In this document: positions 1 to 64,000 of the stretch, piece after piece
How the letters are laid out: each line of letters begins with the position of its first letter
How positions within the stretch are numbered: position 1 is the first letter of the stretch
NCBI GenBank assembly: GCA_040285855.1
Contig: JAUFOQ010000002.1
Coordinates: 1,860,001 to 1,924,000 of the forward strand
Reading direction: 5' to 3'
DNA length: 64,000 nucleotides
From: Eukaryota sp. GEM-RC1
Lineage: Eukaryota
Notes under the pieces: generated by a model
Told to the model about the DNA's origin: nothing
Databases searched by the model: none
The model's input: the letters and a program-made list of their open reading frames with translations, nothing else
Made by a program: the position numbers and the translations under genes

Positions 1-340
1 AATACGCTTTCTTCCTTGCTTCTGAATCCGTTCTCAAGAACTTGCCCAGACTCGTTGGTCCCCTGGTTTCAACAAGGCCGGTAAATTTCCCGCCCTTGTT
101 AAGAAGGAAGACGATCTCATGCAGAAGGTCAACGAAATGCGTTCAACTATTAAGTTCCAGTTGAAGAAAGCTCTTAACTTGAATGTTGCTGCCGGTAATG
201 TGACTATGAATGCTGACGATCTCTCAAAGAATGTTATTTTGTCTATCAACTTCTTGATCTCTCTTTTGAAAAAGGGTTGGACCAATATCAATACCATTCA
301 TATCAAGTCATCTATGGGTAAACCTATTAGACTCTTCTAA
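1..340 (+). CDS. RPL10A: 60S ribosomal protein uL1 (L10a), 3' part
   Basis: Reads YAFFLASESVLKNLPRLVGP / GFNKAGKFP...STIKFQLKK...NVAAGNV...SINFLISLLKKGWTN...IKSSMGKPIRLF. There is a frameshift in the C-run at 60-63, a likely sequencing error. Confidence 0.95.
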
Positions 341-648
341 TCGATGCTTTTTACGTAGACACCGTACATTTATCTGTACGGAAGCTAATTGTGATGTTTG
401 AAAAACTAAAGTTTCTGCTTTTTACGTGATCTACATAATAACAGTCAATGAACACACATCACAGAAATACAAATAACTTTTCAGAAAATTTAATAACATA
501 CTAGAGGAACCAATAGTATTTTCAGTCAATGTTGGGTTACATACTATGTACTGCATTGTATTGAATAGGAACTATAGGAAGGCCCACTACTACTCAGTAG
601 CACAACTGAGTAATGCAATATCTCAGTCCAATTCCACTAGTTCTCCCA

Positions 649-860
649 CTAGTGGAGTCTGTTCAAAAAGAATCTGAAATTCGTTTTCTATAACAACGTT
701 TTGATGGAGGATCTTTACTGCCACAGCTCTTTATCACACAATGGTATTGAGCTGCCCGATCTACCCTAGACCAACAGGAATCTTCAGCTCTGATCAGTTA
801 ATCTTGTTTACTGTTCGCGTTCCGATTTCGTATATTCATCAATCCTATTCTAACAACTGT
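649..860. repeat. Dispersed repeat of about 210 bp, with an inverted copy at about 30157-30372
   Basis: cactagtggagtctgttcaaaaag...gatctaccctagaccaacagg...ccgatttc matches the reverse complement of 30157-30372. Confidence 0.85.
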
Positions 861-1070
861 CTCTTTGCTTAAGGTTTCACCTCATCACGACATTTGAGCA
901 CTGACCTTATCAGAATTAACTAGTCACGCTCCTTACATTACCTCTGTGCAGATGTACAGTGTAAGACATCATCATTCACTTGGTCATCTTTATCATTCTG
1001 CACATAGATGATGATACTCTATATATTTTCGATAAACCTGTCCAATATTACTTCTGCACATTTTCTGTTA

Positions 1071-1915
1071 CAGTCTACCCTGGATGTAGTGCGCTCATTT
1101 TGGTACGCACTATATCCAAAAGCGCACTATATAGAGTAAAATGCTTGTGCACGATGATCATTGCATCTATGGTCTTTATTGTTTATAAACTAGGTTCTCA
1201 GTACGTTTGTCTAGAAGATGAGCAAGGTCACGGTTCCGGAACAGCTGAAGACCGGGAGTAGTGTTCGTGTAATTTTATGAGGGTGGTTTGCCGTGAAAGT
1301 GTGTACATCCGGATTCCTAATCAATTGACTTAGCAACACTTAGTTCTCTGCCGATTCAACATGATGAAGATAAGAGTGAAGTTGTGAAAAGGTCAGACGG
1401 TTCCCAAAACCTCACAAGCGTAGTTTTCAAGTAACTTACGACAGGAAGTGGTGCGTACAAAGTACTGAAGCACCTCAAACCCATTAGAAGCCCACCATTC
1501 TCTGAGGAAGTAATGATTCTCAGAATTCTTCTCAATATCAGCAAAATGGACACCCAATGCATTGTTAATGACATCTGTTCCTTCTATATCAATAGAGAGA
1601 GGAGATGTCAAAGAGAAAACTGAGATGCTCTCATTGAAGAATAGAAGTTGTCTCATATAAAGAGTAACGTCCACAAAGATCACGGAAGCAACTATTGATG
1701 TAGTCTCATATTGAGAAAGGATAACGCGATGAAGTTTATTGATGGAAGAAGACTATAACAAAAGTGATGGAATGCACCAAAAGAGAACATGGCACGACAG
1801 AAGGAGATATGATATACCAACAGAGTTGGAGGAGACAATATGTCTGGCAGTGAAAAGTGCGCACTATATCCAGGGCGCACTATATAAAGTAGCGCACTAT
1901 ATCCAGGGTAGACTG
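1071..1915. mobile_element. Non-autonomous Tc1/mariner (pogo-like) element or MITE
   Basis: 25-bp TIRs CAGTCTACCCTGGAT(G/A)TAGTGCGCT at 1071-1095 and 1891-1915. Flanked by TA at 1069-70 and 1916-17. Subterminal GCGCACTATAT repeats. Confidence 0.85.
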
Positions 1916-2019
1916 TATGCTGAAGAATAAAACTGTAATAGACAGCACATAGATAGCTTTATTTACCATAATAATCTAATAACAGACTAACACAAGCAGC
2001 GTTACAAACATCCATTGAT

Positions 2020-3760
2020 TTAAGCCACCGAGTATGAAGATCCCCTCTTATTTAATCTGAAAAGCATCTTCTGAAAGGTGATTCAAAACTGGTTCATCTT
2101 TAGAGTGAAAACCATGTGCTTTAAACATGGAATAACAAAATCACATTCACCATCAGATATAAGAGTTTATTTGCAACAATATTAATATATGATGGAGATG
2201 AATAAAATAACGACAATTAATTAAATGACGAAAAACACCATGTGGTCAAGTTGAAAAAATATAATCAATTTGCAGGCCAAATAGCCAATCGAAGAATCAT
2301 CCAACCTTCATCACATAAATGCCATCCAAACACCTTTGGAATTTGAGAAAATTTAATCCAGAGGGTCCGCTATTGCAAAGGTAAGGTCAATTACAAAAGG
2401 AGAAAACTCGGGACTATTAGTTTTAGCCAGGCTAATACGAGTGTTAAAGTCCCAGAGCTCAAACTCCTGAGTCAATTAATTTTGCAGTCTGTATACAAGA
2501 TGGTAGAGATGAAATACTTTTCAGTCAGTCTCCTTTAAGTGAGTATGGAACATAGATTCCCACGTTTCAGGAGATAAAGATGATGGAAGAAGATTGAATC
2601 CACCAACAATTACTAGAATTCAACAGAGTAATTCCATCTACTGGAAAATGTTTCAAAATTTGAAATAAAAATTCTTGAACCCACCTAAAAGAGATGATTT
2701 TTTGATTTGCATGAGTAAAACCTACCCCAGCGAATTCAAATGAATATAACGCATGATATTGAATCTGATTTCATCGGTTTCAGCCCAGTTGGAAAGAAAC
2801 TTTGTTCTAATAGAATTTAATTTCTCGGCAAACGTTTCAGTAAGGGAATAGTCTAGTGAACGTAAACAATGTTTATTTTTCGAATAAAAAAATACCTGGA
2901 GCATTGCAAAAGAAACATGTATATTCACATCAAAAGACAATATCTGGTTCAATTTTTATTTAATGGTAGTCAATGAACCATCTAATTCTGAATGAATTTT
3001 CTCATAATTTTTCAAAAAGTGCCACTAACGCATTGAGTAGAATATCGATGATAGGAACATTACAAAAACCCAAATTGGAAATGTTGAAGACTTAACAACA
3101 TTAAAACACTGATCAAAATTAATTGTTGAACCACTACTTATAGAAAGTTCAATGGAATGTGAAAATCAATTTTTAATAACGTCAACTGGAGCGATCAAGG
3201 AAGAATCATAACCACAAATTTTAACAGTATGGAAAGTCCGAATGTAAAATTTTAAAGAATTCTTACAGAGCAAGACAAAACAAAAGGGACCTACTAGTAG
3301 AGTATCACCCTGCTTAACCCTTCTAGCTGTTTTAATATCAAACTTTTTAAAAATTTATCTGGAAGTATTACCATAAAAATGGCGAAAACAAGAATTAGTT
3401 GTGGAAAAAATTCAAAAAATTCTTCTAACATGTTACCAAAGACCAAAGACTGTAGTTATAAAGGCCATTTGAACAAGTTTTATAGTAAATAATATCTACT
3501 AAATATCCTACTTGTGTAAACAAACTTATATGTAATCAAAATCTTGAAGAAAAATATGAACAGTAAAGAATCAGATTTCACAGTTCGTCTGAGCTCGGTT
3601 AAGGAAAACAAATCCCGCTTTCGCTAATTATTTCAAATTGATTTAAAAGAAAGTTCTGTTGTGGCAATAGGTAATTAAATTCCACCAGTTCTTATCCTTT
3701 AGACGTTTCTTGGCTCTAAATAATCCGTTCCGTATGGTCTATTCCACCTAGAAAATCCTT
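2020..3760 (-). pseudogene. Decayed non-LTR retrotransposon (RT plus RLE endonuclease, CRE/R2-like)
   Basis: Fragmentary minus-strand translation gives RVKQGD..GP.LFCLAL (about 3270-3325), PKVFGWHLCDEGWMILRLAIW and KAHGFHSKDEPVL...RGD. Many stops and shifts. Confidence 0.6.
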
Positions 3761-4007
3761 ATGAAACTTTTCAAGTATATATAACAGAGAATCATCACTT
3801 CTTCCAGAATATCATTTGTTGGGACTGGATCGATCAATTCAAGGGTGACCTGACAACCTTTATTAACCTCAGCGACCTGGAATGTGTGACAATAGTAACC
3901 AGTTGTTTAACCGAAGGCTTTACAGAATAGGTTATACCAATTGACTAATATCATTTATTTAACGAAAAACATCACATATCCAATATACAATAAAATAAAT
4001 TTGTGAA

Positions 4008-5631
4008 TTAATCACTGTAAAACAAGGAAACAAACTCTTGTACATGATTAGATGGTTCAGATGCGACGACTAAATCGTCAGGAGTCACAGCAAAATCAGA
4101 ATCCACAATAAGACTCTTTTCAAGCTCTTCAGCAGTCAATATTTCGACATACAAAGGTTCGAAAGCCAAAGAATGCTTCACATCATCCAGATGAAAAAAT
4201 TTTAAAGTAGAATGTACTGCTAAATAATGACCGAAATCTAGAGCGGCAAAACCACTGTGTTTCTTAAGATTAGATACCATTGGGAAAACAGATTCGAAAT
4301 GAGAACCCCTTTCAACTATTAATTCAGGAACAGAGAAAGTGGACCGATTTTTGAATCCTAGCCAACTAAAATACAAAAATTTAAATCCACTCAATATATT
4401 TGGATCAGAAAGGACCTTATTCAAGGGAACGAAAGGTCGCAATTGCTTCAAAAGGCCAATCAAATGTGGTAACTTATCAATAGTGCTTTGTAACCGCGAT
4501 ATTCTTTGTATATTGAATAGAAAGAGTTTGCAAAGGTCAATATTAGGAGGGGAAACTGTTAATTTCCGATTGAAAATTCTTAACACATGTCGAATTCTCA
4601 ATTCATCAGCGTCGATTTGAACACGGAAGAATTTGCAAGAAATTTGGATAAATTGTGTATCTTCTGTTTCTGATTTAAGTTGTAAGTTTAAAATTAATTC
4701 AGGATAATACTGAGAAGTACTGCTGACGTCATCAATTTTAAGTTGAGATGAAGCCATATAACTGAAGTGAGACGTTTGAGTGTTTGAAAATAAAGAATTT
4801 AAAGCTAGAAAAGAAAGAACTCTCGGATCTCGTGTACAGGAATTTTGTTCAGCAGAGTGATCTCCAAAAACCAAATAAGTGAATTTTAAAACTTTTAGGA
4901 GTTCGTCAATAAGTGAGTCAGCTTCTTTGTGAGGAAACACACATAAACCAGAATTCTTTGATTTAGAATTTAATTCTTCTGTAATTTCGGTTAAGGTTGA
5001 CTCTATCGAAACACAATCTTCAATCAAAGTCAGGTCATTAAACGAGGAAGCAGTCATCACTTTTGATTGATTATCGATTGTAATGCCCAATTTGTACACA
5101 TTTACACCTTCACTTCTGAGCTGAACAAAATTGAGAGTGACAAATTTTAAAAATTCTGATGCCAGAGAAGAAAACGACTTAATGAAACTCAAAATATCAT
5201 CAATCACTATCTCCACATTTTGAAAGATCATATACAGCTGGAAATCAGGTTTCTCAACAACAGTTTCTTCAAATAAATAATCAGAGAATTCTCTGTCAAT
5301 CCAAGAAAGTCTAGGCAGTGAGGTATTAGTTGAACAGCGACAGAAATGGCAAGTGAAGGAGGAAGCAGAGTAGTCATCGAAGTCTGAGAAGTAGGAGCCA
5401 CACTTAGAACAAGAAGGAGGGGGGAGGTGAAAGGTTTGGAGATGTTGGATGTAGTATTTCAGTGGGATATGATACTTTGCAAGGGATAGCTAAATTAGAG
5501 GAGAAACTAGGAAGGGAATAGCATGGAAGAATTAGAGATGGTTTAACAGCACGTTGTTCTTTAGTATCAGGAACGACAGGTTCTTCATCAGAAAGAAGTT
5601 CATCTTGGGGGAAGTCTTCGTCTGAATTCAT
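4008..5631 (-). CDS. Protein with an N-terminal Sec23/Sec24-type zinc finger (divergent), frameshifted
   Basis: ORFs 5404-5631 and 4008-5231 are bridged by CSKCGSYFSDFDDYSASSFTCHFCRC (about 5335-5410). Confidence 0.5.
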
Positions 5632-5817
5632 TGTTGAAAAATTAGTACAATCTGGTAATTAAACCACAGTACTATGTAATGTAGTGTATGATTGACTGTT
5701 TGTGATCAACAAAAGCACTTTATTGAATCAACAACAGTCAGGATCATTTATTTAACAAAAAAGTGAGTTCATTCTACAAATTCTATACAAGTATGGCTAA
5801 AGTCTAATCGAACTCTA

Positions 5818-6480
5818 CTAACAAGAACAACCAGACTGACCATTGTTGTCATCCAATGAAGCTAGTGAGGTATCCTCTGCTGCTTCTTCGGTCCCATTAG
5901 CTATAAAATCGTCCAAAATTGTAGAAAAGAGTTCAGGTATCTGTGAGCCAGTTTTGGCGGAAGTTTCAAAGCATTTTGCATTGACCTGCTCTGTCACTTG
6001 AGAAACTGCTGATTTGGGCACCGCCCTAGTATGCCCTTCATCTAATAAGTCAACCTTTGTGGCACAAATGTAGACAGCGCAAGAAGGTTCATTAGACTGT
6101 AGTTGATTGATCCAAAACATTGTTCGGTCAAAAGTAGCTTTGTCTGTGACATCATAACAAACTATAGCAGCACGAGCTCCACGATAATAGATTCGGCTCA
6201 TGGCTTCGAAACGTTCAGATCCTGCTGTGTCCCAGATCTAAAAGTAAGAATATGGGAGAAAAGAACAAACACCAATTCTCAAGGTACGGTCACCTGCAGT
6301 GACAGCTTTGGCAGCGAAAGCAGCACCAATAGTCTAAGATAAGAGACGATTGAGACAAACAAGTTCGTAGTCGCTATCGAACTTTTCGTTGACGAAACGT
6401 CCGACTAGACAGGTTTTTCCAACAGCAGCACTGCCAAGAAGTACTATTTTAAGATCGACCTTTTGTGGTTGTGAAGACAT
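5818..6480 (-). CDS. RAB24: Rab GTPase, Rab24-like; introns 6334-6360 (27 nt) and 6238-6270 (33 nt)
   Basis: VDLKIVLLGSAAVGKT, TIGAAFAAK, IWDTAGSERFEAMSRIYYRGARAAIVCYD, ETSAK and a C-terminal CSC. Removing the GT-AG introns restores the frame. Confidence 0.9.
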
Positions 6481-7134
6481 TAAGAGAGAGGTGAAGTGAA
6501 GTGAAAATGGTTCTACTTAGTAGTTGAGTTCACTTCATTTTGAAGAACTCATTTAGAATCAATTTTAGCTCAGTACTTTTGGGTTTGCTACCATTAGTAG
6601 TGAGAGGCGTTCTGTACTACTCACAAAACCCTGAATAGTGACATATCCTCTCAGATTTTGACACTAATATTACTGTTTACTATTCGAGTAATTTGTACGT
6701 GAACATCAATTTAAGGCACATTTGTCATTTACAACCGAAATTATTTAATCAATCATTATTTATTTTCTGTTAATCTTTTGAAAATTTTAGGAAAATGATC
6801 ACTATTACAAGTATACACTCTATAAAATCGGATAAAATTGAGGTCATTCTGTATCACTAAATTGAAACCTAAAGATCTTCCACTTATTGAGCCTAGACGA
6901 AGCTGTCCCACACAATTGATCGAGGGACTAGTCAGAGAAAGGTTGTATGGTAAAGTTACATCTATATAATATGGGGAAATTTTGTAGAAACACTGTTTAG
7001 TCTGACAAACTACTGAAAATGTAAAAAAGGAATCAATTATATTGATAAAACTACATATGAAACAACGATCGTAAAGATCACAGAATTGGTTGAGTAAACC
7101 AAATAAAAATAGACTACTACTTGGATAACAATAA

Positions 7135-8383
7135 CTATGTCTTAGGAAAATTCAACAATTTGTGACAAACAAAGCATAAATGAAACCTGCTGTGGGCGCA
7201 ATGATTCAAACCAAGGTCATTAATGGTAATATTCTGCTTATTGTTCTTCTTTGTACCAATTGGACACGACAGTCGACAAGATTGAAAAGAGATTGACTTC
7301 AAATGAGTCATGGACGATTTCAAAGAAGCAATTTCCTGGAGATTAATTTGGGAATTTTCAAATGTTAGATGTAGAAGAAATTTAGGAAGACACGGAATTA
7401 AGGTAGTAATCCCAGTCACATTGTTTAAAGATAAAGACGATATGGACTCAGCAAAATAGGATAAACCGAAAGTTGATGGAATCGTGTTGGTGATCTGAGA
7501 ATATGATGTTGACAAGTCTGTACATGAAACGTCCTTGAAGTTGAGCATTAAATGATTCCTACGTAGAGTATTTTCTGGATTAATGCAAACGGAACCATGT
7601 ACACCAGTTTGACTGGAAATAAAGGAGGTTGTTAGAGAGTAAGTGCACGGAAACCGCAGAGATTCATCATCAATATCAACAACACACTGATTCAGATACA
7701 GAGAGTGAGAGAGGTAGACTCGAGGTATAAGAGAAGAAATGGTTTTCATGCAACAATCACAATGCATACGTGCAAGTTCCATGTCCAACTGTAAGATGGT
7801 CAATTGCTGCAAGGATGCTACTTCCTCAAGGAAATTGCATACTTTTTCATGAAGCTCTTTTGGATAGTCAAAAGCCAAATGCAAGTGTGTCAATTGCATA
7901 CGTTTTTCTTGTTTAAGGAAGATATCCAGGAAACCTACGGCAGAACCAACGAGTTTGACTTTCTGGGCATGGAAAGCAGAACAAGATTGCAACAATGGCA
8001 CTGACTTTAAGTCCAGTGTTATTGAGACAATGTTAGACAAATTAAAATCTTGGACTAGACGAAAATCCAGTCCAGAAGAAAGAACTCTGATTTGTTGAGA
8101 CATTGATGGCGAAAGTAGCGACAACAAGTTTAGAACATCAGAATCTAGAGCGTTAGTTGCAATAGGGAAAAAGCACAAAAAGCTTGTTCTGCAAGGTTGT
8201 ACAGGGCTTAATCTCCACCAAATCCACTTTTGATACTTGGTGAAGTGAGTTCATGGTGTGTTGGTGGATACCCCCCCATGTTATTGATACTAGACATGTT
8301 TTGAGAACAGTCGTGTATGTCATGAAGCGCAAACATTGGTTCAAACACAGTGTGTAGCGATCAATGATCTGGAATGATGACAT
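7135..8383 (-). pseudogene. Frameshifted copy of the LRR-like gene at 9186-10448
   Basis: Near-identical inverted copy, with a 23-bp deletion between TGCAAC microhomologies at about 8160. Confidence 0.8.
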
Positions 8384-9185
8384 GGTAGAAAGAAAATGTG
8401 AAATATTTTGAAATTTTCCAGTGTACTATCGAAATCCATTTTGCTGTCAGTCTCACATTGACGATTTCTTCAGACGTTTGTCCATTCATATTATTCTGCT
8501 GTAACATATACTATGGATGACAACAACGCGCAGAAGATCCATACATTTACGTACCAAGTGCATGTGTTAGGCATTACTAGGGAGTGGCAACCATTTACTG
8601 CAATACTCTTGCTACGTAATTTTGGACCGGAATAAACAATTGGTAGTGGTACAGTATATTTATGTATTTATATTAATGCCTTATATTGGACCAACAAAAT
8701 GAACAAAATCATTGATGCTCTAGGCTCTATAAGATGAGATTGAACTCACGATAATGAGACTAAAATGAAGGTGACACTATGGATAAATTAAAAGTGCATT
8801 AACAACATCCATCAAAGTGCCATAAGTGTCGATAAACTTCTAGTAAACTATAAACACTATAAAGGACAAACTAAAATTAAAAATCTCACTCAAAAGGGGC
8901 CAAATGCAACGTGAGTGCAACGCTCATTCCAAGTGTCTGAAATGGAATCACGGTTAAAATTGTGCCAATGCCTACGATATCTACGATATTACTAGTAAGT
9001 CACACTGTTCCCTGGATCAATTTTGAACAAAGACATCTTCAATCACGGAAAAATGTGAACACCAAATGGATGACAAACGATTCGTTAAAATCAGACGTCT
9101 TTCATAGAACATATTTGCAGCTCGCACAAAATGAAGTATTGTCAAAATTTCAAAATTTCAAAATATTTCACATTTTCTTTCTTCC

Positions 9186-10448
9186 ATGTCATCATTCCAG
9201 ATCATTGATCGCTACACACTGTGTTTGAACCAATGTTTCCGCTTCATGACATACACGACTGTTCTCAAAACATGTCTAGTATCCATAAAGGTCCACCAAC
9301 ACACCATGAACTCACTTCACCAAGTATCAAAAGTGGATTTGGTGGAGATTAAGCCCTGTACAACCTTGCAGAACAAGCTTCCCGTGCTTTTTCCCTATTG
9401 CAACCGCCTCCAAACGATTGATGCAACTAACGCTCTAGATTCTGATGTTCTAAACTTGTTGTTGCTACTTTCGCCATCAATGTCTCAACAAATCAGAGTT
9501 CTTTCTTCTGGACTGGATTTTCGTCTAGTCCAAGATTTTAATTTGTCTAACATTGTCTCAATAACATTGGACTTAAAGTCAGTGCCATTGTTGCAATCTT
9601 GTTCTGCTTTCCATGCCCAGAAAGTCAAACTCGTTGGTTCTGCCGTAGGTTTCCTGGATATCTTCCTTGAACAAGCAAAACGTATGCGATTGACACACTT
9701 GCATTTGACTTTTGACTATCCAAAAGAGCTTCATGAAAAAGTATGCAATTTCCTTGAGGAAGTGGCATCCTTGCAGCAATTGACCATCTTACAGTTGGAC
9801 ATGGAACTTGCACGTATGCATTGTGATTGTTGCATGAAAACCATTTCTTCTCTTATACCTCGAGTCTACCTCTCTCACTCTCTGTATCTGAATCAGTGTG
9901 TTGTTGATATTGATGATGAATCTCTGCGGTTTCCGTGCACTTACTCTCTAACAACCTCCTTTATTTCCAGTCAAACTGGTGTACATGGTTCCGTTTGCAT
10001 TAATCCAGAAAATACTCTACGTAGGAATCATTTAATGCTCAACTTCAAGGACGTTTCATGTACAGACTTGTCAACATCTTATTCTCAGATCACCAACACG
10101 ATTCCATCAACTTTCGGTTTATCCTATTTTGCTGAGTCCATATCGTCTTTATCTTTAAACAATGTGACTGGGATTACTACCTTAATTCCGTGTCTTCCTA
10201 AATTTCTTCTACATCTAACATTTGAAAATTCCCAAATTAATCTCCAGGAAATTGCTTCTTTGAAATCGTCCATGACTCATTTGAAGTCAATCTCTTTTCA
10301 ATCTTGTCGACTGTCGTGTCCAATTGGTACAAAGAAGAACAATAAGCAGAATATTACCATTAATGACCTTGGCCTGAATCATTGCACCCACAGCAGGTTT
10401 CATTTATGCTTTGTTTGTCGCAAGTTGTTGAATTTTCCTAAGAAATAG
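9186..10448 (+). CDS. Hypothetical 420-aa protein, weakly LRR/RNI-like
   Basis: Intact ORF with LxxLxL-type segments (LTHLHL, LTILQL, LSLNNVTGI, LKSISFQSC). Confidence 0.7.
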   Translation: MSSFQIIDRYTLCLNQCFRFMTYTTVLKTCLVSIKVHQHTMNSLHQVSKVDLVEIKPCTTLQNKLPVLFPYCNRLQTIDATNALDSDVLNLLLLLSPSMSQQIRVLSSGLDFRLVQDFNLSNIVSITLDLKSVPLLQSCSAFHAQKVKLVGSAVGFLDIFLEQAKRMRLTHLHLTFDYPKELHEKVCNFLEEVASLQQLTILQLDMELARMHCDCCMKTISSLIPRVYLSHSLYLNQCVVDIDDESLRFPCTYSLTTSFISSQTGVHGSVCINPENTLRRNHLMLNFKDVSCTDLSTSYSQITNTIPSTFGLSYFAESISSLSLNNVTGITTLIPCLPKFLLHLTFENSQINLQEIASLKSSMTHLKSISFQSCRLSCPIGTKKNNKQNITINDLGLNHCTHSRFHLCFVCRKLLNFPKK

Positions 10449-11202
10449 TTATTGTTATCCAAGTAGTCGTCTATTTTTGTTCATTTGGTTTTCTCAACCA
10501 ATTCTGTGATCTTTACGATCGTTGTTTCATATGTAGTTTTATAAATATATTTTTTTTTGGAAAATTTCTTTTTTACAGTAAGTTGTCATCCACGAACACT
10601 AAGTTTCAAACCAAGTAAACTATAGTAAGTTTTCGAAATGACCAACTGTAGATGGAACTTTACCACAAAATCCTTCTTGAGTACAGGGGTTCACCTCCTT
10701 ATTTGGGGAGAATTTCTCACATTCATAGATCAAAAGAACAGTAAAGAACAACACACATGTACTGAAAAGGTCAAACCATTGGAAAACAGAAATATCACAA
10801 AACTTCCATCACTCTAATTGACAACAAAGAATCAATTAATGACGAAAAAAACCACTCTAAGGAAATTTAAAGAAAAATAGTGTAAACAATATTTTATAAC
10901 CATACCTGAAACATTGACAAACTAGTTAAATACCCTATTTTAAGAACTGAAGAAAATAACGTGGGCAATTTGCTTACAATGTAAAAGTAGTGATTTTAAT
11001 ACACAAAAGACGAGTTAGACTCAGCCATTTAACAGGACAAATGGTCTCAAATACACTCAAAAAATTCTTTAATCGAAGAAGATCAAGTAAATGACTCGTC
11101 AAGAGATTCAGTTTGCAATAAAAGAAAACACAGCTCGAGAAACTGTAGCAAACGACTGTTCATATCCCGAAAGATCATTCAATTTTGAACTTGATAGAAA
11201 AT

Positions 11203-13605
11203 TTAAAAAGAACTCGAATGTTTTAAAACATAGTGAAAATTGTAATACTTACCACCAAAACTATCAGCCAAATCCTTACTGTTCATCATCATTTCAAAGT
11301 AACAACACAGATCTGCGTATAGTGAAGATACTTGGTGATCTGGTGAATTGTTTGGATTAACTAGCAAAACCAATCCCAAGAAAATTAAATATATTTTACA
11401 AGTTTTAATTACTTTTAGAGAAGGATTCTCGTGATTAGAGCTCAAGAAATTGGAAAGACTTAAAGCAACAAAAGAGGAGAAATCAATACCATTTGATTGA
11501 ATTTCAGCCAAATGGGCACCGTAAAGATACCATGATAAAAGGACAAAAACTTGCTCCTCTTTAAAATGGCGTTTTAAATATGTAGCAATATTAAAACTTT
11601 CATAAAAATCAGGTATACTAGCCAAAAAACGAGCAAATGATTGAGCTGCTATGCTGGCAAGTTCAAAATCAATAGAGTTTTGATTGAAGAGGGAAAAGAA
11701 GGTAGAGATTAACATTTCCTTGCCATTAGCAATCAATGAAATATTTTTAATAAATTCAGGGGTTTCAATCATGGATAAATACGAACAGACTATTTGAAAA
11801 TTTCGGGTGGTAGAATTTTTAATAATTAAGCAAGAAACTGCTTCAAAGAGAGGATCAACGATTTCTTCTACCAATTTAGACTTCTGACCAGGAAACTGAC
11901 CTACACGATTATTGATTGAACTCAAGACGCGATTGATGACATCAGCAGGTACTAATCCAAATCTGATAGAAGTCTTCACAATTCTTCGAAGTGATTTGTA
12001 AGAAGAAATTGCAATACCAGAATCAAAAATGTAGCTGATTACTTGCAGAGAGGAATATAGAGCAAATGGGCAATTAGTGAAAGCAATTCTGGCGAATACT
12101 TGAATTATTTGATTGACGTCGTCAGAAGTCAAAGTGATGAAGGACGAGAAGTGGGAGAGACAACAAAGAATATTTGAAATATTGGCAGTAGAAAAATCGG
12201 TAGAGTACAAATCAGATTGTTTTTTCTTACTTTTCGGAACTATTGTCGTAGAAACGAAATTGGAGATATTTTGAAATATTTCAAGTTTTAAATATTCCTG
12301 TAAAGGCTGACCATTCAGTGTAAGTTCTTGTTCTTTAAAGAAATTAACTAAAGAAGTTGGAACCAAGCCATGATTGGACGATATTTTAACGACCTGTAGG
12401 AAATTCTGACAAAAGAAAGGGAAAAACTGGAGGGAAAAATTAGATTCAGAAAGCAGAGTGTCAAATATCAAAGAGAAGTCTAAATTAAAATTATCTGAGA
12501 TCAAGAGAAAATTTAAAAATATCTGAAGTGATTTCGGATCAGAGCCAGCGGAATCAATCTCAATCAGTTTTAAACAAAGTTGATAACCCAACTCCAAACA
12601 AATATTGAATTTCGAATGTTCTTCAGAAATGAGTTCTTCTAGGGCTCGGCTGGAAAATTTAAAAATGAAATCTTGAAAACACAACACCATTTCAAATATT
12701 TGAGATGAATTAAATTGGATAGAATTGATAAATGGGGAAAACTTCTCCACAAACGTCATGTCCAACGACTCAGTAAGTTTCAAATGGAAATTTTCAAAAA
12801 ATACATTAATTAAGAATACATTGGAAATTTCAATTTGAAATTTTCGAGACAACACTTGAAAATGGTACAAAAATGTTGATAAAACTTCTGGAAAAAGTTT
12901 GAAATACGATTTCGGAAACAACTCAAGGGACTGACAAAGATCAAAAAAATTAGATGCAGTTGAAAAATTGAAAAATTCCTGCACTACAGATATAACGAAT
13001 AAGTTGGGCAAAATTAAAGAAATCAATTTCTCGTCGAATTTTAAAACACACGCACTAAAAAGATCAACGATTTCAGTCAAGACCACATCAGCTTTTGCAA
13101 TAGACAGATTCAAAGAAAATAAATGAACGAATCCCCGTATTAAAACAATTAAACATTTTAAAAAGCTCTGCTGACCATCGGTAAGTTCATCGTAAACCCA
13201 AGGTTCTTCTATATTCTTTAACTTTGAGGAGAGAAAGGTTGAAGCTATAGTAATAGAGTAAATGATATCTTCAAAAGGACAAACAGTTAGGAAGGAAGTA
13301 GCTTTCAGTAGGAGAGAGTTGTCTTGGGAGAACAGAGAAGTAGATAAGACGTCGAGGAGAGCATATGTTATGATGTTGTCGGTATATATTGGGGATGGAT
13401 TATGAATAGAAGATTCCAAAACGTTGAGTTTGAACTGAATATCAGTAGAGTTTGACATCAGAGAATCAAGAATATCGTCGGTGTGAGAAGGGAAGCGGTT
13501 AAAGAGGGACTGTGTTGATTGGAAAAACGATGAGTTCTCTGTTGAACTCAAGGCTAGAAGATATGGTTCAACAAGAAGAAGGACTTGATCATCCATAAGA
13601 AACAA
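11203..13605 (-). CDS. Hypothetical protein of about 800 aa (Leu/Phe/Ser-rich, possibly helical repeat)
   Basis: Long ORF with no recognisable motif. Confidence 0.7.
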   Translation of the reverse strand: MFLMDDQVLLLVEPYLLALSSTENSSFFQSTQSLFNRFPSHTDDILDSLMSNSTDIQFKLNVLESSIHNPSPIYTDNIITYALLDVLSTSLFSQDNSLLLKATSFLTVCPFEDIIYSITIASTFLSSKLKNIEEPWVYDELTDGQQSFLKCLIVLIRGFVHLFSLNLSIAKADVVLTEIVDLFSACVLKFDEKLISLILPNLFVISVVQEFFNFSTASNFFDLCQSLELFPKSYFKLFPEVLSTFLYHFQVLSRKFQIEISNVFLINVFFENFHLKLTESLDMTFVEKFSPFINSIQFNSSQIFEMVLCFQDFIFKFSSRALEELISEEHSKFNICLELGYQLCLKLIEIDSAGSDPKSLQIFLNFLLISDNFNLDFSLIFDTLLSESNFSLQFFPFFCQNFLQVVKISSNHGLVPTSLVNFFKEQELTLNGQPLQEYLKLEIFQNISNFVSTTIVPKSKKKQSDLYSTDFSTANISNILCCLSHFSSFITLTSDDVNQIIQVFARIAFTNCPFALYSSLQVISYIFDSGIAISSYKSLRRIVKTSIRFGLVPADVINRVLSSINNRVGQFPGQKSKLVEEIVDPLFEAVSCLIIKNSTTRNFQIVCSYLSMIETPEFIKNISLIANGKEMLISTFFSLFNQNSIDFELASIAAQSFARFLASIPDFYESFNIATYLKRHFKEEQVFVLLSWYLYGAHLAEIQSNGIDFSSFVALSLSNFLSSNHENPSLKVIKTCKIYLIFLGLVLLVNPNNSPDHQVSSLYADLCCYFEMMMNSKDLADSFGGKYYNFHYVLKHSSSF

Positions 13606-13689
13606 TGTTGTACAGAAATGAATGACTTATCCATTTCAGATCTACTGCATGTAGAATTATCCTATTAGTTACTGTTTGAATATGTGTAA

Positions 13690-14150
13690 GACCAATGGTT
13701 TTCATGGAAAAATTGAACCTGTACTTGATAATCTTTCTGTTTAGCCAACTGATGACAGAAGTCATGGTGATTTCATTGGTAGTTGGTTATCTTGTCAAGA
13801 AATAATCATGGATATCACAATTGTTGATGCTTGTAATTTAAGGACAATTTTGAAAAAAATTGACGAAGACTTTTCTACTGGAGTCGCTGAAAAGGCAAAA
13901 ATACATATTATGGTGATGTATTTAAACATTTGAATGTTGGTACAAGTACAATTCTTTTGACTATCCACCATTTGCGGTGTTGTTTTAGGGTAAATATTGG
14001 AGCAGCTGCGCACGGTTTTTTTATTTCTTTTGGACATTGTCAGTGACTGTGATTATGAATGAAATTAATTTGGCTTTTCAGTCGATCAAATTTTCAATTG
14101 ACGTAATCTGTTTGTCTTTACTTACACTTGGGCCATCAAGGTCAAAGTAA
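13690..14150 (+). pseudogene. Remnant of a non-LTR retroelement RLE domain
   Basis: Translates in pieces to NGFHGKIEPVL...HGDFIGSW...IIMDITIVDAC...VAEKAK...PFAV...IGAAAHGF. This resembles the end of the 2020-3760 relic. Confidence 0.6.
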
Positions 14151-14364
14151 CTGTTTCATGAACCGATCAACTTCCCTACTGAAAATAATTCTACAAACTA
14201 ATAAAACAGAATTTATTTATAAATATTGAATTCAATACTGTTTGAAAAACAATAAACATCATGATAGACTTTAAAAAAAAACATAATGTAGGGAGTTACA
14301 AGTGCTAGAAGAAAAAGATGAAATATTCATTAAATTAAATGTTCCTGAACCAGATCATACACCA

Positions 14365-15096
14365 TCAGCATGCAGCTTCATCCATATAAACAATATAATT
14401 GAAATGTCCCTTCAAAAAAGTGGAAGGATTATTGCTATTAGGTTCCTCTGTCTTAAATCGCTCCATAATCTCCTTCTTGGACGTTCCAGTGGCCATCATA
14501 ATGATCTGACGACTTTCTAGAATGGTACCCAAGCCCATGGTAACAGCGTGAGTAGGGACTTCTTCAGGTTCAAAGGAAGGTTTAGCATCAACTCTAGTGA
14601 TTTCGTGTAACTGGACACGTCGTGTTCTTGAATTCTCGAGACTTCCAGGTTCATTGAAGCCCAGATGTCCAGTACGACCAATACCAAGAAGAGTTAAATC
14701 AAGACCTCCAAGATCTTGCATTTTTTGTTCGTATTGGCGAGCAAATTCAGCAGCTTTGGTATCGTCATCAAATCCTTCAGGGATGTTTATGTTGTTTTTA
14801 GGGATCGGAATATGATTGAAGAGGTTTTGAGCCATAAAGTAATGGTAACTTTCAGGATGATCATGACTTAAGCCACAATACTCATCAAGGTTGAAGGTAT
14901 AGACATGATTTAAGTCAAAGTTTTCCTCTTTGTGACGACGGATGATTTCCTTGTAGACAGGAATGGGGGTAGAGCCAGTGGGAAGACACAGGACGCAGTT
15001 TTCACCAGCAGCTTTCTTTTGGATAATGAGATTGATCACTTGAGCAGCTACTTGCTGTGCTAGTTCCTGTTTATCCTTACACACTTTAATTGTCAT
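14365..15096 (-). CDS. nagB: Glucosamine-6-phosphate deaminase
   Basis: LPTGSTP, FNLDEY, HPESYHYFM, GIGRTGHLGFNEPGS and AVTMGLGTI motifs. Confidence 0.97.
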   Translation of the reverse strand: MTIKVCKDKQELAQQVAAQVINLIIQKKAAGENCVLCLPTGSTPIPVYKEIIRRHKEENFDLNHVYTFNLDEYCGLSHDHPESYHYFMAQNLFNHIPIPKNNINIPEGFDDDTKAAEFARQYEQKMQDLGGLDLTLLGIGRTGHLGFNEPGSLENSRTRRVQLHEITRVDAKPSFEPEEVPTHAVTMGLGTILESRQIIMMATGTSKKEIMERFKTEEPNSNNPSTFLKGHFNYIVYMDEAAC

Positions 15097-15803
15097 AAGA
15101 AGTCAGAAATGAAAAGAAGAAATCAATAATACTAAAAAAAACGAAAATAATAATACTAAATGATAATACTAAACGAATTAATCTATTTTAATCAATTGTG
15201 TTGTGAATTTGGCAAGAAGCTGAGTATTAGTTTTTGGAGGGATCGTCTTGTGTTTTCTATACTTCGTTCAATGTTTCCAGTATATCGATGGAATTTTGAA
15301 GAAACTCTATGGGGTTCAAGACCATGGAATGGTATTGTGAATTTTGTTTACGTCTTTAGACTTTATGTATTTTAAAGACAACAGATTTTTTTATAGTATG
15401 GATCTCGAATCAGGATAAAAGAAAGAAACCAATAAACCAATCTCAGCACAGCTCTCACTCAATCTTTATTTTCAAAGCAGAGCTGTTGTAATTGTCCTCT
15501 GACTGTTTGAATAGTTAGTTTTGACGAAGTGGAAGTTCTTGTCGTAAAAGTGTTTACTGCATGTTCATATTCATGTGCAGACTACTTATGGATCTTGTGC
15601 AAGTGTGCATATCCTTCAATAACTGTTCCGTATCGATATATAGACTTGGAGCATTTTAGTTGGCCGCTTAGTACAGTAACATTAATTGTTCGTTCTCTGT
15701 TTGTACTTTCTGGAAATTGTCTTGGTTGATTTGTTTGCTAGTTATTCTAGGTTCATATTTAGCTTCTTATGTCGTAGACCATGTTCGTTTGATTAATAAA
15801 TAA

Positions 15804-16447
15804 CAGTGTTGCGCCATTGTTTGCCATACACGTATGAACTCCCATACGTCCATACGCCCATACGCGTATGGCATTTTCTGTTTTGCCATACACATTTTGA
15901 CTACATGTATCTTTATTTGAACTTTTTCGATGCAGATACTCTAAGACGGGTTTTATCATAATGTAGATACATATACTTTATTGAAAACCAAACCTCCACA
16001 TCGTCCATCTCATTGGAAAAATTAGCACCATCAGGATACCATCTCTGCTTCCATTGCTTGATGTCTTTGATCTGAGTTTCATTGATTTGTATAGAAACCA
16101 TCTTTTGTGCGCTCCTTTATAAGTCTGTTTTTGTTTTTATCTCACTATTTTTGTTCTATAAAGTAAAAAAACTTCAAAAAGTCTGTTTCATCGTTTGTTG
16201 TGAATGAATGAGTACGTACTCAAACTCATTCACACGATTCTACAGAGCGTACTTGTTTTACTAATTTGATGACAAATTGCAGTGTAGGAGATGGTATTTA
16301 AACATAATGAAGTTAAGTGATGTTGGAAAGATTCTGCATATGGATAGATATGGCATGATGGCCATTGTCAGCCATTCTGCCATTCTACCATACGCCCATA
16401 CGCCCATACGCGTATGGCAAATTTATTTTGGTTATGGCGTAACACTG
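15804..16447. mobile_element. hAT-type MITE, family A
   Basis: TIR CAGTGTT(G/A)CGCCAT. 8-bp TSD ATAAATAA at 15796-15803 and 16448-16455. Subterminal CCATACG repeats. Second copy at 48251-48890. Confidence 0.93.
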
Positions 16448-16508
16448 ATAAATAACCCATTCATCAAGAAAAAATATGTAGACTTTGTGGTAATTTTCGG
16501 TTACCAAA

Positions 16509-18810
16509 ATGCTTCATACCACAACCTTTTCAGACCTATTTAAGCTCTATGGAGATTCTCATATCATCTATCAGTATATAACAACGTCTAATCACGCCCT
16601 GTCAAATGTCTCTGCTTACTTTAATCATTTGTGTTTATCTCAAAACAACGAAACTTTCTTGAAGCTCTTCAGCCCGTCATCTCTCTCTACATCTCTTCCT
16701 CCCGATTTCTCTTCTGGATCCATACTCCTTAATCCTCTCAGTTTCACCTTGACCTCACCATCTCCTTTCATTCTCTGTCAATTCTTCTCATTCAATTCGA
16801 CTGTCTATTTCTTTGCTCTCAATCATGAACTTGATGCCATTTGTTGTGTTCTTGAAGATAATTGGAAGGTTCTTACTGTTGACACATCAGCAATTAAAAC
16901 ACAGTTTTCTAGCCATCTTAGTCACTTTCAACCTGTTACTGCTTACGTGGCAGGTGTTGGTCTTTCGAAGTCAGTAGTGAACATTGATCTGCTTCTTGTG
17001 ATTAAGTCTAAGTTTGGTGGTAAAGTTCTTTCTTTTTCTGGATCGTTGTTACCGACGGAATCAATCAATTTTGATGGATCAATAGATCGTGAACTCACAA
17101 TAGACTGTTTACTTGACACTTCCTCTGTTGACTTTCATTGTGTAAATTCTCAGAAAATTTCAAATATAAGCTCAAATGTGATTGGCCTATTGGAAGTACT
17201 TGAGAGTCAATCACGTTTCCTCTTTCTACTAACAACAAACTCCGTACTAGAACTTTCTTCGTTACAAAATTCAATCTATGTCAGAAATTCCCTAATTCTT
17301 AAAGATCAAAAGATAACTCTTCTGACCTTTAATGATGTCTGCTTCACCCGTACTTTTTACAACCCACTTACTTGTCATGTCTTCTCAAACACAATACCTA
17401 CTCCCAAGGCATTATCCCACCACAACTCCTCCAAACCTTCTTCTTTCTTCACTCTCCTCCCCTTCTCAGATTTGGTCTTTTTGACAATTCTACTGAGATT
17501 GAAGTCTATTTGTTAGGTATTGACAAGCCTGTTAGTGTTATGAAAAATGATTATGATGATGTGTTTTTAATGACTGTTGGTGCTTTGTTCGTGTATTCTA
17601 AGGAAAAGGGACTTTCTGCAATGAAAATTTCAAATATTAATAAGTTTTTTGAACATCAGTGCTCTCAGCTGGATTTAGATCGCTCATCAAAATCATTCGA
17701 CGGTCAATCCAAATTGATTGCCTATATGAGATTGGGGCTTTTAGCTGTAGATTTGGGTGAATCTAGCTTTGTTCAGAAGATTTCAATATCAGCACTGCAA
17801 TTAATGAACGCCAATATTTCAAATATTTCAAATATTTGCTTTTCTGAATTGGACCTGTTCCAGTCTTTTTTCTCAAAAATCCTCTTAAAACTGTTCCCTG
17901 CAGATTTTCTATCTATGTACATATCCTTACCATCAGGAGTCAAATCATTTTTGATTGGACATACTTCTTTTCCTTCTCTCAATCAACAGTCAGAAACTAA
18001 ACCGATTGAAACTGAAGATCAACCTCCAAAATTTGATATTTCAAAACCTTATTCAATGTTACCATTCATCGAAGATCTACAGTACTCTCAACAGTTATTG
18101 AATTTTTTAAATATTGAAATTTCAGAATCAAGCAATATCAAAATTCCCTCAGAACTAATGAATTCCCTGGCTTTTGAAGAGAATCTTGGTATTCTAGATT
18201 CCCATTACTTTGGAAACTCCTCACCCTGTTTATATGAGTTAATCTGCAAGATCTTCTTTTACATTTCCCTTTAAAATTAGTCTATTTCACTAATTCCGTC
18301 CACTCCTTCTACCAAGACTTGCTCACAACTACTGATTCTCTTGATCACGTCACTTCCTCTCTCTCTTGGACTTGGAGCACCTCATGTGCTTGGGAAACTA
18401 AGTCTCCGATATACCGATGTGTTGCAGTGTTGGCATCGTTAATCAGCTCAAAAAGTTCACGTGATCAGCTCTGGTGTCACGCGAGTCTCTGTTTTTCTTC
18501 GTATTTGAAGCTTTACTCAGTTGGTGTTGAAACACTGTTGAGTGCTGGTGATTTTGATGGGATTATTGAGCTCTTGCCTATTTCGGAAATGACTAGTGAC
18601 GAGTCCATATGTATTGGAGCTCAAATTGCTGAATATATTAGTTCGCTAGAGGTTGTCAGTCCAGCAATTCTTAGCAGCTTTTTTAAAATTATTAAATTAT
18701 TAAATATTTCTGAAGGGAAAACATTTCTGTATGATTGCTTACTCAGAAAAATGTTTCAGTCGACCAACTTCAAGGAATTTCAATTTAAAATATTAAATTC
18801 ATTAAAGTAA
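16509..18810 (+). CDS. Hypothetical protein split over three ORFs
   Basis: Overlapping or abutting same-strand ORFs 16509-17516, 17372-18274 and 18319-18810. Confidence 0.55.
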
Positions 18811-18878
18811 GTTTTATTCCTTTTGGTCTTCTCATATGTACATCATCTACAACTACTACAATCACAAGTTGATTATCG

Positions 18879-19599
18879 TCATTTATAAGCAACATAAACT
18901 GTATGAAAAGATTCCAATGTCCACTGACTTTGATCATACCCACCATAAATTTCTATTCTACCGTAACCAGAACTCCTCAACCATCCTGCCACGTCATCCT
19001 TTTTACAGGGATACAGAGTCACAGAGTCTTGTTTCAGTATCTCCCCTTCAAGAGAAAGAGAAGTGGAGAAAGCAATAGAATCAGTTTTGTAAGAGTAGTG
19101 CCGGGAAAAAGACAGTTGTTTCCCTTCAAATGAACGTTGAATATCAGGAAGTTTGTCTGGTTTCTCAGCTAGGATTCTGTCATAATTAACTGTTGCAATG
19201 ACTAGACAGCTACCTGGATGAGTGACAATGTTGGTGTTTTTGATGAACTGATTTTGTTTGGATGATGGAACATGGGGAAGGGTATTACCAATGCAAATAA
19301 TGAGATCAAAAGTTCTGCCAGTGAATAGGGTGTCTATTTCTTCTAAAGAACCGAGACCAAGCTTGTAATCAGGAAGCAGAAGTGAACCCTGAACATGACG
19401 AATAAGGGCAGCGTCGTATTCTAACCCATATACATCAGCGTGTTCAGAAGCAAGAAATCGAAGCAAAGTTCCAGACCCAAAACCGACATCACAAATCTTT
19501 TTTATCACGAAAGTCTCCTACGATCGATCTTAGAAGAGACCTTTGGTGATCATTGATAGGGAAGATACATTCGAAATAGGGAATTAGTGAAGCGTACAT
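18879..19599 (-). CDS. Class I SAM-dependent methyltransferase, bacterial-like
   Basis: ICDVGFGSG, YGLEYD, FDLIICIGNTLPH and NYDRIL motifs. The N-terminus MYASLIPYFECIFP from ATG 19599 joins through a shift in a homopolymer at about 19500. Confidence 0.85.
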
Positions 19600-19782
19600 T
19601 GATTGCTACTAGTACAAGAAACCATGAGTAACTGGATATCTGGAAAAATCGACAATGATGCTCGTACAAATAGCTCAGTCAGCTGAGCCAACTCTCATAT
19701 CTAACAAACTTACTGTCATTTTTCAGTAAAACTAACACTATCTAATTATCGTTAATTGTTGTCAGTATACTGTATTTACTGT

Positions 19783-19929
19783 GAATTTCATTCCAAATGC
19801 ATAAGGGCATAACCCTTCACATTTTCATGATCTCATATAGAGCAAAACTCACAGTTTGAACAAATGTCTAAATTATTAGACAAATATCCTCATTCGCAAA
19901 GTCTTTTAAGACGAGCTAACTTCATAGAT
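19783..19929 (-). ncRNA. Candidate Fanzor omegaRNA scaffold
   Basis: Four hairpins lie just 3' of the stop codon, at 19901-19912, 19865-19882, 19840-19850 and 19803-19817. This is the position expected for TnpB/Fanzor omegaRNA. Confidence 0.55.
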
Positions 19930-22900
19930 TCAAGATTCCTGATCTTTCTGGTTTACGTGTGAGTCCTTGGGTACATCTTTCTTAGGCTTATTTGGACAAG
20001 TTGTTTTGTTATGTCCAGGTTGAAAACATATACCACACTTGTTAGGACCTCTGACAGTTGTTGGAGGACGTTTTGCTTTACCCTTACCCTTACTCACAGT
20101 CTTTTTCTTAGGAATCTGATCTGTATTCCCGCCATCCACGACAGGTTTTGTTTGAGATTTTGGTCTCTCGAGGATGGCAGGTCTACCTTGACCTTGAATG
20201 GTTCCATTTACAATATTGTAAATATTGATAGCAGAATTGAAGTCTCTATTCCAGAGGACATGACATTTAGCACATTCAACTAAGCCCCATGGTGAGACTT
20301 TGTTGTTCTTCAATCTTTCTTTCGAAAATGGCAACTGGTCAGTCCATTCTTCATCAAAGTTACGCTCCACAATATTGTCTAATTGATTGTGTTCCATAAT
20401 TTCCTTTTTTAATTCTTTCTCTTCCTTATGTAACTTCTTCTTCCAATGAGGATCAGTGACTTTTATCCTTTCAGGATTGGAGCAGATACCTTCGTTGTTT
20501 CTGGAAACACAAGCAGAGCAACATTTGCTGGTCTTAAATTCATCAACTAGGAACACTTTAAATCCAAATTTTCTCAATAATTTCCTAATTGAAGCACCTT
20601 TTACAGTAGATGCTTTACCTCTTCTTCGACGAAAAGCAGTGTCGTTCCAGTCTCCATACCCAACAACGACTTCATCTGGGTTTCCAAACTGGAGAGCAAA
20701 TCTGTGAAGCATGTTTTTCTCACTTCGTTCCTTTCTTGAATACTGTGTGAGACGATTCCTCCTAAACCACTTTTCTTCGTAAATTCCTTCTGTAGTTCTT
20801 TGATCAGTAGTGGGTGATCGTAGTAAAGAACAGGTAATTTCTTTACCAAGAACAAAAGCAGAATACAGAGTCAAATCACAAGATTTACTGCCTGGCGAGT
20901 TAGAGCCCCATTGATCTAAAATTTGTTGCCCATTTATGTCAATGCGTCTGCCATCTGGAATGTGAATAAATTGGGTAGAGTATTGTTGTAACCGTTCGGA
21001 TTCAGATAAACGGTGGAGATTGTATCGTCTTATTTTCTTCTCCAGCTTCCTCTTCTTTCTCTTAGCTCTTTTTCTTTCCTTCCTTGTTTTTTTCTTTTCC
21101 ATGGAGACTTTTTAATATCGGCATTGCGTTCCCCAGCAGTGTATCTGAATACTTTCCAATTATCACGATTTTTCAACTTGACAGTTGATGGTTTGTCAAT
21201 AGTAGGTGCGTCTTTCCAATCCTTCAATTCTTTTTTTAATTTTTTCAAGCTTCCTTTTTTCTTTGATGATTTTGGAGAAATCTTTCTTCTTCTGATTTTG
21301 GCTGATGTATCGAAACCTTCGATTTCCTTTTCCTCCTTAGATTTTAAAGAAGCACAATACATCAAATCATGCTGATTAGGATCAATCGCAACAATTCTTT
21401 TGGATTTCAAATTTAAGTTTTGAATTTCTGTGGAACTCAAAGAATCAATGTACCTTTCAGTAGCTGTGTAGTCAACAGCTTTCACCTTCTTATGAGGATT
21501 TCCTCTCCCATCAAGCAGATCTTTCCGCATCATCATTAAACTACAGCTAACTCCATCTGTAGAAATAGAACTGTATTTGAAGTCATGAGACAATGACTTT
21601 GGAAGAAACTTTGGTTTCAAAACTGAGTGCCAAATATCTTTTCGAACGTCATCAAAGCTACCTTTAATTTCTGATGCATGAACTTCTTTAAACCATGTAG
21701 TATCCAATCTGATATGATTAGGAATCAATGATTTTGTCAGAGGAAAAGGATTATTGGCAGTAACACCAGTACAAGAGTCCTCAACAAGACGTTTCAAATA
21801 CACTGCATGACTTAAGAATTTCAAAGGATCCACTTTTTCAGCATAATAGATTGTTTTTTCCATTTTACCTTCAAAAAAAGTAAACAAATAGTTAAAAAAT
21901 AGTAAACTCAGTCTAGAATTGGGATCAGGAAACACTTCAACATCTTGAAAATTAATTTTTGAAATTTCCCCATTAATGATCAACTGTCTGACTTCATTAA
22001 GCTTTGTACACAACTCTTGTCGTTGATTCTTATCACTAAGCTTGTTAAGTCTATCTTTTTCAGGGTAACCAAATTAAATACCTGAAAAACATATTCGTGA
22101 AAGTGTTCACTCATGTTAGTCTTGTAATTCGTTATAATTTCAGTAGCCATGTAATGCAATATACGAGATAAACGATGACTACTGGGAAACACAATCCTAT
22201 CAAGTCCAACGGAATCAGCAGCTAGTTCTAAACGAGGAATGTAATGCATCAAGAAATGTTGAGCAAACTGATTTTGAGTTGAGCCATCATTTGTGTTAGA
22301 AATTATGTTTGTTAACGATTCTTGTACAGTCCTAATATGATTCTGATTGTTTACAAGTTTGTAGTCCCTAATCGTCATCATAGACAACACTTGTTCCATT
22401 GATTTCAACGTAAAAAAATTCTTCCAGTCTGGCAATTCAATTTTGGAAGTTTGAATTTTAGTCCAAAGGTCAGGTTCAGGTTCACCACTCGCATCTTCAA
22501 TATTTTCTAATTTAACGGGAGGAGCAGTAGCATCGATAGACTCTGAATGTACATCTGTTTCTTCTTCAGTTGACTCATCTGTATCAGAATTCATTTCTTC
22601 CTTAACAGTTACATTTGGAACAGTAGCAGGCAGTAACTTCTGAATGTAACCTAAAATACCAGTATGTTGAAAATTATGAACAAAAAAATGTTTCAAAAAG
22701 AGAGTACTACGGACTCTTACTTGATGTGCTCTCTTAACACGAGATTCAATAAATTTAACCTTCGCTTTGGATACAACATTGTCTAGTCGTTTCTTAACCA
22801 CTTTCATTGGTGACTTTGAACGTAATGTTTGTTTTTTGGGATCCAATAGGTCAGCCAACAAGTATTCAATCAGAGGTAATTGTTGAATTGAGTTCATCAA

Positions 22901-25246
22901 CAATAGCGGTTTTGTCGATTCCTTGGCCCAAAGTTCATTTACTTTCTCCAAATTTCTTACAAATTTCTTTTTAATCTTATCGACCTTCACTTTAGGATTG
23001 TCTGGAACTAAAACATTAATACTGTCAATTATGCCATGCAAGTTTTGGACATTATTGACCAATTGAACTTCATCAGGATCAGAGTCATGATTAAGTTCTT
23101 CCAAGCGTTTGACAGTTTCATTTTTAGAAAAATTATTCATTTCAAGGAAAATGTGAACAACATTTTCCAAAAAACAACCACCAGTAAATACATAAAAATT
23201 CTTCAATACAGCATTCAAATCGAGGCTAAAAAAAGGACCAAAAGTTGTTTCCTTACACCATTTGTTGAACCAAAAGGGAATGTAGGGTTTAAATTCTGGA
23301 AAAGTAAACGTTGTATTGATTTTGAGGACTTGACAACGTGATACAAGAAAGGGAAATGTATCTAGAGTGAAAGTCATAACTCACAAACAATTGTGGACAA
23401 TGTTGAGTTATGAATGAAATGAAGTTTTTAAGCATACTGGATTCACTATCTGAAATATGTAAAGTACACAAATCCAAGTTTGAAGTATCAAAATTGCCAT
23501 GAGAAAATAAATGCTTTTCATTTAGCTCATTGTGATCAATGATCTGGATGGAAATTGATACAATCGGATCAACAGAAGAATCACGTTTAACTTCTAATTG
23601 ATCTTCAGCTTCACCTTCAACAGTTTCAATGTCATCATCATCTTCTTGAACAAGTTGAACATTTCTGCCATTAATTCTTTCTTTTTGGCAAAATCACTTT
23701 GAACATGAATTAAACAAAAAGTTGGTAGATTGTTCCAAAGTAGAGGGGATTTAAGAAAGTCTTGAATTTGTATTTCTTGTTCGATAGGCTCAGTGTGTAG
23801 ATTTACTTCCATATTAAGAATTTCTTCTTGAATTGGCGATGGATACGACATAATGGAGGCCTGTGATTTTGGTGGTAGTTCAGATGGAGGTAATTCAGAT
23901 GGTGATAGAGGTACTTCAGATGATTCCAATGTGGACATACGGCGGTGAGTCTTTCGTATTGGAGTGTCACCAGTTGAAACAAGGGAGCTGGTAGTTCTAA
24001 ATTTATTTTGTTGAATTAAAAGTGAACCTCGTGGTGATGGAATATCAGAAATTTTGGCTTTCCTTTTTTAGTGCTTAAACCAGTAGATGTTTTAGTGCTA
24101 GCAAGACGTGAACCTGTGAGAGGAATTGAAGTGGTTGGATGTTCTTTACCGGCAGGAGGTTGAATGGGTAACGATGGTACAATAGGAGCTACTGTGGTTT
24201 GACGTTGTTGTAGATAAAGTGTCCTTTGTTGAGACAAGACCTCCAGAATTTCTTCACGAAATATGTCTGCTTGAAAGAAAGAACTGTCCTTATCTAAACT
24301 CAACTGAGCCCGAAACCGTGCAATGGAGTCAGTCACAAGTTGAGTCAGATTAGGACAGAATGGCGGCATCATCGAAGCAACGGCAGTGGGGAAATCAACG
24401 GCAGTAGAGGGAGAAGCAACAGAAGTGGAGGCAGTGGAGGGAAAGAACTGTCCTTATCTAAACTCAACTGAGCCCGAAACCGTGCAATGGAGTCAGTCAC
24501 AAGTTGAGTCAGATTAGGACAGAATGGCGGCATCATCGAAGCAACGGCAGTGGGGAAATCAACGGCAGTAGAGGGAGAAGCAACAGAAGTGGAGGCAGTG
24601 GAGGGGAAAGAACTGTCCTTATCTAAACTCAACTGAGCCCGAAACCGTGCAATGGAGTCAGTCACAAGTTGAGTCAGATTAGGACAGAATGGCGGCATCA
24701 TCGAAGCAACGGCAGTGGGGAAATCAACGGCAGTAGAGGGAGAAGCAACAGAAGTGGAGGCAGTGGAGGGAAAGAACTGTCCTTATCTAAACTCAACTGA
24801 GCCCGAAACCGTGCAATGGAGTCAGTCACAAGTTGAGTCAGATTAGGACAGAATGGCGGCATCATCGAAGCAACGGCAGTGGGGAAATCAACGGCAGTAG
24901 AGGGAGAAGCAACAGAAGTGGAGGCAGTGGAGGGAAAGAACTGTCCTTATCTAAACTCAACTGAGCCCGAAACCGTGCAATGGAGTCAGTCACAAGTTGA
25001 GTCAGATTAGGACAGAATGGCGGCATCATCGAAGCAACGGCAGTGGGGAAATCAACGGCAGTAGAGGGAGAAGCAACAGAAGTGGAGGCAGTGGAGGGAA
25101 AGAACTGTCCTTATCTAAACTCAACTGAGCCCGAAACCGTGCAATGGAGTCAGTCACAAGTTGAGTCAGATTAGGACAGAATGGCGGCATCATCGAAATG
25201 TAGTTTTTTCGGATGTTTTCACTTCTTATTTTTGGACCCTTGCCAT
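19930..25246 (-). CDS. Fanzor RNA-guided endonuclease; about 1770 aa if the frameshifts are errors
   Basis: RuvC-I IVAIDPN (D at 21381-83), GYGDW, RuvC-II VDEFKTSKCCSAC (E at 20539-41), WGLVECAKC, RuvC-III WNRDFNSAINI (D at 20242-44). Upstream are FPLTKSLIPNHIRLDTT and STDGVSCS. The nuclease identity is strong; the full N-terminal extent is inferred. Confidence 0.9.
24277..25197. repeat. Tandem array of about 5.6 copies of a 164/165-bp unit
   Basis: TGGCGGCATCATCGAA recurs at 24361, 24525, 24690, 24854, 25018 and 25182. Units look identical apart from GGG versus GGGG. Confidence 0.97.
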
Positions 25247-25575
25247 TGAAAATTGAATTCGCGTCATTTATTTTGAAGAAATCTATCCAAAGTTGTTAAT
25301 TGAAGAAAGATGCGTTTGGAAATTGAATTCGAGTGTTATAAATTGTACATTGTAGTATAACTTATGAATATTTCAAATTATTGATTAAAATAACAATGAG
25401 GGACTTAAGTCAATTATTTTTGATTGACTGAGTGATATAGAAATAATCTCACAGCACACATGGCCTTGAAATTAAAAGGAAAATATTCGTTTCAAATATT
25501 TCGAAAAGAAAGTGCAACAAGAACTAACCAGAATAAAACTACCATTAAGAACAACATTCGTCTCAAGAACAACCA

Positions 25576-26355
25576 TTAAACTGCTGACGTGTTTACTTCC
25601 ATACTAGAACTACGAGCACAAGAACTACAAGGATCTTCATCACAGATGGAATCCCACCGCGTTAACCATTTATTAACCCTACAAAGACATTTAGGATCAG
25701 TATCTGCCACGTGGATATGGAAATCAAAACTGGTAAAGTCAAAGCTGTTGCTAGAATCTGTTGTCATTGGATAGTAAAAGCAGAAATACACTGACAAATC
25801 ACGGAGAGTCATAGCCAAAGAGTACATCCTTGCAAGTTGACTAAACTCCGACTGTGATTCAGAATCAAGCCAATCATTAAGACCAATATCACCCATTAGA
25901 TTGTGAAGATCTTCCAATGAGGGCTCTTGATTGGCAAAATAATCACGAAACGAGAGAATTCCGACTTGATCTAGTTTCGATTGCAACGAGGCCAGTCGTT
26001 GAAAGAACTCCTGGGATCTACTAAAGAGACTGTAAAGAAGAGAGTGTTGTTGGGGTCTAGTGAAAGAAAGGGAGTGTGAAGGGTGGCCGTTGATGAAGAA
26101 CTTTAGGTTGTTTCTGGGATGGTTTAATAAGTCGGATATAGCGGAATCTAAATGGGATATATTGCTCAGTTTGAGAGGGCAAAAGTGGGTTTCAGAATTG
26201 TGGAGAAGACAGAAAAAACACGATGAAGTGTTGTTTTCAGGAGATACAGAAAGCCATTTTGGTTTGACTTCGACACAATAGCGATGGTAGAGTGGATTCA
26301 GAGGTAAATTCAAGTTATTGTCAACGTGAAGAAGGACTTCAGATGATGTGATCAT
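25576..26355 (-). CDS. Inositol-pentakisphosphate 2-kinase (IPK1)-like, apparently 5'-truncated
   Basis: CVEVKPKW, CFFC, FCPL, PRNNLKFF, MTLRDLS and VADTDPK motifs. No N-terminal GEG loop seen. Confidence 0.75.
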   Translation of the reverse strand: MITSSEVLLHVDNNLNLPLNPLYHRYCVEVKPKWLSVSPENNTSSCFFCLLHNSETHFCPLKLSNISHLDSAISDLLNHPRNNLKFFINGHPSHSLSFTRPQQHSLLYSLFSRSQEFFQRLASLQSKLDQVGILSFRDYFANQEPSLEDLHNLMGDIGLNDWLDSESQSEFSQLARMYSLAMTLRDLSVYFCFYYPMTTDSSNSFDFTSFDFHIHVADTDPKCLCRVNKWLTRWDSICDEDPCSSCARSSSMEVNTSAV

Positions 26356-26437
26356 TGAAGATACAGTTGGAGGTATGTTTAAGCATCATTGACAACAAAC
26401 CAGATCTGAAGTAAATGGGTCAAAAGGCAAAATTATT

Positions 26438-28316
26438 GATTTCTCTGAAAGTTCACATTTCATTAGAGTTTGACTATAATCTTGACAAAAATGACTGTGC
26501 TCTTGACAAAACTGACTAGAATCTTGACAGCTTCTCTTTTTGCTAGAATCTTGACAGAACGGACTAGATTCTTGACAAGTTGCTTTCTGATCCATTTCAG
26601 TGATATCTTCATTTCTTCGTCACTGCTTCATTGTCTCCCTCTTTATGTTCTGTAACTGGGAGCTTCTGCTTTCGTTATCACATATACTTTAGTAGTTCAA
26701 ATTCTACAGTTCACTATTGCTCTAGTGCTCACAATCACAATCTTTCTTGAATTTCTTACATCTTTGACAATGACTTCTGCTATCATGTCCTTCCTGGCGA
26801 CACACTCTACATTTCCTTGCGGTTTTCTTCTTTTGAGTTCTCATCACTCTACCATTCTCCTCATGAACTTTTGGACCTTCGTATCGATGGGCATATCTTG
26901 CTAAACCCACATTGGCAGCCTCTTCTAACCGTACCTTGTCTGCAGCTGACTCAGTAGACCGCCATTGATTGAACAGTTCTTCAACAGGATTAGAAATTTG
27001 ACCTGATTCTTCTTCATCATCTAACCACCACTGTCGATGAAACATATCTTTGGAAAATCTTTGTGTACTTTTAATGCTGTGAATACATGGAATTCCAGTT
27101 ATTCTCTCAGTTCTACCTGAATATACTGAATCCACATGATTCGTTTGGCTAAAAGCAATAATTTGTAAAACCTTCAACAAAGCAAAAGATGACACGTGTC
27201 GAATTACGTTCACAAATAAAGGGGTGTTGATCAGTTCTCGGTCGACTCTCTGCTTATCAACATCAATATTTCTTCTTAAGTCGATTACTTGATGCTCCAT
27301 AGTAGCCATAACATTTTCCATAGCACTCTCCAAGTCTCTTTTGTACATTCGATCTCCGGATTTTAGTGCATTGTGGGCGGACTCGGCTCGATTGTTCGTG
27401 TAAGTTTCAAAGTGAGTGAATTGGTCAATATTGTAATAACAGAAACTTTCCTTCATATCGAACCAATTGTTAATTAAATAGATGAAGGCATCACCACATT
27501 CTCGGTCATTTTCATATTTGCCTGTCATCACGTCCGAATTCCAACAAAATTCTTCGACTGCTTCACTTTGAATTACGGAGTAAAAATGTTCCATAAATAT
27601 TTTCCATGCTGGATCAGAAATTCCTTTAGCGTTCTTAATTTGGATTAAATTTTGAACGATATGGAACAAGCATAAAACGTGACCGGATGTAGGAAACACT
27701 TTCCTGACAGCATTAATCAATGCCTTTTCTTTATCTGTAAGAAAAACTCCTTGATTAATGTTAAATACATCTTTAAATTGTTCCAGAGTCCAAAGGTAGT
27801 ATTCTTCAGTTTCTTTCGCCATAAAGACACATGCAGCACGGAACGATGAATTTAAACAAGTAAAACCAACCACATGAAACATTGGCATACCAAAAGTATT
27901 TGTCTTATAAGTACTGTCAAGACAGAACACATACCGAAATCTTCTGGCAATCGACAGTACCTCCCGGTTTACAATAAACAGGGCTTCAAGTCGGTTTTCG
28001 GCATCAGACTTAACTCGAAAGATGTACCCGTCCGCGTTTTTTCACCTTTATCACCGGCCCAATTTTGCAGAGAGTTAACAGCATCTTCATAGGATTCAAA
28101 GGACATCAAATTATTTGGAACTGGTGTTGTTGGATTGATTGTAGGGTCCTCCTCATTTAAGACGATGTTTTGATTTAAGCTCATATTTATGAATAATAAA
28201 GAGAGATATTTGAGGGGAAGTGAAAAAGAAGTTGTCAAGATTTTAGTCAATTCTGTCAAGATTATAGCAAAAGTGATTTCATTAATGTAAGATTCGGGAG
28301 GGACGAAGAACCAATC
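26438..28316 (-). mobile_element. Mutator-like element (MULE)
   Basis: 9-bp TSD AAAATTATT at 26429-26437 and 28317-28325. Termini GATT...AATC. Inverted subterminal (A)TCTTGACA repeats at 26479-26578 and 28234-28262. Confidence 0.92.
26722..28184 (-). CDS. MULE (FAR1-type) DDE transposase
   Basis: LDSTYKTN, LTDKEKAL, LCLFHI, TNNRAESAH, GIPCIH and a C-terminal CRVCRQEGHDSRSHC. ATG 28184 joins with +1 A at about 28040. Confidence 0.93.
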
Positions 28317-28415
28317 AAAATTATTCCGACTAAATTTGAAATTGAGGTGTTGAATGAGAAGAAAAAGCCAACTTTTAAAAAATATCAATGTCAACAATTC
28401 ATTACACATACGACA

Positions 28416-28588
28416 CTGTTGTATCACCAAATGTTGTCATTACAAATGTTGTAGTTACAAATGTTGTCATTACAAATGTTGTATCACCAAATGTTGTAGT
28501 TACAAATGTTGTCATTACAAATGTTGTAGTTACAAATGTTGTCATTACAAATGTTGTGTCACCAAATGTTGTAGTTACAAATGTTGTA
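28416..28588. repeat. 15-bp-period minisatellite (CAAATGTTGT core)
   Basis: About 11 units of acaaatgttgtcatt, acaaatgttgtagtt and ccaaatgttg variants. Confidence 0.95.
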
Positions 28589-29256
28589 CATGTAGTTATA
28601 ACTTGGTGTCTTTGTGTCTTCTGATGCATGAAGCTTCATGGACTTGATGTCGTTGAGCTTAGTCTCATTGCAGATAGCATCCTGACGAAGTTGTTCAAAT
28701 TCTTCGCCATCTTGAAGAAGGTCCCAGTTTGTTAAAGTAAAGGGCATGTATTGAGGTGCAATTATTTGTGTGCAGACAATTCGGAATTTGATCTGACTCC
28801 TATAAATACAACTGACAATTGGTCAGTTTGGTACATTGTACTGTCTACAAACACATCATTAGCTTCTTTTAGATGAAAATGAGTTACCTCAGTCTGAGTT
28901 CATTATCATGTTTTGTGTTGCTATGCAAAAATGCAGTCAAAAACGACTGAAGACACAGCAGTGTATTACACGATCAGAGTTGTAGCAAACCTTAGTGTTT
29001 TCCTTTGGAGGATAAGATGTCAATGTGATGTATGTGTAATAGGATGGTTGTACAACGTTGAGTTTATTCATGACATGGTTGAACACGGTTCACAAGTCTA
29101 AGAACGAATACCTGCAAACACGTCTCTATCTTGAAAGAAGCTCAACACTGGATATCAAACGATGTATGGAATCCATCAAAGAAGGTATAAGTGTATCGGT
29201 TTGGGGATATGTGGTTATGGGGTGAAGAGTTTTTGGGGTAAAATGATTTTGGGGAG

Positions 29257-29697
29257 CAGTGTTTGAAAACCACCCGGGTGGAAATGAAAACCACCCGGGT
29301 GGCGTCTGGGTGGTACTGGGTGCATAATTTTGGTCTTACCATGATCTTCAATCCATGACTTCCTGAATACATACTTCCATGTTCAACCTGTCCTAAATAC
29401 AATTATTTTAACGGGAGTTACTTCCAGGGTCGGATAGGCTAATATCATCTTATTTATATAATTTGCAGAGTGTTTTTTATCCCAAACATGTATAAAGTTC
29501 TTCCTTGTTAGTTATTATATATCACACACTGCTAAAGTACTTTAAGTTTCATCGTATATGGTGTATAAAGTAGTTTTTGCACCAAAACTTATGTCTCGTT
29601 CTTTAATGCCACCCGGTGACCACCCGGGTGGAAATGAAAACCACCCAGTTCCACCCACCACCCGGGTGGCGTCCGGGTGGAAAATTTTCGAACACTG
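29257..29697. mobile_element. hAT-type MITE, family B
   Basis: TIR CAGTGTT(T/C)GAAAA. 8-bp TSD TTGGGGAG at 29249-29256 and 29698-29705. Palindromes CCACCCGGGTGG at 29270, 29291, 29620 and 29658. Confidence 0.93.
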
Positions 29698-30156
29698 TTG
29701 GGGAGTACTATAGTATGCACCCCAAATGAATTCCACAGTAGTGTTATGTGAACTCTCTATAATTGAAACGAAACTCCATTCAAGAGAGAGAGGTTACTGT
29801 ATGTATTCCGGTCACGTTATGTAACAGTGGACTATGTTATCAGTATCTCCGGTTTTAATTCCGCACGGAATGATTCACATTCAAATTTTGGGCAGCACAC
29901 CGTGATAATAAAGGGAGTACAGTTCCACATATGGTATAGATGTTATCAGCATCGAAAAGTAACTGAGGTATTCAGCAGGATCTATTTGCAAGAATGCACA
30001 TGACAGGGTCAAGCAGAGGACATGGAGAATGGTACTTTTGATTCATGAACAATGTTGAAGTGGTGTTGAATAAAGCACAAAGTCATACATCCACGCCATG
30101 CTCTGGAGGCGTGCTATATCTGTAGAAGTAACAGCAAGGTGCTTATAGAGAAGAAA

Positions 30157-30372
30157 TGACAGTTGTTGAAATAGGTTTTGCTGAATATAAGAAATCGGAA
30201 CGCGAACAGTAAACAAGATTAACTGATCAGAGCTGAAGATTCCTGTTGGTCTAGGGTAGATCGGGCAGCTCAATACCATTGTGTGATAAAGAGCTGTGGC
30301 AGTAAAGATCCTCCATCAAAACGTTGTAAAAGAAAACAAATTTCAGATTTTTTTTGAACAGACTTCACTAGT
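30157..30372. repeat. Inverted copy of the 649-860 dispersed repeat
   Basis: Direct sequence comparison. Confidence 0.85.
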
Positions 30373-30461
30373 GCTTCCACTAGCACTAGTGATATCAGGT
30401 TCCTTTCCTATGTTGATTTTACCATTGGAAAACTTTTTACCCCTAGCCTAGGCGCGCCTCT

Positions 30462-31442
30462 ATGCGTTTACCTGATCTTACTGGTAATTCCTTTGAAATA
30501 CGACAGTTTACTGCTAACGATGGACAAACAATGCGTGGGCTGTTTGCATCTGAACACATCCCACTTGGTTCGGAATTGCTACGAGAACGTCCTTTGTTCA
30601 CCTTAGCTCACCAGTCTCATCTTCTTTCTACTTTCAATAACCTTTGTGAAGCTGATAAAGAGTTGTTTATGTCCTACAAAGATTCATTCAACTCCGAACC
30701 AACAATTGCCGGAATCTTTCAAACTAATGTTTATAACACTGGTTCTAATGGGAAATTGGGATTTTTGCCCATAATATCTTTGATGAATCGTTCTTGCAAA
30801 GTTAACGTAACCATCCGTGCAATTGGAGATGTTGAAGTAGTAACTGCTGTTAAAGATATCCACAAGGATGAACAGATTTGTCATTCATACACTGACGTAT
30901 TAATGCCATTTGAAGATCGAATTGAACGTTTGAGGATGCGTTTCTCTTTTATATGCCAGTGTGACTTATGCCATTCTTGTCGTCAAAATCCCGAGATTCG
31001 TAAGATGACTGATGATAACAGAAGTCGCTTACAGATATATTATGACTTGTTTCCAAAACTTGTCTCGATGCCAAGTAAAGTTCTAGACCTAACTCCTAAA
31101 AGACTTCACTTGTTGACTGTGGAAGGTCTTTGTCATCACAAAGCCACAGCTTACTTTGATGCAGCCCAAATACTGATGAATCATCCGACTTACTTCCGTA
31201 AGGGGATTGAGTACACGCAATGTGCTTATGATAATTCAAAGCTGTTTTTGGTGAAGATTCTGAGAGTTGCAAGCAGTATGCACAATATCTGTCCATGTTT
31301 AGAATGTCAGCTCAATGTGTACGAAAGTAGACCATTTGTTTTGAGGAGTTTGTATGAACAGAGGTGCCGAGTGCGGACAGGTTTGGTCCGCACTCGGTGT
31401 AAGCGCACCCAAACTCGTGCGGGTGCGATTAATAAAATTTAA
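30462..31442 (+). CDS. SET-domain protein (SMYD/Set5-like); C-terminus probably frameshifted
   Basis: RGLFASEHIPLGSELLRERP, SLMNRSCKVN, AVKDIHKDEQICHSY and FICQCDLC motifs. Confidence 0.85.
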   Translation: MRLPDLTGNSFEIRQFTANDGQTMRGLFASEHIPLGSELLRERPLFTLAHQSHLLSTFNNLCEADKELFMSYKDSFNSEPTIAGIFQTNVYNTGSNGKLGFLPIISLMNRSCKVNVTIRAIGDVEVVTAVKDIHKDEQICHSYTDVLMPFEDRIERLRMRFSFICQCDLCHSCRQNPEIRKMTDDNRSRLQIYYDLFPKLVSMPSKVLDLTPKRLHLLTVEGLCHHKATAYFDAAQILMNHPTYFRKGIEYTQCAYDNSKLFLVKILRVASSMHNICPCLECQLNVYESRPFVLRSLYEQRCRVRTGLVRTRCKRTQTRAGAINKI

Positions 31443-31516
31443 TAAGTACAACTACATAAAGGACTATTGGACAGATGGTCTTTCGGTACAGGAACTAACT
31501 ACACCGACGACAATCA

Positions 31517-31649
31517 TTAGTCTCACTGAGACTAAATACTAGGCTCTTTTGGTTGTTGCAAAACCACTAATAGTCTCACTGAGACTACATGTGGTAGAGG
31601 ACAATTAGTCTCACTGAGACTAATGGTGAAAGTTGATAATTAGTCTCAC
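31517..31649. repeat. Cluster of spaced palindromes TTAGTCTCA-C-TGAGACTAA
   Basis: Copies at 31517-31535, 31571-31587 and 31605-31623, plus a half copy at 31640-31649. Confidence 0.9.
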
Positions 31650-32866
31650 AAAAATATTCTTACAAACATACATATTAAGACCAATATAATGATTGGTTCT
31701 AATTCTACATTATAAATCATCTTCCTTCTATAATTTCTTCGTCCTGAAACACCAGTGAAAATGATGAGAAATAGGGAAAATTGTCATATCAGTGAAAGTA
31801 CAATGTAGAACCGATCACCTAATTACAACACAGAATATATACCGTCTCTATACGGAAGCGAAAATTTGGCACTAAACCGAGGGAAGACTGTACTAATTCT
31901 CAAAATGAAAGCAGCTATATTCTCTAAATCCACACGAGATTTATCCCTAAACAACTTAGAAGAAATGGAACATCAACACTTGAGATGCTTCTATAAAGAG
32001 CAAACATAATTCCATTAATTCAAACAGAACCATGAATAACTTAGCCAATTAAACGGCAAAGAATACAAAAATCACTAAAAAAATTTCAGACTGCTAGACC
32101 AGTAATACTAACAATTGAAATTGTAAAAGAAACAAATGAAAATTTAGACAATATTCATTAAGCTTCTTCAAAGCATCGGCATAAGTATAACACTTTCGCT
32201 GTTCAGCCTTTTCCAGATGACCATTTGAGTCATTCACAATGGAGTCTTGATAGACTTTTGCAAACGGGTCAAATGTATAAAAGTCGACCACAACTTGAGA
32301 TGAATCCAGGAAAGGAGCAATTAGATCACCACGTCGAGAATCAAACACGATGATGTCACTGCAATATTTCAGAAGGGGTTCAATTATACAACAAAGGAGA
32401 AGTAATTGAAATGGTAGGTGGAAGCACAACTTTACGTATTAATTGAAAAGAAAAGAAACTTTCCAAATACATTGTATTCAACAATAATTGTCGGATTTGA
32501 TAAAATAAAATATATATCACTTTTAACATACATGGGGTAAATTTGCAACAATGCATTAACACGTACTAAATCTACCTTAAGTCAATCTCCTGATTAATCT
32601 TTAACAGACACATCTCATCGTACAGGTTTCACTGAAGATCTGCAACATCTACAATTTCTAACTTGATTAGGACGTTCAGTAAGACTCGTTATACAGCTTT
32701 GTTATCGACCATGTAAAAGACGAACCACTGAATTTTGCGACTATACACTTATCTCCAGTACCTGTGGTACTGTCATCATCAAATCTATATTAATAATACT
32801 TTTATGTGGTGTATACACTTTGAAAGAAGGTCAAATATGAAAAGTCAAGTATGATTACTATGGCAA

Positions 32867-34217
<1,351 letters not shown>

Positions 34218-34807
34218 ATTTGTATATTGAATAAACTCCATTAAATGCATTATTGTTAATAGACTGCTAAGTTAGATTTCGAAATTGTTTTGTAGAAATT
34301 TCGGGATGATTAGACTGTGATGAACAATTAATTATTGTAAAGAAAGTTTTGTCCAGCTGAAGATCGTTGCTATATCGGTGGTCAGAATCCAAATGAACTT
34401 CTAATAGACGAGTTCACTAGTAAGTGTTACTTCTTAAACACAGAGCCAATATATTGTGGAAGAGGACAACGTGTATTCCAAAGCTAAGTCAATTTTAAAG
34501 AAATCCAAAACTAAACTATACACCTATTGAACAGCCCTTTCATCGTCGGCTTTCCGAGAGATATCAACAGACGGGAAATGCAACGAAATACTAAATGAAT
34601 TTGCCAAAAAAGTATTCAAAAGGATTTACCCAGGTGATAGCCCAAGTCATTCTAGATTAGATAGCAATGGAGTCGAAAGACTTTATCAAATAGGGACTAG
34701 GAGCGACAATTCAAAACAAATTGTGATTCCATTTTGCCCCTCACACAACTACTACTAGTAGTACAGTACATGTAGAACTCCCGCATATTCTATTTCAAGC
34801 ATTACAC

Positions 34808-36111
34808 ATGAAACTATTTGTATCACCAGGAAACACTCTCACTATCGTTTTCAACGAACACTTTTTATCTAACCAAACCATTTTGTTTGCATATGACACT
34901 ATCGAAGTGAACAAATCCATACTCGCTGCCCACTCTACTTTTTTTTCGATCCCTTTGGTTCTTGGAGTGTGATGAAAGTCCCGAGAGTGTGGTTGACTTC
35001 TCTCATCTCCCTTTTAATGTACACAATTTCTTTTCTTTCATCAAGTCTTTCTATGGTCAATCATTCACTCTTAATGAGAACAATGCCTACGATTTCTACT
35101 TTCTCGTTCACTACTTCCAAGTAGACAAACTAGTTGGACATATTGAAACCCATCTTAACACTCATCTCGTGACCTGGGCTTGGTTAAAACCATTCATTAA
35201 AGAGGCAACTCAACAAAATGACTTGAATGCTTTGGAGTTTGCTGGGCTTTTCTTTTCCAATATTGATGACCTCTTGATTGATGACGTGGTGGTGATGTCT
35301 GCTGAAGGCTTGAAAACACTGTCAGAATATTGTATTTCTAAACAATCGCGGTTGTGGTTTATTAAATCGTTGGCCAACTCAGTTTTAAATCATGATTTCC
35401 GTTCAAATGAATTTTCCAATATTTTGAATAATTTTCCAGTTGAAGCACTTTCTTTTCAAGAATGGGACCAATTGTTGTTTCTTCCTTTAAAATATGTTGA
35501 CGAGTTTGAAGCTGTTTTAATGAAGTTTCTGTTTACACGAGTCAAAGATGTCTGTGTTGCTTCATTAGTTAAGGAAAATACTATTCTGTCAACATATGTA
35601 ACTAAATTAGAAACTGAAATTGAAAAATTAAAAAGAAAAATGATTAAATTCTCACAAACTAACAAACATTCTCAATTACAGGTTAGTGTGGATAAAAGAG
35701 AGTTGTTGTTGGAGGTTCTGGTAGTGCTTACAGAAATCTACTTTGTGATGATCCACTTCTTCCAGGTAATGTTTATACTTGGAAGTTGAGGTACCAAGGT
35801 AGGACTAACTCTCTTTTGTCGGAGTTATTGACGATTCAAGGTTTAGTGTTGATGTTGGTTGTTGGGAAAGTGCTCACTGTTTTCACAATCGTGATGGGGT
35901 TTATGGATGTCTCTCAGGAGATAGAGTTAAGTGGAAACCTGGAGAGCTACTGGAAATTAGTGCAAATCTCATTAATTACGCTTTAACAATCAAGTCCGTG
36001 GGAAATTCTTCAATTAATCTTACGGGACCTCTTCCCAGATTAATTAGTGGTAATTATTATCCATTTATTTCCTTATATTATGTTAATCATGTACTCGAAC
36101 TGGTTGATTAA
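34808..36111 (+). CDS. BTB/POZ protein with coiled coil and SPRY-like tail, frameshifted
   Basis: EVNKSILAAHST...HYFQVDKL. The C-terminal frame reads YTWKLRYQG...VGVIDDS...YYPFISLY. Confidence 0.7.
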
Positions 36112-36461
36112 TGTTTATAATAATTTCATATTTATTCAGTTTCAAAATCTGTTTCAGTTCTGAAAGACCAACATAAAAATGAGTGTTTAAAGTAGGAGCA
36201 CAACATCGTGGTTCTATGACAAGTTCTAAATCCATATTAGCAGCTGAAGCAGAATTAAAACAAGTTACCGTGGATTCTTATTAAGACTGTGAAGAAGTGG
36301 TTTATGCCTGTGTTGTTTTTTATTTATAAAAGATGTTATTCAGAAAAGTGGTACAATGTATTTGTGATTGAGGTGTCTGAGAAAATTGGCATTTATCAGA
36401 TGACAAAGCCCCTGAATACATATACTCATTGTTTGGTTGATTCAAATTTGGTAAAGTTGGA

Positions 36462-36951
36462 ATGTCTGATCTTCATGAACTCTGGGCAGCAGCGGTTACC
36501 TTCATAAAAACTCCCACACATGAATTGCGGTTGAGGCCAAAAACATCAGATTCATTACATTCATCTATACCATCTATACTACTGGAAGCAAACGCATCTG
36601 TCTGGTATGGTATAACAGCTTGGAACCCCATGGGGAAACTGGCCGACTCAGACTCCAACAAAAACCAAAATTTTCTTCTATTGGAGGACCTGGAAACAAC
36701 TGCCATCTCCCCCATTGGTGAATGTTTTTGAAGCTCATTCAGAAGATCCGAAAGGTCTATGGCGTGAGGATGGGTACTGTGTTGCTTTTACTCATGAATG
36801 TGATCGAATTATGATTGATTTAGGTGTAAAATATGCACAAGGAGCTATATACAAATACACCGTAACTGATCGCGGATTTTTGCAATCAGTAGTTTCTTGT
36901 TTTGAAGAAATGAAAAATACGGAATCCGATGTTTTGATGGAGTTTTTTTGA
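36462..36951 (+). CDS. DUF3293-like protein, one frameshift
   Basis: ITAWNPMG...N...L, WREDG and YAQGAIY motifs. Confidence 0.7.
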
Positions 36952-37072
36952 CATAGCTGCACTACATCCGTCATCATGGGAATAAAGTGAATGTAGATTT
37001 GTGGTTGATATGGAGGGATTTGCTATCTTTGCAGGGATTGTGTATGTGAGAAATTTTCCTCTTTTCACCTCT

Positions 37073-37554
37073 ATGCTACCTATTGACGAAGTTCCCAAGC
37101 CTCTTAACAGGAACAAGTTCCAACGTGCTCCTCGTCTCCGCCACCCCATTGTTCCTGGATCTATTTTGATCCTTTTGGCCGGACGATTCCGTGGTAAGAG
37201 AGTTGTGTTCCTTAAGCAAATGGAATCCGGCCTCCTCCTTGTTACCGGTATGTCTTTCGATTCTTACTCATAAAAGGTCCCTATAAGGTCAATGGAGTTC
37301 CCCTCCGCCGCATCAATCAGGCTTTCGTTATGCCTACCTCGACTCATGTTGAGCTCCCTGCCATTGAATTGTCAAAGTATACTGATGAATATTTCAAGAA
37401 AGGAGGCGATTTGACTGAAGAAAGAATCGAGGACCAAAAGTCCGTCGATTCCCAGGTTTTGGCTGTTGTCAATGAAGTTCCTTATCTCAAGGATTATTTA
37501 CGCTGTGCTTTCACATTAAACAACGGAGATCATCCTCATAGAATCAGATTCTAA
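37073..37554 (+). CDS. RPL6: 60S ribosomal protein eL6; intron 37248-37276 (29 nt)
   Basis: [47 protein letters not shown]...YLKDYL...F.L..GDHPH. Confidence 0.95.
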
Positions 37555-38423
37555 TGGCGATTTGTAAAACCTTTCTGTTAGTATTTAGCATTCACATTGG
37601 TAGGGGAGTAGTCTCTAGAAATGGCGGACATGATATAGGCTCTTCACTGAATAATAAATCCAAGTCATTGGCCCAATCACTAATATCGCCAATCTCTGTA
37701 ATAACTTCTGTGGTAAATATTATGTTACTAGTAAAAGGTTTTTACTAAATAATGTCAAAACCGTTAGTTTTAGTAAGCAAGAATACATTTATGCTACTAA
37801 AGTAGCACAATTAAATGGGGATATGGTTCCCTCATCTTACCATGTGCATTGTGTGTATATCCAGGAAAATGTTTGTGCACTACATGTAACTTGGTTGAGA
37901 TAAAAATCAAATACAGAATCTACACTTTCATTTCACTTTTGATTGATTAGAATCACAAAATCCATCAGTTATATTGATTTTTTAGGAGCCATGCTCTTTC
38001 CCTAGACCTCTTCTGGTAGTGTCAATGAGAGCTTAAAATCAATCTACATTATAGACCTCAGTTAGATGGTGAAAGCATCGTCAAACGAGGAATTAAAAAA
38101 AGAGTTTTACAGATACTGCATGTGTGCGTATTATATATCAAATACAAAGCCTCATGACAATAGATATCAGCAGTTCAAACATCTTACTGTTCTACTACAG
38201 TTTTCTGTGGTTCCGCATGACGATATTCCACTACCCAGAATTAATAAGTGTCTGTAACGAATAATCACAGTATCATAGCCTTTCCAGTATATCAACAAAA
38301 TTGAGTGTGTAACAGTCGTTGTAGCGTAAGGACACTGTCTGTCCGACAGATAGTGACGGTAAAGACAGGGTTGACTGTAACAATAAAATAAATTTCTGCG
38401 AAAACAATAAACAATAATTTTTG

Positions 38424-38592
38424 TTATGTTTAAATTTTATTATAAATGCAATAGATCAAACAACTAAAATTTGATATCATTAAAACAACACCCCTCGCTA
38501 TCAAACCTTACAACAGCTTTGTTCTCATACAAGGAACCCACTGCTAATAAAGCTTTGGAGATGATTAGGGGAATTGTTTTAAAAACAGTAAA
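38424..38592. repeat. Dispersed direct repeat of about 165 bp, with a copy at about 62597-62760
   Basis: Both copies share ttttattataaatg..atagatcaaacaac...taataaagctttggagatgattagggg...aaaaacagta. Confidence 0.85.
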
Positions 38593-38709
38593 AACGATCC
38601 GATTCAACCATAACATATGATCAAAACGTTTGTTCATCCTATTTTTATGATCAACAAACAATAATTGAATATACAGTTTATTTGCAATGCTAAAGTAATA
38701 CACACTAAT

Positions 38710-39315
38710 CATAGTTGTGGATACCTATATCCCAATTAAAAGAATACCTACCAAAATACCAAAATACCGAATACCTCAGCCAGATACCTGAGTACCCAGA
38801 AAAATGATTGAACACATTATCGAAGCTAATTTATATAACCTGTTGTACAAACATCTCAATCAACAATATACAGTGCTACAAACTATATTACTCGTCGCTG
38901 CGTCTTGTTTTTCTTCCACATAGTCCATCCATATGGTTGACAACCATTACACCTGATATCCACAAGTTCTTTCTTGATAATCTTGGCTGTGTCAAGCTTC
39001 CACAATGGGTTCTTAGAATATTGCCTAATGGTAGCAAAAAAAGTGTCCTTTTTGGGAAAAGATGATTCAAAGAGAAGGTTGGCAATAATTCAACAAACAG
39101 TTTTAATCTGGTGTTGACTTAGAACACGTACAATATATCCATTTGTTCAAAAGTAGAAAACTTGATTAATCCAAATGAATGTACTAAACAAAATTAATAC
39201 TATTTAAATGTAGCATTAGAAGGGTACTTTTGGTAGCAACAGGTATCTCTAATATGAGACATGAAAATACCTAATACCTACCGAAATACCTCGAATTTAG
39301 GTATCCACAACTATG
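38710..39315. mobile_element. hAT-type MITE, family C
   Basis: 18-bp TIR CATAGTTGTGGATACCTA. Degenerate 8-bp TSD ACACTAAT/ATACAAAT. AATACC subterminal repeats. Confidence 0.8.
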
Positions 39316-39765
39316 ATACAAATTCAGAAAATAAATGAAGTTATATTCTCCACATCAACACGAGAATTGTCGTTATACAACTTCGAGTAAATGGAACTTA
39401 AATACTTGGGAATGCTTTTATAAAGAGCAAACATTATTCGATTAATCCAAACAGTACTATTAAAACAACAAACAATATATTTAAATATATATATTCCCAC
39501 CCCTGATGAAAATACTAAACTGGATTCTAAATGTAGTATCAGAGTCGTTGATCATTTTTTAACATCAACGTCAATGTTAAACTCAGACTCACTGGAAACA
39601 AAGTCTTAGACTAGGTAGACTGAACGATCAGTTCGAATAAAATTAGAACAGCCAAACCACCCGACTAGAGCTATAGCAGAGTCAGACTAGATTTGAGCAA
39701 ACGACTCAAGTCATGTCATCCAATTGAGAGTGTTGATTTTTGGCGGTTTCAAATCCTTGACATCC

Positions 39766-41851
39766 ATGGCTCACAGATCATCCACTGATCTTGACATACT
39801 GGACCTTGTAGAGTATGAATATCCACCTGACTCTCCTCCATCATCTTTTTCTTCAACAAAACCTCCTCTTCATCCCTCTGTAACTGGTTCTCGTTCTGAA
39901 TTGGAACATCAACAGGAGTATTCTTCTTTTGATGACGATATATCAACCGAATTTAATCGCAAACTGGCTGCTAAAGTCCAGCGACAAGCAGCTTCTTTGG
40001 CTGAGAAAACCACTTCAATAGATAAGCTTCGAAAAGAGAATAAGAAGCTCTCATCTGATCTCAACTCTACTCAAAAACAACTTCGTGATGCCCATCGTCG
40101 TACAGTTCCTTCCACTCCTTCTTCTTCCACCAACCGTCAACTTGCTGAACTCAGTACAGAAGTACGAAGACTTCGTGAAGCTTTACTTCGAGAAGAAACA
40201 GCAAACGAAGAGAGTAAAGCTTACATTGAAGTACTTCGTGAAGCTTTAGATACAAAAATCTATTGAAGGCAAAATTGATCGATATGAAAATGAAGTTGAC
40301 ATGTTAAAGACTCGAATAAGCACCCTGGAAGAAGAAAAAGCTGCTCTTCTTGACTATGCAAGAGAAAGTCAACAAGCTCAAGAGGATGCTCTGGAACAGG
40401 CAAGAACTAGTCATGAAGAGAAAGAAGCTACTACAAGGGAATTTGAAGAGATTTTGGAAGGGAAAGAGGACGAAATGTATAAGTTGAAGCAATCAAATAG
40501 CAGATTTTTGATTGAAATTGACCAGTTGAAATCACAAGTTGATGAGATTCACTCTGACAAATCAGAATTGATTAAAGAACTTGATGATCTTAAATCCACA
40601 TCTGAGAGTCAAATCAGAGAATTAAAGTCCACTAATCAAGAGTTGTTAATCAAAGTTGATCAATTTACTGCTGATAATTCTTCTTTAAATTCCACTATTT
40701 CATCACTGGAACAACAACTTGGTCGTGCTTTTTCTTTGAATCAATCACTCGACAGTTCACTTCAAACTTCTAAAAATAGAACTGATGAGCTCACTCATCA
40801 ACTAGCTCAAAAAGAATCCTTGATTAGTGACCTTCAATCAGAACAAGATGATCAAATATCGACAATTCAAAACTTGGAATCCAAATTATCTTCTCTTGAT
40901 CAAGAATTCAATGACGTCACCAGTGCTCACGATGAATTGCAATCAGAAACGTCATCATTAGCTCAAAAACTACGTGAATCTGAGTCATTAATAGCTGATC
41001 TAAGAACCTCCCTCGTTGCCACGCAATCATCTCTCCAAGAATCTGAAGAACTCCTTAAAGAAAAGACTGTAGAATTAGAAAAAGCCATCGAAGACGAGGC
41101 CAGTGCTTCTCTCCAGTCACGTATCCTCTTACAACAACTTAGAAGTCAAGAGAAACAACTTAGTAGACAAGAAGAACGGATGGAGAAGGTGCATGAACAT
41201 GAAGAGGAGTTAGAAAGAGAACGGCAACGAAATGAAAATTTAGAAAATGATTTGCAGTATTATAAGAATTTAATTGAAGCTGAAACGAAGAAACAACACG
41301 AACTCACTGAACATATTAATGAACTTCCGCTTGAACTAGCAAGGAATGAAGGCAAAATCAATTCTCTGAGTAATTCTCTTCAAAAAGCTCAGGAGTCTGC
41401 TGATAGTGATTCTCTAGAACTTTCCTCTCAAATTCAAATGTTAAAGTCAGAACTTTCTCAAGCGAGGTCTTCTTCTGAAAAGCACAGCGACTCCGCTTTC
41501 TCTGCTCAGGCTAAGGTAAAGGAATTAGAAATCAAAACAAAAGCTTTGGAGTCTGAAAGAGATGCACTTACTACTGAACTGAGAGCTCTAAGGAAACGTC
41601 ATTTGGAGTTAGCCCACAGCGTACCCGCGTCTCCAAGAACCCCTTTATCACGTCATTCCACGTGGCAGGAAGAACAAGTGACGTCACCAGTTCAGACAAC
41701 AACTGATTTTAAAGATTCTCTTTCGGATAGACTTGCTACTCTTCAGTCATCTATGCATCAAGAAAGTGCTCAAGATTCTGGGAATTCCTTTGACGATAAG
41801 CTGAAAAAGCTGCGAGAACAATTTGATAGTATGAAACAACGCTTTTCATGA
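39766..41851 (+). CDS. Long coiled-coil protein
   Basis: Heptad-rich E/K/L/Q/S ORFs joined at the A-run near 40255. Confidence 0.8.
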
Positions 41852-42552
41852 TTGTTTTTACACTATTTTGTATTACAACTACTTAATTTTCAATTATCAA
41901 CGCAATGCCTGGTAAGGTTAACCACATAATACTAATTAATTATGGTTTGCGTCTTGATTTTTCATGAAAAAATTAATGTAATTTAGATTTGGATTTATTC
42001 TGTTGTGTAGGCTTTTCGATTTCATGGTTCCGAATTATGTATTTTAAATAACTTCATTTATCTACAATATATCTATTGGTCTTTAGTTTTGATTTTCCGG
42101 TGTCATGCAGTTTGATTCAGACCATTGATAGTTATGCAATAAAGTAGAACTCTGAACCAGAGGTGGTATGTAGAACTTGGTACTTTATGAAAGCACCAAT
42201 TGTAAGGACACTTCTTCACAGAAGCAGAAGACGACATGAATCATATTGTATCATCTTTGAACCCCTTTAATTGATTTCCTCCCATCTCAATTTTCCAGTG
42301 AAAGTACTACTGTAGTATTATTGAGTAAATATTATTGACTGTATATTTTTTCGTCTAAGTTCAGCTGAAAACTCGTATGGGCCGGGTGATATATAATTAA
42401 TATTTACCGGACACTATTTGCCATGCTGTAAAATGTGGTACTGCACTAAACTGGCTGTTCGTAACATACAGCAATTTTAAAATACTTTCTACTACAAGGG
42501 CGTCTGATCTCAGATTCAGAATTGTATTCACTATATTTAAAGGTCTTTTAAC

Positions 42553-43101
42553 TAGGGATATCTTAAATGGTTCAGTTCAGAACAGGTTCAGTACAAGTGT
42601 GTGTGAACCGGTTCTGATCCTTTAGGATGCTTGAACTAATTCATAAAATTACAATTATCCTCGAAAATGATCTTTTAATAGTGAATTGGAGATGTAAATC
42701 AATCAAAAATCTATATACGTAGAGATTTGTGTATACTTATATTGTTTTGAAAACAAAGTTTTCTTGTACATAGACTCTTCTATAATTCTCTTTCAAATCT
42801 TTTCATAACATAAATGCAACCCAATAGTGTTGCATCGAAACATTTACTGTCACTTATTGTTTATAAAAAGAGGGTCAAATTGAGTGAAAAGTCTGTCCAA
42901 TTTCTTGTATGTCTGGACTCATGGCTAAAGTCAAACCTAGATTAGGAGAGAACTTCATTTTCAGGCTAACAAATTAATGTTTTCAATCAATTTAGTGACC
43001 AATTTGAGTTGTAGTCTTTAATTGATTATATTTATTAAACTGAACCACGGTTCAGAAATAATTCAGTTCGGTTCATACTATTACTGAACTTAATATCTCT
43101 G
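42553..43101 (+). mobile_element. Internally deleted hAT element, family D
   Basis: Ends TAGGGATAT and ATATCTCTG. TSD CTTTTAAC/CTTTTGAC (7/8 match). Internal relic of the hAT dimerisation domain (PNSVAS...KRVKLSEKSVQFLVCLDSWL). GTTCAG subterminal repeats. Confidence 0.75.
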
Positions 43102-43749
43102 CTTTTGACTTAGGTTTCTTAAGTTTGTTTAACTCTTGGAAGGCAATACGAAGATGATGTAGTTACAAAATTCCAAATCGCAAACTTGGACTTTGAGGAT
43201 ATTGAATATCCCAAACATTTAGATGTTAAATGTACGTTTGGCATTCGCAAAAGAGTTAAGCAACAAAATTTTTTGAAGAAGGAACTATATTACACACAAT
43301 TTTTGTACTTAACTATATTTCTGATGAGTCATCATGTGGACTAAGTTATGAAGACTGAATTAATGTTTCAAAACTCTCAATTGGCAGTCAGACATGGTTG
43401 TGTGTACATGCTTGACATCTTACACATGTGAAGAATGGGTTTTACAACTGCAGTAAGTAAATGCAAAATCTAATACAATCAACTATCTGGTTCACTGTAT
43501 AGGAATTAGAACAAAATACACCAGCAGAAAGCATCGCTCAAAACGGTAATTATTGCAATATGTTGTGATACTTAATTTGAAGGCAATACTACACTTCACT
43601 AACAATCTTCAATGGATCGATTTGACCCGAGTCAAGGTTCAAACTAACAGTATCAGTGGTTACCAATGAACACGTGTGAACACGTGATAAACTGTCATGC
43701 ACTAATAGCTTAAAAATAGCAACAAAGACGTGCCTATTGATCTGTTCAG

Positions 43750-46700
43750 ATGTCATCTGGGTTCTTCTGTACAAAGGTTGTTGGATCTCAACTCCTCAAC
43801 TTCTACCAGTCTGACTATATCGCAGTAAGTGAAACAGGTTTCTTGTATCTTTTCGGCTCTACCGAAGACTTTTATCAACATGCAAAACCTAACGACGATC
43901 TCCTTCTCAAACACGAAAACCTAATTAATGCAGCCCGCGTCACCGTCATAAACCTTCATGAAGCAACTGTTTCTCTTTCCCCCACAGACCCTCTCACTGT
44001 CATTGTCAACGATGCTAAACTCCAATTCAAAGACATCCAAGATACCCATCAGTTCTTGATGATGGGATTCGGAGGTCATGAAATGCTGAAATCTCTACTC
44101 AACGCTCCCGTTTCGACCTCAGATAATGTTCAAAAGAAGCAAACATTTGATGAGATGTTCTTTGTTGAGCCTGATGCAACATCTATTGCACCAACCCACA
44201 TCGGTGTTCAATCTAAACTGCCTTTTCTCGCTGGACAGACATCTGATGACCAAGCCTTTGAAATGGCAGCCACCTCTCTCGCTGTAAATAAGTATAAAAC
44301 TGTCATTGATGCTGGTGGACAAGGTGGAAGTCATGGTTATTCAGCCTTTAAGTCAGGAGCTCCAGGACAAAATGCAAGTAGAGGCAAAGATGGGAAGACC
44401 GTTGAAGTCCACGTGTCATCATCAGAAAGTGGTCACGTCACATTAAGTGGTGCTGTTGATTGTGAATTGCTCCTTGAACCAAATGAAGTGATTGTAGTAA
44501 GAGCTACTGGTGGTGAAGAAGGAGACGGTGGTCGTGGTGGTAATGGTGAAGATAGTGGGAGGAATGGAGGTGATGGTGGAAATGGAGGTGATGGTGGAAA
44601 TGGTGGAAATGTTTTCATAACAGCAACCAATCTTGCTGATTTTGCTTATACAACTCCCAATGTCACACCTGGAGATCCAGGTCATGGCGGTAATGGAGGC
44701 TCACGTAGCCATAGCTTTGAGATGAGAACTGGAATTTCTACAGATGGGGGCAGAGAAGGTATAAGAGGAAATGGTGGTTCCGTAGGTAGTGTTTGTTTTG
44801 CTCTGAATGATGGTACGGTGTACCTTGATAAGTATTGTATTGTTGTTGAGTCATTTGATGTTAATCAAAATGAAGTTGTTCAACCTTTTGACGAAGTAAC
44901 AATTACCAATGTCAAGCTAACCAATGTATCCACAGATATGCCATTACCAGCAGGAGCAGTTCTTTCAACTCGTGAAACTAAGTCTGAGCATCTTTCTCTC
45001 AAGGCTCTAAATGATATCGTTTTGCCCGGTATTGGACCTAAAGAAAGCGTTGTAATTTCTGATGAAATCAAAGTTGTTGTTTCTATTGATAAGGAGATCA
45101 TGCCAACAGATTTTTCTTTTAGTGAAGCAATTGATTGTTGTCTCAACGTAACCGTGAATTCTATCAGTGTTCTTCATTACTTGCATCAGGCCAAAGACAC
45201 TGTCTTCTTTCCATCAACTCGTTATCACAAAATTTGGAGTTATCTAAAACATACTCTCGAAAATGACAGGATGAATACCAATCATATGAGATCACTGATT
45301 ATCACGACTCCTCTATCAATCAAAAATTATGAATCACCTTCCCCTTCGGTTGTTCCAGGATCTTTATCTACAATTTCCTTTGAATTAGTTAATTCCTCTT
45401 CTTCTTCTCACGAATTACTTCTCCAATATTCTTACAATGAGTTTACTTCAATTCTTTCAGTAACAGGCAATGACAAACCTCTAGAGTTGATTCAGGAGTC
45501 AGGAAAAATTTCTGTCAAAATTGATTCGATTCCTGAGAATTCATCTATGTTTTTGGAAATTTCAGTTCAATTGTCAGAATCAGTTCCTCTTTTCTCTACA
45601 CTCTCCTCATGCTTAACACTGACCTACAAAGACTTCTATATATTTTACCAAGATATTCCCATTAATGTAGGTAGTGCTGAGATCTCTAATCCTGACGCTT
45701 TAGTGGTAATTACTGCTCAAACTCCTAATAACGAAATCAATGTCTGGAGGCGTTTGCTTTCTTCTTTGGGTTTTACCTTCTTGTTTTGGGATACTGAAGT
45801 GAAGGAAGGGTTCTCTGTTGATTCATCGGGAAATCGTCACTCTTGGAGAAACTGTGTGGATGAGGAAGGAATGTCTACATTTAAAATATGTTTAGTATTG
45901 TACACTAGTTATGACTTCATCAAGTCTGTTAAACAAGAAGACATTATATGGTTGCATCAGTCTGGATGTGGATTTGTATTTCTCCGAGGAAATACTACTG
46001 GCCAACTGTTACTACACAAATGCTTGTCTGAATGGCAAACCAAAGTTACCTCGATTACTTCTACTGAAAGAAAAGAAGCTGGCCAAGTTCGCAATGCCCT
46101 ACAATTCAATGGTGACGTGACACATCGTCGTTTTTTAACTTTTGTTTCAAATTACGAACCCATTCTCGAGAGACTTCCTTCCGAATCGCACTCTGCCCTT
46201 AGAACTGTAGTCTCATTGTTCTCTAGAACGTCTGGAACTTTGATTGTGAAGAAGTGTTTGTTACCATCGCACGCAAGGTTTTTAACTGTTGGCCAGTTCA
46301 ATCAGATTGGAGTTGTACAGGCAGTAAGGACACTTGATTCTATTGAGCAATTGGTTCAGAAATTAAGAGAAAATCCTGAAGAAAAGCTTCATTTCAAAGA
46401 TAATGATATCGATATCCATGCTACTGTTAATTATCGCAACATTCGAGAATCTAATGTCGATGATCCATCCAATGGGTCCGTAGCTAACTTTGCTCTTCAA
46501 GTTGGTGAACATTTGTCATTTGATGACTTCAAAACGTTTACTTTTGAACAAGAGTCTAAATCTATTGTGAATTAGGACATTTATGTGAAACATTGAAACT
46601 TGCAATTGCGAGTCTATTTGGTATTGGTATTTCTTCAGTTGTTCTTGCTCTTCCAATGGAGAGCAAGTTGGATTTAGTTAACCAATATGAAAGTTGTAAT

Positions 46701-47236
46701 GGAATGAATTTGGTTTTACCTGGGGGAACTCCTTTATCAATTTTTAATTTTTGTTTATTAGCTATTGCTCATGACTTGTATCAGGAAGTCTTGGCTGTCA
46801 GAAATCAAGCTCTTTTGAAAATTTCGAGATTTTTGAAAGATTTTGCAACGAGTTTGTTTCTTCTCCTTGTGAATATCATCCCAAAATGGACATTTTCCTG
46901 TATTTCATTCTGTTTCAACTGGAACAGCTGCTTTCCTTTAAGAAGAACGTATCATCCAGCAAAGGTAGTTTTAAACTGTTTTTGAGACAATTTATGGATG
47001 GAAAAAAATTCAAACGACTTTCTCTTTTATTTAATTCTGATGTGGCTGACAAAGCTACTGAATTAATTAACCAGCTCAATGGTCTATCAATCAATAACGT
47101 GATTGGATTGGACAAGTTGTCTAAGTTTCCACTGTCAGCAAGGCATAGATTCATAAGTCCAGCAGGAGCTGCTCGCGAGTCTGAGCTCTACTATACTGGA
47201 TTGGACGACGGATTAACAAAGTTCTATAGAATGTAG
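43750..47236 (+). CDS. Large protein with a Gly-rich (GxGGxG) segment, split at the 3' end
   Basis: A 941-aa ORF plus ORFs 46593-46985 and 46886-47236. Contains GGDGGNGG repeats. Confidence 0.7.
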
Positions 47237-47444
47237 CGCTCCAGTTTTTAATAAATATATTGTTTGAGCTTATTCACATCATAACTATTTACATGTAAAT
47301 GATGTTTGAATAAGAGAATACCGACTATGATTTATGTAGGAAGGAAAAGACTAAAGTAAAAAGTACATACTAGTACTAGTAGTACAGTAGTTGACCTAAT
47401 AGCAGGTAGTGCTTCCACAAAACCCTCTTCCATTCAGGCTGGAT

Positions 47445-48208
47445 CAGGGGTGGGAATACAGTATTGCTCCAATATTTATTTCCGCTCTTTGAGGTGGACC
47501 AATATATATTGTTATACCGGTTTATTATTGCAATATTGCAATACTGCCAATATACTTTTAGTAAGAAGAGTTTATCTGCAACAATAAATTAATACATACT
47601 AATTCAGAAAAAAATATACTTTTAGTTGTTCATTTTGTTGTTTTAATTCACCATTTGGACTCCCAAACCCGTTTTGTTGTCTTATGTGTTCAAATATAGT
47701 GAGAGTTGATGTATCGGTGATGATTTCTAGTTGTTGTATTATCATATTGTCTGTCATTTGAGCTCATTTCGAGTGTTTACTGAAGTGCAATGTAAATTCT
47801 TTCTTCTGAAGCCAGTTTCTCTGAAGCCCTCCAGTCTTGAAATGCAAATAATGATGAAAGAAAACAGTCATTTTTGGGATGAAGCTACTGTAAGACTTAT
47901 CATGAGCGGTAAAATATTCCAAGATGTAGATATTGGTATTGACTCCATACCAATATCTTCATCTTCGATACTATTCTCAATGCTATTGAGATTATTTCTG
48001 ATATTTCTGATTATGAACAATAGAATCTGCGGGTTTTTTGTAATAAATACATACTGTAATATGATTCTTATTGTTGCAATATTGAAGTATTGCAATATTG
48101 GTTGAAGAATTGCAGTACTTGCTGGTATGTACTATTTCAGAAATTGCAATATTTATTTTGTGGCTAAAATATGTTTATATTTATTGCAATATTGTTTTCC
48201 CACCCCTG
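47445..48208. mobile_element. hAT-type MITE, family E
   Basis: TIR CAGGGGTGGGAA. 8-bp TSD GGCTGGAT at 47437-47444 and 48209-48216. ATTGCAATA subterminal motifs. Confidence 0.93.
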
Positions 48209-48250
48209 GGCTGGATACCACTTTCAAGTTCCTGGGAAATGTCATTTTTT

Positions 48251-48890
48251 CAGTGTTGCGCCATAATTGAAAATAAATTTGCCATACGCGTATGGGCGTA
48301 TGGACGTATGGTAGAATGGCAGAATGGCTGACAATGGCCATCAAGCCATTTCTAGCAGAATCTTTCCAACATCACTTAACTTCATTATGTTTAAATACCA
48401 TCTCCTACACTGCAATTTGTCATCAAATTAGTAGAACAAGTATGCTCTGTAGAATCGAGTGAAAGAGTTTGAGTACGTATTCTTTCATTCACAACAAACG
48501 ATGAAACAGACTTTTTTCACTTTGTAGAACTAATTTTAAAAAAAAAAGTGAGATAAGAACAAAAACAGACTTATAAAGGAACGCACAAAAACTGGATTCT
48601 ATACACATCAATGGAACTCAGATCAAAGACATCCAGCAATGGAAGCAGAGATGGTATCCTGATGGTGATAATTTTTCCAATGAGATGGATGATGTGGAGG
48701 TTTGGTTTTCAATAAAGTATATTTATCTACATAATTATAAACACGTCACAGAGTCTCTGTGTCGAAGAAGTTTCAAATACAGATACATGTAGTCAAAATG
48801 CGTATGGCAAAAACAGAAAATGCCATACGCGTATGGGCGTATGGACGTATGGGAGTCCATACGTGTATGGCAAACAATGGCGCAACACTG
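48251..48890. mobile_element. hAT-type MITE, family A (inverted copy of 15804-16447)
   Basis: TIR CAGTGTTGCGCCAT. 8-bp TSD CATTTTTT at 48243-48250 and 48891-48898. Confidence 0.95.
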
Positions 48891-48905
48891 CATTTTTTAG
48901 GCATC

Positions 48906-50810
48906 ATGATTCTAGTTACAGATCTTTGTTTCACCCCAACTCTTCTCAATCAAGTTCAACATATCTTGTTATCATCCTTTATTGAGCAGGAACAGACGAT
49001 CTTCAAATCTTCTAGTCCGTCACATTTCAAGTTTTCTTCTACGTGTAGATCCATTCTTCACTTTGTCTGTCACTTAGGTTTCGTTAGTCAACGTTTCTTC
49101 AAATCCACTTTTTCATCAGTACAACTGTTTTTGAATCGTTCTGAATTGAACGTAGACTCCATCAATCTTGCTCACAGGGTTTGCAACTTCTTCGGTAGTC
49201 ATCCCAATCATCTCTCTTTACCAATCACCTCTGAACATTACCTCTCCCAGTTTCCATTTTCTTTCTCTCAAGTATCTTCTATAACAACCTCATTCCCTAA
49301 CTTTTCTTTTCTTGACAGTGGTTCTTCCAATTTCTGCTGTAACCTGAAACGATTAATCATCCGTAATTGTTACTTAACACAATCTAGTACCTTTTCTTTA
49401 TCATGTGGACTTCAATCTTCAAACAGTCTTTTTATCATTTGTTTTTTCCAACAACACAGTGAAAGATGACGATTTCAAGTTAATTCTGACATCTCTGTCG
49501 CTTTCTTCAGTTCGTTATCTTGATCTTTCTTATTCTTCACTTTCAGATGCAATAGTTAATCACTTAGTTGATCACGTTAACAAGACTAATCTTTTGTCAT
49601 TGAACTTAAGCAATAATCCAAATATAACTTGTTTCCATCAGATCAAAACTGCATTAGTTTCCAATTCTTCACTTTTATACTTAAATTTAAATGATTGCAA
49701 TCTTGACTCAGCATCAGTTTTATCAATTGTTGATGGATCCGTGCATAGTTCTCTTGTAGTTCTTGACCTAACTGGTTACTTACCATCTCTATCAGAATTG
49801 ATTGATCTAGGTCAACTTCTTACTATTTCAAAATCCAGAGTAAAAGTTAATGTTTTACCTTTTGAAATAGATCCGATTCTTAAAATTCTACGTTTCAACG
49901 GTCAAATCTCAAAACAAGACGTTTCTACATTCCTGAACTTCATTAGTACATCTTCTTTTAAAATTGTTGATATTTCAAATTCTGATGTGACTAACATCAG
50001 TGATGTTATCTCTATTGCATCGACCTTCGTGAATTCAAACTGTGAGTTTAATTGGAATAGAGTGTTATTGGAAGGTGGTAACGTGATTGCTATGGATCTG
50101 TCTGGACTTCAGCTGACCATTGTAGATCAATTGACATATTTCACAGACCTAGAAATTTTAAATTTATCAAATATCCGATATTCCGATCCCGCGTTTATCT
50201 CCTTCATCACATCTTTATATCATCTTCCCAATTTATCAATTGTTAACCTCTCTAGTATGTCATTAGGACCTAGAGCTTGTGAAGCAATTGGTCTGCTTAT
50301 TCTCAATCAAAAATCACTAAGGGATTTGACAGTTTCCTATTGTGACTTCGAATCAACTACAAGTTTTGCTCATGTCATTGAATTCATTGAGTGTTCAAAC
50401 TCTCTCTCTCATTGTTAAACTTCACTGAATCTATTATGAGTGTTAGTTCCTTACTTATTCTTTACCAAAAGTTGACGTCTTCAAAGAGACTGGTTGAGAT
50501 TGAAGTTTACCCCCATCTTCTAAGTATTGAACAAAAGTATTTAAAGTGGATAAGTTCTACTAATTTATTTGAATATTTTTTAACTAGTGACGATTGTACT
50601 GTCCTATGTGATTTGCTGATCTCTGAACCATATTTAAAAATTTCGATATCTGATCTGTTTGTTCCTACTGAATCAATCAATTTGATCTCTTCATGTACTC
50701 AGATCAATTCTAATACATTGACCTCTGCCAATTGTGTGTTCCAGTGTTGTAAAAGTTTCGTTAATGACTTTCACTTTGATTGTTGTGATTGTACTTTTGA
50801 AATCTCTTGA
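48906..50810 (+). CDS. Leucine-rich repeat protein (RNI-like), frameshifted
   Basis: YLDLSYSSL, LSLNLSNNPNI, YLNLNDCNL and EILNLSNI repeats across three ORFs. Confidence 0.8.
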
Positions 50811-51278
50811 TGATGTTTCTATAGATCTGTTTCCTTTTTCCAAATTATTTCTTTCATCGCAAGCTTTCTTTCATTAACGAAAGAACACTTCTTTACATCA
50901 GATGACGTCAGGTGACTCATATTCGAAGCTATGGTTCGGTTTAGCAGACTTGTTTGTTTGTTTGTTTATTTTGAAATTAAAGTTGCACAAACCAATGGTA
51001 TTTTACACCTTTATTTGCCAAGAGGAGAACTTCCGCTAGTATTTCTCCAAAGGAATCGAAGAAAGTCATAGCATCACTGAAATTGAGTTAGTTGGAGAGT
51101 CTGTTTGTTTAACATCGTTCAATGAGTTATTTCAGAGTAAGTCAAGCTCAATAATAGTTGGTATAATCAAAATAGAAAGCAATATGGCAATCTACAATGT
51201 AATTGAGTCAGAAAAATATACATTCAATGTATGTGAAACGGAAAGTAAGAGAATAATTTAAATTTTCAGTTCTATTGC

Positions 51279-53819
51279 ATGTTCAGTCCTGATAATCCTG
51301 TTCGTAGAGGTAACATTGGTCGCGGTGCCCGTGGTGCCAGTCGAGGACGTGGTCGTCGCTTAGGACTTAGAGGCCGTGGTGGTGGTGGTCCTCGTGATGT
51401 TGGCGTATGTTTCTTTGACTGATTCTTACAACAGTTTACCTATTTGCAAGATCAACTTGCAAGAAAAAATGTTGGTGAAACTCAACTTCTGACTAATTGT
51501 CACCAAATTCATGTATCTGATCAACCTCTTTGGGTTTATGCTCCTTCTTTTCCCGCTACCGTTACTGATGATCTTTTCCGTAGACGAATGGTGACCGAAA
51601 TGTGGGAAACGGCTTTTGGTAGCAAACATCAGATCCCATTTGGTGAGATCGTGTTTGTTTCGAATCTGATCTACACGTTGAAGCCCATTGAACAATTTCA
51701 CGATACCTCTTATGATGTTCGACACCACAACTCCCGTTTCAACATGGAAGTTACTTTTATCCGTCAAATCACAAACCGAACTCCCACAAGTATTGATGAA
51801 TCACAGCTCAATGAACAACTACATTCTTATTTGTTGCAATTAGCTCTCAGAAAATCGGACTTGGTTCATTTCCACTCCAACTACTATGACCGTGAACCCC
51901 GTACTCATGAACTTTCAGATGAGTTTGATATCTTACCCGCATGGGTACCCCGTTTGTTGTGGCGTTCTTCTGGTTGGATTCTAGAAGTCCATACTTATAA
52001 CAAGGTATTGTGCAAAATCAACATGCTTGATTCCCTTAAACAACGGAAAGCTCACTTCCAAGGACCTGAAGAACAAATCCACAATCAATTGCATGAAGAG
52101 GTAAAATGGGGAGTGTATTGGCTGTCTCACAGTCACAAGTTTGTTACGTTGGGCGGTATAGATTGGACTAAGACACCGTCATCAACCTTTGACAATAATG
52201 GAACTACTACTTCATTTGCTTCTTACTTCCAACAAGTATACAACGTACATCTCGAACCCAACCAACCTCTTGCTTATCGTTGGATCGGATATAGAGAAGA
52301 GTACGCTTACTACCCTATTCAAATTTTAAAAAAATCTGGAAACTTTTCTGAACCCCTACTTGAGATCATCAATCAACTCACCCAAACCAAGCCTGGCGAA
52401 ACTGTTCAGAGAATCAGAGAATTCTTTGAAGTAATGACCAAGCAGGTGTCTCAAAACAATCGTGCTCCAACCTCTCCCATGGATTTCTTGAAGAACTGGG
52501 GAATTCAGTTACCTAGTAACGCAGAACAGTCCTCTATTGTAGTTGACACCATTGCCCTCAAGCCATTCACCATTGATATTGGCTCAGAACGTTTCCCTTC
52601 TTCTGATGGATTCTTTGCACCCAAGTTAAGGAATATTCAGATTCCAAATCCTCAGCCTATCAACAATTGGGTCTATGTTTATCATGATGCTACAGAGGCT
52701 TTTGCTTTGAAGATGCTTGATTTTATCAAAAGTCGTATGGAACAATTGAAGATTAATGCTGGAGATCCTTTGGTTATCCTTGTACCTGGAAGAAACAGAT
52801 TCGACCAGCCCTTAGACAATGCTCTTGAGGGTAAAGCTCCTCCTCAGTTTGTCTTTGCTTGTGCCATTGACCAGGACAAGACCACTTATGATTTGTTTAA
52901 GAATTATTGCACCACTCGTGGAATTGTTTCACAGTACTTTGCTGAGTCTGAAGTTAAATCTAAACCTCAAGCTGTTATTGGATCTAACCTTGTTCTTCAA
53001 GCGCAGGCAAAACTTGGTGCCACTCTCTGGAATGTCGAACTTCCTCCTAAAGTTTTTGGTCCCAATGGATCCTTCCCCACTTTGATTCTGGGTATGGAGG
53101 TGTATTATGGTAAGCATACTGCTTCTTGTTTGGCTCTTGTAGGCATGTTTGTGTTCCACAACAAACTTTCTTGGTTCTCCAAAACTAAGGAATTGCCTCC
53201 TACTCAAGAAGTCTCTCAACTTGTTACTCCGTTGGTTGCGGAATGCCTCCAGCACTTCAATTCTATTAATGCTCCTGAACCCCGAACAGTGATAATCTAC
53301 AGAGATGGAGTTGATGAATATCAGTTTAACTTGGTACGAAGTCTAGAGCTTGAACCCGTCAAGCAAACCATTAAGGCGACTCACCACGAAGCTTGTATTG
53401 TCTTTAACATTGTCCAAAAGGGAGTCAACACAAAGTTCTTCTCTCCTAATACTAGAGATCTCAACCTGAGTGCTGGAACTGTTATCAGCTCTACTGTCAC
53501 CAGGGATCAGTCACTGTTTGGTCACGATTACTTTATACAATCTGGCATGACTGAAGTTGGAACCTCAAGTCCAGTTCATATTAATGTTCTTTACAATGAT
53601 CTTCCTCCTGAAGCTGGTGTCCAACCTTCTGATTTATATGATGTGACTTACTCTTTATCACATATGTACTACAACCAGGGTTTTGCCATTGATGTTCCTT
53701 GTGTTTGTCGCTATTCTCGTCGTTTGGCTGTTTTTATGTGTGAACACACCATTTCTACTGCCGAAACTCCTCTGATGCCTGTTCCAAGTCTGTTATTGGA
53801 CAAGCTTTATTATATCTAG
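51279..53819 (+). CDS. Argonaute family protein, PIWI-like; intron 51405-51434 (30 nt)
   Basis: RG-rich exon 1 (GRGARGASRGRGRR). PAZ region TPSSTF...SFASYFQQVY...QPL. MID region YDLFK...SQ and AKLG. PIWI region IIYRDGV, VQK and LSHMYYN...VPC. Confidence 0.93.
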
Positions 53820-53880
53820 GATATGAACAATTTTTTTTTAATGATCGTGTATTGTTTAAACTTGATATTATAGTCTGACT

Positions 53881-54000
53881 CAGGGGTGTCAAAACAATAT
53901 TACAATGAATATCAGTGTATTTAAATCAATGTTGCTATTCTGAAACACACTAATAAATATTGCAATTCTTCAACCAACAGTACAATACTGCAACATTGGA
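53881..54000. mobile_element. One-ended relic of hAT MITE family E
   Basis: CAGGGGTG..AAAACAATATT...ATTGCAATTCTTCAACCAA resembles the reverse complement of 48090-48208. No partner end found. Confidence 0.6.
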
Positions 54001-54962
54001 AAAGTCTAATACGCGCATGACAGCATGAAAACGATTTATTCGGCACCCAATAAGGTAACCTTCCTACGAAACTAGGAAATTGTAAAAACAAACAAATAAT
54101 AATATGATTAAATCCAAACGACTTCATCACCACCTGGAAAAAATACGTTTTTCAACATTAACCTTCACACCAAACTTGTACAATTTCAAGTTCTTAATTA
54201 ATCGAGAGAAATAGAAAGGCATATTCTAAAAAATGGAAAACACTATACGATTTTTCCATTCAGCCATTGTAAACTTACGCTGCCTTTTTTTACACAGTTA
54301 ACCGAAATCCTTGAAAAATTGATCACCAGTAGGACTAATAGGTCCAAAAGGGAAACAGCAAAATGTTGAAACACAATTTGGAATATGAGTTCAATGCAGA
54401 AGAAACCATGTAATGGTAATTCACATGCTCGCAAAGCCATGATTTTATGTGGTTTGAGGCTTGAACACAACTGGTCGTTGGGAAATTGACCAGTTGAAAT
54501 CAGAGCATCAAGAAACTAACAAAAAGTGACATTTATATTTCGATCCACACTAATTCTAATTTTTACGAGCTGAAAAAGGCAATAAAAATTAGTGTGATAC
54601 ACACACATTGAACCAATTGTTGTACAAAACTATGAAGCAAAAGTATGAACAGATGAACTCGAAGTATACTAGTATAAGCAATATTTCCATTGATATGTAA
54701 AACTTGATACTGTAGTAACAGAAAATATTGACCCTTCTTGCTATAGTGGAAAAACAATATTGTTTTCAAACTCTTGGTCTGAATCTTCACCACCACGCGC
54801 AGATCTTCGGTACGTACCGATTTCATTTGATTTCATAAAAAAGCCTCTTTATGAATAATCGAAATGGATTTACCATTTCTATTTTTTGAGTCATTCACTA
54901 GTACTAGCGCAAATTCCTACGGCATCTTCTGATCGTTTATAAATCCAATATGTGGGTTTTGG

Positions 54963-55275
54963 GTCCTTTATCATTGTTATATTCCGTCGTAGCCACTCTT
55001 TAAATGCATTGTGATCACTACTATTGTTGCTTTCGAGCGATTGCTGAGCTTCGTACGTAGAAGTGTCATTTTGGGACAATTGTGGTCATCAAATAACATA
55101 CCCTAAATGTGAATATGTCTGACAATCACGGTTTTGATATCTTGAGCAATGTGTAACGGTAGAATTAATGACGATTTTGTTCAAAATAGTATTAATATAT
55201 TTTAGTTGGTCAAAAGTACTGCTACTTGTATCGTACTTACGGTTTGGTACGGCACGCCTAAATTCGTCGTGATAC
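54963..55275. repeat. Diverged dispersed repeat, with a copy at about 62005-62340
   Basis: Both copies share ttcgagcgattgctgagcttcgta, taccctaaat, tgacaatcacg and ggtcaaaagtac blocks. Confidence 0.75.
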
Positions 55276-55550
55276 GGAGCACTTGCATTACATGGTCTTC
55301 ACCACAGTAAATGTAATAGCCGATTTTTAAAGACAGTCTAAACAGGACAGATTCGAATCCTGATTAGTAATTACGTATTGGGCCAAACAAAACCACGCTC
55401 TCAATGTCCTTTGTCATTTGAATTTGATCAGCGTTAGAGTTGTCAATTGTGACTTCTAGTTGTAACAGATATCTTACCTAATACGTTCAGTTGAATCTGA
55501 TTAGAAAACTCCTAATAAATTGCAGACAATTTATAAACAACAATAATAAC

Positions 55551-56001
55551 TTATTTGGTGTACAACCAAAGGTCTAAATCAACACACATGATTTCCAGTT
55601 CCATCAGCTAGGTGGCCTTGGACTCTACCCTTATAGTGACCAGCAGGGACGATCTTAGGTACTTCAATAGACATGGTAGGGATTTCTTGACGTCTGGGAG
55701 CGACAGGGCATTGAATAGGAAGTCCGTAGTCAGAGGCTTCTTTACACATATCAAGGGTCTTCTTGAAGAAGGGAAACTTGTCATAGTAGATGGAGATGTT
55801 GGCAACGGCGCCTTCAGTGATGGCCTTCTTCAACTCACCAACACCGCGGATGGTAATATTTTGGCCCAATACAATTCTTTCAGGTTCAATTGTGAGAGAT
55901 TCGATCTCCATCACAGCACCAGGACCGGAACAGAACTTGATGCGGTCATCACAGAAGACACAAACAGCAACCAATAGGAAGAGAGCGTAAAATCGGAACA
56001 T
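55551..56001 (-). CDS. ML-domain (NPC2/MD-2-like) lipid-binding protein
   Basis: Signal peptide, LDMC...IQCPV and GHYKG. The tail EIMCVDLDLWLYTK is reached by a 1-nt shift near 55597. Confidence 0.85.
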
Positions 56002-56411
56002 GGGGGGAGGATTTGCTTTTTCGGTTCTAGTTGAGTTTAGGTCTTGATCAGTCATTCATCAATCTGTTTGATGTTGAATTGTGTCGTTATTTAGCCCACA
56101 CGCTCATTCTTGTTGACAGGAAGAGTAATCAATCACATACAGTGGTAGCCTGTATTAAACAAATGGCTCACTACACTCTCGAAATAAAGACCAGCTTTTC
56201 CTGAATATCATTTTTTTTAATTAACGTACATTTATTCGAAAATAAAAAAATCTCAATGCAAAGTTAATCTGAAATATGTGCATTGTTTAAGGAACATTCA
56301 AAAGGAAACATTAAGTACTACAATGTAGTAGCATCAATAAAGAAAGGTTCAAGTCAAAATGAGTCGCAGTCTTTAGATTGACAACGTCCTAAATAATTTC
56401 TTAATTAACTA

Positions 56412-56870
56412 TTAGTTGGTTATTGGTTGAGTCCAGACCCAAAAATCAAAATCAACACATATGATTTCAGTTCCATCGGCAAGATGTGAGTTAAGTCTAC
56501 CAGTATAATGACCAACACGGACAAACTCAGGTAACTCGAATGTCAGTGACTGAACGTGACCACTGCTAGGAAGAATTGGACACTTAATGGGAAGACCGTA
56601 ATCCTTCGCATCTTTGCACAAATCAAAAGTCTTGTTGAAAAGAGGAGATCTGTTGAAGTAGACGGAGACATTAGCAACAGCACCATCAGTAATGACCGTT
56701 TTCAACTCACCAACACCCCTGATGGTGACATTTTTGCCCAAAGTTATATGATATGGTTCGATAGAAAAGGATTCAATGTCCAAAACAGCACTGGGACCAG
56801 AGCATGATTGAAAATGGTCTCCTGCCAAGACACAGACAGCAAACAATAGGAAGAGAGTAAACAACCGCAT
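56412..56870 (-). CDS. ML-domain (NPC2/MD-2-like) protein, tandem paralog
   Basis: Signal peptide, FQSC, FDLC...IKCPI, GHYTG and EIICVDF. Confidence 0.88.
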   Translation of the reverse strand: MRLFTLFLLFAVCVLAGDHFQSCSGPSAVLDIESFSIEPYHITLGKNVTIRGVGELKTVITDGAVANVSVYFNRSPLFNKTFDLCKDAKDYGLPIKCPILPSSGHVQSLTFELPEFVRVGHYTGRLNSHLADGTEIICVDFDFWVWTQPITN

Positions 56871-57498
56871 TGGATTAAGATAACTGCTCTAATCATATTA
56901 ATCCCTAAAAGAATTACAGTTCATTCTCCCAATAAGACCAGGCATCGCATCGGACATATTGGGATGTTAGACAGTATCTGACACTGATTCTTGTCAATCA
57001 ATTTAACAAACAATCAACTATTGTGTCACTTTGGACCAATTCATGGAAAGGTATTGAACGAAAGTGGAGTAGTACATATAGTATTAGCAAAATAAATTTG
57101 TTGTGGTTTTTGGACTGGACGAATTTTGTGGATTCAAAGAGATTTATTATTAACAGCCTTTTCTCCAATTACTTAATCATAAAACTTCTCAGCCGTTTCC
57201 AGGTCAAACAACAGTACTGTATAAGTCTCAATCATCTTATAAACTTGAAAGCCTGTTAATAGATAAATTCTACACATGATAAAAAAAATCTTCAAAGTTG
57301 AATTGAGAACAATAACTCAAATTAAAAAAGCCTCCTAGAGTCTGGATGGACTTACACTACCGTCTTGTCATAATTTCCTGGGGTCGTTTTATAATAAATA
57401 CAGAATTGCATTACTGTATACTTTACAATTGAAAACCATCAGTGAATTACGAATGTGTCGTATGAAATTCTAAAGAGTTGGAGCAAAACATAGCACAC

Positions 57499-57560
57499 CA
57501 TGGCAATAGCATGGCAATAGCATGGCAATAGCATGGCAATAGCATGGCAATATCATGGCA
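57499..57560. repeat. 11-bp tandem repeat CATGGCAATAG, about 5.5 copies
   Basis: Seen directly in the sequence. Confidence 0.9.
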
Positions 57561-57861
57561 GTATCGATAGTGGTCACTGAAGCTAACTAATAGGGAACAA
57601 TTACAGTATAATAGTCTTGAGCAAAAGCGAGTACAAATACCCCGTTGATAAATGTAGTTCAATTGCTAAAAACAGATGAGTTTAAGAGGGATTCAATATG
57701 AATTTGTATATTGTATTAATATTGTGTTTAATTCCCATTTTTTGGTCACAATCAATAAGCTGTAGATCATAACGAACTTCACACAGAAAAGTAGTAGACA
57801 AAGATGCTCTTCATGCAAATCATTTTCTTCATTATATTCAATTATACATGTACAGACATCC

Positions 57862-59138
57862 ATGATTGAACTTGTTGCATCTGTATCTCTTTTTGTTGGG
57901 CTAATGTACGAGGACCAGTAACTTTGCGATCTTGGTCCAATTATCAACACTGTGAGTTCAATGAAACATCGATCTCCAGAATCTGTCGATATGTTCTACA
58001 AGGAGAAGTCTGTGTTCCTGCTTCAGTAGGAATGCGTAGTAAGTTCATTGCAGATGGTGGCTCAGTATCTGCTGTTTCCGCACTGTTTTCTGCTCCTTCT
58101 CTTGGATCTTCTACCAGAAGGCGAATGTCTACCCCAAATCAAGACTCCACTGTCTACTCTCTCACTTTGGTCCTTCCCTGCACTGCTATCCCCCACTACA
58201 CTCTCCTACATCCTACTTTCTGCTACTACCTCTTCAAACAAGCCCATTCAATACGTGATATTCTCCACAGCCACAATCTTCGAGTTGACAAATCCCTTTC
58301 AGCCGACACTCTCTCCCCAACTCTCTTTTCTGAAATAACTCCTTTGGTCTACTCTCTACTCTCCGTCCTTTCATCCCTTTGGACTCCTGTTAGTATTCCA
58401 TATGGTTTTGATGATAGTGTGTTAGCCCTAACTTCCTCTGATGAATCTCACTTGGATTCTCTTTCTCTTTTAATCACTTCTTTTCTTGCCACTGGCTCAG
58501 TTGTCTTTGTTTGTCCTGATGCTGACCTCTGCAATCGGTTCTGTAGCGCAATGCAACTGTTGATTGGTCATGATTATAAGAAACTTCTAAGTCATGGTTA
58601 TCGATCAGAGTTTTTACCCTGTCTTAAAATACAAGGAGTACCTTACTTGGAACCTTATTTTACTAGCTCCATCATACAGCCGATGACGATAGTAGATCTC
58701 AACCCGATGAGGCTTGATTGGAAAGTTGAAAGAATTCGACAGACTCCGCTGCTCCCATTCTTTAATCAATCAAATTTGATGTTTCTGAATCCGGAAGGTA
58801 TATCTGACCCTGAATCACTTTTGATGAACAAAGAGATCCCTTTAATGACGTTATCCAAGAATCACATTGACTGCGACGTTCAAAACTTTGTTTCTCAACT
58901 ACTTATACTACCACCTCCTCTAAGACCCAAGTACATCCATGGCTGGCTGTGTAGTCAGTGGAGGAGAGCATTAGCCCTGGTTAAGGAAGTGAGGGAGACG
59001 TTGGAGGGGGATGATCCACTGAAGTTGTCTGTTCCTTTTTATGTCCTTGCAATGGCTGAGGAGTTGCAGTTTGGAACTTGGATTGATTATGAGAATGGAA
59101 TGGCAAAACAGGCATTTAAGTTTTTGAGTGAGCTTTAG
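57862..59138 (+). CDS. C9orf72-like DENN-family protein
   Basis: WANVRGP..RSW, RYVLQGEV, SKF, SALF and YSLTLVLP parallel the C9orf72 N-terminal motifs. ATG 57862 joins with +1 T at about 57892. Confidence 0.65.
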
Positions 59139-59626
59139 TTGGGGTTATTGATTGATTTTTTGTTGTATTTTATTTTAATGGTAGTGTAAGGATTTCTTCG
59201 TTTGTTGAGTTTTCTTGTATGTGATTTGCTATTGTTTTGTTGTCAATCAATATCAATGTTCAATTAATATTTAGTGTAATCCATAAAATTTGACAATCTG
59301 GTAACTGTTCTTTGATAATTACAATTTTGCTCTTACATCTCTTTGATATCTTCTGATTTTTGATGTTTTTGCACATGTCATTTTTTCTGGTTTAGTCTCA
59401 TATATTTGGACATAAAGATTCTGTGTTTTTTTTTTCATATCAAAAATTTTCATACACTTACTAGTATAATGTCATAATATTTGTTCTTCATGAGTATTAA
59501 TTCAATCTAATTCGTATTGGATGTGTGATTTTGTGAAGTTATTCCTTCACACAGTAATTCTTAGTGTCCTCAACCTGAAAGTGATAAACAATTGTAAAGT
59601 GAAAAGAAATCTCCATATACAACACA

Positions 59627-61964
59627 CTATTTATTATTCTTAAGCTGCTGTAGTTCTTTACGCTGAGACTGACACACTTTACAAAAGAACTCCAAAAACA
59701 GTGGCATTAGCATATAATTCAGTTCATCCATTGTTGTTTTGAGAAATTCAAATTGTTCAAATTGTTTCAGACTAATATAAAAACTCTCAAGTTCTACAGA
59801 TTTTGGCTTGATCTCTGTAATTAATAACTTAATAAAACTAGGCGACCATCCATCAACATCTTCTTGAACTGAGTGAAAAAAACAATTCAATAACCAAGTG
59901 ACATGTTCTCCTTGAATGTTTTTGAAAAATGACGAAATTTCTGAAATATTTGGACGAAATTTTGCTACCGGCAAGCTCTCAACAGAATGTTTTCCAATAA
60001 GATTCATGATAATTTTTCCCGTTTCATTTACAAACTCAGAAGTATCAGAATCAAGTGAGAACTCAATCAACCACGTTACACAAGGAATAGGCGGAGGTGA
60101 ATTCTTGAAGAAATTTAAAAACTTTCTAAACACAACAGGGAAAAGAAAAGCTGGACAACCTACAAGAATGTTAAATAACATCATACCTTCAGCTTCTACG
60201 AATTCTATTTCAGTTAAAAACTGTTCCAACTGTTTTAGAGAACAATAGTCTTCATCTTTTAAAACTCCTAAAACCAAAGAATTCAGCAACCACCACTTGT
60301 CAACAGAATTCAGAAGTGATTGTATGGTATTGAAGGAAAGTGGAATAGGTTGATGAGAGAATTTGATAGTATCTGTAACAACTGTAGACAAGGACTTAAG
60401 CTTCTTGAAAAGTTGAGGAAATTGAGAAACAAAATGATGAAAATTTAAAACTTCGACATCAGCAAGAATTGAAATTAGTTGGTGATTAGTGAGTTGCAAT
60501 TGATCGGGATTGGAAAGTAACTTTTCAATTATTTGAGATATTCCATCAATTTTGAAATACTGTGAAAAATAAAAAACCTTTAGAACATCCGAACATTGAA
60601 AATCAAAGCCTTTACACGTAAAGATTTGAAAAGAGTGTTCAGAAGGCTGGAATCGAATACGGTAGACGGAAATTTTTGCGAAAAATTAAAATTTGTTTCA
60701 AAATGATTGCCTAGAGGATGAGTGAATTCGTTAAGAAAAAACTTTGAGACTGAAGCCATAATTACTTTGTTGCCACTGAAATTGAAATTATTCACAACAA
60801 TTGAAATATCTGATTGACATTGTGCATAAGAATTTTTCAAATCTGTTGCTGACAGACTAAATCGAAGTTCAGTATTCCCTTGAAAACCGTCAGATAGGAT
60901 CTTTTGGCAGAACTTCTCAAGTTGTGGAAATTTCAAATATTTTGCAAAGGTCATAAATTCGATAAAATTGGAGGGATTGACAATGATTGCATCACCATAA
61001 AACGTCATTAATACTTGTTCCAAAAGATCTTCCATTGGTAATAGATGGTTTGGAAATTCAAAAGAATTCAACTTATGGTCCAAGTTTAAGAAGAAATCCG
61101 AAAAAGATTTAAAACACATCTATGGATGGAAAAAGAATTGTTTGATATGTGGACATCAAAGTCAATCAAATTTGATGACGATTTAAGAGCCTTCAGCTGA
61201 TTAAAGTGGTTTATCTCAACTTTTTTAGTTAAATCTGACACTGTTCTTGAGGTCACGGGTTGTTTTCCTTCGTTTGTTTTGTTTAGTGTGGTAGAAGTGG
61301 GGACATTAGGATCTTCTTCAATAAGAGGTGTTTCTTTCCGAAAATCTTCTTCAACAATCATTGTCTCTTTAGGGTAATGATCGTCAACTTGACCTTGAAG
61401 ATGGGATGATTGTGATCTAGTTCTTTTAGCAACTGCAACTTTTGAATGAGAAGTAGAATTACCAGAGGTCTTGGAACTATGTTTGTCAAGAACTAGCATC
61501 CGATTAATAGCAGCTTTAGTGTTTGTATATCGTTTTGAATTAGCGTTAAATGCTTCTGTTACATCAGATCTGTTGATTGAAGGGAACTCTTTAAACAAAC
61601 GTTCAAGATCTCGACGTTCAATGGATTCGAATTCACGGGCAGAGCCGTGAGACGCTGGCTTACGAGAAGATCCAAAGCCTTGTTGTTGTTGAGTTCTGGT
61701 GTGATCAACGTTCCTGGGACTGAGTTGGTCAGAGATGTAAACAGACGCTCTGTTTAAATCAAACTTGCACACTGCAAATTTAGCCCAAAGATCAACAGCG
61801 GGAATTTGAGGAAAAGTTTCGGAAAGGTGAGTCAAATCAACTGCATGACGAGTGAGTAGTGATTCAGCTTTATCAGGACCATCATTGAAGACACGTTGAA
61901 TATGAGTGAGAGGAAGGACAGGAAAAGCCTTTTGAAGCTCATCAATAGGAGAAGGAGAACACAT
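59627..61964 (-). CDS. Protein with CUE-like N-terminal repeats and tandem BTB domains, frameshifted
   Basis: LQKAFP, LSETFP and LFKEFP motifs, followed by FSIHRCVL, FAKYLKFPQLEKFC and NKVIMASVSKFF. Confidence 0.7.
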
Positions 61965-64000
61965 GATTCAACTCGGAAAATCCTAATGCTAATACATCAC
62001 TGGGCCCTTTATCACTGTTATATTCCGGTGTAGCCACTCAATAAATACATTGCGATTCGAATAAGCTACTACATGTACTATTGTTAATTCTTCGAGCGAT
62101 TGCTGAGCTTCGTATGTGGAAACGTCATTTTGGGGAAGTTGTGGTCAGCAAATGACGTACCCTAAATTTGAGTAAGTGTGACAATCACGATATTGATATC
62201 CCTTGTAATGGTTAACGGTAGAATGTATGACCAAGGTAACTGTTACACATTGGATCATCATGTTCAAAATAGTTATAATGTATGTTAGTCGGTCAAAAGT
62301 ACAGTACCGGCACGGAACAATTGCGTTAAATACTACGGACGCACGTGTCATATCATTGTGGCTTTTCTATTATAGTACCTGAAGACTGCTGTAAAACTAA
62401 TTAGAGACAATGTGGAAAATTGACTACACATAATACACATACTGTGTATCTCCAAACAATGAAGACTTGTTACATGAACAGTTGTGCCATTGAAAAATCA
62501 GAGTGACAGCAAAATCCACTTCACTGAAAGCGGTTGTTTTCCTATGTGATGATGTGATAGCGAGGCAGAACATTGTTTTTTTTACATGTACAAGCAAAAC
62601 TTTTATTATAAATGTAATAGATCAAACAACCAAAATTTGATATCATTAAAACAACACCCGTCGCTATCAAACCTTACAACAGCTTTGTCCTCAAAAAAGG
62701 AACTCACTGCTAATAAAGCTTTGGAGATGATTAGGGGAACTGTTTTAAAAACAGTAGAACATTGTAGATGTATATTTTAATTACATTGGTGTAAATGCAG
62801 CAATGATTGATCACCCAATTCCACTTCAATCACCCATGATCTCATCTTCTGATGCAGATAGGCAACAACGATGTGTTGAGTAATTTGATAAACACTATGG
62901 GTGGGTTATGAATCATAGAGTGAAGAAGAAGAACCGAGTACAATGCAGTGATCGTCAAAGTACTGACCATAAATATGGTAACTTTTCAGACAACTTTGTA
63001 AATTTTCCGTGTTTTACGAAACCCTATTCATGTCACTTCTTCTAGTGTTTGATTCCATTTTGGCTTAGTTTGCATCAGTGTTCGATACTTCCTACGTGTT
63101 TTTAAAAGACACCATGTCGATATTAACACGCGTGTCCAAATGGTGTCTTTTAGGTGTTTTTGCATGTTTTTTCCAAAAAACAGTTTGAGGCTTATAATGG
63201 AGAGTTTGATTATATAAACCTTGTTTTGGGCCAATTCTTGCCTTTATCTGACATCTCATCACTGAATCTTGGATTCTTTGGTTCTGATGAGACGAATTGG
63301 TGATTGACAGTGTACTATGTCAGTTTCCTGGCTATTTATTTTAATGTTTGGCAATTCTGCATTAATTGCAATATTTATTTTTTGAAGTAAAAATAGGGTT
63401 TAAGTAAAATGATCAAATCGTCATCCCAAGCTTTACTGGAGTTTTTCAATCTTTGGAGAACACATCATCAGTAAACACGCAGAACACCATGTTTCTTTAA
63501 CGTCCGTGTGAGAGAATGACGACTGACAAACCAGAACACTGATCATAACCATGAGCCATACACAAGATTTTGGAGTGTTTTCTTCATTTGAAACTGTAAA
63601 TAAGACATGGTTTCCGTCCGACGCGTTGTGACGTCACCCCTCACTTCTTTTGTGAGACTACTTCTAAACTAAAACTAATTTTCCACTAAGGGTCAATATA
63701 ATGACCAGTGTATATTGAAGAAACAATTCATTCAAAATAATTCGCTACGATTGAATCAATTGTATCAAAGGAACAGAAACATACCAATGATTACAGAACC
63801 CGATGCTAAAATAGGGACCTTGAGCTCCCTCCAGAACAACAAAAACTGACTGTGTCGTTAAAAATTTCAAAAAATGCAATTTTTTAATAAGTAGAACACA
63901 ACTTCTGTTTGTTTGCTATACAGTAAAACTTCCGTTATTATTCTTGCGCTTATTTTACTTATTTTAAAGAAGTTACAACAAAATACCCAATAGGATCCCT

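Follow-up and report, generated by a model that had tools for sequence, protein, structure and literature searches.

The DNA directly downstream of a Fanzor1 stop codon in the 64-kb window (the whole stretch of DNA that was analysed) probably encodes a Fanzor1 omegaRNA scaffold whose boundary with the guide lies at 19778-19777. This reading, which draws on the predicted fold and on the analysis of distant loci, is assigned a probability of roughly 0.6. When all readings with an omegaRNA are added together, the locus is very likely that of a Fanzor1 omegaRNA. The scaffold would span 19895-19778 on the minus strand and would comprise a 7-bp first stem-loop (SL1) and a three-way junction, the closing helix of which would mark the element end.

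The Fanzor1 gene and its locus

The gene and its right flank are organized as follows.

19930, minus strand: Fanzor1 stop codon, with the candidate omegaRNA region directly 3' of it
19930..23380, minus strand: C-terminal half of an exonuclease domain, then Fanzor1 (REC/WED/RuvC/TNB) with a tail that bears a CCHC knuckle, divided among three frames (23380-21980, 22013-21030 and 21102-19930)
18879..19599, minus strand: host methyltransferase gene of the right flank, the start codon of which bounds the element

The ORF piece upstream of the RNA region matches PF07282. The profile derived from alignment A1 matches only the three solved Fanzor1 proteins, SpuFz1, PpFz1 and GtFz1, with E values of 6.8e-52 to 2.9e-31; where Fanzor1 is to be told from Fanzor2, TnpB and Cas12f, it matches none but the Fanzor1 structures at E ≤ 0.01. 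Judged by its sequence, the gene upstream of the RNA region is a Fanzor1. The RuvC catalytic D/E/D residues are present (D in VAIDPN, E in LVDEFK and D in NRDFN), as is a C4 zinc finger, with the catalytic glutamate located directly before the finger (LVDEFKTSKCC) and WNRDFN as the third motif. The catalytic triad is kept across Fanzor families of 40-95% identity.

Near-identical proteins in NCBI are labelled Eukaryota sp. GEM-RC1, and more distant ones TZLM1-RC and TZLM3-RCL. Annotated pieces under the same organism label cluster as 26 and 14 (pieces, not copies), and the equivalent stop codon is the end of 13 fetched proteins, the window's own counted as one. By these sequence counts, the Fanzor1 family in GEM-RC1 is multi-copy, young and abundant. 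According to the available part of the preprint (bioRxiv 10.1101/2023.05.03.539051), GEM-RC is a free-living soda-lake metamonad (Skoliomonas) and its assembly was obtained from Nanopore R9.4 reads with Illumina correction.

No second copy of the Fanzor element was found within the window. The search for close relatives in metagenome and viral scans returned proteins of only ~23-36% identity, with one short segment at 56%; a viral scan with P0028 gave no match, nor did the 21-nt pattern in prokaryote genomes. None of the fetched proteins reads into 19929-19600, where the single opposite-strand match is at chance level. With P0053 as the query, the ESM Atlas gave leads only, at 0.75-0.76, and these were to viral clusters of stand-alone Fanzor1; the single-sequence structure prediction of P0228 yielded a pLDDT of 34.

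The related Fanzor pieces P0021/P0042 and P0003/P0025 have locus tags two apart, which suggests clustered, nested or tandem insertion. In P0201, a Fanzor N-terminal piece is fused to a host-like sequence with TPRs; the element has probably inserted into a gene here, or the gene model is an artefact.

Predicted fold downstream of the stop codon

The preliminary description of this DNA listed four stem-loop strings on the minus strand close to the stop codon. All four are present, and are given here together with the predicted fold.

19912-19901, minus strand: hairpin 1, GUCU-UAAA-AGAC (GUCU/AGAC, 4 bp), marginal, and may lie 5' of the mature RNA
19882-19865, minus strand: hairpin 2, UGUCUAA-UAAU-UUAGACA
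19850-19840, minus strand: hairpin 3, GAGU-UUU-GCUC
19817-19803, minus strand: hairpin 4, AAGGG-UUAUG-CCCUU
19889-19858, minus strand: predicted SL1, a 7-bp stem UGUCUAA/UUAGACA (19882-19865) lengthened by GGAUA/UGUUC
19855-19778, minus strand: predicted three-way junction (SL2), from pair probabilities, with z −3.95 for 19860-19778

The segment 19929-19760 folds at −46.4 kcal/mol (z −4.30), and none of 200 shuffles was as good. As structures, hairpins 2 and 4 are firm, with pair probabilities of 0.90-1.00 and 0.96-1.00, respectively, within this segment. Hairpin 1 is marginal, its pair probability being 0.61-0.71 there and 0.3 in the fold of 20200-19760. Hairpin 3 is not supported as a structure: its pair probability is 0.00 (0.04 when the RNA is cut at 19783) and its bases are predicted to be taken by a 10-12-bp helix with 19778-19789, in which its 5' arm pairs with 19778-19787 at p 0.9-1.0. 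Consequently, the first five bases (ACAGU) of the guide that had been proposed to start at 19782 (ACAGUAAAUAC) sit inside a predicted scaffold helix. This closing helix of SL2 joins 19855-19844 with 19789-19778 (12 possible pairs, of which 10 have p ≥ 0.9) and encloses a weak hairpin at 19842-19832 and a long stem at 19829-19789 that has hairpin 4 as its cap. Two unpaired A residues separate it from the predicted SL1, which we infer to be 19882-19865 by comparison with known Fanzor1 omegaRNAs.

Significant folding is seen over 19929-19778 (z −4.5), whereas 19782-19660 does not reach significance (z −0.95). Among non-overlapping 150-nt tiles of the minus strand, 18 of 426 reach z < −3.5, in a noisy scan of 10 shuffles per tile whose tiling split the omegaRNA region, so that the region is absent from the 18; a z of −4.3 is therefore uncommon but not unique in the window. 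An SL1 and closing-helix layout is found in 4 of 1502 170-nt windows, with the omegaRNA region among the four, by a layout test that was written after the fold was known. Rfam returned no significant family match (best E 4.1).

Boundary in distant Fanzor1 loci and predicted start of the guide

The collection of 131 distant loci includes 123 with the C-terminal motif, 100 with a recognisable right end and 72 that are distinct. A length and redundancy filter was passed by 33 loci, 24 of which were aligned; the other nine, which looked long or irregular, were set aside by eye. SL1 and the closing helix covary in the 24 aligned loci, with two-sided changes in 10 of 15 pairs and none of 500 shuffles as good, counts that are inflated by the kinship of the sequences and refer to a structure derived from the same alignment. 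In this register 95% of positions are paired, compared with 27-49% in slid registers. Directly past the last pair of the closing helix, column identity falls from 1.0 to 0.42, and in 65 of 70 distant loci the base that lies three from the end of the element has a pair probability above 0.5. A covariance model built from the distant Fanzor1 omegaRNAs (R1) failed to match 19760-19929, even with E values of up to 10 admitted; the loci of the model are only ~30% identical in protein to the window's Fanzor1. The predicted SL1 loop is UAAU here and of the UCG type in the distant loci.

Inverted repeats with TA ends occur in 23 of the 52 distant loci examined (L019-L127). In these, a T directly precedes the left TA in all 23 and another T lies one position further out in 21, flank bases that by sequence point to a TTTA-type target motif.

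The last pair of the predicted closing helix in the window is A19855-U19778. Since the closing helix ends at the boundary in the distant loci, 19777 is, by analogy, the most likely first base of the guide (19776 should TA be a duplication), and not 19782; T19778-A19777 could represent a TA duplication kept in the scaffold.

19760..19777, minus strand: predicted guide, ~15 nt from 19777 or 19776 (AAAUACAGUAUACUG...), presumably flanking host DNA, as judged from the distant loci and the literature

The available parts of the published work describe a similar arrangement. The SpuFz1 omegaRNA consists of a 75-nt scaffold from the stop codon to the right end plus 14-15 variable nt (PMC10432273). 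The three solved Fanzor1 omegaRNAs share a 7-bp SL1, the remainder is variable with little constraint beyond SL1, and the closing stem adjoins the guide (PMC11423790). By eye, the second stem of the SpuFz1 RNA (Table S3 of PMC11423790) stops one base before the variable part, and a review assigns the 3' duplication to the scaffold (PMC13565253). In the fold of a longer transcript, the predicted guide of the window pairs in a downstream hairpin (19772-19724, p 0.7-0.9).

The motif ACAGTA occurs twice at the predicted end (19782 and 19773), with a 9-nt period (19773-19782 and 19763-19772), and the repeat overlaps a perfect palindrome, CAGTATACTG. Loci L014 and L020 likewise have right ends that are duplicated.

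Candidate element ends and flanking DNA

25240..25460, minus strand: region with candidate left ends (25454 and 25330)

With the right end taken as 19779 and 26400-24200 searched, the best partner is the candidate left end at 25454 (CTGTGA), which matches at 14 of 20 positions, the outer six exactly; it is suggestive only, on sequence likeness. The imperfect inverted repeat of 19783 with 25330-25310, which we assume to be the basis on which the element end had earlier been called at 19783, was rejected as no better than shuffles (p 0.33). The search that was positive in 23 of 52 distant loci detected no significant inverted repeats at the window element, and no target-site duplication is visible at 25454 or 25330; the mariner-type combination of terminal inverted repeats and TA duplication is thus not seen here. 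As for Helitron2-type ends, which would have asymmetric terminal repeats, 5' and 3' hairpins and a T-rich target, the outer ends have no 20-nt match, and repeats of 8-15 nt are indistinguishable from chance in a single copy.

The predicted guide has matches only at the 3-mismatch level in the 64-kb window, none in a plausible context, and the right-flank methyltransferase has no second annotated copy at E ≤ 1e-20 among proteins of 114-366 residues; no empty site is therefore in evidence. The inositol-pentakisphosphate 2-kinase on the left (25576-26385, minus strand) has a 96% identical paralogue elsewhere, P0017, the first 72 residues of which are missing from the window's kinase and absent from the window. 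This paralogue was rejected as an empty paralogous site because that search found no paralogue of the methyltransferase and the window kinase lacks those residues.

A weak direct resemblance of 25501-25350 (minus strand) to the omegaRNA region has a shuffle p of 0.02-0.03 and is probably due to chance. The segment ranks in the top three of ~657 in three of four scorings, tied with unrelated AT-rich segments; its own fold has a z of −0.4 to −2, and no shared structure emerged in a two-sequence fold with the omegaRNA region. Folded alone, 25460-25355 forms a similar three-way junction (z −0.4). Possibly, 25350-25501 is a decayed second copy.

Other repeats are present in the window. A MULE transposon (26465-28283, minus strand) has a PF10551 match, a C-terminal CCHC knuckle and long imperfect inverted repeats; TAATGAAAT at both of its ends looks like its 9-bp duplication, and this transposon could be unrelated to the Fanzor element. 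An inverted duplication of 1.4 kb and 96% identity (7038-10549) and two pairs of dispersed repeats (15794-16452 with 48246-48899, and 647-861 with 30158-30373) are probably other mobile elements. A PAZ-Piwi (Argonaute-family) gene is located at 51444-53819 on the plus strand; the host is therefore likely to possess small-RNA silencing able to act on Fanzor elements.

Polyprotein organization and state of the window copy

Upstream of the frames described above, the window copy contains two further parts.

23289..24276, minus strand: a linker followed by the N-terminal half of a PolB-type 3'-5' exonuclease domain (PF03104) that is degenerate, in three frames (E 6.6e-07 for 23693-23289)
24277..25197, minus strand: a 164/165-nt repeat, present 5.6 times, with homology to the repeats at the N-terminus of fuller copies

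In other copies, annotated pieces that overlap add up to a single frame comprising tandem repeats, a 2A-like motif, Ulp1, a PolB-type exonuclease, Fanzor1 and a zinc knuckle. P0198 and P0213 contain the Ulp1 protease and the PolB-type exonuclease, P0228 extends from the exonuclease through RuvC-I, and P0028 from RuvC-I to the zinc knuckle. In P0047 (1426 residues) and P0053 (1473 residues), one protein carries the exonuclease and Fanzor together with the 2A-like motif; neither has a Ulp1 match. No transposase domain was found in the polyprotein pieces. In the window, the uninterrupted frame 23380-21980 joins the second half of the exonuclease to the Fanzor N-terminal lobe. At 24277 the repeat passes straight into the linker, and the 2A and Ulp1 parts (~240 codons) are therefore missing from the window copy. 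The 2A-like motif was called from what we take to be its consensus; release by 2A occurs at NPG/P, according to the available text of PMC5009743.

An exonuclease profile found no match in fetched proteins outside the GEM-RC1 and TZLM labels, only P0053 among 148 new representatives, and none in the 131 distant Fanzor1 loci. With the ExoI/II/III motifs assigned by what we presume to be their usual form, the acidic motifs look intact in the TZLM3-RCL-labelled P0047 (SFDVET, YNCDKFD and YCLND) and degenerate in the GEM-RC1-labelled copies (P0213 and P0228), short of what marks an active exonuclease.

The window copy has five frame breaks, four of them at A-runs, in addition to the deletion. Six other pieces share the break near 22050, four lack the one near 21100, and a comparable frame break is present in the neighbouring host gene. 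Sequencing error is the likely source of the breaks in the window copy.

A conserved hairpin within the ORF

20186-20123, minus strand: in-ORF hairpin just after RuvC-III, with the codons for RPAIL paired with those for VDGG (10-bp core; z about −5)

The in-ORF hairpin pairs codons in register. This register predicts the amino-acid pairs that other families can have. Across families, the amino-acid pairs at its central position are I/D, V/D, V/N, I/N and A/S, all of which can be encoded by codons that are exact reverse complements, compared with 13% of all pairs. Among 15,099 three-codon registers this one takes first place, with 10 of 11 pairs compatible, and it contains the only column pair with five distinct compatible pairs out of 9,363 with at least four. 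This ranking was based on six sequences chosen as family representatives and left out the TZLM3-RCL-labelled proteins, which by eye do not fit the register. In several distant loci a hairpin at the RP codons appears, by eye, to be separate from and upstream of SL1, which lies 7-111 nt downstream of the RP codons in 67 distant loci. The 190 nt between the in-ORF hairpin and the omegaRNA region have no significant structure. The in-ORF hairpin is a probable precursor or processing element, and could be the start of a long omegaRNA.

Alternative readings

The right end may have been placed too close to the stop codon. An element and RNA extending to 19768, 19724 or ~19670, of a Helitron2-like or other type without inverted repeats and with the guide further out, would take in the hairpin at 19772-19724 and a GC-rich hairpin at 19689-19672. 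We consider this unlikely. The ACAGTA repeat, the lack of significant inverted repeats and a host coding sequence that starts only at 19599 agree with it, and Fanzor1 is known from non-autonomous Helitron2 with a 3' hairpin (available text of PMC3627910). However, 19782-19660 folds no better than shuffles, and the ends 19724 and 19670 have no 20-nt match (≤7 mismatches) in 26400-24200. Little credence at all can be given to the end at 19783 of the preliminary description, for which the helix to 19778 would be an accidental pairing of the guide with the scaffold. The imperfect inverted repeat does stop exactly at 19783, where it matches 25330-25310, and 19929-19783 alone folds at z −3.7. That repeat is nevertheless at chance level, the predicted helix crosses 19783, and by simple arithmetic five Watson-Crick pairs would extend a helix into random flank about once in 500-1000 cases. 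Such pairing would also mask the guide seed, and the helix of the distant loci stops at the boundary.

The length of the mature RNA and its very existence can also be questioned. An omegaRNA of ~430 nt that begins at the in-ORF hairpin, with 19760-19929 as its 3' domain only, seems improbable to us even though this hairpin, by its first rank among the registers, has the strongest cross-family support. SpuFz1 was improved by a 275-nt 5' extension, and overlap with the ORF end is described for GtFz1 and ApmFNuc in the available parts of PMC10432273 and PMC10530073, respectively. In contrast, the solved Fanzor1 omegaRNAs measure 75-150 nt (PMC11423790, as far as available), and the position of the RP-codon hairpin relative to SL1 in the distant loci and the lack of significant structure in the 190 nt also count against this reading. 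It is highly improbable that the element is decaying and makes no omegaRNA, its folds being signals of the DNA ends or a structure of the 3' untranslated part. The failure of model R1 to match, the deletion and broken frames of the window copy, and the other strongly folding tiles in the window are compatible with this idea. It is opposed by the catalytic triad, intact across the families, and by the RNA from the equivalent position that was carried by four RNP-sequenced Fanzors (PMC10530073) and SpuFz1 (PMC10432273), in the portions of these papers available. With a scaffold ending at 19778 as the preferred reading, the omegaRNA that the preliminary description placed downstream of the Fanzor stop codon is partly supported, by the Fanzor1 gene, the position and the predicted layout, whereas its hairpin 3, element end and guide start are not supported.

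Proposed mechanism and implications

The element transcript would run through the right end, and an RNA of ~135 nt would be cut from the 3' end of this transcript, possibly at or after the conserved in-ORF hairpin. The omegaRNA would be loaded, in cis or in trans, by Fanzor1 made from a fuller copy or, should the frame breaks of the window copy be errors of the assembly, from the window copy itself. By analogy to TnpB, the complex would cut where an AT-rich motif of the left flank abuts a match to the guide, at a site that the element has left or has never occupied. Repair templated by the occupied chromatid would then bring the element back by gene conversion. Such restoration is established for TnpB and proposed for Fanzor (available text of the review PMC13565253).

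A broader reading is conceivable, though we hold it to be doubtful. In a skoliomonad Fanzor1 lineage, a single polyprotein would combine 2A, Ulp1, PolB exonuclease, nuclease and zinc knuckle, the omegaRNA would be cut from the same message at the in-ORF hairpin, and the exonuclease would resect the guided break, so that the element could copy itself by RNA-guided homing without its own transposase.

Taken alone, the omegaRNA would be a further predicted Fanzor1 guide; its eukaryotic group is one on which the search found no Fanzor paper. The corrected boundary is needed for any cleavage test, as five bases move the whole seed. The system as a whole is more unusual. In it an RNA-guided nuclease is naturally fused to two further enzymes, an exonuclease of the proofreading type and a protease of the SUMO type, which bears on the role of Fanzor in vivo and on the spread of elements that lack a transposase. 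The question is directly testable, as the free-living protist is in culture and has dozens of young copies.

Comparison with known systems

The omegaRNA is of the expected kind, and the polyprotein element that carries it is a variant for which no description was found in the literature searched. A literature search, mostly of papers open without subscription, found none on Fanzor in Skoliomonas or metamonads. For Fanzor with Ulp1, an exonuclease fusion or a polyprotein, the titles found (including PMC6338049 and PMC13434818) seem not to describe this fusion. The main texts of PMC10432273, PMC10530073 and PMC10711439, as far as available, do not mention an exonuclease or metamonads; their supplements could list such proteins.

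Spu-1 of Spizellomyces punctatus, which encodes SpuFz1, resembles the window element in the available parts of PMC10432273 and PMC3627910: it carries a Fanzor1, no transposase is seen in the element, a structured RNA is placed after the stop codon and before the right end, recent copies are many, and a predicted closing stem is followed by TA and then by the guide. According to the same sources, Spu-1 is 2.1 kb long, its inverted repeats are clear and span 30 nt, and its scaffold measures 75 nt, whereas the window element is ~5.5 kb long, with inverted repeats that are not significant, a predicted scaffold of ~115-120 nt and a Fanzor1 that is part of a polyprotein. The GtFz1 and PpFz1 omegaRNAs, as described in the available text of PMC11423790, share with the window RNA the 7-bp first stem-loop and variability beyond it, and the 150-nt GtFz1 RNA is also alike in having several stem-loops and overlapping the ORF end. 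By eye they have no sequence likeness to the window RNA, and no N-terminal protease or exonuclease is mentioned in that text.

Elements such as CRe-1/2/3 (CrFNuc, non-autonomous Helitron2) and the unclassified MCi-2 are similar to the window element in carrying a Fanzor1 without ordinary inverted repeats and in having variable 5' parts and a conserved 3' end; unlike the window family, no 2A-Ulp1-exonuclease fusion is reported for their proteins in the available parts of PMC3627910 and PMC10530073. The mariner-type Fanzor1 loci of giant viruses and metagenomes (L001-L131) have ~30% protein identity to the window Fanzor1. We take these loci to be of the PGv-1 type, a label that comes only in part from PMC3627910. 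They differ from the window element in their TA-ended inverted repeats (23 of 52), in the UCG-type SL1 loop and in the absence of the exonuclease (0 of 131), and are alike in the predicted RNA, which comprises SL1 and then a closing helix around a small hairpin and a long stem, ending at the boundary.

Follow-up and report, generated by a model that had tools for sequence, protein, structure and literature searches.

The locus at positions 19930 to 25246 of the window (the whole 64,000-nucleotide stretch of Eukaryota sp. GEM-RC1 DNA analysed here) raises two questions: whether its broken reading frames make up a single giant Fanzor nuclease, and what is encoded by the long sequence that precedes the nuclease. 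The initial annotation had joined the pieces into one potentially active protein of about 1,770 aa. All of them exist on the minus strand in the ORF listing of the window (19930-21111, 21030-22073, 21980-23380, 23289-23693, 23594-24067 and 24016-24453), and the Fanzor call was borne out by a match to the Pfam TNB domain PF07282 (E 1.2e-8) and by a profile search of the PDB, in which Fanzor1 structures came out best (SpuFz1, E 2e-115; PpFz1, 1e-112; GtFz1, 4e-73), with no Fanzor2 among the eight matches.

The Fanzor1 nuclease, comprising WED/REC, RuvC and TNB zinc-finger regions, occupies positions 20170..22813 (minus strand). Its RuvC triad is intact, as previously claimed (RuvC-I D at 21383-81, RuvC-II E at 20541-39, RuvC-III D at 20244-42), and the zinc-finger cysteines (CxxC at 20520-09 and 20274-63) and the STDGVSCS motif (21563-21540) are present as described; a GYGDW motif is found at 20664-47. 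The stretches around the triad read IAIDPN, VDEFKTSKCCSAC, CAKC and WNRDFN, with the RuvC-II Glu relocated beside the C4 zinc finger, which is the D-x-TS-xx-C4-RD motif of Fanzor1 as given by Bao and Jurka 2013 (PMC3627910). A Foldseek search with the AF2 model of a relative, P0006 (pLDDT 80.8), also placed Fanzor1 first (E<=4e-16, vs 8e-3 for ApmFz2, 9b0l). By its sequence and by the fold of P0006, the window nuclease is closer to Fanzor1 than to Fanzor2 or TnpB. In a quick tree, for which SH-aLRT was the only support computed, the fusion family described below formed one clade among 145 other Fanzor1 rows (SH-aLRT 96). The suggested link to giant viruses was not upheld: the nearest relatives are named proteins from nuclear genomes of protists, and the window itself contains uL1 and intron-bearing host genes (introns of 27-33 nt), though the family may have an ancient viral origin.

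The N-terminal extension, put at about 800 aa, does reach ~790 aa if an entire tandem array at the 5' end is translated; counted from the ATG at 24372 it is ~520 aa, Fanzor proper beginning at ~22813. It is no longer unexplained, since array and linker are followed by a PolB-family (DEDDy-type) 3'-5' exonuclease domain at 22928..23740 (minus strand; PF03104, E 6.6e-7), to which the relatives add a 2A motif and an Ulp1-type protease. Against a curated PF03104 cutoff of 23 bits, the window scores 29.4 bits, P0203 31.8, P0001 49.4 and P0096 58.2, and hhalign aligned the window domain with relatives named from Skoliomonas sp. RCL at a probability of 98.7 (E 1.7e-16). In the PDB, the fusion matched SpuFz1 and yeast Pol delta (E 4e-4) best. 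Its assignment to Pol delta in particular is weak, as archaeal and phage PolBs have similar scores. NCBIfam returned PolB and TnpB matches that were all sub-cutoff, an atlas search with the exonuclease (0.84) gave a lead only, and the AF2 model of P0203 (pLDDT 32) contained no confident fold for this domain. In the AF2 model of P0006 the Fanzor WED directly follows ExoIII (ExoIII Asp at residue 17, WED beta1 at residue 42), and Pfam searches found no polymerase domain (PF00136) in P0001 or P0022.

The window copy lacks the four catalytic carboxylates of ExoI/II/III. ExoI reads HVQ instead of DVE (23707-23699), ExoII reads YDFHLDT instead of YNxxxFD, with DT for FD (23384-23345), and KFVRN at 22966-22952 aligns, with less certainty, with the YCVND of ExoIII. 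The same fusion is found unbroken in the RCL-named relatives (1,394-1,494 aa), six of which (P0001, P0005, P0022 and P0025-27) are full-length copies on several contigs; P0001 carries both PF03104 (E 5e-13) and PF07282. P0022 carries a precomputed PF26935. Every exonuclease and RuvC catalytic motif, together with the 2A motif, is kept in 6/10 RCL-named records; all three Exo motifs are present in 7/10, the remaining three being truncated models. ExoI and ExoII are intact in 8/8 RCL-named copies covering both, and also in the divergent P0096, 36% identical to P0001; their conservation over this distance suggests selection for exonuclease catalysis in these relatives.

Alternatively, the exonuclease may have been captured as a passenger, or may bind DNA without catalysis; the fusion would then be real, but the domain would play no enzymatic part in the life cycle of the element. 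We regard this as unlikely, though not negligible: the catalytic residues are lost in all members of the window's subfamily that were compared (the window, P0203 and P0204; P0205 at ExoII), with P0203-5 sharing either HVQ or a dead ExoII, yet this subfamily includes a 26-member cluster, and among the Fanzor matches listed the other 148 have no exonuclease match as their best stretch. The protease and zinc knuckle are likewise optional. The passenger reading is opposed by the ExoI and ExoII carboxylates kept between P0001 and P0096, and by retention of the domain between subfamilies sharing only 30% identity.

The order common to the family is a short leader, the 2A motif, an Ulp1-type protease (in the window's subfamily), a linker, the exonuclease, Fanzor1 and, in some members, a zinc knuckle, in a protein of ~1,680 aa. 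The 2A motif, D-[V/I]-E-x-N-P-G-P, occurs in P0203, in P0204 and in 7/8 RCL-named N-termini, the eighth of which reads NLGP; the motif alone is reported to be insufficient for ribosome skipping (PMC3708506). Near-identical relatives (93-97%) carry an Ulp1/SENP-type protease after it, with PF02902 (C48) scores of 24.0 bits in P0203 and 21.9 bits in P0204 (cutoff 20.7 bits). We take HWG, FIDP and Q-ANDCG to be its His-Asp-Cys triad. The basic C-terminal tail (19930..20169, minus strand; stop codon 19930-32) contains a CCHC zinc knuckle at 20037-19996; this tail is shared by P0202 and the window's subfamily, and zf-CCHC_2 in P0188 is weak (E 0.026, below cutoff). Protease and knuckle are both absent from the RCL-named copies.

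The window piece belongs to a 26-member 90% cluster, in which 14 of the members listed are named and lie on 7 contigs; the relatives are dispersed, near-identical and multi-copy. Two metagenome scans yielded no related locus (35 pattern matches in one, none confirmed, and 0 matches in the other), and we found no such Fanzor-exonuclease fusion in the published literature. As judged from sequence, the family has so far been found in skoliomonad protists only.

The relatives are gene models, in which predicted introns may hide breaks (P0203 skips 19 aa, P0205 skips ExoI), and among the 90% relatives examined none spans the entire protein. An alternative reading has a normal Fanzor inserting into a separate or chimeric host gene, a broken PolB that would account for the exonuclease/protease block, so that annotation alone joins the two. 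This reading is largely refuted and in our judgement very improbable: the junction is in frame within the window itself, it recurs in the six full-length RCL-named copies and in P0203/P0205, P0001 has no polymerase domain, and the flanks are unrelated host genes. Nor do the upstream ORFs represent a separate gene, the outcome that the initial annotation had named as refuting its proposal, since ORF 21980-23380 runs in a single frame from the C-terminal half of the exonuclease into the N-terminus of Fanzor.

The window copy is interrupted by five single-base breaks. Four are A-runs one base short: two within the nuclease (22056-60 and 21109-13), one within the exonuclease (23682-86) and one in the linker (24064-69). 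The proposed joins hold at all four: the relatives read through with zero residues lost at 24064-69 (P0203/P0204/P0205), 23682-86 (P0203/P0204) and 21109-13 (P0181, P0190), while 22056-60 is spanned by more distant relatives only, P0130 (63%) and P0001. The junction at 23230-23380, left open as a shift or a tiny intron, proved to be a single extra base at ~23366-70, inside the exonuclease and with no homopolymer there; three relatives read VSYDFH-LD-TFPF across it. A further join proposed at 25229-33 is unnecessary, because the first ATG of the array lies at 25193 and the relatives place the family start elsewhere. Short GT-AG candidates occur near 5/6 junctions, but introns were rejected because the relatives read through with no residues lost; programmed frameshifting was rejected on the same grounds at 3/4 A-runs, the fourth, 22056-60, having no close relative across it. 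The relatives read through all five breaks, and one long reading frame is supported for the family.

Host genes of the window break in the same way, as had been stated: uL1 matches residues 107-126 in frame 3 and 125-217 in frame 2, changing frame within a C-run, and the methyltransferase and MULE transposase genes change frame within A-runs. Because four of the five breaks lie in A-runs and host genes are broken similarly, most are likely assembly errors, in line with the initial annotation. A separate matter is the state of the window copy, for which all breaks, including four array G-runs, might be such errors, the copy then making an active protein of ~1,755 aa (ATG 25193) or ~1,480 aa (ATG 24372). 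There are 1,476 in-frame codons between the breaks without a stop codon, compensating indels occur at the same A-runs in P0188 and P0189, array units are identical apart from G-run length, three neighbouring genes break in homopolymers, and the fusion gene contains more long runs (14 of >=6, vs 1-4 in host ORFs). We nevertheless think it somewhat improbable: five breaks in 4.35 kb compare with none in host ORFs of 807, 944 and 798 aa, the extra base at 23366-70 lies outside any run, and a homopolymer error cannot account for a deletion of ~230-240 codons in which the likely native start is lost.

This deletion has its junction at 24270..24280 (minus strand), where DKDSSF is joined to FQADIF and aa 32-270 of P0203 are missing. 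The lost block is likely the native start MKYSS, the 2A motif DGDIESNPGP and the Ulp1/C48 protease, as predicted from Pfam C48 matches in P0203/P0204 and an atlas search (0.95-0.96); a six-frame scan found no 2A motif at the window locus, and Pfam found no C48 protease in the window pieces. In its place sits a tandem array (24277..25197, minus strand) of five full units (164, 165, 164, 164 and 164 bp) and a 100-bp partial unit, identical save for one G-run, of which only the 165-bp unit keeps the frame. Each unit joins a spacer of 64-68 bp, which has no other occurrence within the window, to ~97-100 bp from the 5' region of the family; this part matches aa 1-31 of P0203, includes an ATG (MMPPF...) and can form a long hairpin (z -3.0; 1/200 shuffled sequences as good). 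The array is followed by an S/P/T-rich, likely disordered linker of ~177 aa (23741..24273, minus strand; S 14%, P 11%, T 10%), and pieces 23597-24067 and 24019-24453 have no Pfam family match. Taken at face value, the sequence of the window copy gives a peptide of only 55 aa from its first ATG. An active product of 1,770 aa is thus doubtful for this copy, its native start, 2A motif and protease being deleted and one break lying outside a homopolymer; the window locus is a damaged copy, and the intact, more interesting members are its relatives.

The 3' side of the element consists of a structured non-coding flank (19690..19925, minus strand), a candidate omegaRNA scaffold and right end. Folding of 261 nt gave z -3.55 with 0/200 shuffles as good, and 19890-19741 gave z -6.0, the lowest of 128 background windows reaching -5.6; Rfam had no useful match to the flank, and one chance match. 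By its position and structure this flank may yield an omegaRNA. A SAM methyltransferase (18879..19599, minus strand; A-run frame switch at ~19506) sets the right-hand limit of the element, and an inositol-pentakisphosphate 2-kinase gene (25576..26385, minus strand; PF06090, E 7e-29) lies upstream, leaving ~380 bp, too little for a transposase gene beside Fanzor. None was found inside the element or adjoining it; a MULE (26722-28191) has inverted repeats of its own and is separated from the element by the kinase gene. MULEs and Helitrons are known to carry Ulp1 genes and CCHC knuckles. Hairpins are present at both ends of the element region, and a search of the single window copy gave only chance-level TIR/TSD matches.

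How might such a protein work? The explanation that we favour by a modest degree is a single long Fanzor1 and PolB-type exonuclease protein in which, in relatives keeping the catalytic residues, the exonuclease would trim the cut 3' end and the element would be copied back. The 3' flank would provide the guide scaffold, and Fanzor would cut the empty donor site in the manner of SpuFz1, for which cleavage of the non-target strand after nt 16-17 is reported (PMC10432273). This would leave ~16 nt on the TAM-side 3' end, mismatched to the filled donor. Tethered ~24 aa ahead of the TAM-binding WED domain, the exonuclease would strip the mismatched tail, resembling the proofreading activity of Pol delta, reported to excise tails in yeast break repair (PMC9477423), and the element would be copied into the empty site. 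The 2A motif would release the leader, the protease would strip SUMO/NEDD8-like modifiers, and mobility would depend on a transposase acting in trans. In the window's subfamily the domain would be at most a DNA-end-binding module. Against this explanation stands the high amplification of that subfamily despite an exonuclease lacking catalytic residues, which means that spread does not require exonuclease activity; yeast is also reported to use Rad1-Rad10 for such tails (PMC9477423), and a private exonuclease may therefore be redundant. The fuller picture, a natural skoliomonad RNA-guided endo/exonuclease, in which a Fanzor1 polyprotein with a 2A leader and an optional SUMO/NEDD8-type protease uses a built-in Pol-delta-like exonuclease to process the ends that it has cut and so to drive homing, is tentative.

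Alternatively, the fusion might be a natural knockout device, whose exonuclease ruins re-ligatable ends, so that guide-matched targets such as rival elements, viruses or its own excision sites are lost instead of being repaired, as with engineered Cas9-TREX2. Engineered nuclease-exonuclease fusions are reported to raise mutagenesis and deletion size (PMC11471210), and Fanzor has no adjoining transposase gene; but a recent spread into many dispersed copies is what a selfish element would show, the known Fanzor1 guide is flanking host sequence, and no guide array is seen at the locus. We rate this use as improbable.

Because six records keep both active sites while a sister subfamily has lost one, a natural control exists, and the lineage offers a direct test of the role of Fanzor, by exonuclease-only inactivation followed by analysis of cut ends and empty-site copying; the window copy, being damaged, is a less useful member. 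The family roughly doubles the Fanzor size range and includes Fanzor polyproteins with a 2A motif and a C48 protease. It is also a naturally occurring model for editing tools that are now made by engineered fusion. If true, the proposed mechanism would be direct evidence for a tuning of eukaryotic Fanzors towards end-processing and homing.

Among known systems, Fanzor1 (SpuFz1 of Spizellomyces punctatus, PDB 8gkh; PpFz1, 9cf0; GtFz1, 9cer) shares the RuvC D/E/D, the Glu beside the C4 zinc finger, the TDG and GxGDW motifs and the structured 3' flank (Saito et al. 2023, PMC10432273; Xu et al. 2024, PMC11423790), and P0006 shares its fold (TM 0.78 over SpuFz1); Fanzor1 Spu-1 is likewise a multi-copy element without an adjoining transposase. 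The fusion is roughly double the length, at 1,400-1,680 aa against <=838 aa for the other 149 matches listed. It also differs by an exonuclease at the N-terminus, a 2A motif, a zinc knuckle at the C-terminus and, in some members, an Ulp1 protease; no terminal inverted repeats were found. Fanzor1 also occurs in eukaryotic DNA transposons of the MuDR and Helitron2 types, non-autonomous ones included (Bao and Jurka 2013, PMC3627910), whereas the window element has no transposase. With the proofreading (DEDDy) exonuclease of family-B polymerases, best that of yeast Pol delta (PDB 3iay), the family has the PF03104 match in common, and the RCL-named copies also have ExoI DxE, ExoII NxxxFD and ExoIII YCxND; it lacks the polymerase domain, is joined to Fanzor and has lost the catalytic residues in the window's subfamily. 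Non-LTR retrotransposons are reported to carry 2A-like peptides, D-[V/I]-E-x-NPGP ~30 aa after a short leader (PMC3708506), and some carry deubiquitinase domains (PMC13405545), a protease for ubiquitin-like modifiers thus lying nearby in both; here, in contrast, the 2A motif heads a Fanzor polyprotein, the protease is C48 and not OTU/Josephin, and Pfam found no RT or APE domain in P0001, P0022 or P0203. A parallel in design is with the engineered Cas9-TREX2 (Cas9TX), sbcB-Cas9 and T5exo-Cas12a/IscB (PMC11471210), in which, as reported, an RNA-guided endonuclease is also joined to an exonuclease: the skoliomonad fusion is natural and of the TnpB/Cas12 type, with a PolB-derived exonuclease of predicted function, and would, if our explanation is true, be the single-chain natural counterpart of Cas9-TREX2.

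The minus-strand Fanzor1 gene at 19930-25246 indeed exhibits the overlapping reading frames ascribed to it in the initial annotation, as well as the expected motifs: STDGVSCS, the RuvC triad (D of RuvC-I at 21383, E of RuvC-II at 20541 and D of RuvC-III at 20244, all on the minus strand), GYGDW between RuvC-I and RuvC-II, and the zinc-finger cysteines, with the first CxxC adjoining the RuvC-II residue and the second also present. It matches PF07282 with an E-value of 1.2e-8. The N-terminal extension, previously regarded as about 800 aa of unexplained sequence, carries a 3'-5' exonuclease domain of the PolB type (PF03104), matched by the piece 23292-23693 with 29.4 bits (cutoff 23). The fusion is visible without any repair of the sequence, as the ORF 21980-23380 contains the C-terminal half of the exonuclease and the N-terminus of the Fanzor in a single frame. 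Screening for long relatives of the C-terminal piece yielded 4 of 2,743 candidates, and the best of them, P0001 (KAL0225525, 1,473 aa), possesses both PF03104 and PF07282; this protein and the window are colinear between 23648 and 20140, at 30% identity. It comes from Eukaryota sp. TZLM3-RCL, i.e. Skoliomonas sp. RCL according to PMC11316075; a set of 10 RCL records from two clusters, located on 6 contigs, is 85-94% identical to P0001. Six of these exhibit a 2A motif, the exonuclease motifs ExoI, ExoII and ExoIII, and the RuvC triad, and the remaining four come from truncated gene models, in one of which the 2A is degenerate. P0001 and P0027 (KAL0211645) are examples of an intact RCL protein. 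We describe a Fanzor1 variant in which a 2A motif heads a polyprotein that includes a PolB-type exonuclease and, optionally, a C48 protease, an architecture that is well supported and of which we are nearly certain.

A profile of 104 Fanzor rows matched SpuFz1, PpFz1 and GtFz1 (E-values from 2e-115 to 4e-73) and no Fanzor2. The AF2 model of the relative P0006 (pLDDT 80.8, pTM 0.80) finds Fanzor1 structures as its best matches, with TM 0.78 over SpuFz1, and places the predicted beginning of the first WED strand about 24 aa past the ExoIII Asp. When 1.84 billion representatives were searched with phmmer, 1,111 matches reached E<=0.001; among the best 150, all are of at most 838 aa save P0001, and P0096 alone matches best in the exonuclease part, while the remaining 961 could include more fusions. 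A quick tree built on the RuvC core, with 156 rows and 192 columns and with P0191 and 11 near-copies omitted, groups the window copy with the GEM-RC1 and RCL proteins in a single clade (supported by SH-aLRT 96, no bootstrap), separate from the 145 other rows. The same two protists harbor further divergent subfamilies that are 30-63% identical (P0130, P0028, P0057, P0046, P0037, P0177, P0202, P0096), and the relative P0022 has a precomputed Pfam match to PF26935. In the titles and abstract openings of the literature surveyed, no natural fusion of Fanzor with an exonuclease, protease or 2A is named; Fanzor supplementary tables could list long members. The comparison also drew on 10.1101/2023.08.09.552727, PMC10530073, PMC3627910, PMC10432273, PMC13405545, PMC6338049, PMC13565253, 10.64898/2026.06.03.729735, PMC11423790, PMC11471210, PMC9477423, PMC3708506 and PMC11316075.

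The C-terminal piece of the window copy belongs to a 90% cluster of 26 members; the 15 members listed comprise the window's own protein and 14 GEM-RC1 proteins on 7 contigs, with identities to the window piece of 81-98%. The search with the exonuclease piece yielded, among 317 candidates, three relatives, P0203, P0204 and P0205 (from clusters of 11, 6 and 1), which share 93-97% of 412-601 aligned residues with the window. In P0203 and P0204, a protease of the Ulp1/C48 type comes after the 2A motif DGDIESNPGP; it scores 24.0 and 21.9 bits, respectively, against a cutoff of 20.7, and atlas matches of 0.95-0.96 were obtained for it, with SENP8-like proteins among the top ones. A Met located about 30 aa upstream of 2A (MKYSS in P0203, MKLS in most RCL copies) is likely the native start, from which the family protein would comprise about 1,677 aa. 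P0205 (GEMRC1_002385) exhibits in residues 1-150 a different, protease-like N-terminus, with HWG, FIDP, and DSG replacing DCG, followed by the same exonuclease-Fanzor, which suggests module swapping within the family.

Residues 32-270 of P0203 are absent from the window, where DKDSSF is joined directly to FQADIF. When the window exonuclease was aligned to the RCL copies with hhalign (probability 98.7), DVE of ExoI was found to be replaced by HVQ and FD of ExoII by DT, and YCVND of ExoIII was aligned, with less certainty, with KFVRN. HVQ is common to P0203, P0204 and the window, hence the loss is older than the window copy. ExoI and ExoII are kept in P0096, an RCL fragment 36% identical to P0001, and the intact domain finds its best solved-structure match in yeast Pol delta (E-value 4e-4), whose lead over PolBs of phages and archaea is small. 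The window copy is a deleted, exonuclease-dead member of the fusion family.

Whether its frame breaks reflect assembly errors or real damage bears on the initial proposal of one potentially active protein of about 1770 aa. With the breaks joined there is one long frame: from the ATG at 24372 to the stop, 1,481 aa extend over six in-frame segments with no stop codons and an X at each of five breaks. Relatives read through the joins at 24064-69 (three), 23682-86 (two) and 21109-13 (two cleanly, and two in which the following A-run carries a compensating shift); the only relatives that extend across 22056-60 are P0130 (63%) and the RCL copies. The junction left ambiguous between a shift and a tiny intron is a shift, namely one extra base at 23366-70, outside any homopolymer, through which three relatives read. 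Assembly error is favored by frame switches in neighboring genes, as the initial annotation also noted for housekeeping genes (in a C-run of uL1, and in A-runs of the methyltransferase and the MULE transposase), and by fragmentation of the relatives at many different points. Real damage is favored by the large deletion, the extra non-homopolymer base, the 55-aa product of the first ATG as read, and the long host ORFs of the window, which are unbroken but contain fewer long runs. The deletion and the extra base speak against an active protein, and we consider an intact ORF in the window copy less likely than not.

The gene is located between those for a methyltransferase and an inositol-pentakisphosphate kinase; neither TIR/TSD around it nor an adjoining transposase was found in the window. 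Its 3' flank is a candidate omegaRNA, the folding of which fits this role: in one test 0 of 200 shuffles were equal or better, and in another it reached z -6.0, against -5.6 for the lowest of 128 background windows, 5 of which were below -3.5. Two stretches of the Fanzor ORF fold better than shuffles, 20101-20280 (minus strand, z -3.3 to -3.4) and 20501-20650 (minus strand, z -3.95), possibly as parts of a longer RNA that overlaps the end of the ORF. A tandem array at 24277-25197 comprises five units of 164/165 bp and a partial one of 100 bp, identical apart from one G-run; the unit includes the 5' segment of the family, and this segment forms a long hairpin (z -3.0). Further upstream, at 26460-28280 on the minus strand, lies a MULE transposon (PF10551, E-value 6e-27, ATG about 28184) with one A-run frame switch near 28040, a C-terminal CCHC knuckle and inverted repeats of its own (26469-26586 / 28224-28272), which is possibly a partner in trans, or a source of the knuckle or protease.

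Elsewhere in the window we observed an inverted duplication of an unknown gene (7035-8417 / 9144-10552, 98% identical, one copy lacking 23 bp and bearing a small insertion), a MITE-like dispersed repeat of about 620 bp with terminal inverted repeats (15804-16429 / 48270-48890, in opposite orientations), clusters of small palindromic repeats at 31516-31649 and 29276-29680 (fold z -5.6 for the segment scanned at 31501), and an unbroken 798-aa ORF at 51423-53819 (minus strand), which we take to resemble an Argonaute/PIWI protein. Very short GT-AG introns of 27, 33 and 29 nt are present in the genes at 5818-6480 (minus strand) and 37040-37554 (plus strand), presumably Rab-like and eL6-like.

As to function, TnpB and Fanzor are thought to restore their elements via cutting of the empty site (PMC13565253, PMC10432273), and the SpuFz1 cut in the non-target strand falls after nt 16-17 (PMC10432273). 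By analogy, a Fanzor cut of the empty site would leave about 16 nt on the TAM-side 3' end that mismatch the filled donor and would have to be removed ahead of DNA synthesis; the tethered exonuclease, placed beside the TAM-binding WED domain, could trim this tail in cis. The main objection is that the subfamily without exonuclease catalytic residues has been no less successful in spreading, and we give the trimming role roughly even chances. Such an activity would resemble that of yeast Pol delta, whose proofreading activity degrades invading 3' ends and is able to remove tails of this kind, a task also performed in yeast by Rad1-Rad10 (PMC9477423).

Follow-up and report, generated by a model that had tools for sequence, protein, structure and literature searches.

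A tandemly repeated 5' leader in a multicopy Fanzor1 family of predicted 2A polyproteins from Eukaryota sp. GEM-RC1

The element and its genomic neighborhood

The window analysed here, a 64-kb stretch of DNA taken as a whole, contains on its minus strand a Fanzor element that begins with a tandem array (24277-25197), continues through six overlapping ORF pieces that span 24453 to 19930, and is followed by a structured region that may form its right end (19700-19960). Near its 5' end lies an inositol-pentakisphosphate 2-kinase (IPK1) gene (25576-26385), and a SAM methyltransferase gene (18879-19600) adjoins its 3' end. A MULE (26469-28272; PF10551, E 6e-27), with terminal inverted repeats (TIRs) made of short sub-repeats, is located directly upstream of the IPK1 gene. 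Both this MULE, which has TIRs of its own, and the IPK1 gene were considered as parts of the element and rejected. Other repeats in the window are a ~1.4-kb inverted duplication (7035-10552; 95-98% identity) with two convergent/divergent copies of one ORF without a Pfam match, a MITE-like non-coding pair of ~620 bp (15804-16429 and 48270-48890; 88-99% alike) with repeated terminal motifs, a tandem array of 11.5 copies of 15 bp (28417-28588), and a short element whose inverted ends are palindromic and rich in GC (29250-29700). A PAZ-Piwi (Argonaute-family) gene at 51423-53819 (Piwi, E 8e-49) indicates that the host has an RNA-silencing effector.

When run on the whole window, TRF placed the array at 24277-25197 with a period of 164, 5.6 copies, 99% matches and a score of 1833, in agreement with the boundaries, period and copy number that had been proposed in a sequence-only reading of this DNA. 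Units start at 24277, 24441, 24606, 24770, 24934, and 25098, giving successive periods of 164, 165, 164, 164, and 164 bp and then a 100-bp partial unit; four of the five full periods are 164 bp, as that reading had counted. On the minus strand each unit of this kind (leader monomer type A) consists of a 100-bp module and, after it, a linker of 64/65 bp, and the array comprises five full units and one 100-bp module. The five full units show zero substitutions across their first 150 bases, and the sole difference found between units is in the G-run preceding the next unit, which has one additional base in unit 2. Three variants of the unit are absent from the other 73 of the 74 proteins fetched, yet are common to the units of the array. 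The array is therefore likely to have grown recently from one unit, which bears out the recent expansion suggested earlier.

Module and linker differ in structure. The module forms a hairpin, located at 25105-25179 (minus strand) in the first module and recurring in every unit, with a ~20-bp stem and an inner region of ~30 nt (RNA z -3.40, with 0 of 200 shuffles folding as well; DNA z -3.20). The linker is unstructured (z +0.95) and minisatellite-like, with sub-repeats of 18-21 bp (the 18-bp ones appear in the TRF output); its sub-units range from 15 to 21 bp and vary from copy to copy. Rfam returned 0 matches at the gathering score for the whole window and just six weak matches (E 0.87-8.9) for the array unit alone, and no Pfam family scored above its cut-off for the repeat-leader peptide.

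Every module opens with two in-frame ATG codons (25188-25193 in the first, minus strand), which share the phase of the downstream ORF provided that each unit is 165 bp long. The length of the G-run decides the frame, as had been supposed. The 165-bp unit has six frames, and the only one without a stop codon is the frame in phase with the ORF downstream. Its minus-strand translation yields the same 55 aa as the peptide reported before. The open frame of the unit is by itself weak evidence, since base shuffling leaves any given frame of the unit without stops in 20% of cases.

Exonuclease and Fanzor1 domains downstream of the array

Behind the array, the minus-strand ORF pieces first encode a Ser/Pro/Lys-rich polyprotein linker (23700-24273), in which one base is missing from an A-run near 24068. 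Over 24273-23030, 397 of 412 codons are identical to those of the sister protein P0033. The linker leads into a PolB-type 3'-5' exonuclease domain (22900-23700, minus strand, limits approximate) recognized by PF03104 (29.4 bits; cut-off 23), with a base missing in an A-run near 23685 and an extra base near 23363. Exonucleases of the PolB type are characterized by the motifs ExoI (DxE), ExoII (YN..FD), and ExoIII (YxxxD). These catalytic motifs are degenerate in the subfamily of this copy and intact in the RCL proteins P0016, P0057, and P0059. Protein P0015 represents a second RCL family, in which ExoI and ExoII are apparently intact (PF03104, E 1e-15).

The remainder encodes a probable Fanzor1 nuclease (19930-22800, minus strand), identified by the TnpB zinc finger (PF07282, E 1.2e-8) and by its RuvC residues: the RuvC-I Asp at 21383, the RuvC-II Glu at 20541, and the RuvC-III Asp at 20244. 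A Cys of the zinc finger follows the RuvC-II Glu six residues later, which is the arrangement of Fanzors described in the available text of PMC13565253. All elements of the published Fanzor1 motif, D-X(125,275)-[TS][TS]-XX-C4 zinc finger-X(5,50)-RD (as given in the text available for PMC3627910), were found, with a D-to-TS spacing (~284 codons here, 281 in P0016) slightly over the range. An A-run near 22062 is short by one base. One further frame change falls within an A-rich overlap of frames at 21111-21030; alignment with the distant P0016 puts the break of this fifth frameshift near 20899, outside that overlap. PDB sequence searches with two fragments of this copy gave 0 matches. The Fanzor part is predicted to carry out RNA-guided DNA cleavage.

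The 3' region (19700-19960, minus strand) is a candidate for an omega-RNA scaffold and the right end of the element. It folds well as a whole (z -3.55) and less well in sub-windows (z -1.83 and -0.55). The omega-RNA of SpuFz1 sits at the corresponding 3' position, according to the sections available from PMC10432273. A small hairpin rich in GC, with a T-rich stretch behind it (19673-19688, minus strand), is a candidate 3'-terminal hairpin, to be taken as a lead only; these 401 bases contain 14 inverted pairs of 6 nt or longer, of which it is one.

Sister copies encode a predicted 2A polyprotein

A search with the 466-aa ORF piece against 1.84 billion representatives returned 16 matches, five of them 91-97% identical, and 74 proteins were fetched in total. 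NCBI labels the near sisters as Eukaryota sp. GEM-RC1, and the farther matches come from TZLM3-RCL and TZLM1-RC. Skoliomonas sp. GEMRC and RCL are free-living metamonads according to the text seen of PMC11316075, and we infer that they correspond to the NCBI labels.

In the GEM-RC1 sisters, the leader monomers are followed by a 2A (StopGo) motif, a Ulp1/SENP domain, a low-complexity linker, the PolB-type exonuclease, and the start of Fanzor1. The 2A motif D[IV]ESNPGP is present in 23 GEM-RC1 proteins on 11 contigs and conforms to the consensus DxExNPGP (from the available part of PMC3894237), suggesting that ribosome skipping is likely at this site. Two of three RCL proteins also have the motif, and the third has Leu in place of its first Pro. 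One or two Ulp1/C48 domains (PF02902 above cut-off) lie 3' of the motif, and the catalytic His, Asp, and Cys motifs of Ulp1 are found in 21 of the 23 GEM-RC1 2A proteins. The AlphaFold model of P0051 is poor (mean pLDDT 39) and usable for the Ulp1 part alone, which Foldseek matched to NEDP1/SENP (E 1.2e-7). A second body type with two Ulp1-like domains was observed in P0002, P0014, P0064, and P0071; P0002 is a chimera in which the second protease is fused to an exonuclease of the array-copy type.

The exonuclease model PF03104 scores above cut-off in the sisters as in this copy. No fetched GEM-RC1 protein reaches RuvC unbroken. The complete arrangement is found in the RCL proteins P0016 (1,473 aa) and P0057 (1,479 aa), which combine 2A, exonuclease, and a complete Fanzor in a single frame, without Ulp1. 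The best PDB matches of P0016 are SpuFz1 (E 6.8e-7), its sole TnpB-family match, and Pol delta (E 4e-4). The 2A leaders of the RCL relatives are 101-112 aa long and belong to none of the four monomer types described below. Judged by domain content, the element family is a predicted 2A-Ulp1-exonuclease-Fanzor1 polyprotein with a 5' monomer array. The sisters showed no reverse transcriptase, DDE, or RepHel domain; reverse transcriptase was likewise absent from the ORFs of the 64-kb window and from all five clusters with the 2A-Ulp1 region. A metagenome scan with P0051 gave 0 of 85 candidates, viral scans gave 0 of 2 and 0 of 207, and the ESM Atlas provided no usable match.

The copy in the window is damaged

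All 13 of the type-A sisters that span the stretch have 237-241 aa between the last module and the motif QA[DN]IF, including 2A and Ulp1/SENP. Here the module and QA[DN]IF abut in frame (24270-24280, minus strand), and no 2A motif is present anywhere in the 64-kb window. On this comparison, an in-frame deletion of ~240 codons took 2A and Ulp1 out of this copy. At the 5' junction (25194-25200, minus strand) the element starts with the final bases of a linker and the start of the sisters' first module is missing; the sisters have 11 further codons upstream of a variant first module. This copy thus appears to be 5'-truncated. No target-site duplication (TSD) was found, the longest repeat being 7 nt and within the neighbouring host gene. 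No TIRs were found for the element, and module and 3' end share no inverted match longer than 7 nt. Relative to its sisters, the copy is a damaged one: truncated, internally deleted, and carrying one private indel outside homopolymers.

Leader monomers vary in type and number across the family

The sisters bear the same module at their own 5' ends, confirming that the array belongs to the 5' part of the Fanzor element. Comparison among them also indicates that such arrays are a family trait and not a one-off, a point that the earlier reading had missed. At least two in-frame monomers are present in 14 of the 23 GEM-RC1 2A proteins (2-8 each; overall range 1-8), counts taken from predicted proteins, a source biased towards open frames in which monomers farther upstream may be hidden. 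Four leader types can be distinguished among the 23: A, the type of this array, in 14, B in 6, C in 1, and D in 2. Type A leaders in the sisters have 2-3 monomers with linkers of 11-26 aa and a period of 42-58 aa, while type B reaches eight in-frame monomers (P0063) with a period of 38 aa. Type C has ~3 monomers with a period of 76 aa and type D has 2-3 with a period of 27 aa; neither bears any likeness to A or B, yet both occupy the same slot. Monomers of types A, B, and D open with or contain an in-frame Met. The sequence-only reading had also allowed for an inactivating expansion, which is unlikely as a rule for the family, given that P0063 keeps its eight monomers in frame.

Leaders and bodies have been recombined. 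Type B is found three times on body X and three times on body Y, and type D once on each. Because both types occur on both bodies, leaders seem to have been exchanged near the 2A site. In a gapless comparison, A and B are identical at 15 of 32 residues and are separated by 21 minimal base changes; shuffled versions of B need 54 on average, and 0 of 5000 came as low. The changed codons amount to 8 of 10 in the inner region, the supposed helix, and 7 of 16 in the stem (p 0.08, a trend only), and nearly all A-to-B changes of helix codons are single-base. At the DNA level A and B are accordingly homologous by this measure, but the peptide is not conserved, and the leader peptide does not look like a conserved domain.

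Frameshifts and the 164-bp units

Whether the 164-bp units are real bears on the frame of the array in this copy. We consider it probable that they are one-base miscalls of a C4 run. Among the sisters, the C-run at the junction of module and linker is in frame in 12 cases versus 3 with the same -1 slip (P0067, P0068, and P0074, on other contigs), although 9 sisters start at an inner monomer or linker and upstream slips may be hidden in them. Three of the four pinned frameshifts downstream are missing bases in A-runs, which make up 4% of the stretch (P 2.5e-4). Slips at these A-runs recur in other sisters (3 of 27, 5 of 14, and 14 of 15). Against a miscall, A/T runs inside the element are not shortened relative to the rest of the 64-kb window, and the extra base near 23363, which 14 of 14 sisters lack, lies outside any run. 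The slip at 22062, at 22050-22075 between the N-terminal part of Fanzor and RuvC, is the one shared by 14 of 15 other sisters, and being near-universal it could be a real or programmed frameshift, or a systematic miscall. Short-read correction of nanopore assemblies fails in repeats. The named sisters were assembled from R9.4 nanopore reads with short-read correction, as stated in the part of PMC11316075 consulted. An apparent frame change, noted by eye, is also present at an A-run near 19500 in the host methyltransferase gene next door.

Interpretation of the array

The reading that we favour, tentatively and at slightly less than an even chance, is that the array is a tandem-expanded 5' leader monomer of a multicopy Fanzor1 family, in which the monomers would serve as stackable promoter/start-codon units and the encoded peptide is predicted to be discarded at 2A. 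In its favour are the arrangement of the sisters, the homology of A and B at the DNA level, the hairpin of the module, and the analogy with L1. The start codon could come from any monomer, and skipping at 2A would release the leader, such that the enzyme part would always start at the same proline whatever the length of the array. Because any monomer could start translation and 2A would fix the N-terminus of the enzyme, arrays would be free to vary in length and type; they could grow, shrink, be truncated, or be swapped while the frame holds. Of the cis-acting signals that the monomers may carry, a promoter is the most likely, and its presence in tandem would shield it from 5' truncation, as has been proposed for L1Md. 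Expansion might proceed by slippage or by unequal exchange between copies during copying or repair, and repair of cuts made by Fanzor is perhaps the source of arrays, swaps, and deletions. One point against the analogy with L1 is that no reverse transcriptase backs it (0 of 5 clusters). The RCL leaders, which show none of the four monomer types, also count against the favoured reading.

The array might alternatively be a neutral variable-number repeat: a leader that 2A cuts off is dispensable, slippage would pile up repeats, and the frame alone would be selected, leaving the monomers without function. Such an origin is unlikely in our estimate, but it accommodates several observations, namely that the sub-units of 15-21 bp make a minisatellite of the linker itself, with differences from copy to copy, that types C and D are unlike A or B, and that the peptides are unconserved. 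It is harder to reconcile with the expansion of four types in one slot, each repeating a defined monomer with a sharp end, or with the significant hairpin of the A module, which has a homologue in B across subfamilies.

Somewhat less probable, and improbable in our view, is that the modules are left-end hairpins of Helitron2/HLE2 elements that became stacked through read-through or the capture of ends, with the element as a non-autonomous Fanzor1 passenger of a RepHel encoded elsewhere. The lack of TIR and TSD and the small hairpin at 19673-19688 are compatible with this. So are literature precedents, as far as the available portions of these papers describe them: CRe-1/2/3 are often 5'-truncated and internally deleted with an intact 3' end, as here (PMC3627910), HLE left ends are diverse and may be doubled as direct repeats (PMC11417382), and there are non-autonomous Helentron-type elements with central repeats and a 3' palindrome (PMC4067079). 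No RepHel was seen in cis, however, and the module finds no inverted counterpart above 7 nt in the 3' end. Nor is the module terminal, given that the sisters have at least 11 codons more upstream of the first one, and the stacking of ends does not account for an open frame, in phase with 2A, in all four types.

The sequence-only reading had proposed a multivalent helix-plus-linker protein module fused to a Fanzor, and this now seems quite improbable. With 165-bp units, a frame does run from the first ATG across the deletion junction into the exonuclease-Fanzor ORF, so that a fusion is possible in this copy, and skipping at 2A is sometimes incomplete (in the part of PMC3894237 available). In the intact sisters, however, 2A lies between array and enzymes (in 13 of 13 type-A sisters 2A and Ulp1 separate the array from exonuclease-Fanzor), which would limit fusion to this deleted copy. 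The supposed helix fares no better: type B differs at 8 of its 10 codons and has prolines in it, the slot is filled by four different peptides, two of them unrelated types, the leader has a pLDDT of 24-34, and no Pfam family exceeds its cut-off.

We give very little credence to a CRISPR-like or omega-RNA array of hairpin scaffolds and guides cut to unit length. The layout of hairpin plus linker recalls such arrays, and omega-RNA arrays with long repeats are known beside prokaryotic TnpB (from the text available for PMC10691335), but there is no spacer diversity, the linkers being identical within the array and sharing the same sub-repeats across type-A sisters. The array also precedes the gene on its 5' side; the omega-RNA of Fanzors and most arrays of Cas12, by contrast, are found on the 3' side (available sections of PMC10432273 and PMC10691335), and module and structured 3' region share at most 7 nt. 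It is equally far-fetched that the array length is an assembly artefact, despite the identical units and the uncorrected indels in the stretch, since 921 bp is short relative to long reads, both junctions are unique, and arrays of 2-8 units, with variants of their own, are found in sisters from other contigs.

Beyond the promoter/start-codon reading of the array, one might speculate, with low confidence, that the element spreads by itself, by means of a virus-like polyprotein and without a transposase or reverse transcriptase. Fanzor would cut, the exonuclease would trim, and the protease would strip SUMO/NEDD8 from host factors; host repair would then copy the element from its 3' end, and swappable arrays would regenerate a promoter after 5' truncation.

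Comparison with known systems

The comparisons that follow reflect the portions available of the papers cited. The nuclease resembles SpuFz1 of Spizellomyces punctatus (PDB 8gkh; PMC10432273) in its RuvC D/E/D residues, in the six-residue distance from the Glu to the zinc finger, and in the structured 3' region past the stop, and SpuFz1 is the best PDB match of P0016. SpuFz1, however, is a protein of 633 aa inside TIRs (PMC10432273), whereas here the nuclease ends a polyprotein of at least 1,470 aa without detected TIRs, and 2A, Ulp1 (in GEM-RC1 only), and exonuclease precede it behind the monomer array. With CRe-1/2/3 of Chlamydomonas (PMC3627910) the element shares a Fanzor-only coding content, 5' truncation, internal deletion, and an intact 3' end. 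It differs in that no TSD or asymmetric TIR was found here, and a tandem array, exonuclease, protease, and 2A go unmentioned for CRe in the available text of PMC3627910.

The arrays resemble those of mouse L1Md (PMC6454616), which also consist of 5' tandem monomers in copy-variable number, with several types and position-specific subtypes. The number of L1Md monomers varies and the promoter is retained through truncation (PMC6454616). L1 monomers, however, are untranslated and belong to a retrotransposon, whereas those described here are in frame with the ORF of an element for which no reverse transcriptase is known. Like L1Tc/ingi, the 2A single-ORF non-LTR elements (PMC3894237), the sisters have an N-terminal leader ending in DxExNPGP before the enzymes, but these are APE and RT in L1Tc/ingi and protease, exonuclease, and Fanzor here. 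The engineered exoCasMINI (PMC12337685) joins an exonuclease to a compact Cas12/TnpB-type nuclease; in the Fanzor family the fusion is natural, involves a PolB-type domain, and is predicted from sequence.

Fanzors are described as compact single nucleases on known DNA transposons in the accessible text of the Fanzor papers checked. A published description of a Fanzor in Skoliomonas or as a 2A-Ulp1-exonuclease polyprotein was not found in the literature searched. The word "exonuclease" is absent from the main texts of PMC3627910, PMC10711439, PMC10530073, PMC10432273, PMC13565253, PMC10691335, and PMC11423790, as far as these were available, while their supplements or Repbase could list such proteins. 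The family would unite three designs known separately: L1-like 5' arrays, a 2A leader of the virus/LINE type, and the joining in nature of an exonuclease to a Fanzor, together with a SUMO-type protease. We regard the predicted polyprotein as the main result and the array by itself as of moderate interest.

Two RCL proteins, P0016 and P0057, have an unbroken frame and intact exonuclease motifs and should therefore be directly expressible and assayable. With them one could ask whether natural systems rely on the kind of exonuclease fusion that engineers build into compact editors, and the roles of accessory enzymes in Fanzor homing are approachable through them. With at least 23 close copies on 11 contigs and no mover in cis, the spread of Fanzor-only elements becomes testable in one genome.

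A metagenome scan with the RuvC alignment recovered 28 distant loci with 22-42% identity. None of the 28 has a 2A motif or Ulp1, and the sole exonuclease-like match is weak (locus L002, E 0.013). Tandem repeats were observed upstream of two of these distant Fanzor ORFs, at 1838-3016 in L002 (348 bp, 3.4 copies) and at 176-524 in L003 (70 bp, 4.4 copies).
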